Positions 1 to 64,000 of a DNA stretch of 64,000 nt are shown one piece after another. The translations under genes were made by a program, and so were the position numbers. Numbering within the stretch: the stretch's first letter is position 1; each line of letters opens with the position of its first letter. The stretch comes from Mobula hypostoma. Lineage: Eukaryota. The notes beneath the pieces were generated by a model that saw only the letters and a program-made list of their open reading frames with translations, was not told where the DNA came from and ran no database searches. The stretch spans positions 40,612,001-40,676,000 of the forward strand of contig NC_086108.1 of NCBI RefSeq assembly GCF_963921235.1, written 5' to 3'.

Positions 1-3000
1 CTTCGCTTTATTTTAAAGTTTTAGTAATCAAAACTCTTGTTTATAATTCTCTGTCACTTCATATGAATTCAAGGCCAGAACAAGCAAAATGAAACGATGT
101 TATGCTTTGGACTAAAAACAAGGTCATCGAACAGAAGGTTAAAGGTTTAGAGCAGATGGCAGAATGAAATGGGACTAATGGCTCTCTAGTCCTTTCCCCA
201 GATTAATGGATGGAAAATGAAGCCATGTTATGTATCTCTGCAATTTCTCTCTCATTTAACATCAGATTTTTAAAAATACAAAGGAATAGTCCTTTTGGGT
301 GTATTGTTGAGAATGTGTTCTTGTGGAGCATTTCCTATTGTGAGAACTTAAGTTCTTTGGGCGAATGCCTGACTATTAATGAAGTAGGTTAAATCATGCC
401 CTTGAATTCACCCCATCCTTTTGTGGTGGCCATTTACTGTCGGTTGTAAGTGTTGTATGAACAGGTGAGGTCAGGTGAGGGCATCAAAATAAAGCACATG
501 TTTCTTTCAGACAACATGAAAATCCTCACCATAGGATAAAAAGTCAATTAATATACTTAGTAAACCCCTGATGAACAGTGAACGAGTTGCCAACAGTGTA
601 AGTTTTTGTAATGTGTCGAACAGCTAGTAACTAAAGGATATATTGGCACTTTGGGTCAATAACTCAGCAATTTCTGCTGGTTGTAGGAGTAACTATGCTT
701 CTTGCATGGATTCTGTTAAACTATGATTCCTCGAAACCAAGCATCAGAGGAGTGCAGAGGCCCTGTGTGGACTGCGGAAGGAGTGTACCTCCCAATTTGT
801 AGAAAACTCTGTGGTTCCCACATTAGACATATTATTCATTTCCAGATCAACAAAGCTAGAGTGGAAAGAAGACATCCTCAACTTCTGATGGATTATTGTC
901 CAAGAGGAAGATTCCTCACTTTAATTTTTACCTGATAGAATTTCACAACTTTCCACGCTGACAGACAAGCGAGAGAATTCTGGCAAATTCTTTGATCCAG
1001 GTGGCTAAAGGCCGAATTTCAGCATAATGATGATTTTACAAATGTAAACATTGTACACAGATCACTTTAAACAAAAAAATACTTCAAAATATGGAATAAG
1101 TCTGAAAGTATTTAATCTGTTTAAAACATAGCTCCTTGTCATTGTGAATAATTATGTTTGCACCAGATGGAGGGGGAAAAACCGTCATATTTTTCCAATG
1201 ATTCCCACAAGTTAATTTGAAATTGCTTTCTTGGTTTAATATATTTATGCAGCTGGGTAGCTGAGCTTTGAAGTAAGGCATACAGGAACTGCAGTAAGGT
1301 TTGAAATACCCCATGAGGCTTGAGCTGTGACCACCAGGCTACACCATGCTGTTTTAAAATGTTGCCCATTCAAGCAGCGGGGAAACTAGTGCAGGACTTA
1401 TGTGAAGCAGTTGGATAAAATCAGAATGCATTGGAATGAAGAAGTGCATCGTTATGCTCTGCACTTGACAGCCAGGTTGAGGGGAAACAACAGATTATGA
1501 GGATGTTACATTCTTGAGGACAGCAGGCAAATGGTAAATCTAGTCCGGTAGGAAATTCTGCTCATCTATACTTAACTCCTTTTCCAGTAGGCCATACTAC
1601 GACTGGCAGTTAAACCCCTCAGTTTAATGAACAGTAGGAAAAAGAGTGGGTAAGGAGAAATTTTTTGTAATTCTTTGGTTTCAAGAGGCATAGCAATAAT
1701 GCTTGCATGATATTTTATGTGACAGAGGGATACTTCAGAGTCATTGAAAAGACACCCAAATTGAAATAAAGCTTTTGTAATGATGTGTTTCTTTAGAGAT
1801 TGTCATGACATCATTTTTTACAAATCTACTGTCTCCAACTCTACAATCCCGAGAAATATTCTCAGAATGACTCGACTGGCAGCAAAGTGAAATAACATCA
1901 GAAATTTTATTACAAAACCTAACTTCAAAGATTGATTCGTAAACACGAGCAATGAGGTAATAAATAAAGATGAAGATTGATTTTACTTTTAACTCTTGCA
2001 AAGCATACACCAAAAGACAACTGTATTCAAGTCTCCATTAGTAATGAATAAAAATCTGGCCAAAGAACCAAGCTAGTTGTAACTTGGCTTAGTGACATGG
2101 GAGTGGAATAAATGTTTGTTTAAAAAGCTCTTTTCTGGCCCTCCGTTGAATTGATGATTCAAATAGACATTTGTGTATATGGAAGAGTGATGACCTAATT
2201 ACTCATGGTTAAAAGTCACTGAGTTCATTCTCGTGAGGAGATATATGTCATTTCTCATTGCTCAGCATGTAGTAATTTGTATCATAAAGCCGCTTATTGC
2301 TCTGGTTACTTTGTGATCATTGAACTGGACTGGAATACATGATACAACTTGCTTTCTGTGCAGTATTGCATTAAGAAGAAACAGAGCAAATTCCTGCAAA
2401 TATCACTCATTGAGCCCATGAATCACATGCTGCTGTGCTGTCTCTAAAGATGTTCTTGACATGGAGACACTTTACTGATGAATATTTCATTTTATTTAGA
2501 TAAACAAAATTCCACAAGGGTTTCCAATTGAAACAAAATGATGGTCTAAATAAACTCAAATAGAATTATTGGTTGCCAGTGCATAGCTTTCAAAAGTCCA
2601 CTGACAAACAAAATGAGCATCATTGCAGAAATTAGGGACACCAGGAGTTTAAAAATGTGCAGCCAGTCTACTCCTAGCCAGTAGTCCTAAAGCAGTTTAC
2701 TGTAAGAAGTCGGGAGCATTGGCAGTTTAACCGAGTTTGGAAGTCTGAAATTGTAGCCATAGGGGCAGTCTAGAGAAGCCGGAACACAGGAAGCCTATAG
2801 CAACAATTATGGGGAAATTTGAGAGTTTGTCTGGGATTTTACAACAGCCATTACTAAAAGATGGTTGCAATTATGCTGAGAAGCTTGGAGCAACCGTCAC
2901 AGGGAGATGCACTCAGTGTCTCCACAAAGTCAGGGCCTCACTTTCAAGAATGTAATATCCTTTGATGGGCAACATTGGAAGCCCCCTTAGCTACAGACTA

Positions 3001-3434
3001 TTAGAGCAGGATGGAGCCAGAAATCCTCAACTAAAGAACCATAAACACTGTTTTTCCCCTCTTTTGAGAAAAAGGGAGAAATTATCTTTGGTAGTTGATG
3101 ATTTGCATATCTGGAGAAGACACATGTTCAGAGTCTGACTCACTGCAGTGCATGCAGGAAGACAGCCAGGCTGTATCTAAGTATTTCATGCAAACTGCCC
3201 ACAGCTCTCGAGGTGGGGACCTCCCCCACTCTGTCTCTGAGGACCTACTTGAGAGCCTCAAAAACCCTAATGGGTCAGTGGCCAGTGTTCCAAAGAGTGG
3301 CTGTCAAGCTACATGGACCAGGAATTAACTTCATAATTAGTCTCGCCAAAAATAATTTCGAACTCACTATTACCAGTGAGACAACTTCTTCTTTGTTGAC
3401 AGAACAGTTGGTGTGTGTACTTTCCACATCTGTG

Positions 3435-6400
3435 ATACAGTGAGACAATGAGGAGCCATACAGAGATTGGTTGGTTGAGTAGTGTCACAACAACAACCTT
3501 GCATTCAACATCAACAAGGACAAGGAGTTGACTATGGACTTCATAGAATAGTACTACGTGGTTCCGGCCCTTTGTTCCACAACATTGTACCAACCTTTTA
3601 ACCTACAGCAATCTAACTTAGCTCCAATATAGCCCTTTGTTGATCTTATATCCATGTGCCTAGCTAAGAGTCTCTTAAATGTCCCTGTTGTATTAGTGTC
3701 ACCATTCCCAGTACAGCATTCCAGTCTCTCACCGCTTTCTGTGTAACAGAAAAATCTCTGTGAAACTGTCCTCCACTCACCTTAAATGGATATTATCTGG
3801 TGTTGGCCATTACTGCCATGGGAAAAAATGTGCTTCGTGTCCACTCTGTCTATGCCTCTCATTATCTTATATGCCTCTTACAAGCCACCTCTTATTCTTC
3901 ATTGTTGCATTAAAAAAAAAGCCCTAGCTTGCCCAGCCTTACCTCATAAGATTGATCTCTAGTCCAGGCAACATCCTGGTAAATCTCTTCAGCACTCTCA
4001 CTAAAGTTTCTACATCCTTCCTGTAATGAGGCAACCAGAAATGAACACGATACTCACGTGTGGTCTAACCAGGGTCTTATGGAGCAGCAACATTACCATG
4101 AACTCAGTTCCTCCAACTAATGAAGGCCAACACACCATATGCCTTCTCAACCACCCTGTCAACTTGTGTGGCAACTTTGAGGGACCCATGGACCTGAACC
4201 TCAACATCTCTATGCACCTCCACACTGCTACAAATCCTAATGTTAACCTTGTACTCTGCCTTCAGGTTCAACCTTTACTTCACACTTTACAGATTGAGTA
4301 CTATCTGACACTTCTCAGCCCAGCTCTGCATCCTACCAAGTCCCATTGTAACCTACAACAACCTTTTATGCTATCCACAACACCACAAGCTTTCCTGTCA
4401 TTGCAGACTACGATCCCACCCTTGCACTTCTTCATACAAGTCATTTATAAACATCACAAGGAGCAAGTGTCCCAGAACAGATGCCTACTGAACACCACTA
4501 GTAACAGATTTCCAAGCATAATATGCTCCATCTACTAGCACCCTCTGCCTTCTGTGGGCAAGCCAATTCTGAATCCATGTAGCCAAATTTCAATGAATCC
4601 CATGCTTCATATTATTATAAATGAGCTTAAGATGGAAGCCTTGTTGAACGCCTTTCTAAAATCCATATGCAGCACATCCACTGTTCTACCTTGAAGAACT
4701 CAAAATGGCTTGTAAGGCATGATCTGTCCCTCACAATATCCCTAATCAGAATTCTCTCCAATAATTTGCCTACCATTTGTTGTAAGATCCACTGGTCTAT
4801 AACTCCAGGATTATCCCTATTATTTTTCTTGAACAAAGGAATAATATTTGCCATCTTCTAATCTTCATGCTACTCCTTCAACCAGCGAGGACACAAAGAT
4901 CATCGCCAAAGGTGCAGGAATCTTTTCCCTCACTTCTCATATTAATCTGGAGCATATCCCATCCAGTCGCAAGAATTTACTTATTCTAATATTTTTCAAA
5001 AATTGCAGCACATCCTTTTACTTATCATGGACATGTTCCAGCAAATTAGCATGTTCTACGCTGAACTCACCCCCGTCAAAGTCCCTCTCACTAGTGAACA
5101 CTGAAGTAAAGTATTCATTAAGGACCTCCCTTACCTTCACCAAATCCAAGGAATCCACCAAATCTTTTATCCCTGATCATCCCTACCTTCACTCTCATCA
5201 TCCTACTGTTCTTCACATACGTGTAGAACACCTTGGGATTTTTCTTCATCCTATTTGCCAAGGCCTTATCATGTCCACTTTTAGCTCTCTAAGTCCATTC
5301 TTAAGCTCTTTCTTGGCTACTTTATAACTCTCATGAGCCCTGTTTGATCCTTGCTTCTTAAATACTAAGTATGCTTCCTTCTTCCTCTTGACTAGATATT
5401 CCACTTCTCTTGTCAATCATGGTTGCTTCATCCTATTATCCTTTCCCTGCCTCAATGGGACAAACCTACCAGAACCCTGTGCATGTGCTCCTTAAACAAC
5501 CTCCACATTTCTGTTGAGCATTTCCTCAAGTACATCTGTTCCCAACTTACTACCTAATAGCATCATAATTCATCCTCCCCTAATTAAATGCTTTCCCATA
5601 CCATCTATTCTTGTCCCTGTCTAAGGCTATGGCAAAGGTCAGGGAGTTGTGGTCACTGTCTCTGAAATGCTCACCCACCGAGAGATTTGTCACCTGACTT
5701 AGTTTAATGCCTCGTACTAGATCCAGTATGACCTCTCCTTTAGTCAGCTTGTCTACATAGTGTGCCAGGAATCCTTCCTGGACACATCTAAAAACCCCTG
5801 GGGAGGATGAAAGCATACTCCTAATGGAGTGATTGCTCCCATCTTTAGCCACACTAACTCAATAGACAGTCCCTCCATGATGCCCTCCTTTTTTGCAGCT
5901 GTGATACTATCCTTGATTAGCAATGTCTCTGCCCCACCCTATTTATTATCGCCCTGCCCCTTTTGACACATCTAAATCCTGGAACATCCAGTAGTCATTC
6001 CTGCCCAAGTCTTTATAATGGCCACAACATCCTAGCTCCAACTACTGATCCATGCTCATCTTATTCATCACTCTTGTCCCTAATACTTTTCACATTAAAT
6101 TTGACATACTTCAACCCATATAATTAACTTCATAGATGGTGCATCGACTGTCCATGCTTCTTCATAGTCTCTCTACTCATTTCATCTAACAGTACAACAA
6201 CTGCTCCATCATCTGACTGATCACTCTGGTTCCCATCATCCTGTCAAACTCGTTTAATCTCTCCCCCCACCCCACCATCCCTAACAGCTATCCCTCGCCA
6301 ACCCAGTTTTAAACCCTCCCCAACAGCTCTAGTAAAACTGCCCACGAAGACATTGGACCTTCTTGAGTTCAGGTGTAAACTGAGCCTTTTGTACAGGTCA

Positions 6401-7435
6401 TACTTTCCCCAGAAAAGTTCCTAACAATCCACAAATCTGAACCTTTGCCCCTGCACCAGTTTTTCAGCCATACATTCACCTGCTAAATTATCCCACTCTT
6501 ACCCTCACTGGTACGTGACACAGATAGTAATCCAGAGATTTCTACCCTTGCAATCCTGCATTTTAGCATCCTACTTAGTTCCCTATATTCACTCTTCAGA
6601 ACCTCATCCCTTTTCCTACCTATGTCAAAGGTATCGATGTGTACCATGACTTCTACCTGCTCTCTCCCCCTAAAGAATGCTGTGGATCTGAGATGTCCCT
6701 GACCCTACCATTTGAGAGGCAACATACCATCCGTCTCCTTGACATATACAATAATCTCCAGTCTGTTCCCTAACTATTAAATCTCCACCACTCTCTTCTC
6801 CCCCCATCTCCCTCCCCACTTCCCCTGGAAGCCACAGAGCCAGATGCCAGAGACATGGTAGCTGTGGAAGGGGGAGTTGAAGATCACACAGCAGTCCTCG
6901 TTGAGGGGTCAACAGTGGAAAGGGTGACCAGCTTCAAGTTCCTTTGTGTCAACATTTCAGAGGATCTACCCTGGGCATGTCAGTAGCTCCAGTTCATTAG
7001 GATTTGAGAAGATCTGGTTTGCCATCAAAGGATCTTGCAAGTTTCTATAGATGCATTGCTCCATCATGACCTAGTAGGGGTTTCCAATATGCACCATCAC
7101 AAAATGCTGCAGAGGGCTGTAGACTCAATTAGCTCCATCACAGGCACAACCCAACCTGGCATGGAGGACATCTTCCAAATGGGTGCCTCAGGAAGGTGGC
7201 ATCTATCAGTGAAGACCCTCACCATCTGAGGCATATCCTGTTCTCATTAATCCTCAGGCACAGGGGCCTGGAAACCCACATTCAACATTTTAGGAACAGC
7301 TTCTTTCCCTTTGATATCAGTCCATAAACCCATGAACACTGCCTCGTTAATTGTCTTTTACACTTTATTTATTGTGACATAGTAATTTTTAAGTTTTGCA
7401 CTGTACTTCTGCAAACCAACAAATTTTTCAGCATA
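3435..7435 (+). mobile_element. Rex1/Babar-type LINE 3' fragment split in two (3435-3542 and 6866-7435) by a CR1 insertion
   Basis: Degenerate RT C-terminal text (...aacaacaaccttgcattcaacatcaacaaggacaaggagttgactatggacttca) resumes after the insertion as ggaagggg...gtggaaagggtgaccagcttcaagttcct. This fits the NNLxLNxxKTKExxxDFR...VERVxSFKFLG pattern and is followed by an AT-rich 3' UTR. Confidence 0.75.
3543..6865 (-). mobile_element. Degraded, nearly full-length CR1 LINE (ORF1 esterase remnant, ORF2 endonuclease and RT remnants)
   Basis: Minus-strand remnants: ANIIPLFKK..DNPG and RSCLTSHFEFF (RT); GEVILDLV...VGEHFRDSDHNSL (end of APE endonuclease); WGKYDLYKRLSLHL at about 6370-6411 (ORF1 SGNH-esterase DGLHL motif). 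A CR1-type ttctat tail lies at about 3543. Confidence 0.85.
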
Positions 7436-7436
7436 A

Positions 7437-8560
7437 GCACAAGAGATTCTGCAGATGCTGAAAATCTGGAGCAACCCACACAACATGTTGGAAGCATTCA
7501 GCTAATCAGGCAGTATCTATAGAGTGGAGTAAACAGTTGATGCTCTGAGCCAAGATCCTTCATCAGGACTGGAAGTGAAGAGCGAAGAAGCCAGAATAAG
7601 AAGATGGGGGAGGGAAAGAACGAACTGGCAGGTATTAGGTGTGACTAGGTGAAGGGGAAGGTGAGTGAGTGGGGAGGGGGAGAGGGGATGAAGTAAGAAA
7701 GAGGACATCTCAGATGTTCTAGAATGGAAAGCCTCATCCTGAAAACAGATGTAGTACAGATGGAGGAACTGAGAAAAAGGAATAGCATTTTCACAAGTTA
7801 CAGGGTAGGAAGTGGTATAGTCAAGATGGTTGTGAGAGCCAGTAGGTTTATAAAAGATATCAGTAGGGAATCTTTTCTCCAGAGATGGAAACAACGGGAT
7901 CGAGCAAGGCGAGGGAAGTATCAGAAAAGAGCCAAGTACGTGAGGGTAGGGTGGAAGTAGGAGACAAAGTTGATGAAATTAATGAGCTTGGCATGGGTTC
8001 AGGAATCAGTACCAATGCAATCGTCAATGTAATGTAGAAAGGACTGGGGAGCATTTACCGGTGTAGGCTTGGAACATGGACTGTTCCACATAGCTAATGA
8101 AAAGGTAGTCGGAACTGGGGGCCATGCAGGTGGCCATGGCTACACCTTAGATTTAGAGAAAGTGGGAGGAGCTGAAAGAGAAATTGTTGAGGGTGAGAAC
8201 CAGTTTCACCAGACGGAGGAGGATGATGATGGAGGGGAACTGATTAGGTATGTTGTCTAGAACTTTAAGCCCTTCCTGAAGAGGGATAGAAGTATATAGG
8301 GACTGGATATCAATAGTGAAAACGCAGCAACCAGCGACCAGGGAACTTTGAATGATTGAAGCAATTGAGAGCTTGTTAAGTGTCACAGATTTAGGTTGGA
8401 ACAGACTGAACCAAGAGGGACAAAATGGAGTCGAGATATGTGGACAAGATTTCAGTGGGGCAGGAGCAGGCAGAAATAATGGGCCTACCTGGACAGTCAG
8501 TTTTGTGGATCTTAGGTAAGAGTTAGAAACGAGCAGTGTGGGGTATGGGAACTATGAGTC
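7437..8560 (-). mobile_element. Penelope-like element fragment (RT and 3' terminal repeat)
   Basis: ORF remnants FTIDIQSLYTSIPLQEGLK and TDIFYKPTGSHNHLDYTTSYPVTCENAIPFSQFL are typical PLE RT motifs. The terminal repeat carries a degenerate hammerhead motif at about 7530-7572. Confidence 0.85.
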
Positions 8561-9097
8561 AGTGATAATGACCCCGATTCTGAGTCACAGCTGACATCCT
8601 GTGCACACTGTATCTATCATCCAGATGGGTATTTTTATTGTCCAAGAGTGGAGGTGTGAAAGTCGCAGTGGTCCAGTTGGTGAGATAACTAGAGCAAGTT
8701 ACTGAACCCAGATCCAGGGCCTTTACTGGTCCACTATTGCCAATATTGGCACTGAAAATTAACCCAATCAGTTTGTAAGATATACATTGCCAATATATCG
8801 TATACAAAAGTTCAATATTTGCACTTGACAGCTTTTAAAATCCAACAGTAAAGACTTAGTGAAAGAGTATGCGAATATAACAAACTCACATATAATACAT
8901 TCTTTGACACAGTACACATGCATGTTGTATGAAAATGCCATCAATTCTCTGCTGGTTTTTGTTAACAATCCAGCAAGTCTATAAGGTCAGGGCTGGCCTT
9001 TTAGCTGGTGAGACACTGTTCACATCACAAAGGGCATCTTTGGCCCTGTGTGTCAGCTCCACTCCAGGACAATTAGAAAGTCTACAAGTCCATTTAA

Positions 9098-9217
9098 TAG
9101 AACATAGAACATTACAGGCAGTACAGGGTCTTCAGTCCATGATGTTGTGCCAACTTTTAAACTACTCTAAGACCAATCTAACCCTTCGCTCTTACATAGC
9201 TTTCCATTTTTCTATCT
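9098..9217 (-). mobile_element. CR1 3' end fragment
   Basis: aatagaacatagaaca tail plus gatgttgtgcc, the same as other CR1 3' ends in the window. Confidence 0.6.
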
Positions 9218-10619
9218 GTTGAATTGCTTGTACATGCAATGTGCGAAGAATACCATTTTAATACACAAGTCATCACTGTGGACACTGAATTTTCCTGTAA
9301 AAAAGCACAAGGGATCTAAAAATGAAGAGTTTCAAATTATTTTTGAGAGGACTATTCAGCTGCTGGGTCAGGCGGCTTCTATTGCCAGTCCTCCAGCTAT
9401 GGTAGCTTGGCAGAGATGGGCGGGAGAACAGTTGTGTAGTGAACTCTTTAGCCACCAGGTTGTGAAGTAGGGGGAGAGTATGCTGTTTCTTTTGCATCAC
9501 TTTGGCCACTGACCCACAGGGGTTCCTTCTGGGATGATCAACCCCAGGGGGCATTCTCTATCTACTTCAGATTCCAGAGGCTACTTCAATCTACTTAGTG
9601 TTCAAGTTTTGCTTGAGCAGGAAAATTTAGGCTAATTTTTCAGTATCAGGTATAAGGGCTGCTACACTGCTGAAGATGCCTATTAAACCAAGGTAGGTGT
9701 CTTCTCTTGCATTGACTTAGCTTCACTTTTTACTAAAGAGGAATGTGGTAGCAGGGTGCAGGAGGGGCTTGGTGTCACCTGGGGTCCTACCCGATATTTA
9801 TACTGCAATCAACATAACAGGAACAGATTGTATTATCCTAGTTCTATTACATTGCTGATCACGGGAACTTTTGGTGCAGAGATTTATTGGCACTTTTCTA
9901 GCTACTTCGTTATGATCTTGCACTACTCATTTTCAGTAGATTTTACATTTTATTCTGCATTGTTATTGTTTTACCTCAATGCACTGTGCAATGATTTGAT
10001 CTGTATGAACAGTATAGAGGACAAATGTTTCACTGTACCTTGTTACATATGAAAATAATAATACAATACCAATACCTACCTTACAAAAGTGAATACAAGT
10101 GAAAGTACTTCGTTGTTTGTAGTGTTCTGGGATGAGTCAAGGCTGTCAAGAGAGCTAGACCTCAGTCTTAATTTTTCAGCTCAGTTGCAAAATTATTAAA
10201 ATATTCTAGAATTTGTTGATTTTTAGGATAGAGCCAATCGTCAATACGTAACTGGTACATTACTGTTGTTCAGAGAAACTCCCGTTTCAGTGTTCCAACA
10301 CAGAGTTTAAACGATCGATTGAATTTCATTACTAAATGTTTGGTTCACGGTCCACACAAGCAGCCCAAAGCAGAGGGCTGTGGTCTCTGGAAGTGTAATA
10401 CGTTCAATAGAATTCCTCACGTGTGGCTTTTCCATTAACACTTCCCTGTCAGATTATGAATGTGTTCCGATCGTGGAATTAATCGCTCTCTACTGTCCCT
10501 TTGGATTGTCATTGGTGGATGCCACTAGATTAACTCAATAACTTCATCATTTTGCTTCATATATAAATCAACAGAGGGTGACTACCTCACAGATTTGGGA
10601 AGTGTTCTCTCAATGTGCA

Positions 10620-11720
10620 GCAGACGGGGTGTACAAGGGGGAGGCGTGTCGCTTTAAATCTCCTTTGCTCAGTGTGCTGGACTAGATGGCTGCTGTGCAG
10701 GTGCAGAGTACTTCCTGACCGTTAATTCTTTGCAGCACAGTCCTGACCGCCAACCCCCACCCCCAAGGTAGCTGCAGGCCAGCTGTGCATAATTTTTAGA
10801 GCTGGGAAACTCAACGATTGCACGGGGGGGGCGGGGAGGGTGTGAAGAGGGCAATATTGGTAACCGACGGCAAAGTGGAAAGAGGTACATCTGTCTGCCG
10901 CTGCTGTATTGTTTCAGCGGAGAAGCGCCTCAGAAGGTGTAGTCAGACCCCAATTGATTCCCCAGCTGCATTGCCTGGGCGCCATTGTAAGTTATGAGCA
11001 ACTCTCGGGGCAGCGATGTGCTCCGCGAGAGCAGCTCATAGCCGCGCCGCCTTCTGTAATTGTGGATTCTGTCGTCTGTGTGGAGCGACATTCCTCAGTG
11101 GCAGACGCGTGCAAAAGTTCAAACCATCAAGTGCGCGACGGTGAAACGTGACTCCCCGCCGCCTTGTCTGGAGGGCTTCTGTGGGAGTCCGGGTCGCATT
11201 CCAACGCAAGAGTGCAACAACAAGGCCGGGGCATTTAGGGGCTGCACGGCTGCATTCCTCCTGTAGGTGTAAAGCCCTTTACATCGAAACACTATTTGTT
11301 TTGTTCCAATATGACAATCCACCCGTAAATCAGTCGTTGAATAGTTTAAAGAAATAAAGAAGTCCTAGCCGTTCTGAGGGAGAGCGCCAGAGGATTCCAT
11401 TGCCTGATCATGTTTTAAGAAGGACCGGCCGAGGAGAGTGACTCGAAGCCAGGAGCTGAGTTTAAAATATTCGACTTCCCAGATTTTTAAGTCTTGCACT
11501 TGAACTTGAGTCTGTTTTGTCTGGGCTCAGACCAGTGCCTCCGGATCGAATAACTCACTCACACAAGTAACTGCTCCATTTAAAGTGGGGGGAGGGGAGG
11601 AAGAGTAATTACAGCCTGTCTGTCTACTTTAGGTTTGAATTATCGCTCCTGCTAGCTCACCCTTAATGGCCACGAGAAGCTCAGTAGTTGAAATAGCAGG
11701 GCGCCTGAAACAAGATGACT
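10620..11720. promoter_or_regulatory. CpG/GC-rich island, putative promoter or enhancer
   Basis: Visibly CpG-dense and repeat-free in a CpG-depleted background. GC box GGGGCGGGG at 10828-10836, KLF/SP-like GGAGGCGTGT at about 10640, YY1-like CGCCAT at about 10980. Confidence 0.55.
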
Positions 11721-12289
11721 GACTCTTAACAGGGCCATAAAGTGGGGGGAAACTGAAATAAGCAGAGTTAATCTTCATCACATCTCCAATTTAAATTCCA
11801 GTCGGAATAGTTGTGTTCTTGGTTCACTTTTTCCTTTAACCCTTCGAGCTCCATATTCTGAAGTGACTTTGCTGTTCAGATTTGCCTGTCAAATAGGATC
11901 TGGTTTGCTCGTGTTGCTCTTTGCAGCTCCATGAGTTGGTAATTTCCATGCATGAAAGGTTTTTTTAAGTGTCCAGTTCTCTGCCAACCCTCCCTCTATG
12001 CCTATGAAGGGCAAATTCTGTGGCTCACAAGGGCAGCGTTCTGACTGCAAGACAAAGGTGAAGCTAGTCTTTCCTGGCAGGAATTTCTGGGCATTACCCA
12101 TGTCCTATTTTCTAAGCAATTCACATTGTGGTTTCCATACTCAGTGACAGGTTGGAGATCACCAAAGCCATTTTGTATTAGCATGAAGTCTCCCAGCATA
12201 GGGTTGAATTAATTGGTCATCGGTGGTTTATGCTTTGGGAGCTCTTGGACTTCACAGCAAATGCAGTTAGATGCAGAATCCCAAAAGAT

Positions 12290-12700
12290 GCAAGAGTCAG
12301 AAACAGGAGGCCATTCAGCCCTTTGTATCGGCTCCACCATTTGGTAAATCCATGGCTGATATTTTACCTCAGCAGTACTTTTCTGGATTAACTTCATGAT
12401 TCCTTTAAGTTTACAAAAATGTAAACACACCTCTTGAGTAGAGAATTCCAAAGGTTCACCACCTTGTGGATGAAGAACCTTTTTTTCTCCTCAGATCTGA
12501 AATGCTGGTCCCTGAATTTGAAGAGTCGATGCTTAGCCTGGACATTAAAGTCAGTGCAAACATCATCCCAACATCTTGCCTTTTGAGGCTCCACTATAAT
12601 CGTTCCTTCTAACCTCAAGAGAATGTAGGCTTAATCTCACTTCATAGAACAAACTTCTGTCCGATGAATCTTCATGGTATTACCATAATCCATGGATAGG
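12290..12700 (-). mobile_element. CR1 3' fragment
   Basis: ORF remnant FRSEEKKRFFIHKVVNLWNSL (CR1 ORF2 C-terminus) and a CR1-type tail (aggaggccattcagccc). Confidence 0.7.
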
Positions 12701-12974
12701 GAGATAAAACCTGGTTCAATCTCTATATTCCAGGTTTCATCTCACCAGAGCTGATTAAAGTCCAAATACATTAAATCAACTCACTCTCCTTAATCATTAA
12801 GTTAGTCCGACACATCCTTAACGTCAGGTGGTTCCTACCAGATTGCGTGCTGCCTGAAGAGAAGACCTCAGATTTGTCTTTAGCATTGCGACAGGGAGGG
12901 CTAATGTAGGAATAGGTTTTGAATAGGTTTCCTGTTTGATCTGAATAGTCTTTGGATACCGCAAAGGACTGCTA

Positions 12975-13895
12975 AACACAGGCGCAGCTCAAGGATGTGT
13001 ACTTAGGTCATTATTTTACTCTTTCTATACTCATAACTACATGGCTAGGCACAATGAAAGCACCATTTGCAGATGACGGTGACGATGACGCCTGTAGAGG
13101 TGGCTGGTTGAGTGATATTGTAACGATAACCTTTCACTCAGTGTCAGCAAGACCAAGGAATTAATTGTGGATATCAGGAAGGGGAAGTCAGCAGAATATG
13201 ATTCAATTCTCATTGCGGTGTCAGTGGTGGAAAGGGTGAGCAGAATTCATATTTCTCGGTGTTAGTTCCATCCTGAGCCCAACATATAGATGAAACCAGG
13301 AAGAAGGCTTGTTAGTGGCTTTATTTTGTTCGAAGTTTGAGATTTGGTATGTCACCAAAAATTCTTACAAAAGAGCATTCTGATTGGTTACATCGCAGCC
13401 TAGTAGAGAGCTTCCAATGGACAAGTTCACAACAGGCTTTAGAGCAGGGTTTCCCAGCCTTTTTTTTATGCCATGGACCCCTACAATTAACTGAGGAGTC
13501 CAAGGACCCCAGGTTGGGAATTCTTGCTTTAGAAGGTTGGCCAGCATCATCATAGGCCCAACTCTTCCCCACCATCGAAGATGACATCAAGAGGCAGCGT
13601 CCATCACTAAGGGCCTTTACCATCTGGGACATACCCTCTTCTCATTACAACCATCAGGGAGAAGGTCAAGGAGCCTGAAGATCCATTTTAATAATTCAGA
13701 ACACAGTATTTTCTCCTCTGCCATCAGACTTCTGAATGGACCATATGCCCCTGAATACGGTCTCATTATTCCTTTTTATTGCGCTATTTATTTTGTAATT
13801 CTAAGTAATTTTATGTCTTTGCACTGTGTTGCTGCCACAAAAAAGTAATATTTCACATGATATATGACAGTGATAATAAATCTGATTCTGATGTT
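12975..13895 (+). mobile_element. Rex1/Babar-type LINE 3' fragment (degenerate)
   Basis: Remnants of TGAPQGCVL, FADD and SKTKELIVD; tail aataaatctgattctga. Confidence 0.7.
13445..13526. mobile_element. hAT (Charlie-like) MITE, 82 bp
   Basis: Imperfect TIRs cagggtttcccagcct / aggttgggaattcttg. 8-bp TSD ctttagag (13437-13444) / ctttagaa (13527-13534). Confidence 0.75.
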
Positions 13896-14159
13896 GACCT
13901 GCTGAAAAGTCTTGTGTAGTCTGTAATGGCAGGGGCCTATCAGTGGGTTCTGGGATTACAGGTCTTAAGCTACACAACCGGAAGCTGGACTGCAGCATGG
14001 AGACTAGCTGGATACTGGTTGGTTGTGGAGGGGCAGCTCAACTACCCTATATCTCATGGGAAGATTAGTGTAGATGGGTGGAAGTTTGGGCAGGGATCTG
14101 TGTCCTAGTATAGTTCAACCTGTAGAAAATTGCCCCAAACTTAAGCATAGCAAAATTTT

Positions 14160-14490
14160 TCAACCCTCCCCCCCAACTTCCTCCATTCCCCACTCTGACC
14201 TTTTACCTCTTCTCACCTACCTATCACTTCCTCCTGGGTCCCCTCCTTCTTCCCTTTCTCCTATGGTCCACTCTCTTCTCCGATTAGATTCCTTCTTCTC
14301 CAGCCCTTTACCTTTCCCACACACCTGGCTTCAACTATCCTCCTTCCCCTCTCCCCACCTTTTTATTCTGGCATCTTCCACCTTCCTTCTCAATCCTGAA
14401 GGAGGCTTTCAGCCTGAAACAGCAACTGTTTATCCATTTCCATAGATGCTGCCTGACCTGCTGAGTTCCCCAGGCAGGTGTGTGTTGCAC
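14160..14490 (+). mobile_element. Penelope-like 3' terminal repeat fragment
   Basis: Pyrimidine-rich UTR, degenerate hammerhead (cctgaaggaggctttcagcctgaaac) and catagatgctgcctgacctgctgagttc end. Confidence 0.75.
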
Positions 14491-16503
14491 AGCAGTGCTG
14501 GATACTGTGGATCCCTCATAGAAAATAAAGCTCAACAACAAAAATACCCCAGGAAAGAAAGAACCAGCATTTTGATAATTGTTCAAAAACTCAAGACGTC
14601 CTTTAGCCCTTGTTTGTTGATGAGGTATCTGTAAAGTGTGGTCTTGGTCGAGATGTAAAAAGCCCAAATGACATTTTGCCACACATCAGCATTGATGGTG
14701 ACCAGATGATCTGCTTTTAGTGATGTTGATCTTGGATGACTATCATGCTCTGACTGGAATGCTGTCAGAGATAGGTCAGTGAGTATGTGCTCTGTATTCT
14801 GTAGATAGCCAAATGTGCTAGTGATGGAAAGGCCACCATTGAGTCCATGGGCACTGATATCGAATAAGTACATTAAAGGCTAACTTTGATTACCCTGAAA
14901 AAAATGTGCATGGACTTTGGTACATGACTATCTCACACCATCAGTAGCTAGGGATAGAAAACAACAGTAGTAGGGAGCCAAGACCCTGAGTGGCCAGATC
15001 CAGTTGGAGATGCCTGCATATTTTAAGTTTGACTAGAGCAGAGACGATGAACCATGGCAAAAGTGAATCCGACCTGGAAAATAGTGAAAGCATAACATGG
15101 CAGAAAATGGGCTGTGTGATTCCTCTTCACTCATGTGTCCTGGCTCCTTGGCGGTATTTACTATTATCCTTATCCCTTGAAAGGGTGGTGGTGAACTCTC
15201 TGTGCTTTAAGTATTCCCACCATGTTGTTTGGGAGCTCCTGAAATTTGACTTGTAGATTGTAATGTTACTATTTACTGCTGTCCCCATCTCTCAGGGTGA
15301 CAGTGCACACAGAAATATACGATGCTTTTAAAGAAACCTTTCCAAGTCACCATAGTGTTTCTATATGATACCCATTGCAGACACCTTGCGTAATTACTTC
15401 AAAAACAAGATTTTTTTAGTTGATGAATTGGGTGCCAATCAAGTGGGCAGTGTTGTTCTGGCGAACTGGCTGAATCCTCTCAGAAAGTGCTGGAGGAGTT
15501 AAAAGATGGTCACTTACTTCAGAATAGTCAGCATCTAACTTGCTCCTGTAGCTAGATACAGTGTCTATAAAAAGTATTCACTCCCCTTGGAAGTTTTCAT
15601 GTTTTATTGTTTTATAAAATAGAATCACAATGGATTTAATTCGGCTTTTTTTGACACTGATCAACAGAAAAAGTCTTGATCTATATTAATTACAAATATA
15701 AAACAAAAATAATTAATTGCATACGTATTTATCCTTTTCAATATGACACACCAAATCATCACCGGTGTAGCCAATTGGTTTTAGAAGTTATATCATGAAG
15801 ACCTGAGAGAGGCTGGTCCTGGCTCACCTCCAACCCCTGGTCAGATCAGCCTTCAATCCCCTGTAGTTTGCCCACCAGGAGTACATTGCAGTCGATGATG
15901 CTGTCATCTACCTGCTGAACAGAGCCTACTCCCATTTGGATAAGCAGGGCAGCACCGTGAGGACCACGTTTTTTGATTTCTCAAGTGCTTTCAATACTAT
16001 ACAGCCCTCATTGCTGGGGGAAAAGCTCCATTCAATGCAGGTTAGCACTTCCATTTTGTCCTGGATAATGGGCTACCTGACTGGCAGACTACAGTTTGTG
16101 TGGCTTCAGAGCTGTGTGCCAGACATGGCAATAAGCGGCACTGGGGCCCCACAGGGGACTATATTGGCTTCCTTCCTGCTTATCCTGTATACCTCAGACT
16201 GTAGATACAACGCTAAGTCATGTCATCTGCAGAAATTCTCTGATGACTCAGCAATAGTTGGGTATATAAAAGGAGGACGAGATGATGAGTACAGGACCCT
16301 GGTGGAGGATTTTGTCAAATGGTTCAAGCTGAATCATCTGCAGATCAGCATCAGTAGAGAAAAGAAATGGTGATGGACTTTAGGAAGACGAAATCTGCAC
16401 TGCTCTCTGTTACTATTGATGGTGAGGAGTAGATATGTGAGGACCTACCAGTACCTGGGGGTGCACCTGAATGACAGACTCGAGTGGAGTACCAACACAG
16501 AGG

Positions 16504-17236
16504 TTTCAATTAATAGGTTTCAATAGGTACATTTAATGTCAGAGAAATGTATGCAATATACATCCCGAAATTCTTTTTCTTCGCAAACATCCATGAAAAC
16601 AGAGGAGTGCCCCAAAGGATGGATGACAGTTAAATGTTAGAACCCCAAAACCACCCAGCCCCCCCCCTACCCATGCACAAGCAGCAGCAAAGGCTGCTCG
16701 TTCACCTGGTAATTCAACATACCACAGACTCTCTCTCTCCTTAATAAGAAAAAAAGAGGTGTCCCCTTTTCACAGCGAGAGAGGAGACATAATAAAACAA
16801 CTTGCTGACTTATGGTGTTAAAAGACTGTTGTGTCGCTTTTTCTGAGCTCTGTGCCCAAAGAACTCGGGTCCCTGGGCACACAACCAGCAGCCAGCTCGT
16901 TGCTTTCAACCTTACATGTAGTCCCAGGACACATCAGGTGGCAGGACAGGTCTTGAATCAGCTGGTCTCCAGAGCCATGAAAATCCAACACCCTGAAGGC
17001 GTGCCGGCCTTCCAGGCCGCGTCATTGACATATCAAAAAGCAGCCGGTCGTGAGAACCTGTGAGCGGGTCCCATTTCCACAAAGAACCGAAGTTAGCGTG
17101 TAACTCCAGGTCAGTGTCTTCAAAAGAACCTTGAAAGGGAAAAAAAGAGCTATCAAAGATTGAAATAGCTGTTTCTGAAGATGCAAGCAAAGGAGTTGCC
17201 GTTAGGCATCATCATCTTTCTAAGCTCCACCCTAAG
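16504..17236 (-). mobile_element. Non-autonomous LINE-like/SINE-like element (family also at 18059 and 32340)
   Basis: Inserted within the Rex RT at NTE|AV. Shares long similarity with 18059-18892 and, in opposite orientation, with 32340-32712. No coding motifs. Confidence 0.7.
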
Positions 17237-17439
17237 CTGTGTGCATAAAGGGCCAGAGTCGTCTCTACTTCCTGAGGAGACTGAGGTCCTTTGGAGTATG
17301 TAGTCCTCTCTTTCACATGTCCTACCAATCTGTTGTCACCAGTACAACCTTCTATGTGGTGGTGTGCTGGGGCAATGGCATCAACAAGGGTGATGCCAAC
17401 AGGCTTAATAAACTGATTAAAAAGCTGACTCTATTATAG

Positions 17440-18048
17440 CAAGATCTCCCAGTGGCCACACATTTTAATTCCACGTCCCATTCCCATTCTGATATGTCTA
17501 TCCACGGCCTCCTCTACTGTAAAGATGAAGTCACACTCAGGTTGGAGGAACAACACCTTATATTCCGTCTGGGTAGCCTCCAACCTGATGGCATGAACAT
17601 TGACTTCTCAAACTTCCGCTAATGCCCTACCTCCCCCTCGTACCCCATCCGTTATTTATTTATATACACACATTCTTTTTCTTTCTCTTCTTTTTCTCCC
17701 TCTGTCCTTCTCACTATACCCCTTGCCCGTCCTCTGGGTTTTCCCCCTCCCCCTTTTCTTTCTCCTTAGGCCTCCTGTCCCATGATCCTCTCATATCCCT
17801 CTTGCCAATCAACTGTCCAGCTCTTGGCTCCATCCCCCGCCGCCCTGTCTTCTATCATTTTGGATATCCCCTCCCCCTCCCACTTTCAAATCTCTTACTA
17901 GCTCTTCTTTCAGTTTGTCCTGACGAAGGGTCTCAGCCCGAAACGTCAACTGTACCTCTTCCTAGAGATGCTGCCAGGCCTGCTGCGTTCACCAGCAACT
18001 TTTATGTGTGTTGCTTGAAATTCCAGCATCTGCAGATTTCCTCGTGTT
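17440..18048 (+). mobile_element. Penelope-like element 3' end (GIY-YIG C-terminus plus terminal repeat with hammerhead motif)
   Basis: Translates to DLPVATHFNSTSHSHSDMSIHGLLYC...RLEEQHLIFRLGSLQPDGMNIDFSNFR*. Flanked by a 10-bp TSD tctattatag (17430-17439) / tctgttatag (18049-18058). Confidence 0.9.
17911..17952 (+). ncRNA. Minimal type I hammerhead ribozyme motif (Penelope-associated)
   Basis: CTGACGA (17920-17926), A, GGG tctcag CCC (stem II), GAAA (17940-17943), CGTC, then aactg complementary to upstream cagtt (stem I). Confidence 0.65.
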
Positions 18049-18058
18049 TCTGTTATAG

Positions 18059-18892
18059 TTTCTTTAGGTTCATTTACCAACAGAGAAATGTACAAAATAT
18101 ACATCCTGAAATTCTTTTTCTTCACTGACATCCACAAAAACAGAGGAGTGCTCCAAAGAATGAATGACAGTTAAACATTAGAAACCCAAAGCCCCCCTTC
18201 CCCAGCTCACCTCTCCCACACACAAGCAGCAGCAAGGCAACGACCCTCCCACCACCCCACCAGCAAAACGCATCAGCGCCCTCCACCAAGCACTCAGCCG
18301 TGCAGCAAGCATCAATAAAGACACAGACTTGCAGTGCCCCAAAGAATAGTAGTTCACCCAGTAATTCGACATACCACAGACTCTCCCGAATAAGGGAAAA
18401 AGAAGTGTCCCCGTTTCACAGCAAGAGGGAGACTTAACAAACAACTCACAACTCACAGATTTACGATGTTAAAGGTCTGTTGTGTCACTTTTTTCGTGCT
18501 CTGCACCCAGAGACTTGGCCCCAGAAAGGCGCAGTTCTTCGGACACACAACCCACAGCAGCTAATCTGCTGCTCCTGATGTTCTGTGTTCTCTCACGACA
18601 CTTCATCCAGGGGCACCGGCCTAGAATCAGCCCGTCTCCAGAGGCACGAAAGCGTGTTAGTCTTCCAGGCCGCATCCTTGGGATATCAAAAAGCAGCTGG
18701 TCGTGAAGCCCTGGTAGCGGGTCCTATTCCCGCAAAAGACCAAAGTTAGAGTTTATCTCCAGGTCAGGATCTTCAAAAAAATTTTGAAAAGGAAAAAAAA
18801 GATATAAAAGCTAGAAACCGAGCTGTTTCCAAAGATGCAAGCAGAGGAGTCGCAATTTAGCGCCATCATCACTTTGCTCCACCCCTCCGAAG
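18059..18892 (-). mobile_element. Non-autonomous LINE-like/SINE-like element (second copy)
   Basis: Homologous to 16504-17236. The minus-strand 5' end carries gatgatggcg (YY1-like). Confidence 0.7.
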
Positions 18893-19180
18893 TAGAAGTC
18901 AAACTTGACACACTGTAGGCTGTGGTAGAGCAAAGGACCCTATGGAAAATCCAGGCAATTCTGGGCAATGTTTCTCACCCTCTGCATGCCACCTTGACTA
19001 AACTGAGGAGCACTTTTAGTAATAGACTAAGACAACTGCACTGCTCCAGAGAGCACTATTTGAGGTCATTCTTACCCTCGGCTATTAGAAAGGGTCAACC
19101 TATAGTTGGGGAAGTAATGACCCCCTCCCGTAAGACTGTTTGAGGTAACTCATTTTTTATTCCTTCTTACTTCTCCTCTT

Positions 19181-19570
19181 ATAGACAATAGACAATAGGT
19201 GCAGGAGTAGGCCATTCAACCCTTCGAGCCAGCACCACCATTCACTGTGATCATGGCTGATCATCCACAATCAGTACCCTTTTCCTGCCTTCTCCCCATA
19301 TCCCTTCACTCTGCTATCTTTAAGAGCTCTATCTAACTCCTTTTTGAAAGAATCCAGAGAACTGGTCTCCACTGCCTTCTGAGACAGAGCATGCCACAGA
19401 ACCACAACCCTGTCTGTATCTTGTTTTACGGCGGTTGGCATCCAGCTTAATGGTGCATTACCGCCACCCTCTGCTCCGGAATGTGCACTAGACATACATT
19501 CTAAATCCCTTAAAACCACAACCCTCTGTGTGAAAAAGTTTTTCCTCAACTCCGTTCTAAATTGTCTACA
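19181..19570 (-). mobile_element. CR1 3' end nested in the Rex LINE 3' UTR
   Basis: Minus-strand FRTELRKNFFTQRVV...LWHALSQKAVETSSLDSFKKELDRAL; tail atagacaatagacaatag. Confidence 0.85.
19412..19513 (-). mobile_element. 102-bp LINE 3' tail (probably I/Nimb clade) inserted in the CR1 fragment
   Basis: 12-bp TSD aaccacaaccct at 19400-19411 and 19514-19525. The minus strand has a ggtggcggtaatgcacc...aaccgcc stem-loop, recalled as an I/Nimb 3' motif. Confidence 0.6.
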
Positions 19571-21107
19571 AATTATATTTGTATATCTGTGCACATGTAA
19601 TGCTACTGTGACACTGTATATACATTTAGGATTAATAAATTCTCTATCTAATTAGTTAAATGGAGATCACCTGTGTGTAGCCACAGTGTTTCAATTGATT
19701 GTAGTAAAAATATACCTGTATCTGGAAGGTCCAACTGCTGGTGTGTCAGTATCCTGACGAAAACCACACTTCAAGCAACTCCGCAAAAAGGTTCTTGAAA
19801 AGCACAAGTCAGCAGATGGGTATGAGAAAGTTTCCAAGTCTTTGAATATCCCTTGGAATACAGTTAAGTCAATCATCAAGAAATGGAAAGAATATGCCTA
19901 GAACAGGCCGTCCTCAAAAACTGAATGACCATGCAAGACCGAGACTAGTGAGGAAAGCCATCACACAGCTCTGGAGGAGTTACAAGCTTCAGTGGCTGAG
20001 ATGGGAGAGACTGTGCATACAACAACCGTTACCAAGTGCTTCACCAGTCGCAGCTTTATGGGAGAGTGGCAAAGAGGAAGCCATTATTGAAAAAAACTCA
20101 CATGAAATCTTGGCTAGAGTTTGCCAGAAAGCATATGGGAGACTCTGAAGTCAGCTGGAAGAAGGTTCTATGGTCTGATGAAACCAAAATTGAGCTTTTT
20201 TCCCTTCAGATTAAATGCTACGTTTGGTGTAAGCCAAACACAGCACATCATCAAAAACGCACCACATCTACCGTGAAGCATGGTGGTGATTGCATTATGC
20301 TGTGGAGATGCTTCATTGCAGCAGACAGTGGAAGGCTTGTGAAGGTAGAGGATAAAATGAATACAGCAAGATACAGGAAATCCTAAAACCTAATGCAGCT
20401 TGCAAGGGAACTGCGACTTGGGAGAAGATTTGTTTTCCAGCAAGATAATGACCCCAAGCATAAAGCCAAAGCTCCATAGTAGTGGCTTAAAAACAACAAA
20501 GTTAATGTCCTGGAGTTGTTACGTAAAAGTCCAGACCTCAATCCAACTGAGAAGTTGTGCCTGGACTTGAAAAGAGCTGTTCTCTCATGATCCCTATGCA
20601 TTCTGACAGAGCTTGAGCAGTTTTGTAAAGAAGAATGGGGAAAAATTGCAGTGTCCAGATGTGCAAAGTTGATAGAGACCTATCCACACAGACCCAAGGC
20701 AGTAATTGATGCCAAAGGTACATCTACTAAATACTGACTTGAATGAGGTGAATACTTATGCAATAAATTATTTTCTTTTTTTATATTTGTAATTAATTTA
20801 GATCACTTTGTAATGATCCATTTTTACTTTGACTTGAAAGAGTCTGTTTCTGTTGATCAGTGTCAAAAAAAGACAAATTACATCCATTGTGGTTCAATGT
20901 TTTAAAACAATAAAACATGAAAACTTACAAGGGGTGTGAATACTTTTTATAGGCATTGTATGCGTCATTCATCAAGTCAGGTCTCTGATCGGTGTGATTT
21001 GATGACAGGGATAGAGCTAAGTTTTAAAAAAAAGAAAATGTTTTAGACTTTCTCTTGTTCAAGATGATTATAGCTGGCATTTATATGACAGTTGTCTAGC
21101 ACTAATC

Positions 21108-22213
21108 ACTCATTAGCACTCAGATCTGCAGCTGGGTCTTCAACTTCCGCACAGACAAGACCCAGGCTGTAAAAATAGGGGACAAGCTCTCCTCTACAAT
21201 CACTCTGAGAACCGGTGCCCCACAAGGCTCTGTACTCAGCCACCTGCTGTACTCACTGTACACCTATGATTGTGTAGCCAAGTTTCCATCAAATTCAATA
21301 TATAAGTTTGCTGATGACATCACAATTGTAGGCCGTATCTCAGGTAATGATAAGTTTGAGTACAGAGTGGAAATTAAGAACCTGGTGGCATGGTGCGAAG
21401 ACAATAACCTATCCCTCAACATCAGCAAGACGAAGGTATTGGTTGTTGACTTCAGAAGGAGTAGCGGACCACATGACCCAATTTACATCAGTGGTGCGCA
21501 AGTGGAACAGGTCAAAAGCTTCAAGTTCCTCGGGGTCAATATCACAAATGACCTGACTTGGTCCAACCAAGCAGAGTCCACTGCCAAGAAGGCCCATCAG
21601 TGCCTTTACTTCCTGAGAAAGCTAAAGAAATTTGGTCTGTCCCCTAAAACCCTCACTAATTTTTATAGATGCACTGTAGAAAGTATTCTTCTAGGGTGCA
21701 TCACAACCTGGTGTGGAAGTTGTCCTGTCCAAGACTGAAAGAAGCTGCAGAAGATTGTGAACACAGCCCAGCACATCACACAAACCAATCTTACATCCTT
21801 GGACACACTTTACTCCACACGCTGTTGGAGCAGTGCTGCCAGGATAATCAAGGACATGACCCGTCCAGCCAACACACTTTTCATCCCTCTTCCCTCCGGG
21901 AGAAGGCTCAGGAGCTTGAAGGCTCGTATGGCCAGATTTGGGAACAGCTTCTTTCCAACTGTGATAAGACTGCTGAACGGATCCTGACCCGGATCTGGGC
22001 CGTACCCCCCAAATATCTGGACCTGCCTCTCTGTTTTTTTGCACTACCTTACTTTCCCTTTTCTATTTTCTATTTATGATTTATAATTTAAATTTTTACT
22101 ATATTATTATTGATTTGTACTCTAGGGAGCGGGAAGTGCAGAATCAGATATCACTGTGATGATTGTACGCTCTAGTATCAATTGTTTGGCGACAATAAAG
22201 CAAAGTAAAGTAA
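21108..22213 (+). mobile_element. Rex1/Babar LINE 3' fragment (relatively well preserved)
   Basis: TGAPQG, YKFADD, WCEDNNLSLNISKTKVLVVDFRR, FKFLGV and LPSGRRLRS motifs; tail aataaagcaaagtaaagtaa. Confidence 0.9.
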
Positions 22214-22499
22214 TCAGTCATGCTAGAACCCTATCCTTGTTTCATGTGGAAATGGATAGTTTCATTATCAGAGGAGTTTCAAATGGAACTGATCTTATGA
22301 TGGAGATTTGCTCACTGATGAAGATGAATGGGGCTAGCAAATTGCCCAGAAGTATTCTGCAACAATGTTGGGGGACTGAGATGATTGGTCTCCCGCAATC
22401 ACTATTTTCTTCCTTTGTGCGAACGGGGACACTAACCCTTCGTACCAAGTGGCTTAATTTTTTGCCCCAGGACCTGTAGCAGAGAAGTTTTTTTTACAC

Positions 22500-23125
22500 T
22501 AGCAATGTTGGCATTCATTTTGAGAGGACTAGAATATAAAATGTAAATGGTGCTTTATAATGCATTAGTCAGACTAAATTTGGAGTACAGTATTGTGAAT
22601 ATTTTTAGACCCTGTATCTAAGAAGGGATGTGCTGGCATTGGAGACGATCCAGAGGAGGTTTATGAGAATGATCCTGAGAATGAAATGGTTAATGTATGA
22701 GGAGCATTTGATGGCTCTGGGCCTGTAGTCACTGGAGTTTAGGAGAATGGGGGTGGGGTATCTCTTTAAAACCTATTGAATATTGAAAGGCCTAGTCTGA
22801 GTGGTCATGTTGACTGTGTTTCCATTAGTGGGAGAATCTAGAACCAGAGCATACAGCCTCAGAATACTAGGATGTTCCTTTAGAGCAGAGTTGAGGAGGA
22901 ATTTCTTCTGCGAAAGGGTGGTGAATCTGTGGAATTCATTGCCATAGGCAGCTGTGGAGGCCAAATCATTGGGCTATTTAAAGCAGAGGTTTATAGGTTC
23001 TTGATTAGTATGGGCATCAAAGGTTATGAGGACATGGCAGGAGAACAGGGTTGAGGCAGGATTCAATGGTGGAGGAGACTCAATGGGCCGAATGGCCTAA
23101 TTCTGTTCCTATGTTTTATGGTCTA
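22500..23125 (+). mobile_element. CR1 3' fragment
   Basis: LYNALVR, IQRRFMRMI and RNFFCERVVNLWNSLP remnants; tail aatgggccgaatggcctaattctgttcctatg. Confidence 0.85.
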
Positions 23126-23849
23126 ATCTAGAGACTATGATCAAATTTAAATCCATTAATCTAGAATAACAATTTGTTATCAATAACAGTGATGATTGAA
23201 CTAGTAAATAAACAGAATTCTGTTGTCGAGCTGTCTTTAGCATCTGAGGGTCTTGAGACAAAATTGGAAGAACTGTTCCATGGCTGTGTTTATGGGTGTT
23301 GCACTGGAAATCTTGGAAGTAAGAGAGAGTTCCTATAGTCAGCACGAGGTCCTCAAACAGTGTCAGAAGGCAGTGCAAGCAGGTCATTCATTCTCTTCAA
23401 AACTGGTCACAATGCTGCAAGAATGCAACTGAGCTCACAAATGAGGTCAAGGCATATCGTTGAATGTCATACATGATTACCGGGAGCCTCGTTAACTGCT
23501 CAGTCACCACAGCCCCATCAGAATGTCCTTGTATATCTTACCCTCACATCTCAACACTGCTGCAAGCTTTACTTGCACGTGTGTACCTAGTGGGTATTCA
23601 GCCATGACCACATCATCTAACAACCGCTCAGGAAATGCTAGTGGCCACACCCTGCCATTTGCCAGTTATTCTTCTGCTTTCTCCTTTTCGAATGCCTTAA
23701 GAACTGCCAGCAGGCCGGACAGTGGTAGATCAACATACAGAGCCAGCCAGGACCAGGGTGATTTGAGGGTATCCGTTACAGAGTCCTAGGACATGGACTT
23801 AGGTCCTCTGGCCTGCTATCCACACTGGCCCTCCAGCACCCATTACACT

Positions 23850-24100
23850 AATCCCAATTTATTCCCCCACATTACCCAGCTTCTACTACTTGCAATATCT
23901 ACTGAGGCCAGTCAGCCGAAAGCCAGCTCCTCTTTGGAATGTGGAAGGAAATGGGAACACAGTGGGGTGGGGGCCATTCTTACAGAGTCAAAATGAGAAC
24001 ATGCAGACTCCACACAGAGAACAGCGAGGTCAGGATTGAACCCCAAGTGACTGAGGCTATGAGGCAACAGCTTTACTAGATGTGCCACTGCGCCACCCTC
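23850..24100 (-). mobile_element. tRNA-derived SINE (V-SINE/HE1-like)
   Basis: Minus strand has an A-box-like gtggcgcagtgg, a B-box-like ggttcaatcc, then the tgtgtggagtctgcatgttctc core. Confidence 0.7.
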
Positions 24101-24481
24101 TATTCTATTTGCGACCCAGCAGTTTGGGACCCTCTTTGCCACAGTCACTGGATAGCATGGTGTTGGGGGAGCTGGAATAGGCAAAGGCACTAAAATATGT
24201 ACAAGTTCTGTACAATGAGTTGATATCTACAAACATGTGGTATGATTGGATTAGTAACATAAACTGGCTATGTTCATTTGATGATTTTTTTTTTCTGTTT
24301 GCACTGTGGTCAGACGCTGGTAGTGACCAAGTGAAGATGTGAACATCTGTTGGATAGGGAATTAAAGATGTGAGCATTTGTAGTCATTGATTCACTCAAC
24401 AGTGTCCTAAATGGACATTGAAGCTTTGGACACTACCTCACTTTTTGTAATATACAGTATTTCTGTTTTTGCACATCTTTT

Positions 24482-24830
24482 CAATCTTTTTATTAATTTC
24501 ATAGAATGAGAACATAAAGCAAAAATACAAGTAGTAGGAGATACATTGTTACACTTAAAATGAGATTGTAAAACCAAATAGTATAAATTGACGAAGCTCC
24601 CAATCATGTAGAATAACAATGAATAATACAAAGCAAAAAAAAAACTAGAAAAAATCATGAAAAAGAAAAAAAATAGAAAAAAACAAACCCAATCCCCAAA
24701 AACTAAACTAAACAGAATTAGTCAACTAAACTAAAAGACTTGGGCAATACTAACAACTTGAAAATGGGAAAGAAGAAAACCTTAGTGTCGACAACACCAT
24801 TCCTCTCAACCAACAGTACAGAGAAATAAA
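24482..24830 (-). mobile_element. L1/Tx1-like 3' tail inserted into a Rex-type tail (24408-25005)
   Basis: 9-bp TSD acatctttt at 24473-24481 and 24831-24839. The minus strand ends attaataaaaagattga. Confidence 0.6.
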
Positions 24831-25448
24831 ACATCTTTTTAAAATCTATTCAATATACGTAATTGATTTACTTGTTTCTTTATTAGGTTTTATTTTATTA
24901 TTTTTTCTCTCTCTGTTAGATTATGTATTGCATTGAACTGCTGCTGCTAAGTTAACAGATTTCACATCACATGCCAGTGATAATGAACCTGATTCTGATT
25001 CTGAATAGCAGATGTGAGCGCTATGAACTTATCAGGCTTTCCTCCTCTCTGTGACCATCAACACTGATGGCATGAACTGCCTGTCCTTGGTGTCCATGTT
25101 TGGAGCACATGGCAGACCACCATGTTCCTCCGAGCTTTATAGCACTTCTTCTCTATGATAGTGGCCACTTATCTCAAGTACTTCGTTATGGAGCACTGTA
25201 GGAACATGCTGAGATTGGGAAAGGTGCTCTATAAATCTAAATTTTATTGTTGAAAGAGATGTTGTTGCAGCATGCCAATAATCTGCTCCATCAGATGTCA
25301 TCCCATTTGTAATGTGCCTGTTGTCCATGTATGTGCTGGAGTAATCATCATCGGCATCTGTACGTCTTGAGAGATGATGGTGTGACACTGTTTCTGATGG
25401 TTCTCAGGGTTGTAGACAGGGCTATCTGCACTTCTAGAGTGGCTGTAC

Positions 25449-25972
25449 CAGACATCCCACCCTGCAAAAACTCATTTCAGGGAGGTAGCACCATCAATTT
25501 GCAGGAGACTCCCAGAACTTCCGGGAGAGGTGGGATGTCTGCAATAGAGTAGCACGTTAGCAGCTAGCCAGCTAGTTTAAGTAACGTTAGCTATGCTAAT
25601 GAACAAATGACACCTGTTAAACTCACCTCAGCATGTCTTTTACGGTCTTAACCCACCATGGGCAATAGAAAAGTCACTGTTGCAACAGGGGAAAGAGCAA
25701 CACTGTCATTATTTTCGACCCCTATTAGGCAGGGGTACACTTCAGTGTAGTCTGGGGTGATGTACGTTTTATATTTTCTTTTTTTGGAACACCCTGCCAT
25801 AGTGCTCTCTCTCTCTCTCGCTCGTGCTCTCTCGCTTTCTCTCTCACACTCTCTCACTCGCTCGCTCTCAAAAGAATCGATTTCCGGGATATTGTATACA
25901 ATTGCAGGCGTCAGGGAGCCACTATCAATATGCGGGAGACTCCCGGAACTTCCGGGAGAGGTGGGATGTCTG
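25449..25972 (-). mobile_element. Non-autonomous hAT-like DNA transposon with BED-finger remnant
   Basis: Perfect 13-bp TIRs CAGACATCCCACC / GGTGGGATGTCTG and a 6-bp TSD ctgtac (25443-25448, 25973-25978). Minus-strand remnant SKKRKYKTY...CNSDFSIAHGG..DRKRH followed by a gtgag donor. Confidence 0.75.
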
Positions 25973-27493
25973 CTGTACAGCCCTACTCCAGAGTGACAGC
26001 CTCTTCCAAGTAATTCATGTCATCCTGGCAAGTTGGTCCTTGCCTTGCTCTAAAACTGGAAGTTGTGGCTGCAACAAATGACATATTCCAGCAAGAATGT
26101 CCTTGCTACAACAGGCACCTCACAATCTTATTGGGTTTGAAGAAGAGAAATGATCCTGAGTACCCTAGGTGGATAAAGCAGTCTGACAGTGAGTCCACTT
26201 GCCCTCCTCTGCTTCACGCTGCAGTAGCTGATGCCTCTTATTCGTGAAATCATGTTGCATTCAAAGAAGAATGCCCACTCTCTTCCCTATGTCTGGAAGC
26301 ATGTAGATTGTGCAGAAAACTTGACTTCATTGGTTCTGCAGTACATAGCGTATCTCTTCCATGAAAATGCCCGATGCAGGCCTCTCATGGTCTGAGTCGA
26401 CGTTCCCCTCCCCTTTCTATAGGCTCCTGCAATTTGAACTAACTTATAAAACACCAAATGCTTGTAGAATCATAGCGACAGCAAAACAGAACCCACAAAC
26501 TGATCTTGATGAACTCTTTTAAATAGGAGTGTGTGTGGGCCTAGGTGGGATGCATCCTTCCTGCTGCTGAATGGGGTTTTAACTAGGCCGGGACAAGAAC
26601 AGGCATTGTCTGGAGCACAATGTCCCAAAATAACAGTGCAGGCATCGAATCAGCATTGTATGTGGACAAACCGCTTGATTGTTTGTTGTTACTGGAGACA
26701 AATGTTGATTCTGTGGTAGGGGCTGAGATTTGTTTGCATCAGCACACTCCATAAATGTGCCCCCCTGACGTAGCCACTCTTTGGAGCACAGAGCTTATTC
26801 ACAACATCCAACAGATAGCAATGATCGCCAAGTATTTCTAGTTTATTCCTAGCCTGTAAACATTACTGCCACTGTTGTAGTCCATATTCTTCATTATTTC
26901 TGTATGTACTAAGTATTACTTGACAAATGCACGTTGGAAACTTCAGGTTTTACACACAAATATTCAGATATAATTTGCACTAAATTTACATAATTCTGTT
27001 GGCATTTGAACAAATATCCTCCTGGAATTGTGTGTGGTAAAATTATTTAAATATTCTACTGCTTGGAAGATTGCACTGTTGTTATTGTAGAGCCATTGTA
27101 AATTACAATAAACAGCATCCACTGCATTATCTACCAGCTCACCGAAGCATTTAGAAACTACATTCCATGTATCAAAACCCTTGGAGCATGCAATCACTGC
27201 TCTACTGGTTACTCCACTTTTGATCTTTGTAATGATAGGTTCATGCCCAAAAAAATCTACATGTTTCTGGTTAGATGTAGAATGAATAATACAATAACTC
27301 ATTATAACTTGCACTCCTTAAGATGATTCTTTTTGGAGAATGACAATTTTCTAGATTTGTGACATTGTGATAAATTGGCTGGGCTGCCTCCTATGGTTTA
27401 CTACACCTTCAAATCAGAAATAAAAATACATATAATGAAAACTAGTGCAGTGAATTCTCAGATTTGATGCAAGACTGACTTAGGATTCTGAAG

Positions 27494-27590
27494 TAACACA
27501 TACAAAGTGCTGACGGAGCTCAGCAGGTCAGGCAACATCTATGGAGAGGAATAAACAGTCAAAGTTTTGGGCTGAGACACTTCATCGGGA
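27494..27590 (-). mobile_element. Short Penelope terminal-repeat insertion
   Basis: Same terminal sequence as other PLE ends. Flanked by imperfect direct repeats gacttaggattctgaag / gacttggaattctgcag. Confidence 0.7.
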
Positions 27591-28609
27591 CTTGGAATTC
27601 TGCAGCTTATCAGCAGAAACTAGGTAAGCTCCTCATTCACTGGATACTTGCACAGCCATCCACAGTAAAAGGTATAGAATTCCATCAGGTTGTTCCTGAA
27701 AATTTGATGTTGCATGTAACACGAAATAAACATACTGATTTCCAAGAAAAGGATGTCGGTTCCATCAATAACTGTACATTTGCTGTCAGCCACTGTGGAG
27801 ACAAACTCTACAATATTGTCGTTTAACAGTGGGTAAGTATCAATAATCCTGGCATTAATTAGACCTGACACTCGAGTGTTCTGACAAACTGCAAATTATA
27901 CCTATTCAACAGTTTTTATAGAATATTTCTAAAAGAAAAATTAGTTAGCAGATATTCTGTTCAATTACGCACAATAATTTGAATGACATGCTCCTTAAGT
28001 AGGCTGCTAATTGAGCTTTTTTAAGGTAGTCTGTCTCCATTGGACCACAAAACTTGCAGCTTAATGTAGTCTAAAACCAATTCAAAGTTACTGTTGTTCA
28101 AGGAGTATGCAGATAGGGAAATGCCTGTAGAGCGGGAAATTTTCAGAAAGAATACCCCCAAATGATGAATTCATTTCTTTTGATATTATTTCACATCAAA
28201 CCATGATGTCCAAAGTGTTACCTGCTATTATTTTCAGGAGGTTTCTTTTTAGATGAAAATTACACTTGCTGTCTTCATAAGAAATTCAGAGATACTCTAA
28301 TTAATACGTCAAGTTTTCTCATGCTGCTTTTTGAATTCACTTTGAAGACTCTCTCAAATTAAACATGTCTACTCCTGGGACAAATGTCGCTGCTGCATTT
28401 GAACTAAATCAACAACACTGGGTTGCTGTAGCCTTGTGCTGATTTCTCAATTACTTCCGTTGTACTAGAAAATGGGATGTTTAAGTAATTAATATTTCAC
28501 ATCTACAAAATAGCTGTGCCTCAATGTAGTGTAGTGACAATAGGCTGACAGTCCAAATATTTAACAGGGCAAATATAAATTAGATCTAACCGGTTTGTAT
28601 CTCTGGACC

Positions 28610-28920
28610 ACATCAGCATGTTAGCGTAATGCTATTACAACACTAGTGATCATTGATCAGGGTTTAATTTCCACTACTTTGTGTAAGGAGTTTGAATGTT
28701 CTCTCTGTGACTGTGTGGGTGTCTTCTAGATGCTCTGGCTTTCTCACATATTCCAAAGAGCACCAGTTATGGTTTGTGAGTCATGGGCATGCTATTTTGA
28801 CACTTTTGACTATTGTGGCAACACCTGTGGGCTGCCCAGTGTAATCCTTACTGATTTGATTTAATGTAAATGACATTTTTCGCCGTAGGTAGATGTACAC
28901 GTGACAAATAAAAACCAATC
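28610..28920 (+). mobile_element. tRNA-derived SINE (V-SINE-like) with LINE-type tail
   Basis: tgtaaggagtttgaatgttctctctgtgactgtgtgggt...tgctctggctttctcacatattccaaaga core; gtgacaaataaa tail. Confidence 0.65.
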
Positions 28921-30869
28921 TAATATTTTTTTAGGCACTCTGGTGTAATCTATTCTACCATCAATTCATGGAAAATTCCCAAGTAATACCAAAGTATCCC
29001 TGCTGCTAATGTTCGAATTTAACTGAACTGTACACATTGTATGTCATGCTTTAGGATAATTCAAAGTAGAGATTGAAAATTATGCTGGTATGAGTTTAAT
29101 TGTAGCATCTAAGATGGGTATGTCTGTCTCAAATGTTCTGGATTACTTTTCTGTAATAGCAAAGGCAAGTAATTACACCCCAGTGATTGTTTTCAGTGGT
29201 GAGTTGTTAAACTGTTAGCAGAGTACAATGTAAGTAAACAAATATATTCAATAGCTGTTGAAAAATATACGTTTCAAAAAAATGGAAATTATAATTAAAA
29301 CACTTGAGATAAAGTAAGTCTGCATAAAGAACACAGTGAGCAAATAATCTTATTTTCCTAAAACTAAAATTAAGACAGTATTGATTTTCTGTAACATTTA
29401 AAATATCTAATGGAGTAGTTTTTACCAATGCAATGCGGTGGAATAATCCTAAATATTATTATTGTTAGCTGAACTAAAACCAGCAAAAGTAACATGATTT
29501 AAAATGTCACTGACTTTGTATTTCCTTGTTGCATCTAAGGGATCTGAACATGGTTTCCTAAGTCTGGAATGGAGGTGTTAAACAGAATAATAAATGAGTT
29601 GAAAGTTGGTCGGCATTCCCATTCCCCAAAAGAAATAAGAATCTGGCCATTAGGACAAGATGAGGCAAACTAACGAGATTATCTATAATTTGAAAGGATG
29701 TCGAGCATCAGGCTTGGATTTACTAAGTGCATTCTATTTTAAACTCACTTTTGCTCTGAGGAATGAAATAAAAAGTCAGTCTTAAAGTCATACTTTCATG
29801 ACATGAACCAAAACCAGTAATTTATTCCAGATTCTGACTGATCATTCAAAATCTTTTTTAAAAAATTCAAGTTGTCATTAAAATAGGAGATAGGCAGTTC
29901 ATGCGCTATTTAGCATTCCTTCTTCATACCTGTTTTATAAGAATTGTGATCCTGAAAATGATTTCCATAAAGGGAAATAAATATAAATAAGGTCAGGAAG
30001 AACAAATACATCCTTCCTCAAACTCTCCCCTCTTTATTTAACACATAAAATCCTTGGGGTCTATAGATTTCTTGTAGGTGAAGTGAGATTTTTTTTATGG
30101 AAGCTCATACTTCAGCAAGGTCCTGCATGGAAGGTTGGTAAAGAATGTTCAGTCACTTGGCATTCAAGATAAGGTAGTAAAATGGATTAGATGCCGGAGA
30201 GTGACAGTAGATGGTTGCGTCTCTGACTTGAGGCTTGTGACTAGTGGTGTGCCTCATGGATCATTGCTAAGTGTGGTGTTGTTTGTCATCTATATCAAAA
30301 AACTGGATGATAATGTAATAAAATGGATCAGCAAATTTGTGGATGACACCGAGATTGGGGTGTAGTAGACAACAAGGGAGACTATCAAAGCTTATAGTGG
30401 GAACTGGACCAGCTAGAAAAATGGCAGATGGAATTTAATGCAGACAAGTGAGATGTTGCACATAAGTAGGACCAACTGGGTAAGACTTACATGGTGAGCG
30501 GTAGGGCACTGAGGAGTGGGGTAGGATCTGGTAATACAGATCCCTCATTTCTTGAAACTGGCACCTCAGGTAGATAGGGTCATAAAAAAGCTTTTGGCAC
30601 ATTGGCTTTCATAAAGCAAAGTATTGAGTATAGGAGGTGGGATGTAATGTTGAAGTTGTATATTAGTGAGGCCTAATTTGCAGTATTGTGTGCAGTTTTG
30701 GTCACCTACCCACAGGAAAAATGTCAGTAAGATTGAAATAGTGCAGAGAAGATTTCCAGGGATGTTGCCAGGACTTGAGGACCTGAGTTATAGAGAAAGG
30801 TTGGCTAGGTTAGGATCTCCAGAGCGTAGAAGAATGAGGGGAGATTTGATATAGGTATACAAAATTATG

Positions 30870-31257
30870 TAACAATATCTAGTAACATGAGGAAATGAAT
30901 TGAAGCAGCAGAAATGTGGTTTTTGAGGAGGATGCAAAGAATACCATGGACGAAACGAATCTCTAACGAGGATGTCATGAACAGAGCAAACACAAAAAGA
31001 GAAATAATGTATGAGATCAAGGAAAGGCAACGTAACTTCATTGGACATGTGATTAGGAACGAGGAGTTCGAATGCACGGTAATTATGGGAAAGATTGAAG
31101 GGAAGAAAGCAAGAGGAAGACAAAGACAAATGACAATGGAGACAGCAGCCAGAGAACTGGAAATGAATACCAATGAATTAATCCACTTGACCTGAAACAG
31201 GAATGTATGGGCCATGGCAGTTAAAGCTCAAACTGGGAACGGCACCTGATGATGATG
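30870..31257 (+). mobile_element. RTE-clade LINE 3' fragment
   Basis: EAAEMWFLRRMQRIPWTKRISNEDV...FIGHVIR...GKIEGKKARGRQR; (gat)n tail; 13-bp TSD atacaaaattatg at 30857-30869 and 31258-31270. Confidence 0.9.
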
Positions 31258-31345
31258 ATACAAAATTATGAGGAGTCTTGTTAGGGTTAATGCAAGCAAA
31301 CTTTTTCCACTGAGGTTGGGTGAGATTACAATTAGAGGTTATGGG

Positions 31346-31581
31346 GGGGGGAGGGAGGGAACATCAACTCAGACCATGAGAGGCATGCGTCGGGCATTTT
31401 CATGCCTTACAAGGCGCAGATTGGAAGTCTGTGTGGGGCGCTACTCCTCGCACAGACTAGAGCAATGTGCCATTAACTGCCTTGCTCAAGGGCACAAACA
31501 CGCAGCCACAGCTGAGGCTCAAACTAGCAACCTTGAGGTAACTAGACAAACGCCTTAACCACTTGGCCACATGCCCAGCAC
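31346..31581 (-). mobile_element. tRNA-derived SINE (CORE-like)
   Basis: Minus strand has A-box tggccaagtgg, B-box-like gtttgagcc and a gtgcccttgagcaaggca core. 8-bp TSD gttatggg at 31338-31345 and 31582-31589. Confidence 0.8.
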
Positions 31582-32339
31582 GTTATGGGTTAAGGTGAAA
31601 TGTTTAAAGGGAACATAAGGGAGAACTTCCTTTACTCAGATTGTGGTGAGTGTGGAGCAAGCTGCTAGTGGAAGAGGTGGATGCATGTTTGATTTCAACA
31701 CTTGAGAGAAATTTGGATAGGTAAGTGGATAGGAGGGGTCTGGAGGGCTAAGGTCCAGACGCAGGTCAATGCGACAGCTCAGCATGGACTAGATGGGTGC
31801 ATGGCTTTTTTCTGTGCTGTAGTATTCTATGACTTACCTTAAATGCCTGATGCTTATAACAAATCTCTTTGGGGGCATTAAATGAATTTAAGATAGTTTC
31901 ATGACCTTGAACAGTGGGGAGGTAATAAAATGAACACTACTGGCTTGACAGACTATAAAAGGAGTTTATTGTAAAGCACTTTTCATGACTTGGCATATTA
32001 CAAAGTGCTTTTAAGCCAACAGCAAATGTTTGAGTACTGTGTTAGGGGTTGAGAAAAAGAAAATCAATTGCAGGCAATTTCGTGCAGAATTTAGGTGTCA
32101 TTAAAGGAAAACTAAATGAATAGATTTTGGATTTAGAGAAATTATATCTTTATATCTCCAGCAAAAATTGTGCAGAATATGCTCTAATGAATGACCATAA
32201 GTACAACATGACACTTTAAATAGCCCCTAGAATTATTCCAGTTAATGTCTTTATCAGTTTACTTACTCAATGAAGTTTATGGCAAGTTATTTTATCTACC
32301 CCATTAACAAGTACCATTTTGTGTAGTACAAAGAGCCTT

Positions 32340-32712
32340 AAAACAGACATACCGTCTTCTCCCTTATTAGGGGGAAGAGAGAGCCTGTGGTATGTCGAAT
32401 GCCAGGTGAACAATGTGGTCTTTGGGGTAACTGCAAGTCTGTGTCTTTGCTATTGCTTTGCTCAAGCTTGAGTGCTTGGTGGTGGGTACTGATGCTTTTT
32501 TGTTGCCGGTGGGGGGGGGGAGGGGGGATTATTGCTTGCTGCTGCTTACGCACAGGAGGGAGGGGAGCTGGGCAGGACTTTGGGCTTCTAACATTTAACT
32601 GTTGTTCATTCTTCGGGACACCTCTGTTTTCGTGGATGGTTGCGAAGAAAAAGCATTTCAGGATGTATATTGCATACATTTCTCTGACATTAAATTGGAC
32701 CTTTAAACCTTT
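32340..32712 (+). mobile_element. 5'-truncated copy of the non-autonomous LINE-like family (see 16504, 18059)
   Basis: Reverse-complement match to 16504-16760 and 18059-18420. Confidence 0.7.
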
Positions 32713-33074
32713 GAAACATTTTTCAACCAAGGCAGATCCAAACTTTATTTTGTGTTACATTTTTATCACCCAAAGATATACAGTGGAGTGAAAGAAAGCA
32801 TTTGGTGAAATATATGGTGTTATACTTTGCAAAGTGAGCTGGGACTTAGAGATACTGGTGATGGTTGTTTGATATTATATGACATTACTGCAGCAATAGG
32901 GGAACTAATTGAGTTGAGGCCAAGCCAGACAGAGCAGCTGAATTCAATACTATTTGTTCCCAACAAGTTCCGCAGGAAATGAGCGAAAAGAAAATTCCAA
33001 ATGGTTCAAACCCCAACTGGTTTGAACCAGCAAGCCTTTCTGATCTTTAACAAGGACCAATTAATCAGATACAA

Positions 33075-34445
33075 AATCAGAATCAGGTTTATTTGACATA
33101 TGTCACAAAATTTGTTGTTTTGCAGCGGCAGTAGTGTGATACCTAAAAAATAACTAAGTGACAAAAAGAAATATAAACCATAAGTAGTGCATTAAGTTCA
33201 AATTTATTGTCATTCAAACATACACAGGTATGCAATCAAACGAAACAACATTCCTCTGTATCAAGGTGCACAATACAACGTATAACTCACACAATTAACA
33301 CATACAATAATATTACCACAAATAATAAGGTGCATTTTGTGACGCAAGTTTTAAATAAACAACATAATGCTACTGGCGCTTCATGCGTGACAAGACCTGG
33401 GTGCTGGCAGAGAGTTCAGTGCTCTTATAGCCTGGGGGTGGGGTGGGGTGGGGGGGGGGAAGAAGCCATTTCCCATCCTAACAGTACTTGTCCTGATTGC
33501 TACGGGACCTCTTGCTTAAGGGTAGGGGGTCAGGGATTGTTGAACGGATGGGAAGGATTATTGATAATGCCAAGGGCCCTACACTGACAGCGCTCCTGAT
33601 GAATATCTCTGATGGATGGGAGAGAGACCCTGGTGATCCTCTCAGAAGTTCTTGCAAAGCCATGTCGGAACTTGCAATCAGATGCCTTACAATTCCTGTA
33701 CCAGACAGTGATGCAGCTGGTCAGGCGCTCTCGATGGTGCTCCTGTAGAAATTGGTTATAATGCGGGGGGTGGGCTGGGTGGAGGAGGGGTCCTTGCCTC
33801 AAACTCCTCAGGAAATGGAGATGCTGCTGTACTTCCTTGACCAAAGCGGTGGCTTTGACCAACCAAGTGGGATTGTCCATTATGTGCATTCCCTGAAACT
33901 TAGTGCTCCTAATTCTCTCTGTGGAGGAGCTGTGTATGTGCTGTGAGGAATGGTCAGCCTGCAGCTTCCTAAAGTTGACAGTCATCTCTTTGGTCTTATC
34001 CATGCTGAGACTCAAGTTGTTGCGCTCACCCCATTCTACCGGCCTCTCTACCTCCTATCCGTATGTTGTATTATTAATGTTGTTGATGAGGCCAGCCACT
34101 GTTGTGTTATCAGCTAACTTGACGATTCAGTTTGAAATGGACTAGCAGGGCAGTCAAGCACCAGAGCAGACTGCGCACGCAGCCCATGCAGGAGAAAATC
34201 AGAGGTCATGGTTATGGGTTCATGAACTACTCAGAAATCCGATGGCAGAGGGGAAGAAAATGTTCCTAAAATGTTGAATGCGTCTCCTGTACCTCCTCCC
34301 TGGTGGTAGAAATGAGAAGAGGACATGTCCTGGATGGTGAGAGTTCGTAATGATGGATATCACTACTTGAGGCATCACTTTCTAAAAATGTCCTCAACGG
34401 TGGGGAGGCTAGTGCCTGATGGAGCTGGCTGAGTTTACAACCCTA
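33075..34445 (-). mobile_element. Two nested Rex1/Babar-type LINE 3' fragments
   Basis: Minus-strand LSLSMDKTKEMTVNFRK...TKFQGMHI...QHLHFLRSLRQ. Two separate tails (aatcagaatcaggtttatt at 33075; aagttcaaatttattgtcatt at about 33193). Confidence 0.75.
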
Positions 34446-34942
34446 ATGTATCTTTTACCAATCCTCTGGGTTGATACTTGATTTGGTTCAGATGCCGAAC
34501 TGAACCTTTGTTTTTGCACTAGGCTGGTTCAGCCTTTTGTACAGCTGTCTGGCAAAAAGTACCTCACTTAGTGACATCTGTTTCATAACAATCAAGAATT
34601 CTTATCTTTTTCAGTGGCGAAAGATTTGGAAAGAATGTTCATTCGATCAGTTTCACAATGTGCCTGTACTTCAGGGTATTTTTTTTTTGCAATTGCCACT
34701 TTCTAACTGATAAAAATATCTCAATCACACAGACCAAGGCTTTCAGGAAGTCACAGCAGTACATTTGTTAAAATCAGTTTCAATGTTAAAGCTACAAAGC
34801 ATGTTAAGTACACTGACCAATTCGAAATGAAAGTTTTATTACTACATGGCTCGTAGTAATTCTGAATAAGTTCGTGGATTATAACCTATCTCAGCTCTGT
34901 CCTGTTCAATGTAGATTCTGTTGGTACCGTTGCTAAAGTCTG

Positions 34943-35021
34943 GGCCGCAGTTGCATTCATTGTTCAGCGAGCTTTACCATAGAGTTCAACCCACCGACAG
35001 CAATGAATGTTGATTGTGACC
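34943..35021 (-). ncRNA. mir181b: pre-miR-181b (b-1-like hairpin)
   Basis: Minus strand 35011-34989 = AACAUUCAUUGCUGUCGGUGGGU (exact miR-181b-5p). 3p arm 34971-34951 = CUCGCUGAACAAUGAAUGCAA. Basal stem GGUCACA/UGCGGCC. Confidence 0.97.
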
Positions 35022-35155
35022 TTTGCAGGAACTTGTTTTCCACATTCCCTGAAATTATCTGTAATGATCATGTTAGCATCCGTCATAATAAGCAGATAAT
35101 AGTTTTCAGACCGATCTCCGTGGCCTAAACTAGCCCAAAAGCAGTTGGAGGAGGC

Positions 35156-35237
35156 TGGCTACAAGGTACAATCAACGGTCGATGGTTCCTCCAATAGCAT
35201 CAAACTCACCGACAGCGTTGAATGTTCCCTGAAGCCA
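35156..35237 (-). ncRNA. mir181a: pre-miR-181a (a-1-like hairpin)
   Basis: Minus strand 35226-35204 = AACAUUCAACGCUGUCGGUGAGU (exact miR-181a-5p). 35186-35165 = ACCAUCGACCGUUGAUUGUACC (miR-181a-1-3p/miR-213). Basal stem UGGCUUCAGGG/CCUUGUAGCCA. Confidence 0.97.
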
Positions 35238-38200
35238 CCAGTAAACATAATTTAAAGTGAGGAAAGAAAAATAAAAGCCAAAGACGTTTTTTTTTGCCTT
35301 CTGTAATTCTTCTGCACTTTTCTGACACAAAGAAAGTTGAATCAGTTAAATCTGCAAAAAAAAGGCAAGAATTCAGAGCCATGAGCTCATAAAGAACATT
35401 CCGGTTGAATAAATAATTTCAGAAACATTTTAAATCTGTTTTCTTGCAAAAAAAAATCCCCTTCCCCTGCCATTACAGTCAGTATGGCTGTAACAATGTG
35501 AGGAGGTAATGATTGATTGTTTTCATTGAAAGACATTTTTCCTCAATGCTCCCTTCCCCCACACCTTTAACTCCCACCACCAAGGGGAAAAAAAATCAAC
35601 CTTTAAGAATGGAAAGGTTGGGAGTAAAGGCAATTAAATGAACAATGGTGACAGCAAGAAATACACCTCACAAAGAAATTCCTGTTCAAATGTATGTTTT
35701 TTTACTAATACACTGCATTGCCTGTGAATAGAAGTCTGGAATCTGCACAAGGGACATAGATGATTAATCATACAGACGTTGAAACAAAGTATTTAAAAAG
35801 TATTCACAAAAGGCAGAATCCACATAGAATACTTAACCCACTGCAGTTTTCTCCAGATGGCCTCTGTGGCTAGATGGCATACAGGGTGACCACAGCACAT
35901 GCAAATTATGCTGTTTTGCATGATTACAGCCTGTTTATGGTAAAGTAGGTTAGCGTGACCTCGTCAGGTTCTTGGTTTTATGTTGGCAACTGTTTAAATA
36001 GTTGTAATTTCCATGCATTTTCAGCAAGCAAATCCAATGAGCTTCTTTTCCCGGATAAGTACAGGGAAAAAAAGCTTAGGCTATTTTGAAACTCAAACTG
36101 AGTAGCAGAGAAAAAGTTGTTGAACCCATTTGGATGAAGGTCAGAAGAATGAAGTGAGATGAATTTGTAATATACATGGCAGTTTGACAATTTTATGCAA
36201 GGTCTTCTATTAACTTTTGTGTAACTACATTTTCTTCTGTTGCAAGATGCTAAATGTGTGTGTTGCAGGCATATGTGTAGTGTATGGATCATAAGATCTT
36301 TTTAAAGCAATTTATGAACTCCGAAGGATTGAACTTATACCAGTTAAGATGTTTGAGCCCATTTTGGAGATGAGGAAATGGTTTAAGTTTTCTACTCATA
36401 TAGTTTGTGCACAGTGTATGGCTTGCTATACTGTAACTTTCAGAACATGGACTAAGGTTATGCTGACCTAGACACAAGAAATTTTAGTGGTTTACTGAAG
36501 ACTCAAACCACTGCTGTAATAAACAAAATGCATTGAAAGCATTTCCAGTGTTTTAAGTATTTCTGTATAGTGACAAATATCTGCTTGCTGTTCAAGATTG
36601 CTGATGTCAGGAGAAAATTCAATTTTATTTGTAAAGTAACAAAAAAGAAATTTTTAAATGTCATTGATATGACCACAATGCTCCCTGAACAGTAATAGAA
36701 GAGAATTGGGTGGGAAAGACTCAGGGATACTTTGAAAATATCTTCTTGCCATTGACAAAACTACTCCATGGAACTTGTACTTTTCACCAAAGGTCTTTAC
36801 AAACAATGGAAAATACGTAACAGATGTCAGTGATATTCCCTGCATCCTTTTTTCCCAATCCAACACATTTAGATATTAGCTATGAATGAAACGTTGGATA
36901 TATAGCACTGGGCTATGAACTGTCATCTCACTCCATTTTTTTGTAGGGATAATTAAGGAGGAACATTGGCTAATATGACGAGAGAAATCCCTGCATTTCC
37001 ACCAATGCCAAATGATTGCTCATTAGTGTCCTTCTACTCGCTCTCCCCCATCCAACTGATTAGGCGACACCACTCTCTTCACTATACTCAACTGGCATTG
37101 AACTGTCCACAGATCATCTCCTCAATGGCTCTATTACTCAAGATCTAACCTATTCCTCCACAATTAAAACTATGGCTTCCTCAACAAATCAAACTAAAAT
37201 AATTATTTACTTTCTGAATGTTGCTGAACAACAAGGAAACCCAATTGATAACAGTTGTCAACATCTGATCACTTTTTAAGGTTGGAAGTGTATTTATTTA
37301 AAAGAAATGTTGACCTTTTTAAATGGTGTTAGGTTGAGGTAGCCCTATAAGACCCTTGCCTAGGTGACAGGAACTGTGAATGTACTATTTTCTAGTAACA
37401 GTTTGACTTTGACCCTGTTCCAAAGCTAATGTTCATTCTCAGAGGATAACAGAAGATGTCAGCTCTCAGTGCTTATGTCACCACAGTAGGATTTGATTTG
37501 TTTGCTTCCTTCCAGCCAACACAGGGTCTTTAAAACCTCCACTCACAGGAGGATTTTAGCTTCCTTAATGATCAGGTTCAAATATAACTGCTGCTCACAC
37601 TCCAGGGTTCAGGTCTGACAAGGGTGCAGCAGCCAAGATAATGGCTTAAAGATGTAATTTCCCTTCGGTGTTTTGCTGGGAAGATTTTAGTAATAACCCA
37701 TTAATGACTGACTTTCACAATCAATTAAAGCATATTCAAAAACCCTCAAATGCCAAATGGTTTCTAAAATACATATAAAACATAGCCCAGTCAAAACTGA
37801 ATCATTAGCCCTCCTGGCTTGAATCACAATAAAAATGTTGATTGGGCGGGGATGGAGACAAAGGGAGGGAAGGGAGCAGGCAATATTAAGTTGTTGAACA
37901 GTATTATGAACAACTATTCTGGAATAGTTCCAGTTGTCTGCTTTACACATTAGTCCCATAAACTTATATTATGCTTGGCAAATGGAATTTTAAAATAGTT
38001 CCCTGTTTGGAAGATTGATTTATTTTACATAATACAGCTCCAGTTCTATAGTGGGTTTAGGGAGTAACTGGTAGATGTGAGTCGGTGGCATGGTGCCTAA
38101 TTAGGTTCAAGCTGGCAAGGCAGCCCATTTCGTCTGAAGCTGTGAGCTATGTCTAATATTTAATGCACAGATCTACATACTTCTAAATGGCAGCTCCCCA

Positions 38201-39029
38201 GTAAACACCCACTGCCAGATCTGCAGAAATCCACCTCCTCCTGGGTGGGCAGGGGACTGCATTCATTGTGGCCGTAAAGAATTCCACCTTCAACATCCCT
38301 CCTCCATAGGTGGTTGGAACAATGAGTTGCCATGGAAGTCTATAGAAATAAAGAAATGAAACTGCAGTGCAATCAAAATAAAATCTCCAGCACACCAGCC
38401 AACATTTTCTTTCATTCTACAGTTAACTACTCAACACTTCCTTTCTGCCAGGAGATATCCTTTATTGCCATTTCCGATTTCCCCCCATCCTTATAGCGTA
38501 TTTGAACATCATATTATTGAAGACGTTATGAGTGCTGAGAAAGGCAGCAGGTGTAGTGAGGTTGCTGGCTCTTCAGCATTAAGCAGGAGCCTCCAATTCA
38601 ACTGGACAAAATACCAACTAACCGAGAGGAGAGAGGAAGGTGCCCTCTAGACAGTCAGAGGGAGAAGTAAATATGATGGAAAGTGGGACAACACCCAGTC
38701 ACTGGTATCTCCAAATGCTAGGTTAGCCAAAGCTGTGTTAAACTTAAGGATAACCAGGTTAACTCTCAGCCAGGTTAATGGGCAAGGCTAGTTACAGTGA
38801 AAGCCCTTTTATTTGGTAGAGACTTTACTCCTGCAGACATATGCCGGATTGGAAACTGCAGATTAGTCTGGTGGAGCACATATGTTTTTCCTAATGTTAA
38901 ATTAAGCATTTTTCAAATAACCTCAGGTGGCAAAGGCTTTTTTAGTCCTGTGGAGTAGCCTTCAAGGCCATACCTGTAAGAATCCAAAAGTTGTGCATTG
39001 CAATTGCTGCCAGCTGGAGCATTACCTAA

Positions 39030-39320
39030 ACACAAGAGATTCTGCAGATGCTGGAAATCCAGGGAAACACATCCAAAATGCTGGAGGAACTCAACACCTC
39101 ACTCAGCATACATAGAAAGGAATAAACAGATGACTTTTTGGGCCAAAACCCTTCATCAAGACTGGAAGGGAAGAGAAAAGATGCCAAATAAAGAAGGTTG
39201 GGGGGGGGGGTGGAGGGAGAAGAGTGCAAGCTAGCAAGCGATAGGTGAAATCAGCCCAAAACATTGATTATTTATTCCTCTCCATAGACCTGCCAGGTTC
39301 CTCCAGCATCTTGTGCGCGT
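39030..39320. mobile_element. Penelope terminal repeats in inverted arrangement
   Basis: A minus-strand PLE end (cacaagagattctgcagatgctgg...) is joined to a plus-strand PLE end (...ttcctccagcatcttgtg). Confidence 0.7.
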
Positions 39321-39983
39321 TTAGTGGAATCATTTGCAGTTGAGCTGATGATTCACTCTCACCACTGCAGCTGACATTGAACTATCTCCAGTGCGTGCCA
39401 TCAGCTGTGGGTTCTGTGGTGGGTCAAGTTTCTTTCTCTATTTCAATCAGCTCAAATGACCTTCAGACACTTGATTAGAGAGCAGATAATCGGAAAGCCC
39501 GTACTGCATCAGAGGCTGAGGAAAGATGCTGTGTCATGTTAATTACTAATAATTATGCATCATCTTTGAAGGTATGAAGTGAATCTCATGGCCAGTGAGT
39601 GGAAGAAGAGGGTATATGATGGTCTCTAAGTCAGTATATTCGGAAGCTGCATTTTGATTATTATGCAGGTTTCCTCTGCTGATGAATATAGAAGGAATGA
39701 GCTTTAAACAAAGAAACCTATAACTAAGCTAAAGAATACTTGCAATCAAAGGTATAGTGAAACACGAGTGTCTTTATAAAGTGTAAATACTAATCCATCT
39801 TTAAATCTTCTATTTTAATTTCTTGGTACACTCTACACTTACAACACACCAGATCGTGTGGATCAAATATGATGAAAAAGCACACCAGGTTTATATTTTG
39901 TGTGAGCGCACTGTATGTGTTCTGTTTATGAAAAGTGGGTGACTGAGACCTGCTTTTTAGAAGGGGATTGATCCACAGAAATA

Positions 39984-40150
39984 CACAAAATGCTGGTGAA
40001 CGCAGCAGGCCAGGCAGCATCTATAGGAAGAAATACAGTCAATGTTTCGGGTCAAGACCCTCTTCAGGGCTAACTGCTGCGTTCCACCAGCATTTTGTGT
40101 GTGTCACTTGGATTTCCAGCAGCTGCAGGTTCCTCGCGTTTGCGTTTTTA
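39984..40150. mobile_element. Inverted Penelope terminal-repeat insertion
   Basis: acaaaatgctggtgaacgcagcag is inverted against ctgctgcgttccaccagcattttgtg. 14-bp TSD gatccacagaaata (39970-39983) / gatccgcagaaata (40151-40164). Confidence 0.8.
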
Positions 40151-42159
40151 GATCCGCAGAAATATACTGTTTTGTACTATTGGATATTCGCAAGTACAGA
40201 ACTGGATTATATTACAAAAACACAAGCAAGGCAAAATTAAAATATTTGTTCTTACTAAAAATCTAATACAACTTTCCTTAAGAATCCAAGGCTTCATTTG
40301 TTCTTGGCTGTATAGAAATCATGAACTCTAATAACAGCTCAAATGGTTCAATCTGTTAATCTTTTCCAAATAAAGAATTGCAGAGCCAAGAAATAATAAT
40401 AAAAATAGAGCAGTGTAAGACCATGCAGCCCCTGGAACACAATCCTGCCATCGAATAGTCCTGGCTGATCTTTTATCTCAATGCCAGCTTTTCCAGCACT
40501 ACCTTCATGTTTGTGAATTCCCTTAATTCCCAGAATTGTATTGACTCCCATCTCAAGTTTACGCAGAACAAATGCTCAGGCAAATTGTCATTTTGCACAT
40601 ACTCTTTCTCCAGTCGCCTTACACCTCACCCTGTCCCCTCCCCTCCTTGTCTGGAATCCGATCTCAAACTGCATGTGGGAGAAGTGAATCAGGGAGCAGT
40701 TTGTGCTTCGCAAGATATCCACAGGGTCCTTGAACTGCTACAAGTCAGCTGAGATGACAGTAGCTAGCAATCTGTGCCAAACTGAAGCAACTGCCTAAAC
40801 CAGTCTGTCTGGAGGGCAAGTGTGTGAAATGGAGCATCCCCTCCCAAATCGTGTGGTGCGGCACAGCTTCGGTATTCTGCCCTTAATTTGCTGCCCTGGG
40901 ATTTAAACCCAGGGAGGAAATAAAAACATCATCTTTATTTCTATCTCTGATTGCATCCACGTTCCTATAGGGATCAGCGTGATCTCTTTTGCTTTCTAAT
41001 TATTAAGAGCTTAGGTTATTTCTAGAGTTAATCCTTGATCACAGCCGCAGCTGCAGAAACTATGAAAGGATTAGAATTTATTTTCTTTTTACGTCTTGCA
41101 GACCAACAAGTTAAATAATTAGTGTCCTTTTTTTATGTCACTCTTTCCTTCCCTTTTATTTTCCCCTTCTGCGGTGGAGAAATTTCTGCATGGCCCTCTC
41201 TGATAACTACCAGCAGCAATACTGTGGGAAGAAGTTACAAAGCAAAGTGTTGCTGTGAAAAGCAGGTGTTTTTACCAGTTTCTCATCATCCTGGGCTGGA
41301 AAAAAAACAAAGATAATCCACCCAAGGGTGCAGAAAAAAAATAAAACATCATCCAGGCCAGCACTTGGAGAATGGAACTTTCTGGTTGGAAGTCAAATCT
41401 CTCCTTTAAAACCCTTGGCTCTGGCTGAATGTGAAATGTTGACGCTTTGAAAATTAAAAAAGATTTAATATGAAAATGATTCATTCAATGCCACATTCCT
41501 TTGGGAGCAACTTGACTGATGTATTTCCATGAGAACATCCCATGTAAAAGGAATCTGAAGCTGCATTAACAAGACACATTCCACCCATGCTCAAGAAAGC
41601 CAGGATTGTACGTCTTAATGTGGTTGTGCTATTTTAGGTTATATAGTCCCACTACGAGGAAGGCCATTTGAGTTAATATGTTCCATTCTGCAGTGATTAT
41701 TTTTAAACCCTCTACCCAGATTCAAGCAGCTTTGCTAATGCTCTGATTGAGATGGGAACGTTTTGTTACTGCAAGCAAAGTATTGCAGTGTTCCCAGGCA
41801 TCTGCACACTTACTGTAACGCCACAGAAAAGAAATCCATCTGCTCAACATCTGCCAGGAGTACAGATGTAGGGTCAGTTAGCCCCAGTTGATGGTTATCT
41901 CAGGCTTTTTTTATTCTCTCATTTCTGACAATGAAATTAAATTCTGATTCATCATCAGTATCAACTAAAATTAAAGTGCAGGGAGATCTAATTGGATTAT
42001 GCTCCCTGCACAGTTAAGATCTTTAGCAAGTTCATATGCTATGGCACTCTCACTTGTTCATCCTGGGTCTAATATGGTTTAAGGGTTTTGTTTTCCAGGA
42101 AGCAGAATTTTAAAATCCCTAAATGGAAACATTGAGAATTGTGTGTTGAATTAAATGCC

Positions 42160-42530
42160 CAAAGCATGATCAGGATCCCTACCACCCATCCCACAATCTC
42201 TTTGACCCTCTACCATCAAGGAGGAGATTCAGAAGCATCAGGACGTGGCCTGACAGACGGGATAACGGCTTCTTTCTCTAGGCTGCGAAACTAATGAATT
42301 CCCTGCCCACCACCGAGGTCTTGTCACCAGGAAAGCGAGCTGTTTACTGTACGGTTTATCTGTGCTGTACACAACATAAACTTTAAACTATATTTTATTA
42401 ACTTATTTCTGATTATATCTTGGTTTATGTGCTGTGTGTGATCAATTCTGTGGGTGCACTATGGTCCAGAGGAATGTTGTTTGGTTGTATATGGGTACAG
42501 TCAGATGGCAATAACCCTGAACTTGAACTT
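42160..42530 (+). mobile_element. Rex1/Babar-type LINE 3' tail
   Basis: DPYHPSHNLFDPLPSRRRFRSIRT remnant; tail aacttgaacttg. Confidence 0.7.
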
Positions 42531-43003
42531 GTTAGGTGTTTCATTAAACAGTTTTAAGTTATCATTTGCTATGTACTTCAATGTGCAATTTGCCCTCGAT
42601 CTTCCATCTTCACCACCAAACATGCCCCCAACATCCAACCTTACAACACATTTCATTTTATCCCTAACCCCCTCTCAGAGTCCATAGTTACTGCTTTAGT
42701 TTCATGCTATCTATTCTCTGGGGGGATCTGCTTATCAAGTGAGTATGAGCAATTAGACCTCAAGAGGCATCTGATCCCAGCTTATTCCTACCTTTGCCAG
42801 TTATCTATCAAGAGGCAGAGGCCAATGTCAATGTCCTCTTGCTAAGTCAACCAAGACTGGCCAAATCCATTCAGAAAGTCCATGTCCAATCCCTAACAGG
42901 AGCTGTCGGCAAGAGGAGTCTTTGTCATAAATCCATTTAGATTTTATATAACAAAGTAGTATACTGATCTGACTGTATTATGGCAAAACATTAAATAGCT
43001 GTA

Positions 43004-44511
43004 CAGTGCCTATAAAAAGTATTCACCCCCCCTCTCCCACCAGACATTTTAATGTTTTATTGTTTTACAACATTTTATCACAGTGGATTTAATTTGGCTT
43101 TTTTGATACTGATCAACAGAAAAAGACTCTTTTGTGTCAAAGTGAAAACAGATCTCGAACAAAGTGATCTAAATTAATTACACATATAAAACACAAAATA
43201 ATTGATTGCATAAGTAATCACCTCATTTAATATGACACACCAAATCATCACTGGTGCAGCCAACTGGTTTTAGAAGTCACATAATTAGTTAAATGGAAAT
43301 CTGTTTTTGGAAACGTGTGGGCAGTCGAGGCATTTCAATTGATTGTAGTAAAAATACACCTGTATCTGGAAGCTCCAACTGCTGGTGAGTCAGTATCCTG
43401 GCAAAAATTAGACTATGAACACAAAATAACACTCCAAGTCACTGAATATCCCTTGGAGTACGGTTAAGTCAATTATCAAGAAATGGAAAGAATATGGCAC
43501 CGCTGTAAATCTGCCTAGAGCAGGCCATCCTCAAAAACTGAGTGACCATGCAAGAAGGGGACTAGTGAGGGAGGCTACCAAGAGACCCATGACAACTCTG
43601 GAGGAGTTACAAGCTTCAATGGCTGAGATGGGAGAGGCTGTACATGCAATAATTGTTGCCTGGGTGCTTCACCAGTCGCAGCTTATGGGAGAGTGGCAAA
43701 GAGAAAGCCACTGTTGGAAAAAAAAAACTCACATGAAATCTCAGCTACAGTTTGCCAGAAGGCATGTGGGAGACTCTGAAGTCAGCTGGAAGAAGGTTCT
43801 ATGGTCTGATGAAACCAAAGTTGAGCTTTCTGGCCAACAGACTAAACACTATGTTAGATGTATGCCTAACACTGCACATCATCAAAAACACACCATCCCT
43901 ACTGTGAAGTATGGTGGTGGCTGTATCATGCTGTGGCATTGCTTCACTGTAGCAGGCCCCGGAAGACTAGTGGAAGGTAAAATTAATGCAGCAAAATAGA
44001 GGGAAATCCTGGAAGAAAACCTGATGCAGTCTGCAAGAGAACTGCGACTTGGGAGAAGATTTATTTTCCAAGTGTAAAGCCAAAGCTACATAGGAATGGC
44101 TAAAAAACAACAAAGTTTCAAGTCAAGTCCAGATCTCAATCCAATTGAGAACTTGTGGCCTTACTTGAAAAGGATTGTTCATGAGTGATCCCCATGCAAT
44201 CTGACAGAGCTTGAGCAGTTTTGTAAAGAAGAATGGGAAAAAATTGCAGTGTCCAGATGTGCAAAGCTGATAGAGATCTATCCACACAGACACAAGGCTG
44301 TAATTGCTGCCAAAGATGCATCTACTAAATACTGTCTTGAAGGGGGTGAGTACTTATGCAATAACTTTGGTGTTTTATATTTGAAATTAATTTAGATCAC
44401 TTTGTAGAGATTTATTTTCACTTTGACTTGAGAGTCTATTTTTGTTGATCAGTGTCAAAAAAGCCAAATTAGATCCACTATGATTCGGGTATTGTATTCT
44501 TATAGGCACTG
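43004..44511 (+). mobile_element. Tc1-family DNA transposon (copy 2), defective
   Basis: TA TSDs at 43002-3 and 44512-3. Termini cagtgcctataa / ttataggcactg. Transposase remnants KVLWSDETKVEL, VKYGGGCIMLW and SPDLNPIENLW with frameshifts and deletions. The right ITR is internally deleted. Confidence 0.95.
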
Positions 44512-45000
44512 TAAATATTTCTCCTTCAAAAAGCTGTTGTCTATATGGAACCTCACCCAACGTTACAGCCTTTTAATGCACACATCACAAGGCTTCGCTC
44601 ATGGTGCTAGGATTCTGTACTGTAGAAACTATGTGAATGTGGTCACTCCAAATAAGGTAGTGTCCATGAAGGCCAAATCAGAAAAACTGATTCCTCTCCC
44701 TTATTGTCATTTCACAACTAGTGGTCTTCTCCTTAAACCAGCTGGATGACTATTTCCATGATTAGGAGCCACATTTTACCAATTACCATGCAAAGGTTAC
44801 ACAACCATCTCCTGCACAACATCTCATATTACTTCAGGCCTTCTGAATCCTATCAAGTTTCAGCAGGTTGATAAAATACCAAATCCTTTGAAAGCTGGAA
44901 AACAGTGCTTTGGAATGTTTAAAGTTAGAAATAGAAAACATTTAATATTTGCAGTCATCTTCACGCTACTTAAATATTAACGAGTTATGGTTTGCAGTGA

Positions 45001-45097
45001 CAATAGCAAAATGCTGGATACACAGCAGGTCAGACAGCATCTATGGGAGTGGACAATAATAGTTTATGCTTCGGGCCGAGACCCTTCATCAGGATCC
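45001..45097 (-). mobile_element. Short Penelope terminal-repeat insertion beginning at the hammerhead motif
   Basis: 12-bp TSD ggtttgcagtga (44989-45000) / ggtttgtagtga (45098-45109). The minus strand starts ggatcCTGATGAagggtctcggcccGAAG. Confidence 0.8.
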
Positions 45098-46154
45098 GGT
45101 TTGTAGTGAGGTCACATGTGCCTAGCTATTGGATCCACCTCCTAGCCATTAGTAACTACCATCAGTTTAAATGACATTCAAAATCCATTAACCAGAAAGC
45201 AAGTGCTATTAGGGACTCCAAACAAGCTGCTGGTCTGTGCCGATCCCTCTTGTTGATAATCCTAATGTGATGCTATTAGACAATTTATTGTGATAGCATA
45301 AGGTTTTGCTGAGCTACCATGGTCTAAAGGAAGTTCACCAGCAACTTGCACTGGATCTTCAGATGTGGTTGAATTATTTTACAAGGCTGTAACAGGCTCT
45401 TACGTTTGTAACTATATCATAAACAACTGCTTTAAGATGAGCTACTTTCCATGTGCGGAGTTGATGAGCTTCAAGAAAAACCCAAATGAGAAAAAGCTCT
45501 TGATATTCATCAGGCTCGGTAATGCTCATCTCCAATCTGTATTAAAGATAAGACTGCCCTTACCTTCTCTTTCATTTCATATCTCCCTGTTACTTGCAAG
45601 GAATGTGCATCGGTGAAAATCATTTTCATGCAGTGTGACAGAAACAGATTCAGCAATGACTTTCAAAAGAGAATTTACAATGCGCTTATTGTACAAGTAA
45701 AAAAAAATCCAGAGCTAGAATGGAAAACCAGACAGGTTGTTCATGAGTAGCAAAGGAAAGGTGGTTCAAATGCATTTCCATGTTGGAAGATTCTACTACC
45801 GTATTTTGTAAGTTGCCCTGCTTCTGGAAATCTATTCACACAGAAGAATAAAATGCAAACTAGGACATGTTACCAAACAGTGGAACTTTGATATTTTTGT
45901 CAGTACTTTGCATACAGAGGGTGCTCAATAACAACAAAATGGTAAAAACAAATGGAGAACAAAAACTTCCCCAACTTAGTGGTAAACCAACTTTAAGAAT
46001 TGTGCTCCAGTAAGATTTTTGTTTTTAGCAAGCATATGGCAAATGAATTTAACCACATAGTACGTAACAATAGGAATTGTTGATACTCTATGAAACTTTC
46101 TACCTACAAGCTTTACTTAGGGAGTCAGGGGGGTGAGGAAATGTACCAAGGCCT

Positions 46155-46930
46155 CTCAGATGACAATGAGGAGCTGTACAGGAGTGACACTGATCAGTGA
46201 TTTCAGGGTGTCACAACACCAACTTTGTATTCAGCATCAGCAAGATCATAGAATTTATTATTGAGTTCAGGAAGGGGAAGACAGGTAAACACATACCAGT
46301 TCTCGTTGAGGGGTCAGCGTTGGAAAAGGTGAATGCCTTTCAGTTCCTGGTTGTTAGCATCTTGGGTGATCTATTCTGGGCCCAACTCATTGAAGCAATC
46401 ACAAAGGTGGCACACCAGTGACTCTGCTTCATTGGGAGTTTAAGGAGATTCAGTGCGTCACCGAAGACACTTACAAATTTCTATAGATGTATGATGGAGA
46501 GCATTCAGATTGGTTGCATCACAGCCTAGTATGGACGTTCCAATGCACAAGTTCGCAAGAGGCTGCAGAGAGTTGTTGACTCATCGAGCTTATCATAGAC
46601 ACAACCCTCCCCGCCACTGAGGGCAACTTGAAGAGATGATGCCCCAGGAAGGCAGCGTCATCATTAAGGACCTCACCATCTGGGACACGCCCTCTTCCCA
46701 TTAACACCTTCAGGGAGGAGTCCGAGACACACTCAGTCATTCAGAAACAGCTTTTTCCTCCCTGCCACCAGATTTCTAAACAGTACATCAACCCATGAAT
46801 ACTACCTCATTATTGCTTTAAACTTAAACTCTTTAAAAAAAAATTATAATTTATAGTAACTTTATGACAGTGCCACAAAGTGACAAATTTCACATCATAA
46901 GAGAGTGAAAATCACCTGTCTATGATTCAT
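46155..46930 (+). mobile_element. Rex1/Babar-type LINE 3' fragment
   Basis: CHNTNFVFSISKIIEFIIEFRKG...EKVNAFQFL remnant followed by a typical 3' UTR. Confidence 0.75.
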
Positions 46931-47162
46931 AGGAAGCAAAAGAAATGTGATACTGTTTAGCTCATAGCTGTGAAATGAGTCAAAATGGTTAAATTGTTGA
47001 TTTTCTACATAATTATGTCTGTCTTCTCCACTCTGAAAAAGATCAGAATAATACATCTGAGAGTGGAGAGCGACCTTTTAAGCTGACCAACTTCCTTCCA
47101 TGCTCTCCACTCCTGCCAAATAAAATTATTTTGGAAATTCTGCAAGTTAAAATAAATGCATG

Positions 47163-47851
47163 TGTAAGGCGGTTTCGATTTTTATGCTTCTGCGGAGGCT
47201 AATTAAAATGGCGTCTTTGTTATGTTAATCTGGGGAATGCGGCTTTGTTGTGTTAAATACTGAGAAAGTTTGCGCTAACAGTTTGTTTTTGTTTTAGAGT
47301 CTGATAAGAGGGCACTATTAACCAATTGGGATAGTTGTTATGGTTTTGGTGTATTTGAAGATACTGTATGCGCGGGGTTTTGGGGCAGAAGGCGGGAGAG
47401 CGAGACAGAGGATGGACAAGGTGCTGTGAGTCCGCTAACGGGGTCAGACCCTGAGCGGGACGTTCAGTGAGGAGACGGAGACGGACTTGTGTCGAGCGTC
47501 TGGTCGACCACCGTTGTTGGTCCCAGGCAGCCGGTCGAAGTGGTCCGAGGGGTCGCAGGGTGAAGAAGAAGGTCCTTGAGCTCCAACGGTTTTGTGCACG
47601 AAGAGATTGAACTTTGATATATGTGGCGCCTTTTATTTTCCTTTTATATTTTATTCTTTTAATTATATAGTTCCAGTAATATCTATAAACTGTAAATCAT
47701 TTAATTGCATCTGGTGTATTGTGTTATTTGGGCAGGGTGGGGTACCTCACACAGCATCCACACAAACGAATTATCCAGTTTGGTGGGGCCGAGGCTGTTT
47801 CCCTAGATGACAGCGAGCCGAGCGACCCTGAGGGTGGCCGGGGGGGCTACA
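47163..47851 (+). repeat. 5' LTR
   Basis: tgtaaggcgg...ggggctaca; about 95-96% identical to the 3' LTR by manual comparison. Confidence 0.97.
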
Positions 47852-47854
47852 TTG

Positions 47855-47874
47855 TGTGAGGTTTGTCCGGGATT
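47855..47874 (+). promoter_or_regulatory. Degenerate primer-binding site (tRNA-Pro type)
   Basis: tgtgaggtttgtccgggatt versus canonical PBS-Pro tgggggctcgtccgggatt, immediately after the 5' LTR. Confidence 0.65.
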
Positions 47875-48099
47875 GAGTCTGCTGGTATGCTGTGTGGGTG
47901 CCCTGTTTAAATCTATAATGTGTGTCTCTGTGGGTTATTTGCTGGTGATTGCTGTATGCGTGGTGGGTGAGGTCTTTGTTCGAGTTCAGGGTGGCATTGA
48001 CAAGTTGGAGGTGGCACTCGGAGCTGCCCAAGCGGTTGGGAGAGAGAGGAAAGAGTGGTCTGATTTGGAGGTAGGGTCTGCGAATAAATGTTCTAGCTC

Positions 48100-48440
48100 T
48101 GGCAGGCTCCGCCTGGCACTTGGGATAGTGTCCACCCCACGTGTGAGACGTGGGCAGAGCGGATCACTCAGTTGTTAGATGAGTGGCAGTGCTCGGTTGA
48201 GGGAGAGCGACAGGAATTGGTTGAAAGTTTGAGTAGGCGGGCTGGTGACGGTATTAGAGCTGTCAGGTTCACTTACACCGTAGTGACAGCTGTCAGTTAT
48301 TTGAAAGAGGGGGGGAAAGTTTTCAGTGTGTCTTCTCTGGCGAGGAGGGCGGCTAAATTGCTTGCAGTGCCGGGGGATCATTTCAGGGGATCAGTTGTTC
48401 AGCTGATCAGAGAGGTGTTGGGAAACTTAGTGGACGGCCA
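48100..48440 (+). pseudogene. gag: PNMA-like Gypsy gag (capsid) remnant, frameshifted
   Basis: RLRLALGIVSTP, then in a shifted frame CETWAERITQLLDEWQCSVEGERQELVESLSRRAGDGIRAVR. Resembles the RLRxFSG..PTP.GEE.FE.W.EQ...LDEWQCS....Q...ESL.G.A pattern of PNMA-like Gag. Confidence 0.8.
48420..48426 (+). promoter_or_regulatory. -1 ribosomal frameshift slippery heptamer G GGA AAC
   Basis: The gag frame reads TTG GGA AAC. A -1 shift gives GGG AAA CTT AGT GGA CGG CCA GTG..., which is open into the pol ORF at 48441. Confidence 0.8.
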
Positions 48441-49300
48441 GTGGGGGAATGGCTTGGGTTCTCTGGGGAAGCACATTCCCAGCAATGTACCAATGAACTT
48501 CCGAAAGGAAAAGACCCGATTCCTAAAGGCTTAGAGGGGCTACGCCCCAGGGTGTCACTATGGATAGAGGAAAGCGATGCTAAAGCTATCCTCGACCCCG
48601 GGGCACAGATCAAGTTGTTGGACAGTTCGTTTTACAACCGGTGTCTGAAGCATTTATCCTTGACAACTGCAAGGGCACCGGAGACTTTGGGTACTAGTGG
48701 CAGTAGTTATCCAGAAGACTATGATTGGTTAATGACCCTGGAGTTCATGGAGGCATTTTCTGGGCACCCAGCGTGTCGAGTTGCTTCTGAGCACGTGTGT
48801 AGCAGCCTTGAGCCAGTACCGAATTTAAACGAGACCCAGCGGTGGTACGGCCTGGGGAAAGTAGCTGAGGGTGAGACCCTCTTAGTAGATGCTCCGAACT
48901 ACCACGAGGGAGGGGAGTTGACCGCTGAAGACACCTCAGTGAGAGAGAGGTCGCGGCAACTGGACCCTGGCGGCATGGAAGATGGAGGCAGCGTGTGTGC
49001 GGATTATGTGATGTGGTTTAATGTGCTGCATCTGAGGGGTGGATGTTGCCAGATCCTGAGGAGTGCGGCTGTTGAGCTGAAGATGGCCTTTACTAGTTCC
49101 CTAGGATTCTTCCGATCCGAAAAGATACCCAAGGGCATATCCAGAGCCCCTGCATCCTTCCCGCGGGGCATGAGGAAAACCATGGGGGAAATGAAGGAGT
49201 GTGGAGTTTTGACGTATGTGGATGACCGCCTAGAGCTTGGATTCGCCTGGGGGGACTATGAGGCGAGGCAAGTGGCTGAGCCCGGGCGACTGAAGCGAAG
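48441..49300 (+). pseudogene. pol: Gypsy pol remnant: aspartic protease (LDPGAQ) and deleted RT (YVDD)
   Basis: AILDPGAQIKLL at about 48585-48620 (DTG changed to DPG). CADY..WFNVLHLRGG..KMAF..LGFF..IPKGISRAPASF...LTYVDD (YVDD at 49215-49226). The first RT catalytic Asp is replaced by His. Confidence 0.9.
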
Positions 49301-49334
49301 TGTCAAATGTGGAGGAGTTTTTGGCCGGAGGTGT

Positions 49335-50036
49335 TTGGTGCAATGTGAGGAAAATGACCCGACATACCAGTTGAACTTCCTGGTGTTGGGACAGACGGTG
49401 GTGGACTGGGGCATGGAAACCCAGGTCGTCAATCTGAATGAGACACAGGGAAGAGAGGGGATTTGCACCGCACTGCGGTCATGTACTGATGAATTAATCC
49501 AGCGAGAAGAAACAATGACCCACCTTGGAAGGGATCAGCAGAAACTCAAGACGTCCATTCAGAACAGATTGTAAGACTTGCAAGTTGGAGAAGATCATGG
49601 AAGTGTTCTGACTAAGGTCAACAGAAAACCAAGAGCACAGGGAGGGGAGTTTGACTACACTCCCGAGGAGGTAAAGAAATGGAGGACAGATCTCGGAAAG
49701 GGGAGGCGGACGCTTGAAAGGAACCTGAAGATGACTATCGCGAGTTTAAATGAAGTGGAAAAACTGAACGTTGACCTGGAAGACGTCCTCAGGAAGAAAC
49801 AACCGGAGGCTGAACATTCTTTAACTGCTGCTTTTCAGGTCAGGGTGGAAGAAGCTGGTGGGGTAACTGCGTCCCAGATTGAGATGGCCAGGAACCCTGA
49901 GTCAGAACTGCGGAGGCTGTGGCGAGAGTTGAAGGAGTCCCCGAAGAAGCTGACGTCTCGACTGCAGGAGGCTGAAGGGGTAGCCCCGGCTAAATGTTTC
50001 AGTTTGGAGAAACTCAAACAGCAGCTACCGATCGAT
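49335..50036 (+). pseudogene. Captured, processed, internally deleted sarcomeric myosin heavy chain rod fragment (MYH16-like) in the pol frame
   Basis: L*DLQVGED..VLTK (cf. LDDLQAEEDKVNxLTK); [29 protein letters not shown] (cf. recalled MYH16 DLKMTIDNLNEMERSKLDLEEVVKKR); [15 protein letters not shown] (cf. RLEEAGGATSxQIEM); [11 protein letters not shown]...AKCFSLEK (cf. KKLAQRLQEAE...AKCSSLEK). Confidence 0.9.
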
Positions 50037-50525
50037 GGAATGAGGAAGGATACGGATTCGAAGGATGATGTGCTGCACATGTGGAACATGCTGCCTTTCG
50101 CTAACTTCCCCGTGACTGAGGAAGAGACTTTTGGCCCTTCTCCCACTGAGTCAGGTGTAGCGGGGAGAGCTAGCTGTGGGCAGTCTGAGTTGCGGCAGGA
50201 TTGGGAAGGAGGAGAGGCGGGGCCCCGGACACTGGACTGGGGGGGTCCGAGCTGTAGTGGTGGCCTGAGTGGGAGAGGAGTTGGCAAGCAGGCCCGAGGT
50301 ATCCCTAGTAGTGTCTGAGCCTTTTGGGTTTAGGTGAGGGGGTACGGAGGTCTCAGAGGGTTAAGAAGCTCCCAGATAGGTTGGCCTATTTAGCGCCTGT
50401 GGGACGGGAGTAAGGTCCACTGTTTGGGGAGCACTGTCACTGTGTGTATCTGTGTATGTGTGTGTTGTGTGTCTGTAGGACTGGGTGGCGAGTTATTTAG
50501 GAGTCATGAGGACATGACTTTATTT

Positions 50526-50538
50526 GGTGGGGGGAGAG
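50526..50538 (+). promoter_or_regulatory. Polypurine tract
   Basis: ggtggggggagag immediately upstream of the 3' LTR. Confidence 0.85.
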
Positions 50539-51233
50539 TGTAAGGGGGTTTCGATTTTTATGTTACTGCAGAAGCTAATTAAAATGGCGTCTTCGTTATG
50601 TTAATCTGGGGAATGCGGCTTTGTTGTGTTAAACACCGAGAAAGTTTGCGCATAAAACAGTTTGTTTTTGCTTTAGAGTCTGATAAGGGGGTGCTATTAA
50701 CCAATTGGGATAGTTGTTATGGTTTTGGTGTATTTGAAGATACTGTATGCGCGGGGTTTTGGGGCAGAAGGCGGGAGAGCGAGGCAGAGGATGGACGAGG
50801 TGCTGTAAGTCCGCTAACGGGGTCGGACCCCGAGCGGGACGTTCGGTGAGGAGACGGAGATGGACTCGTGTGAAGCGTCTGGTCGACCACCGTTGTTGGT
50901 CCCAGGCAGCCGGTCGAGGTGGTCCGAGGGGTCGCAGGGTGAAGAAGAAGGTCCTTGAGCTCCAACGGTTTTGTGCACGAAGAGATTGAACTTTGATATA
51001 TGTGGCGCCTTTTATTTTCCTTTTATATTTTATTCTCTTTTAATTATATAGTTCCAGTAATATCTATAAACTGTAAATCATTTAATTGCATCTGGTGTAT
51101 TGTGTTATTTGGGCAGGGTGGGGTACCTCACACAGCATCCACACAAACGAATTATCCAGTTTGGCGGGGCCGAGGCTGTTTCCCTAGACGACAGCGAGCC
51201 GAGCGACCCTGAGGGTGGCCAGTGGGGGCTACA
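50539..51233 (+). repeat. 3' LTR
   Basis: tgtaaggggg...ggggctaca followed by TSD catg. Confidence 0.97.
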
Positions 51234-53589
51234 CATGTAAAATAGTCAAAAAATAATTACACCAAGAGATGGCACACTGAACTGGAAGAATACTGCCCAT
51301 AAAAAGCCTGTACATTAACTATCCTGTTCAACACTGAGGAAATGTGGAGAAAATTTTCATCAATAATCTTTAAGTGGTAGAAATCATCCAACTTATTCTC
51401 AGGGAATGGCACTGTAATGGAATTAGAAAGAGGTGTGCTGACCAATTTTGAGAAGGAACATAACTTCAAAGTACAAAGAATTATTTTTTGACTGGAGTCA
51501 TTTCTCAAGTGGATTAGCTGTCCATCATTAATTGAACCCCAGGCTCTCTCACTTTGCAGCAGCCTGCTTCCTTTGATCTGAGAGATTAAACTAATTGCAA
51601 CTGTAAAATGTTGCAGAGTGCTTGCAATGCTTGAACATGGAAATCTGTATTGAAATTAATCCTGTCAAGATGCATGATAAAACTGGAACAAACTCAAACT
51701 GCAGATCGAGACAGCAATTGGACCTACTAATTGAGTATCATTGAAATGATGCAACCATCCAACTTTGTGTCACAATATTTTCTTTGTAACATAATGCTGA
51801 CTTTCTCACAGATGAAAAGCTACCTATCAAGTAGTGCAAATCTAAGATTTGATGTTGTACTTCATTCTGGTGACATTGATTCATCTTCTAAAAGTGTTTT
51901 ACATGTTATTCAGTTTGTTTCAACAGAAAAGACTGCTTCTCACAATAATATTTTTTTTAAATCAAAGCAGTTGTGATAAATAAAGGTATTCTGCAAAATG
52001 AAACTATAATCCTACTCATTATAAGGGATTTTGGTTCAGTAAGTTAAATGTTCCACGTTGCTTTTGAAATTCTCTGGATGTTTCTTTTCCAATCATCGTA
52101 AACAGAACGATCGTAACAACTTAAATGTGATATGCTTTCATCCTCTACTGTGAAGTAACACAGTGCCAGACTCCATGTTTACTCAGGAAAGGGGGAGTAA
52201 TCTAAGTCCCGGATGTCACCTTCACTGTAAAATATGAACTCAGCTACCACCATGTGCACCTTTGACTTGTAAATTTCTGTGCTGCATCAAGGATATACTA
52301 GCTGAGTGCAGGTTTCAAAAATCACATAAGAGTTGAAAATTGCATTAGTCAGCATTACTTTTGAATAATTTGGTTCAGCATTCTAATTGCACATTTACTG
52401 GTTTATGATTAGAAATACAAATCTACCTATGTATAACTCAACAGCAGCAAGCTGGCAAAATGAGAGAGCTTTCCTTTAAAGATGTACACTCTTTCCTAAA
52501 TCCCAACCTCCCAAAGTTATTGCACAACACTACAGGAATGAACTGCTCTTCCAAGTCCCACGCTGACTGCCCTTATGGGCATGATGAAAGCATTTATTCC
52601 TGCCAACTGTATCAAGCCTTAGGGTTGTGCCCACAGAGGGACAGGATGCTGGTTTAAAGCTGTTCAAACCTTCTTTCAGGCAACAGAGGGATTATGCCAA
52701 CTCACAAGATAAATTTGTTTCCAGAAAATGGTAAACCTCCACATCCCTGTTGAAATGCTATTGGGTTGGCATACCCAGAGCTGTAACTTGTTTTTTTTTA
52801 AACATGTTAATCTTGAAAGCCAATACAATGAAATGTTAAATTCACCCCACCATGCTATGAGGGGAACATTGGACCCTGGCAGATTAGTTGGTGCAGTAAG
52901 CCTGTTTCATTATTCAATAATACCATGGCTAATACGTTATTTAATCCAGGTATTCACTATGTCTACATTATCACTGATTGAAAATCTATAAAATTCAGAG
53001 ATAAAACGAGCAAATGCCCTGGCATTATCTGCCATCCACAGAAGAGATTTGTAAACCTCTCTCTCTCTCTGGTATTCATTCCTCCCATCACTCCTGAAAA
53101 GCAGCTCCCAATTAATAGACATTTGCACTACTCCTAAATATCTCAACCGGCAGAAATATTTTTTTCTCTTTCTTCCCTCATATTATAATAAAAATCAATT
53201 AGATCTCCCCCCCCCCCAGCTACTAAACTGCAGCAAATAGCTTGTGAAATTGCAAAATTTAACTTTTGCGAGTGTTGGTATTATTCTATTAAATCTCTGA
53301 GGTAGTGCAGGATAGAATAATGTATCCTTAAGGTCTGATGCCCAGAACTGGTCTCAGAAGTCCTTTACATCTGTTGCACATTAAAGACAATTCTTTAATT
53401 TCAAGTTATTCATTATTACAGCCATATTTTCTAACATTTGCACATCCGGTACTTTTTTTTTTGCTCTTGACATTTCAAATGGAGTAAGTTCTTCCTAGGA
53501 TATCAAATTAAAAGAGGTCAAATATTTATTTCTTTCTATCATAGGAAGCTAGTTCAACAATTAAGTCTACGTCAACTCACTGAACACTG

Positions 53590-53830
53590 CCATTCTGCAC
53601 GAATTTTCCCATCAGCTCTCTCCAGTTTCACTACATAACTACAGACTAGGGAATGGTTACGGTGGCCAGTTAACCTACCTGTCTGCATGTGTTTGGTGTG
53701 TGGGGAAGACCAGAGCACTCGGGGAAGCCCATGTGGTCAAAGGTGAATTTACAAAACTCCGCACAGATGGTGGCTGGAGTTAACAATTGAATCTGTCTTG
53801 TTAGAACTTTGTGGGAGCAGTTCTACTGTT
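53590..53830 (-). mobile_element. Degenerate tRNA-derived SINE (V-SINE-like)
   Basis: gttaacctacct...tgtggggaagaccagagcactcggggaagcccatgtggtca...aaactccgcacaga is the reverse of the V-SINE core. Confidence 0.6.
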
Positions 53831-55267
53831 TCACCCAGGGCTTAGCTCTACGGTTTAGAGGATTGTTAATCAAGTGTAGACCAAATTGACTGAGTCCATG
53901 TTGTTGGGTCTTCAGTGCTTCAGCTGCATACCAGTTCCCACTTTATGACTAAAGTCAATCCTAAATTCATGTCATAAGGAAGGTTTACAGATAAAATATG
54001 TGAAAGCACCTCATGGAGGCACAATACAGCAATTAAATCATCAACACAACAGAAGGTATGTTGAGGAGTTGAGAATAAAGGTACAAGAGCCTCCTGTAGA
54101 TAAAGACCATCGGATGGGCCCCTCAGCCCATTTCTCTGACAGACCAATTTCTCTGTGTGAAAGCTGCATAAAATATTCATACAAAGAAGTTGGACTGTCA
54201 AGTAGAAAGTTCATTCATTTCTTCAAAAAAAAGCATTCCCTGCCTTCATGATGGCCAAATGCAAATCTAATACACTTTAATTTTTTTTGTGTAAATGGTA
54301 TTCTTAATTTTTCTCGCTGTATTCTAAATTCTGCTCTGTAGTCATCAGCCAAGTTCTAGTTATCGAATGATATCAAAGACTTAATTATTTATCCCTCTTC
54401 CTTCCTCAATCTGGAAGGATAAAACCCAAACCCATAAACAATACCAGTTGCTTAATATCCACTGCACTGTAATCTAAGAGAAGCCATCTGGTGCGATTCA
54501 GTCAAGCTTTCCCTCAGGATTGAAATGGCTGGTTTTTGATTCCCAGTAGGGAGAGTGGGGCAATTCTGCCTGGAGTCACCGGGTAAAAGCAAATAAGTGT
54601 TTCTCCTTAATCTACATAGTAGGGTGTACTTTAGATGCCCGATAAATTTGTCTACCACCAGCTTCTCCCTCCACCAATTGACAAAAGATGTAATTTTTAT
54701 ACTACCCTTCAAAGCAGTTTGAGAGTTAAATTACATGCCTTTGACATCGTGTTTATAAATTCATCATCTGTGTGCTAATGTTGTTCCCACAAATGCATTT
54801 TGTTTCTTTTCCTCCATTTTACAGAATTTATGGCACTTTCTGAGAAGAGTTAGCATGGTATTAGTGCAAGGCTGACATATTTTTACCCCACCCCATATTT
54901 CAAAAAGCTTATCCACTTTTTTTTTGCTCTTCTCCCTTCAGGCGGAAAGTCTCTTTCAGCTTGACTGCACCATATGAGTGTGTTTCTAGCCCAATGCTCT
55001 GGAAAAAACTCCGGTGTGAATGCACAGCAGAAGCAGATTAAAATAACCTATTTAATACTGGCTGGGTGGCAAGAGAAGCCTTGATTCTATGACTTCTTAT
55101 GTACATGTTGAAGTCCCAAATATAATTGTAACTATAGCCTAACATTTAAAATGCTAACTTCAATGTCAGCTTACATTGTTTCCTTGAATAAGATTGGGAT
55201 GTTTGGAAGCAGATGACCAACTACACCACTGTGTAAAGATGTTTCACCAGTTAGAACATAGAACATT

Positions 55268-55805
55268 ACACTTTATTATGTATACCAGCTCATTAACGCA
55301 AATATCTAATCAGCCATCATGTGGCAGCAATTCAATGCATAAAAGCATGCAGATATGGTCAACGGTTCAGTTGTTGTTCAGACCAAGCACAAGAACAGAG
55401 AAGAAATATGGCCTAAGTGAATTTGATGGCAGAATGATTCTTGGTGCCAGATGGGGTGGTTTGAGTATCCCAGAAAACTGCTGATCTCCTGGGATTTTCA
55501 CACACAATTCTCTAGAGTTTACAGACAATGGTGTGAAAAATAAGAAAACTTCTAGTGAGCGGCAGTTCTGTGGGCAAAAATGTCTTATTAATGAACAGCG
55601 TTCAGAGGAGAATAGCCAGACTGATTCAAGTTGACAGGAAAATAACAACAACAATACCTTACAACAGTGGTGTGCAGAACAGCATCTCTGAACACACAAA
55701 ATGTCAAACCTAGAGGTGGATGGGCTACAGCAGAAGATTATGAACATACATTCAGTGGGCACTTTATTAGGCACAGGAGTTACCTAATAATGTGGCCACT
55801 AAGTA
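55268..55805. mobile_element. Tc1/mariner-derived non-autonomous element
   Basis: End acctaataatgtggccactaagt is inverted relative to the internal cagtgggcactttattagg and the left cactttatta. The interior resembles the HTH start of a Tc1 transposase (LSEFDGRMILGARWGGLSI). Confidence 0.6.
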
Positions 55806-56139
55806 TACACCAGCCAATCCACCTACTAACCTGCATGAAGAACATGCACCATGCTATATCCCTTCTGTATTAAATTGTTCTGCATTCCTAGTGCTCTAAC
55901 TAAATAAATTTCTCTTAAATTCATCCAAGTAGCCATTTTATGTTAACAACGCCCTACTCCATACATAACCTTTGTTTTTGACGCAAGGCACTAATTATTG
56001 CCTGTACCTTACCATAACCCTTGGACTGAGTAAACCCAGGGGTCACTTTATGAAGGCTTCATTTACTTTCCAAATTTGAAAAGATGCAAACAGGCTGCAC
56101 ACTTATGAAAGAAAAGCTCCCATTCATATTGAATCTTTA

Positions 56140-56410
56140 ATGATTTCGGCTTTACAACTACCTTTGAAGTGTAATTGCTGTTGTAATGTAGGAAATGTGG
56201 CAGCCCTATTGCATACACCACAGATCCCACAAAGAACTATATTTATATGATAACTGGTCTATTTCTTCACTAATGCTGACTGAGGGATATCTATTAACAA
56301 GGACAAGGAGAACTGCACTATTGCTTTTCAAAATAGTGCTAGACGTTTACAACCACCTGAGACAATGCAAGAGACCTTGCCCTAAATTCTCTTCTGAGAG
56401 ATTAGGTTTT
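56140..56410 (-). mobile_element. Ancient Deu-domain SINE relic (SacSINE1/AmnSINE1-like)
   Basis: tttgaagtgtaattgctgttgtaatgtaggaaatgtggcagcc...agatcccacaaa...gagggata...ggagaact...caaaatagtgc...ccacctgaga matches the recalled DeuSINE body in reverse orientation. Confidence 0.6.
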
Positions 56411-57999
56411 AAACTACAGGGATGATTTGAATGGAACAGCTTAACGGTTTTAATGTTGGATGCAGAGCTGTTTCAAGCAAAGTGTTTGAAGTATCAACAA
56501 AGAGTTCATGCTAATATTGTGATTCAGATTAACTTGGTAATCAGCACATGCATGCAAGTGATGTTCTGAGAAAGTAGTGACTCACATTTTCTCTTGTTGG
56601 ATGCTTACTGTACACCCAAGTACAGTGGATGAACATTTCCACTGTAGGAGAGAAACCATTACTAATTCTGTTGTGTAATCAGTTGGCATTGCTTCAAAAC
56701 AAAATGCTGAAGTCCAAGCTAGCAGAGACAAGACATCAAACCATTTTACCCATGCAATGAACATAATAATGAAACGTCAGTGCACCAGTTTATTGTACAG
56801 TTACTTCCATTAAAATCAAAAACATTCAGAAAAGATTTTCACAGTCAAACTGTAACACTAATTTGTTTTGTCATGTTACTGCAAATGGAGGGTTTATAAT
56901 CCAAAGGCAAAGATTCTGATGAGCTGAATCTTGACACATGCCTGGAGCCCATCTTCCCCTCTTGGCTTCTGGTCCAGTCATTTTAGTGGACAGAATATCA
57001 TAGCCCAAGAGTGCAAAACTTGCAGTGGCATTTCTGGATTTGTACCAAGCAGTGAAGAATTAGAATTTTCACCCCTATATTTCAAAGCTCAGCATGACAA
57101 TGTGAATAAAGGCAAAGATTTTTTGTTCTTCTCCATCATAATTGCACTCCCACTGTTGAATTGACATACTGAATTGGTGAACTCTAAGTAAATCAAGCAC
57201 TTCAACAAATAACAGAAGCTCATTTGTAAATTCTAGTGAATGCTCTTCTCCATGGATGGGATATTTGACAGTAAGTGCTCTCTGACCACTAACAAGTAAT
57301 GGATCAACAATGCTACCAATGAAATGATTTTCTCCATGGAGCAGTGATAGTTCTTAGAAAGGCAAATATGAAAATGCACTTTTTACGTAATCTAAAGGCA
57401 GAAATAACATTTCAAATAATGATGCATTAACTGCTTGTTTTGAAGATGCCCACTGAACACCTGTTAGGGTGCTGCAATGGCCTTCCCACTAAGCCTTGGA
57501 ATCTTTAATACCCCCATCACGCAGTAGTATAGGCAGATGACACTAATGCCACAGTGAACTGTGGGAGATGGGAACTGCTTATGTAACAATTTCCAAAATG
57601 TTAGCATTAAATACTGTATATGCTGGACCATCATACAAGGAAGTCTTTGTTGACAGTTTCTCTTGTGAACAGTGACCCTCTTAGCTGGATGATTATTTTG
57701 ACAGCTATTAAATAAATTGGAATGATGATAGATGTTTTATTGGTGTGAGTGTAACAGTTTAAAGTTGACACTGCATTTGTGTGAGAATCCTCTTAATAAA
57801 AGCATGAATTAGGCTGGAATTAGCCAGTATTTGGACCTATTCTACTTCCTGTAACCTGTTGCACCAGTTTGTCAGCTAATGATCTTGTCCGTATCTTATG
57901 TTCATCTTTGCTCTGGTCAATTCGTATCTTTGGTCTGGGGTATTTACAGTGATCACACTGTCCTTATTTGTTTTGCAGTGAGTAAATAAGCACATATAC

Positions 58000-59531
58000 C
58001 ACCCTCTTCTGTCTGGCAGAACTGGTCCTCACCCTGAACAACTTTTCCCCTCAGCTCCCACTTTCTCCAGAATCGAGGGGTAGCCATGGGTCCCAGCTAT
58101 GCCTGCCTCTTTGTTGGCTATGCAGAACAGTCCACATTCAAAGCCTTCCTCACTACATTGACAACTGCATTGGTGCTGCTTCATGCACCCATGCTAAGCT
58201 CATCAACTTTGTCTCTAACTTCCACACTGCCCTTAAATTCACTACGTCAATTTCTGACAGCTCCCTCCCCTTTCTCAATCTCTCTGTCCCAATCTCTGGA
58301 GACAAACTGTCAACTGACATCTTTTATAAACCTACTGATTCTCACCGTCATCCCAACCATACCTCTTCCTATCCCATCTCCTGTAAAAATGCTATTTCCT
58401 TTTCTCACATCCTTCATCTCCACTGCATCTGTTCTCAGGATACAGCCTTCTTCCCCAGGACATCAGAGATATCCTCCTTCTTCAAAGGACAGGATTTCCC
58501 TCCCTCCACTGTTGATGTTGCCCTCACCCTCATCTCCATTTCCTGAACATCCACGCTCACCCCATCTCCCTGCCACCATTACCAGTGACAGCATTCCTCT
58601 TGTACTAACCTACCATTCCATCAGCCTCTGCATCTAACACATCATCCTCCGCAACTTCCGCCATATCCAAAGGGATCCGACAACTAAACCTGTCTTTACC
58701 TCCTCCCCTGTGCTTTCCTCAGAGATCTCTCCCTCTGTGATTCCCTTGTCCATTCATCTCTCCCCACTAATCTCTCTCCTGGCACTTATCCCTGCAAGTG
58801 GCCCAAATGCTCCACCTGCCCATTCATACTCCTTCACCTCCATTCAGGGCCCCAAACAGTCCATATCCAGGTGAGAAAACACTTCCCCTGCGAATCTGCT
58901 GAGGTGGTGTGTTGTGCCCGGTGCTCCCAGTGTAGCCTCCCCTACATTGGTGACAACTGTCGTAAAATGGGGGACTGCTTTGTCAAGCACCCCTGCTCCA
59001 TCCACCACAAGTGGAACTTTCTGGTAGCCAAATATTTTAATTCAAATTCCCCTTCGCGTTCCGACGCGTCTGTCAATGGCCTCCTCGTGCCAAGATGAGG
59101 CCACCCTCAGGGTGGAGAAGCATCACCTTATATTCCACTTGGGAAGCCTCCAACCTGATGGCATGAATATTGGTTTCTCCTTCCGATAATCGCCCCCACA
59201 CCACCCTCTTCCTCTATTCCCCCCTGACCTTTCACCTCTTCTCACCTGCCTATTACTTCCCTCTGCATCCCTTTCTCTTACGGTCCACTCTCCCCTCTCT
59301 TTAGATTTTTCTTCTCTAGTCCCCTGACCTTTCCCATACACCTGGCTTCACCTATCACCTTCCTTCCCCTCACTCCAACTTTTTATTCAGGCATCATCCC
59401 CCCTCCTTCTCAGTCCTGATGAAGAGTTTCAGCCCCCTAAAAAAATGGACTGCTTATTCATTTCCATAGACGCTGCCTGACTTGCTGAGTTCCTCCAGAA
59501 TTGTGTGTGTGTTGCTTTAGATTTCCACCAT
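58000..59531 (+). mobile_element. Penelope-like element, 5'-truncated (RT, GIY-YIG endonuclease and terminal repeat)
   Basis: ELVLTLNNF, GVAMGPSYACLFVGY, TDIFYKP, IPLVLTYH, CSQCSLPYIGD (YIG), VAKYFNS and HLIFHLGSLQPDGMNI remnants; PLE 3' end. Confidence 0.9.
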
Positions 59532-60604
59532 CCGCAGATTTTCTCATGTTTACTCATTGAAAGGATAGGTAACTTAAAAAGTGGTGCAAACAAAGTTGTT
59601 CTTTAAGGAGCTATCTATATATAATGATAATTAAACCATGGTTTCAAAATGTCAATATGGAAAACACTTTGAGGAACTGTCCCATGCAACACCCAAAGGT
59701 CTTTGCATTAAACAGAAACCATGCCTTGCTCTTTCCAGTAATTATTATATACTTCTTTAAGTGATGACTTTACCTAAATTCATAAGCTTAACACATTACA
59801 ATTACTCAAAATAATGGATTTCAACTTCATTGCTTTAGATAGCATTTTAAGGGGAGTTTGAAATATATTGCACAAAATTATTCATTCAAAATATGAAGAA
59901 TGATATTTTTGAAATGTCCTTCTGTTCCCTCAATTGCTTCTATTATTAATCTGGGGTGCTAGAAAAGAATGCATATTCTATATCTCCAATGTTTAAAGTA
60001 CCACTTTCCATCACCGAGATCATTACATTTGTGGAACTAAGTGACAGATTAAAATCACACACAAACCTCTGACAGGTCATTCATTTTGCCAGTTTCTTGC
60101 TCTCTGTTTGGGGAAGTCTGACGATGAGCTCTGCAATACTCAGTCCAAGAAGCCACTCTTGTGCGTGCTGAATCCAATGTTTCAGACCAGCTCAGCCTTA
60201 AGGGAAATAGTGCCAAACCCTTCCCGACATCCACTCGTGCATCATTTAGCAGGACTCATAGACAGTCATCAGGGACAGACATCTCCAGATAAAGACCCCA
60301 TCACACTCAAACAGCAACGTTACTTCTCCATGTCATGCAGCAGAAGCGTTCAGTTGCTCCTATTCCCATTTTACTTTGTGTTGTCCAAAAATGATATCAG
60401 CCTAGCAAAGCCTAATGCTACCTTTAAAGTAATTGAAAACAATAAGGGAGAGGCTGAGCCACAATAGTTAGGGTCAAAAGCGAGTCCTGTAAGTAATAAT
60501 TCTGTTCCTTGGTTACCACAGCTTATTCAGCTCCCTTACAAAATATATCTTTTTGTAACAAATACCCACTGTAAATCTATTAAATCTCAGCAACTGTTTT
60601 TAAA

Positions 60605-61215
60605 AGTCATATAACGCAGAGGTAGGCCCTTTATCCCAAATGGTTTATCCATGCCAACCATCGCTCATCCCATGTATTTATTTATCTAGAGATAGGGCTG
60701 AAAGGGCCTGTCAGCCCTTCAAGACACGCCACTCCATCATCCCCCGATTTAACACTAGCCTAATCACGGGACAATTTACAATGGCCAATGAACCTACTAA
60801 CCAGTTTGTCTTTGGACTGTGGTTTTCTCCAGGTACTGCGGTATCCTCCCAATGTGTTCTACGGGGAGGACATGCAGACTCCTTACTGATGATGTCAGAA
60901 TTGAACTCTGAACTCTGATGCCATGTTGTAATATCATCGTGTTAACCATTACAGTCCTCTAACACTCCCCCCCGCCGCCCCCGCCCAAACTGCCCATCTC
61001 CCTCTAAACCTTTCCTATTAATGTACCTGTCTAAGTGCCTTTTAAATGCTGTCAACGTACCTGCCTCAACTTCCTTTGACAGCTCATTCCACGAATGTCC
61101 ACACTCGGAGTGAAGGAATTGCCCTCAGGCTCCTATTAAATCTTTCACTCCTCACCCTCATGCTCGATTCTCTAACCCTGGGGAAAAGACTGTGCAAACT
61201 CACCTTATCTATATC
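60605..61215 (-). mobile_element. CR1 3' fragment with a nested SINE (~60678-60950)
   Basis: Minus-strand DKVSLHSLFPRVRES...ERFNRSLR (CR1 ORF2 end). The SINE-like block reads tatttatttatctagagata...cctaatcacgggacaatttacaatggccaat. Confidence 0.65.
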
Positions 61216-62449
61216 CCTCAGGTTAAAATACAAGCAAGGAACAGTAATATTCTTAGAATGATTTGCTTTGCATGGAACTATACATAAACCGATGATTTTC
61301 ACACATTCTAGTTTTCCTTTACTGTCTTCATCTCCTGCACACCTGTTCTACCTTGTGAATTGGAGGGGTAATATGGTCCCAAGAGGGGATAATCTGGTGA
61401 CTGTCCTTATTAACAAGCAGATTTGTTTCCTCTTCACTGCTGCTCTCCTTAAAATTTGGCAGTTTCTTGTCTTTTTAACATTCCTCCCATACTTTCTTCC
61501 TTTCTTTTCCTTCTTGCTGTCTCATTCAATGCCACATCACTGCTTCAATGCCTGCAACCAACTCCTGAAAAAAAATCAACTTACTTAACACAACATTTCC
61601 TCCTTCCTACTTGAACCATTTTTGTTGCGTGTACCTGTAGGCTTAGGGCAATGAACTGGCAGAGATGATCTTAAAGCAGAGGGAGAACGGAGAAGTGGTA
61701 GTCTCAGTTTTACACCTTTTAAGTACACGGTGCACCTTTTTCATTGTAGAGAGCGATTACTTTGTCAGCAATTTATCAAATACGTGGAAAAAAAATCTTA
61801 AAAAGATAACGACAGGAACCAAGACAGACAGCTCAGCTTTTGATCTACTCTGGAAAGTCAACGGATACTGAAAAGGAAAGAATTGTATTAGGAAGGAAAA
61901 TACCTTTTTCAGTTATTTTGTTAAGTCACCAAGGTTAACTTCACGCCATTCCACCATCCAGTCACAATCTGTGCACAGCCTATCCTTTCCTCAGACCTCT
62001 GGAAAGCAAAACGTAGATTAGCTTAGTGCAGCCATCATCATTTGGAGATAAGCATCATTCAGATTTACACTCCTAGTTTATTTGGCAGAAATTGATGACT
62101 TTCCATTCAATAACGTTATCCGTGCTAAAAGTGCACAGAGCAACCAACTCTGAAATGCGTTAGTTCCGCATTTAGTTTGCAGTGTTTCCTCATTTAGTAA
62201 CTCACATTGAAACACCTGCACAGTGGTATGATTACTCCGGAATGTGCCAAAGCTGAATTCCACAATCCTACAGTATCCTGGACCCAATCAGGATAGGTCC
62301 CGCTATGTACATGAGGGTGAATGGGCCAGAGGCCCTGAATCAACTGTTGCTGCTCGTCATGGAATTACCAACATCACAATGCACACTGACTAGATGGATT
62401 ATAACTGTAGGTCAGGTTCCCTGACGAGCTGCACCGGCAAGTTGATTAC

Positions 62450-62679
62450 GGATGCAAGAGATTCTTCAGATGCCGGAAATCTTGAGTGACACACATAAAA
62501 TTGCTGGAAATCTTGAGTAAAACACATAGAAGAACTTACCAAGCCAGGCAGCATCTATGGAGTTGGGGGTATAAGCAGTTGACGTTTCAGGGGTCTCAGC
62601 CTGATGCATCAATTGTTTACTCCCTCCATAGATGCTGCCTGACTTGCTGAGTTCCTTCAGAATTGTATGTGTGTATGGA
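62450..62679. mobile_element. Inverted Penelope terminal-repeat insertion
   Basis: aggcagcatctatggag is inverted against ctccatagatgctgcct, with the junction inside the hammerhead motif. 11-bp TSD aagttgattac at 62439-62449 and 62680-62690. Confidence 0.8.
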
Positions 62680-64000
62680 AAGTTGATTACCTACAAGATA
62701 GAGGAAGCAGGAAGCCAATGAGATTTTAACCACCTGGTCTCATTTGAAAACAATGTCCTTCTCATCTACAGAGTCTTAGCCATAACAAGTTCCAGCTAAG
62801 TGGTCAGGCTTGTGAAAAGAATAGGTTAACGGCTCAGGCCAAAAGTGACCACACAGTCCCAGTTCAGCTAGTCAGTAAGGTCTGGCCTCACAAGAACAAC
62901 GACTCTCTTTTATTCAGGTCAGCTCCAATGCAGCAAGTGAAAACACTATGCTGGCTTTACTGACCCAGATGCAGTCACAATGACACCAAGTACCCTCAGA
63001 CATGAAGACACTCCAGCTTGCATGGTCCAATCTTGCCAAGAGCTTCACCTGTCTGCCCAAAACTACAGGTAACAGTTGCCAGCAATCAGCACTTGAGTGA
63101 GCTGCAAAGGTGCTCATTCATAATAGCCGTTCTACCATCTTGTGCAGGAGTAAAACTGACTATGTTTCATAAGTGCAGACAGAGAACAAAGGCCATAATA
63201 ATTCATCCAACTGTGTTTGAAGTTACAATGCTGCTTGTGGTGCAAGCAAGATGTGTCTATCATGATAAATTACTGAGGTGAGCCAGCAGTGACTCATTTT
63301 TGTAAAGGCTCAGAGAGCAGAAGGAACAACAGATGTGCTCTCTGAAGACTCCTCAACTTGTGTCTGTTCCCAGAGACCTCCACACACCTCTGGAAGTGTG
63401 ACAGTGCTCAGGTGATGGGGTTGACAGCCGAGCCAAATGACGTGACCTCAGGGGTGTGCTTGCTCTGCACAGGAACCCCTCCTGAGACTCTTCAAGCAAA
63501 ATACAGACACTGTGTCTGCAGGAAAAATTTAAAAAACAGCAACTAGGGGATCAGCTGCAGCCAACAGCATCAAACATCAATTGTACAATCCAGGGTCATT
63601 TACTAGGTGTGGGATTGGAGCTAATGGAAAATGGAGACACACAGAAGTTTCATATGTCTGTAGGCTGTTGCTTTTGATACTCTTAGACCCCACCCCTCCC
63701 CACACAACCCTTCATTGATCCATTTTTAGCTAATGACATTAAACTTTGATGGCTTTAGTTTCCAAGTCCATCTTCTCCCACTTCCTGGACTGTATTAAGG
63801 TAGTTACAGGTTTCAGACAACACAAATCCAGCCACAGAGACATAAACAGATTAAAATCATAGATCTACATCTGGAATGAAATGAAATATATCTACACGGT
63901 GAGACGTCCATTTACAATTCTCTCCAACATCGAAGATGGTTGAGAAGCAGAGGGTGCAATACATTGCAATCTCTGTCGATGGTGCACGCCATCCTGCATT

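Follow-up and report, generated by a model that had tools for sequence, protein, structure and literature searches.

A 64,000-nucleotide stretch of the genome of Mobula hypostoma (RefSeq assembly GCF_963921235.1, contig NC_086108.1, positions 40,612,001 to 40,676,000 of the forward strand; hereafter the window) contains, at 47163–51233, a structurally complete LTR element of the Ty3/Gypsy type whose deleted interior carries a module derived from the rod of a host myosin of the muscle type. The module belongs to the MYH16 lineage and lacks introns, and the chimera has amplified as a unit and occurs in other ray genera. We consider it highly probable that the family as a whole is explained by capture of a myosin transcript followed by amplification; within this explanation, dependence on helper elements, a single capture and the identity of the donor gene are what we infer from the comparisons below.

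Anatomy and amplification of the element

All features described here lie on the forward strand. The element is flanked by an identical 4-base target-site duplication (CATG; 47159–47162 and 51234–51237) and bounded by two LTRs in direct orientation and in register (47163–47851 and 50539–51233), which start with TGTAAGG and end with GGCTACA, i.e. with TG...CA ends. Global alignment of the pair gave 662 identical bases out of 689 aligned (96.1%) with 8 gap columns; the differences comprised 23 transitions and 4 transversions (K2P 0.041), and 15 of the 27 fell in CpG context. The polypurine tract, a purine run (GGTGGGGGGAGAG, 50526–50538), directly adjoins the 3′ LTR. A putative primer-binding region (47852–47880) was assigned by its position directly 3′ of the 5′ LTR; its first bases are TTG, not TGG, and copies L003, L004 and L007 retain it with minor changes. 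The original prediction of a complete LTR element was borne out by the LTRs, their ends, the duplication and the polypurine tract.

The 2.7 kb interior consists of a gag remnant, a protease-like region, a partial reverse transcriptase (RT), a scrap of RNase H, ∼208 codons of myosin rod and a tail. Gag, the protease-like motif, RT and RNase H keep the Ty3/Gypsy order, in which integrase would come last. The gag-like frame (48097–48531), an N-terminal PNMA-like part only, matched Pfam PNMA at E = 5.6e-6 (26.3 bits, cut-off 25); in the window copy it lies in a frame different from that of the remaining coding sequence, while gag and pol share one frame in copy L008 and in the Hypanus protein P0003. 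The deleted pol (48357–49409) includes a protease-like DPGA at 48588–48608, RT motifs including YVDD at 49077–49226 and the RNase H scrap at 49359–49391. Pfam RVT_1 matched the window copy only at E = 0.28 and its relative P0008 at E = 1.3e-6, and the RNase H scrap was identified by alignment with ORFs of L041 and L047, which match Pfam RT_RNaseH at up to E = 2.7e-11 (PF17917, L041).

The myosin-rod-derived module (49410–50036) is in frame with pol and consists of four collinear blocks with internal deletions, its start at ∼49410 being set by comparison with less decayed relatives. The predicted order of gag, protease, RT and myosin was correct, but the proposed start of the myosin at 49335 took in ∼25 codons of RNase H remnant. 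Downstream lies a tail common to all subfamilies (50037–50383), conserved 3′ of the module in L042, L045, P0005, P0007 and P0011, with an RRSQR..PDRL motif at 50342–50383 in a frame different from that of the module; the tail may represent the integrase C-terminus, at the end of pol. Neither the window copy nor any of the relatives read showed an integrase, and the element is thus a non-autonomous derivative rather than a full Ty3/Gypsy member. The frame of pol and module is open at 48357–49571 and again at 49575–50315, with a single stop codon between (49572–49574) that lies inside the module and is private to the window copy (absent in copies L003, L006 and L008). With gag out of the pol frame, a stop in frame, and neither RT, RNase H nor integrase functional, the window copy itself is dead.

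A DNA query across both junctions of the chimera returned 1889 first-look candidates in the genome, i.e. well over a thousand candidate copies of the window subfamily. All 40 scored copies were 95–100% identical to the query and kept both junctions, and 36 of them were full length. Alignments of other copies extended over the whole interior and the 3′ LTR at 94–95.5% identity in seven of seven cases, one of them with an internal deletion, and the 3′ flanks were unrelated in eight of eight copies. These observations support a chimera that transposed as a unit and formed a high-copy non-autonomous family, and agree with what had been predicted: movement as a unit and spread as a non-autonomous family. 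Diverged relatives were present among annotated proteins of Mobula birostris, M. hypostoma, Hypanus sabinus and Hemitrygon akajei. An RT–RNase H query identified candidate helper relatives at 61–73% identity, with open frames of up to 1714 aa; no element combining an integrase with LTRs like those of the family was identified.

Myosin homology, intron loss and the donor gene

Taken alone, the myosin signal of the window copy was only marginally significant. Against PDB, the top nine of 13 matches were myosin II heavy chains (best E = 0.0023), arranged in three collinear blocks (MYH7 residues 1009–1090, ∼1145–1184 and ∼1385–1421). Three collinear tblastn matches (E = 8e-7, 0.005 and 0.008) were obtained to a sarcomeric MYH gene from this genome; with identical settings, three genes for non-muscle myosin II (negative controls at C45, C36 and C68:25.4 Mb) and a further 12 myosin-tail loci yielded no match below E = 0.76. 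The Pfam Myosin_tail_1 match that had been expected of the window copy failed to appear (no match of its ORF at E≤1). Because the better preserved ORF P0030 was also missed by this profile (no match at E≤0.01), yet matches MYH16 at E = 6.8e-40, we attribute the miss to the limited reach of profile filters where a coiled coil has decayed; the case for myosin rests on the relatives and on direct comparison with myosins.

The family ORF P0001 had 25 matches at E≤0.001 (1.84 billion representatives scored), made up of diverged element ORFs and 11 proteins with Pfam Myosin_tail_1, among the latter a 1943-aa lungfish myosin at E = 1.2e-4. P0030, from a less decayed subfamily, had 4826 matches at E≤0.001 among 8000 candidates from a database of 5.8 billion sequences. 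Its best match was at E = 6.8e-40 (50–57% identity), to full-length myosin-16 proteins; the first ∼100 matches were nearly all named myosin-16/MYH16, and other sarcomeric classes appeared from ∼E = 2e-28. Sequence comparison thus supports true myosin homology of the MYH16 type. The real, collinear rod stretch of the original prediction stands, as does its expectation of best hits to myosins, the latter with the proviso that the window copy alone is marginal.

A myosin tree of 31 rows, 12 of them element modules, placed all 12 modules and a gene of Narcine in one clade (100/99), with the Narcine gene sister to all modules (97/90). This clade was nested with MYH16 and lamprey MYH16-like (100/100), in a group that excludes MYH7, MYH2, MYH15 and similar classes. 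The element clade fell outside crown jawed-vertebrate MYH16 on a stem of length 0.49, long enough for long-branch effects to be possible, and under the AU test (LG+G4) a grouping with cartilaginous-fish MYH16 was not rejected (p = 0.074). The modules belong to the MYH16 lineage, with a placement relative to cartilaginous-fish MYH16 that the AU test does not fix. Naming MYH16 as the closest source was right as to lineage, but the nearest relative, annotated in Narcine, is a short “headless” gene for a myosin rod, not canonical muscle MYH16: the better preserved subfamilies are 68–73% identical to its product P0151, as against 40–57% between modules and canonical MYH16 and 38–50% between modules and a shark MYH7-like protein.

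Residues 1–36, 26–80, 78–111 and 112–164 of the Narcine gene have their counterparts in a collinear series of exon-sized segments on C68 (14.401, 14.480, 14.564 and 14.612 Mb; 62–87% identity), which are in order on one strand and spaced 48–84 kb apart, an exon structure drawn from match tables alone. The 112–164 piece lies near an exon position of sarcomeric MYH genes. The Narcine product P0018 was considered as an element copy and rejected, the C68 exon pieces and comparisons marking it as a spliced host gene. Element copies span Narcine residues 60–196 in one unbroken stretch of 390–432 nt; they cross three exon boundaries of the C68 gene (as read from the match tables), and also mapped exon boundaries of the sarcomeric MYH gene, without introns. 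The predicted lack of introns was thereby confirmed, and it fits an RNA intermediate, template switching being the probable route of capture. The annotated Narcine isoforms (225 and 234 aa) stop short of downstream rod blocks carried by the elements (EEAGG..QIEM, KC.SLEK), so that the present gene models cannot be the whole donor. We nevertheless regard an ancestor of the headless rod gene still on C68 as the most likely donor.

Three other readings of the homology were weighed. That the likeness is a chance resemblance of coiled coils, or an assembly chimera, would agree with the missing Pfam match in the window copy, but is so improbable as to be negligible in view of the match of a sister subfamily to MYH16, the collinearity of the myosin blocks, the retention of both junctions in every scored copy amid differing flanks, and the presence of the family in annotated proteins of other species. 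Canonical muscle MYH16 (probably C36:112.72 Mb) may instead have been the donor, with the likeness to the headless gene due to shared fast evolution or secondary; its proteins are the best full-length matches, the AU test tolerates the cartilaginous-fish position, and the elements hold rod parts past the end of the annotated headless isoforms. We consider this unlikely, given the higher identity of the modules to P0151, the derived residues common to modules and P0151 in the DLQ..GE..KL..QRGE stretch, and the sister position of the Narcine gene. The reverse direction, in which the headless gene was built from element copies by domestication, might be suggested by the shortness of its products P0151 and P0018, which fall below the Pfam Myosin_tail_1 cut-off (19.6–28.9 bits), and by residues 112–164, which are about equally similar to element copies and to the C68 exon. 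It is very unlikely, as the gene pieces are ordered, widely spaced and on the same strand, the 112–164 piece is exon-sized and sits about where a sarcomeric MYH exon does, and the N-terminal part, found in no element, is common to a teleost protein (P0154) and aligns to the myosin neck.

Under the preferred reading, a Ty3/Gypsy-type element in the ancestor of (at least) myliobatiform rays would have taken up a spliced MYH16-lineage transcript during reverse transcription. At least ∼500 rod codons, from near the rod start to ∼residue 1425 in cardiac-myosin numbering, would have been captured and joined in frame behind RNase H, in the usual place of integrase. In subfamily L041 the myosin module is still preceded by a complete RNase H domain, which indicates that the capture replaced integrase and that most of RNase H, RT and gag disappeared from the window lineage afterwards; the predicted replacement of RNase H and integrase thus holds for integrase, but not for RNase H. 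The integrase-less hybrid may then have lived on as a non-autonomous element, with transcription driven by its own LTR and copying done by enzymes from autonomous Gypsy relatives, and would have split into many subfamilies, each deleting different parts of gag, pol and rod. The capture is far older than the window family and is common, in much diverged form, to stingrays; the window element would belong, as a single insertion, to a subfamily that is young and heavily deleted.

Retention of the myosin module

The module may be more than a passenger, kept, or kept translatable, because it helps a non-autonomous element. Such help might come from multimerisation of the fusion protein through its coiled coil, or from an open frame that protects the RNA or favours its own packaging. 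By hand count, 116 of 150 scored module matches had no stop; open frames in scored matches reached 200–724 aa, the relatives with the longest ORFs having 562–724 aa, and a 729-aa ORF running from gag to tail is annotated in Hypanus. The internal branches within the element clade add up to ∼0.76 amino-acid changes per site and the nonsense-to-missense ratio for module codons is 0.064–0.085, from which ∼8 fixed stops would be expected under neutrality over ∼150 codons, against zero subfamily-wide stops. Heptad periodicity likewise exceeded shuffles in most modules: the window family scored 0.41, compared with 0.27 for shuffles (0 of 500 as high) and 0.47–0.49 for real myosins.

Other observations weaken this reading, and we consider it tentative and on balance improbable. 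Between-subfamily dN/dS had a median of 0.57 in frame, but the out-of-frame controls on the same 15 pairs gave 0.63 and 0.86, indicating no clear amino-acid constraint; a mild constraint, as the in-frame median might suggest, was accordingly dropped. The heptad signal was weak in P0011 (85 of 500 shuffles as high) and in L044 and L047 (23–24 of 500), and residual ancestry could account for what remains. Subfamilies deleted different rod blocks, which argues against a need for any one of them. AlphaFold modelled the monomer poorly (mean pLDDT 56.6), with one partly confident helix (residues 30–93), and a predicted complex of two window modules scored 0.01 (mark 0.32), which speaks neither for nor against dimerisation. 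It is doubtful, then, that an enzyme-less element lineage kept a host myosin coiled coil as a translated fusion part through the stingray and manta radiation; if it did, this would be a transposon domesticating a host structural domain, the reverse of the usual direction, and an open frame or coiled coil would be needed for copying by helpers.

Relation to known systems and implications

Acutely transforming retroviruses with gag-onc fusions have captured spliced host genes, lost replication genes and become helper-dependent. The ray element resembles them in capture of a spliced host gene, in-frame fusion, loss of replication genes and, probably, helper dependence; unlike them, it is germline, endogenous and derived from a structural protein, multiplies as a repeat in the genome instead of spreading as an infectious agent, and gives no sign of a cellular effect. 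LARD and TRIM elements are non-autonomous LTR elements mobilised in trans. Elements of this type, such as MaLR, keep LTRs, priming sites and packaging, receive enzymes in trans and can outnumber their helpers; their interiors are non-coding or degenerate, whereas the ray element has a long, mostly host-derived frame. MaLR is mobilised in trans by MERVL (PMC5131818).

Closer parallels come from LTR-mediated retroposition, for which chimeras were reported in fly, mosquito, zebrafish, chicken and mammals and explained by microsimilarity-guided template switching (Tan et al. 2016, Genome Res 26:1663, PMC5131818). The authors suggest that a whole chimeric locus can act as a non-autonomous element, and two fly retrocopies had more than one insertion site. 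Those chimeras and the ray family share an intron-free piece of host mRNA within an LTR retrotransposon, with discontinuous element sequence on either side, and the host piece in the former is often in frame and co-transcribed. The cases described there are young and single- or few-copy, whereas the ray chimera is ancient, with several genera, many subfamilies and, in one of these, the 1889 candidates; microsimilarity is invoked for the former, whereas the ray junctions are very old and deletions have since altered them. Maize Bs1 is also an LTR retrotransposon with pieces of host exons (PMC5131818, citing Elrouby and Bureau 2001, 2010); as summarised there it has three donor genes and 1–5 copies, whereas the ray family has one probable donor, thousands of candidates and a long history.

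LTR-mediated gene capture is thus a known mechanism, and the ray case is unusual in how old, how abundant and how diversified into subfamilies it is, and in how long its frame has stayed open. No description of a myosin-carrying ray family was found in the open-access literature searched. Host-gene capture by animal LTR retrotransposons has been documented mainly as young, single-copy events; the ray family reveals what becomes of such a chimera over the long term in a vertebrate, namely prolonged survival as a non-autonomous family, massive amplification and stepwise deletion, with a reading frame that stays open while the amino-acid sequence drifts. There is also a practical consequence for annotation. 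Ray gene models named ‘myosin-16-like’, ‘putative uncharacterized protein MYH16’, ‘myosin heavy chain, striated muscle-like’, ‘transmembrane protein 192 isoform X1’ and ‘succinate dehydrogenase assembly factor 3 isoform X1’ are element copies or contain pieces of them, and counts of myosin genes in rays will be inflated unless the element family is masked.

Structure of the window element and its myosin-like module

The LTR element at 47163–51233 is structurally complete, as the original prediction had stated. Its two LTRs are direct repeats in register, with TGTAAGG at the start and GGCTACA at the end; CATG flanks the element on both sides, a putative primer-binding stretch follows the 5′ LTR, and a purine run directly precedes the 3′ LTR. 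In a gapped alignment, the LTR pair was identical at 662 of 689 positions (96.1%), with 23 transitions, 4 transversions and 8 gap columns (K2P 0.041), and 15 of the 27 differences lay in CpG context. A gag-like frame (48097–48531) matched Pfam PNMA just over the cut-off. The second (pol) frame, open over 48357–49571 and 49575–50315 (652 codons, one stop), contains a protease-like DPGA, reverse transcriptase (RT) motifs as far as YVDD and a short RNase H start; a reading of this last piece as RT was dropped, as better preserved relatives show an RNase H start there. The myosin-like module follows (∼49410–50036; ∼208 codons), with a tail after it. Only fragments of gag, RT and RNase H are left, and integrase is absent. 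The copy is further broken by a gag/pol frame change and by the stop at 49572–49574, and is incapable of moving by itself.

Two other open frames were found on the forward strand of the window. The first, of 210 aa (21106–21735), encodes the C-terminal half of an RT (RVT_1, E = 3.8e-13), also matched ALKBH8_N and is likely a LINE remnant. The second, of 189 aa (43430–43996), encodes the DNA-binding domains of a Tc1/mariner-type transposase (HTH_Tnp_Tc3_2, E = 1.7e-9).

At the level of sequence, the similarity of the module to myosin is marginal when judged from the window copy alone and strong through its relatives. Pfam Myosin_tail_1, which had been suggested as a check, did not match the window copy. 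In a phmmer search of the PDB sequences, 13 entries matched at E≤10. The nine best were without exception heavy chains of myosin II (MYH7, MYH4, insect Mhc and a fragment of the MYH7 rod), the lowest E being 0.0023. These nine matches fall in three blocks collinear with MYH7 (residues 1009–1090, ∼1145–1184 and ∼1385–1421), inside which the motifs named in the original prediction sit. Three collinear tblastn matches (E = 8e-7, 0.005 and 0.008) were likewise obtained with a sarcomeric MYH gene from this genome (contig C68, 15.61 Mb). At identical settings, nothing below E = 0.76 came from three genes for non-muscle myosin II or from 12 further myosin-tail loci. Tail and head segments that recur as matches at C68 15.30–15.90 Mb also show eight or more sarcomeric myosin heavy-chain genes in tandem, lying on both strands at intervals of ∼65–95 kb.

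Searches with better preserved family members were more decisive. The stop-free ORF P0001 (copy L003), compared with 1.84 billion representative proteins, had 25 matches at E≤0.001, namely diverged element ORFs (46–94% identity) and 11 Pfam Myosin_tail_1 proteins, e.g. a 1943-aa lungfish myosin (E = 1.2e-4). P0030, the ORF of copy L041, was compared with 5.8 billion proteins and matched full-length myosins at E = 6.8e-40 (50–57% identity over 83–93% of the query). Its first ∼100 matches were nearly all named myosin-16/MYH16, as had been expected, and ranged from teleosts to mammals, shark, skate and chimaera; other sarcomeric classes started only near E = 2e-28. The motif LKMTI..L.E.E....DLE.V, which the original prediction had placed closest to MYH16, was found in the MYH16 fragment P0017 (79% identical to coelacanth myosin-16) and is absent from MYH7. 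A genome search with P0018, one of the P0001 matches and an isoform of a myosin-rod gene of the ray Narcine bancroftii, produced 1156 candidates. The 150 that were scored, at 37–87% identity, were mostly intron-free matches of 60–130 residues within open frames of 100–700 aa, copy L041 being one of them.

Origin of the module

In a maximum-likelihood tree built from 31 rows, of which 13 were elements or Narcine, 9 were MYH16 and 9 others, all element modules and the Narcine protein formed one clade (support 100/99). This clade is nested with MYH16 and a lamprey MYH16-like protein (100/100), to the exclusion of MYH7-, MYH2- and MYH15-type myosins; it has a long stem and branches outside crown MYH16. 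A placement with cartilaginous-fish MYH16 was not rejected by the AU test (LG+G4, p = 0.074). Within the clade, the Narcine gene is sister to every element module (97/90).

The Narcine isoforms are annotated as ‘myosin-6-like isoform X4’ (P0018) and ‘putative uncharacterized protein MYH16 isoform X2’ (P0151). A canonical MYH16 was ruled out, as the protein is just 49% identical to skate MYH16 and starts at the myosin neck; no isoform longer than 408 aa with a Narcine-type rod was present among the database matches of P0030. In M. hypostoma, four collinear exon-sized matches 48–84 kb apart place the orthologue on the forward strand of C68 (∼14,401,226–14,612,513): residues 1–36 at 14,401,226 (72% identity), 26–80 at 14,480,487 (76%), 78–111 at 14,564,082 (62%) and 112–164 at 14,612,355 (87%). 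The ordered, one-strand arrangement of these matches, together with an N-terminal exon common to the teleost protein P0154, ruled out that the Narcine protein is itself an element copy. The spliced C68 gene, whose structure was derived entirely from match tables, starts at the myosin neck and seems to lack a motor domain.

Better preserved element modules are 68–73% identical to P0151, compared with 40–57% to canonical MYH16 and 38–50% to a shark MYH7-like protein. The canonical MYH16 gene of M. hypostoma probably lies on C36, at ∼112.72 Mb. For the more decayed window family the corresponding values are 47%, 31–35% and 27%. Based on this closest identity and on the sister position of the Narcine gene, the donor would most likely have been an ancestor of the headless myosin-rod gene. 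As a caveat, the annotated Narcine isoforms stop short of rod parts that the elements still carry.

The predicted loss of introns was borne out. Single stretches of 432 and 390 nt (copies at C18:141119136 and C21:20317896) cover P0018 residues 60–196 or 60–190, and therefore cross boundaries that are 84 and 48 kb apart in the C68 gene. In one sarcomeric MYH gene of the genome, the module-equivalent region is split into at least six exons, with boundaries near residues 987, 1042, 1090, 1139, 1250 and 1295 of the shark MYH7-like protein P0137; the window module crosses several of the corresponding positions with no break. Loci L009 (C18:48745314–48746731, reverse strand; Pfam positions 514–993 contiguous) to L012 carry an intron-free, non-muscle-type myosin II tail with several stops, and resemble processed pseudogenes that have no relation to the element family.

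Subfamilies differ in the rod parts that they retain (residues in cardiac-myosin numbering). In L041 the RNase H domain is complete (Pfam RT_RNaseH, E = 2.7e-11), and rod ∼951–1107 comes next, ahead of the 1390–1425 block; copy L045 and protein P0007 retain the EEAGG..QIEM block, the rod of P0013 extends further upstream to ∼residue 925, and in L048 mid-rod directly follows mid-RT. In the 729-aa Hypanus ORF P0003, a single frame carries everything from gag to tail. All subfamilies have a common rod end (..KC.SLEK.KQQL..), which is fused to a common tail. These arrangements would be explained most simply by a single capture, in which at least ∼500 rod codons came to lie behind RNase H and replaced integrase, after which differing internal deletions would have occurred; the window's subfamily is among the most deleted. 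The original prediction had the myosin segment replacing both RNase H and integrase; this holds for integrase and fails for RNase H, the full domain being kept in L041.

Amplification and persistence of the open frame

A 1.1-kb DNA query over both junctions gave 1889 first-look candidates, and all 40 that were scored were 95–100% identical (36 matched in full; of the other four, three stop at 1098 and one at 1087). Seven of seven other copies aligned at 94.2–95.5% across the entire interior and the 3′ LTR, one with an internal deletion, and the 3′ flanks were unrelated in 8 of 8 copies. The junction identities and unrelated flanks uphold the proposal that the chimera transposed as a unit. Annotated proteins in Mobula birostris are 94–96% identical, and diverged ones are annotated in M. 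hypostoma, Hypanus sabinus and Hemitrygon akajei. An assembly chimera was ruled out because of the junction-spanning copies, their differing flanks and the proteins annotated in other ray species.

Pieces of the family are present in three gene models (P0003, P0009 and P0019), two of Hypanus sabinus that are named transmembrane protein 192 isoform X1 and SDHAF3 isoform X1 and one for an uncharacterised protein of Hemitrygon; all are probably annotation artefacts or exonised copies. Another myosin-carrying copy, L049 (C21:110733158–110736541), is interrupted by or adjoins an opposite-strand LINE-type reverse transcriptase (ORFs of 254 and 266 aa).

An RT-RNase H query yielded 188,433 first-look candidates, with relatives at 61–73% identity among 150 scored. 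These relatives have open frames of 1000–1714 aa; potential helpers are therefore abundant and may have copied the chimera, and none of them was linked to the family through its LTR or gag.

The module could be a passenger or a functional part. Between subfamilies, in-frame dN/dS was 0.31–0.75 (median 0.57), compared with medians of 0.63 and 0.86 for the same alignments out of frame; amino-acid constraint is therefore not claimed. By hand count, 116 of the 150 scored P0018 genome matches had no stop. No stop is common to a subfamily, despite ∼0.76 changes per site summed over the internal branches of the element clade and a 6–8% share of non-synonymous changes in module codons that would give stops. 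These open frames would point to selection for an open frame in replicating lineages. Heptad periodicity persists in most modules and may be explicable by ancestry alone. Structure prediction returned a poor model for the module as a monomer and no answer either way for the dimer.

The ray element is a case of LTR-mediated retroposition as set out by Tan et al. 2016 (PMC5131818), who already suggested that such loci can act as non-autonomous elements and cited maize Bs1 (1–5 copies) as precedent. A description of the myosin-carrying family was not found in the open-access literature searched. What is unusual in the ray case is its age, its copy number and subfamily radiation, the in-frame location of the module within pol and the long time over which the frame was kept open.

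Follow-up and report, generated by a model that had tools for sequence, protein, structure and literature searches.

Non-autonomous LTR elements are usually assumed to need only the cis signals in their ends. The locus described here raises the question of whether such an element can also depend on being translated, and on what its translation would be for. In the window, the whole 64,000-nucleotide stretch of DNA that was analysed, one reading frame passes through remnants of a protease, a reverse transcriptase (RT) and a myosin rod, and the initial annotation proposed that it may be a selected fusion protein or, more cautiously, that its progenitor had been constrained to stay open. We find that the openness of the frame was kept, with exceptions, and that the protein sequence was not. 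The copy in the window is a dead, non-autonomous Ty3/gypsy LTR element (47163-51233, forward strand) in which integrase has been replaced by a spliced host myosin rod. We posit, giving the idea slightly less than an even chance, that this vertebrate LTR parasite followed a rule of defective RNA viruses: frameshifting ribosomes would have to reach the 3′ end of the RNA for a helper to copy it, and the frames would have remained open while the element went through some thirty deletions, one frameshift with its compensation and the uptake of myosin.

Anatomy of the element

The element lies between two copies of a 4-bp target-site duplication (47159-47162 and 51234-51237) and is bounded by a 5′ LTR of 689 nt (47163-47851) and a 3′ LTR (50539-51233), both of the TG...CA form and 96.1% identical to each other; an exact 4-bp duplication was found in 17/33 and 4/18 of the copies with both LTRs located. 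A primer-binding-site (PBS)-like stretch (47852-47875), which we take to be of the tRNA-Pro type, follows the 5′ LTR and is common to integrase-bearing relatives, and a polypurine tract (PPT; 50529-50538) precedes the 3′ LTR. The 2.7-kb interior is fully assigned to gag, pol remnants, myosin and a tail, all on the forward strand. No Pfam env family occurs among the proteins of five relatives, and ARAGORN found no tRNA gene within the 64-kb window.

A shortened gag frame (47918-48534) retains a remnant of the PNMA domain upstream of pol (Pfam, E 5.6e-6) and has lost its zinc knuckles. Its ATG at 47918 is present in 62/69 copies, and its stop lies 37 codons past a GGGAAAC slippery heptamer (48420-48426, in the gag/pol overlap) in 45 of the 61 examined copies of the window subfamily, which corresponds to 48532 in the window; the gag of the window copy is disrupted by indels near 48140, 48308 and 48372. 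The heptamer is also present in 5/6 integrase-bearing relatives, and from this motif we infer that pol is probably entered in this clade by -1 frameshifting; among 16 sequences scanned for a stimulatory RNA hairpin past the heptamer, none stands out (z -1.2 to +0.7). A single fused gag-pol ORF was rejected as the state of the family, given that 41/58 copies have the gag frame, 9 are fused and 8 have neither.

Within gag, a 75-nt deletion leaves a G-run at 48302-48316 with a second slippery-type heptamer, GGGAAAG, which is in gag phase in 33/58 and 15/23 copies. The same G-run is the upstream limit of the open pol frame in 52/58 and 18/23 copies, and length changes there bring the front of gag into pol phase in 9/58.

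The pol frame begins with a protease remnant (48441-48764; active-site triad DPG at 48594), followed by a protease-RT linker that has lost 159, 1, 24 and 35 nt (48765-48990), an RT remnant behind losses of 99 and 78 nt (48993-49300; LHL at 49026, YVDD at 49215), and a connection/RNase H remnant flanked by losses of 204 and 276 nt (49301-49412). The captured, intronless myosin rod comes next (49413-50025; internal losses of 120, 27, 21+105, 624 and 9 nt) and is joined in frame to the pol C-terminal tail (50046-50318). Protease, RT and RNase H remnants thus stand in canonical order, with integrase absent; RT is matched faintly in Pfam, and comparison with the PDB gave matches to RT and to a sarcomeric myosin rod. 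The protease, RT and myosin pieces that the initial annotation had read from the letters are real, and RNase H remnants can be added to them.

Its two ORFs do share one frame, stop-free over 48357-49571 and 49575-50315 and split by a lone TAA (49572-49574); the GTG at 48441 and the TTG at 49578, with which they seem to begin, are no true initiation codons, and the frame is that of pol, behind a separate gag. The TAA stands, as had been noted, at a former acidic residue, and because this codon is an acidic sense codon in 63/66 other copies and the same stop in 3, the break in the window copy is not a family trait. A frameshift near 50239 extends the frame of the window copy to 50318, the last 25 codons being peculiar to it; 42/64 copies end at 50266.

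A family multiplied as a unit

A DNA search of the 3.48-Gb genome returned 1653 candidates, a search with the protease 2947, and one with a segment absent from the window copy 448, all three being counts of search candidates and not of copies. Only the best-scoring matches were retrieved, and among the first 66 a long frame was the reason for choosing 17; the frequencies given here are therefore biased toward the window subfamily. Duplicates (L104, L105, L115) and copies with large insertions (L100, L099) were excluded from the analyses of private indels, dN/dS, tree and stop linkage; an apparent additional myosin block of 870 nt in L099 proved to be an unrelated nested insertion. The same deleted structure is found at many loci, each with its own LTR pair and flanks, and thus multiplied as a unit, with a median LTR-pair identity of 96.0% (n=33) in the window subfamily and 93.7% (n=18) in its sister. 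Contigs from four runs, possibly of RNA, cover all 30 element bins, which speaks neither for nor against expression. Contigs from runs X14 and X20 (organism A) and X15 and X16 (organism B) span the whole element and carry the family beyond one species label; one of the two organisms may be the source species.

PNMA-type Ty3/gypsy relatives (L171-L180) share with the myosin family the PNMA domain of Gag, the slippery heptamer, the protease-RT-RNase H order, the pol tail, the PBS-like stretch and the TG...CA ends, with 64-88% nucleotide identity in matched blocks; unlike them, the myosin family lacks integrase and zinc knuckles, has its enzymes deleted or inactivated and carries myosin in the place of integrase. 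The integrase-bearing relatives have a gag with PNMA domain and zinc knuckles and a pol with RT, RNase H, integrase and the C-terminal tail (the RT-RNase H-integrase order was found by Pfam in one of them). The shared PBS-like stretch and LTR blocks, together with a similar LTR age (LTR identity of 92-98%, against the median of 96% in the window subfamily), make these relatives candidates for the helper. One relative (L179, C1:254.31-254.32 Mb) has neither myosin nor integrase; its RNase H continues in frame into the pol tail, and it looks like the pre-capture type.

Two further observations concern individual sequences. In the integrase-bearing relatives L171, L174 and L176 the pol tail holds an in-frame tandem repeat of 42 nt, which is expanded beyond 2 kb in L174; and a nested element on the opposite strand (L169:303-4351), whose open frames measure 1006 and 348 codons, lies inside a myosin-bearing copy.

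Capture of a myosin mRNA

The donor of the rod is a gene at C68:14.525-14.707 Mb, presumably MYH16-like. Nine of its exons, which occupy 182 kb of the chromosome sequence, follow one another without a gap in the oldest copies of the element at 85-97% identity, and the eight that were checked have AG/GT ends. The rod in the window is 81% identical to the donor in nucleotides and 67% in amino acids over 191 codons. One donor exon matches Myosin_tail_1; it shares its length of 82 codons with a gene on C36 (61% identity) and is 54% identical to the fast-type cluster. That cluster (C68:15.3-15.9 Mb) was considered as donor and dropped once the much closer gene was found, and the figures based on it (dN/dS of 0.81 and 13.8 expected stops), inflated by paralog distance, are superseded by the true-donor values. 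The skip of well over 100 residues noticed in the rod corresponds to 624 nt (208 codons) as measured against a paralogous myosin coding sequence, the exons of the true donor having been partly located there. As to the gene itself, its introns are very long, its large rod exon is split in three, and the first of its matched exons has diverged strongly.

Myosin sits between the RNase H linker and the pol tail, in place of integrase and in frame at both ends, and in older myosin-bearing subfamilies the rod occupies the same site, again with the pol frame at both ends. Short homologies can be read by eye at both switch points. Compared across subfamilies, the copies show a capture by two template switches at such homologies, followed by serial deletions. 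Element copies may pass for myosin genes: a search with one myosin exon gave 139 matches, mostly weak and scattered, and 18 of the 20 retrieved were element-related. Seven other loci (L066-L072; C18:48.7 Mb, C50:30.69 Mb, C184, C21, C22, C12 and C9) hold long, stop-ridden, intronless myosin-tail matches, presumably of non-muscle type and unlike the element, which may stem from another capture with many copies or be processed pseudogenes.

No stop was fixed in the pol frame

Stops gained by the window subfamily relative to the donor and older copies were counted in the pol frame and in the other five frames. None was fixed in 498 codons of the pol frame, against 33 in 2384 triplets of the other frames (6.9 expected, P 0.001). 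The gag frame likewise has 0/148 against 6/690, which is P 0.28 by itself, and for pol and gag together the count is 0/646 against 39/3074 (8.2 expected, P 0.0003). For pol alone P is 0.015; myosin alone, with 0/192 against 12/910, is not significant (P 0.08). The sister subfamily has nearly equal stop counts, but most of its history is held in common with the window subfamily.

One stop qualifies this picture. A TGA at 48561, 27 nt past the normal gag stop, is the sole common stop in pol: it is present in 14/61 copies, far more than at other Trp codons, is linked to neighbouring variants (0/100 permutations gave as strong a linkage) and is scattered on a weak tree. Its origin as a CpG hot spot was rejected, as 14/14 are TGA at the Trp codon and are linked to their neighbours. 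The haplotype indicates that sources whose pol frame was stopped early still gave rise to copies. The second base of the slippery heptamer is changed from G to A in 18/58 copies; a scenario in which the TGA is tolerated only where the slippery site has been lost is unsupported, the association being non-significant (P 0.19).

Deletions that keep the frame

On the path to the window subfamily the pol frame lost 624, 276, 204, 159, 120, 105, 99, 78, 27, 24, 21 and 9 nt, all multiples of three, and gag lost six blocks of 18, 36, 45, 27, 75 and 12 nt, likewise all multiples of three; the sole out-of-frame long loss of pol on this path is one of 35 nt. Deletion events were counted manually from the distances between anchors, and a junction of 66 or 67 nt that two copies have in common was excluded. 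On the path, 18/19 shared deletions of at least 9 nt are in frame, against 12/23 private ones (Fisher P 0.005). Side lineages add seven in-frame deletions and sets of two copies add three out of frame (11, 11 and 14 nt), which brings the comparison to 25/29 against 12/23 (Fisher P 0.013). These junctions are shared ancestral events and did not arise independently in each copy.

The chance rate deserves equal care. The initial annotation had assumed that random deletions keep the frame one time in three, which is too low: private deletions are in frame in 12/23 cases and short homologies raise the chance rate, so that it lies nearer one half. A short-homology null gives an in-frame share of 46-69% in myosin DNA and of 38-54% in pol, and homologies are visible at the 624-, 105-, 21-, 9- and 276-nt junctions. 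The 18/19 in frame has P 7e-5 at a null of 0.52 and 0.01 at a null of 0.7, and the 25/29 has 1e-4 and 0.04, respectively. The lack of a fixed stop and the 18/19 long deletions in frame on the subfamily path support the claim that the progenitor was constrained to an open frame.

The most telling detail for frame keeping is a compensated pair. Of 112 private indel events, 62 are of 1-2 nt; the lineage has one such, a 1-nt loss that puts ~15 codons (about 48811-48860) into the wrong frame, and the 35-nt loss begins just ahead of the first stop in that wrong frame and restores the pol frame. The proposal that the frame is kept across deletions and junctions holds for the other long deletions on this path and for both ends of the capture, and fails for these two losses, which compensate each other. 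A second compensating pair is common to two other copies, L150 and L159, in which one nucleotide of the pol frame is lost and another gained at a distance of 170 nt.

There are exceptions. Frameshifts are shared within three sets of two copies with different flanks (11+11 nt, 14 nt and 1 nt); segmental duplication was rejected as their origin, since flanks differ in all seven pairs compared. Together, the stop haplotype and the shared frameshifts place the constraint on long-lived lineages and not on each round of copying.

Neutral decay and the fate of the protein

After insertion, copies decay neutrally. The 49 unselected copies average 1.9 stops each and only 1/49 is unbroken over 48441-50230; in the first copy set 1/29 indels is a multiple of three. 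Private (post-insertion) dN/dS is 0.83 and 0.98, and post-insertion stops have accumulated at 0.022 per stop site, against 0.026 for synonymous changes, which is the neutral rate.

Between element lineages, dN/dS is 1.02 for the window versus the oldest subfamily (186 codons) and 0.24 for the oldest subfamily versus the integrase-bearing relatives. Against the donor it is 0.70-0.87 (146-160 codons), a ratio lowered by the inclusion of synonymous change on the donor side. The rod differs from the donor at 59/191 residues, five of them changed to Pro and five to Gly, and different subfamilies have deleted different parts of it. The degenerate catalytic motifs seen in the window copy are family-wide and not private to it: the protease triad is DPG in 45/62 copies of the subfamily (older subfamilies most often have DTG, in 8/22), and the first RT aspartate has become His (LHL) in 53/62. 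Only two hints of protein constraint emerge, namely the retention of YVDD in 59/62 copies and a dN/dS of 0.33-0.44 in one side subfamily (44-55 codons). On the lineage to the window subfamily, fixed stops are thus absent from the 498 pol codons, and purifying selection on the protein was not found, the dN/dS ratios being 0.7-1.0.

Why the frame was kept

We consider it an even bet that the RNA depended on translation in cis as far as its 3′ part, likely for escape from decay, with the protein product irrelevant. Escape from decay is favoured because it would call for a pol frame that is open almost as far as the 3′ LTR, whatever protein is encoded, and because the one common stop lies only 27 nt past the normal gag stop. 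Ribosomes would read gag, and a minority would slip into pol at GGGAAAC, run for ~1.8 kb and end at a stop ~270 nt ahead of the 3′ LTR; translation of pol would shield the long region (~2 kb) past the gag stop from nonsense-mediated decay, and the RNA would be copied by the helper element. Sources with an early pol stop or a frameshift would leave fewer descendant lineages, and myosin would be a neutral filler, tolerated because it was captured in frame. The constraint would be quantitative, in that short-lived sources with broken frames still made copies. Low-level frameshifting or readthrough is able to inhibit nonsense-mediated decay (PMC7566565; PMC5360307), and coronavirus defective RNAs require a long ORF even when its product is a junk protein (PMC8255065).

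The same frame statistics would be produced if translation in cis served packaging, a nascent Gag or Gag-Pol remnant or the ribosome bringing its own RNA to the helper particle, and the gag frame and PNMA-domain remnant are retained, while the PBS-like stretch, PPT and LTR ends are common to the integrase-bearing relatives; we nonetheless regard packaging as unlikely, because the zinc knuckles are lost, gag has lost six more blocks and the openness of distal 3′ pol, which few ribosomes reach, is poorly explained by it. Of the three reasons that the initial annotation had offered for an open frame, escape from decay and translation-coupled packaging survive the comparisons made here. Somewhat less credible again is the absence of any selection, with template switches at codon-aligned homologies keeping the frame and the missing fixed stops due to luck in a few masters. 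The private in-frame share of 12/23, the homology null of 0.46-0.69 in myosin, the homologies visible at junctions, the spread of the stop haplotype and of slippery-site loss, and the P of 0.08 for myosin only all speak for it; yet homology cannot remove stops that arise by point mutation (none against 6.9 expected), the null in pol is only 0.38-0.54, and the small frameshifts to be expected from the 62/112 private indels of 1-2 nt are missing from the lineage but for the compensated one.

The third of those reasons, a protease-RT-myosin fusion that would serve the element as a coiled coil, riding on helper particles or poisoning them, has the poorest prospects. It could draw on a donor dN/dS slightly below 1, on the low ratio in the side subfamily and on the retained YVDD. 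The near-neutral dN/dS between lineages, the lost catalytic residues, the rod prolines and the 15 codons in the wrong frame nevertheless make a useful fusion protein unlikely, as do the Gly gains, the differing rod deletions among subfamilies and the existence of an in-frame relative without myosin; the selected fusion protein of the initial annotation is not supported.

Relation to known systems

Capture of mRNA by LTR elements is already known. As described by Tan et al. (2016, PMC5131818), LTR-mediated retrocopies of animals carry an intronless, sense-strand piece of mRNA in place of part of the internal ORF; the myosin element resembles them in the short homologies at its switch points, in its non-autonomous further rounds and in the often in-frame arrangement. 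Unlike these young, low-copy retrocopies, it has more than 1,600 candidates, several deletion subfamilies and ~19% divergence from its donor, and its deficit of fixed stops is measurable even though the protein is under no constraint. Maize Bs1, as treated in the same source (PMC5131818), likewise has pieces of spliced host genes in a chimeric LTR-element ORF that was retroposed again; it is described there as present in one to five copies, with sequence from three donors, and is considered as a gene, whereas the myosin element has one donor, a vertebrate host, very many copies and no sign that its product matters. The defective interfering RNAs of mouse hepatitis virus, as described in PMC8255065, share with the element a helper-dependent, deleted genome in which an open frame is favoured whatever it encodes; they concern an RNA virus and were shown experimentally, and in the case of our integrated retroelement the pattern is deduced from a fossil series. 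A literature search outside most subscription journals returned no paper on this family.

Should the family indeed have depended on remaining translatable, an open frame in mobile DNA would not by itself demonstrate a useful protein. Surveillance of mRNA would then shape which retrotransposon parasites and captured host exons spread, and in-frame capture, the first step to chimeric genes, would be selected for free. Since early stops are present in some of the many natural copies and absent from others, RNA data would suffice to test the decay hypothesis.

The window also holds two copies of a DNA transposon, at 43040-44490 and 19670-20960, which we take to be Tc1-like; they are 81-88% alike and have inverted ends, and the copy at 43040-44490 contains a transposase-like frame (43430-43999).
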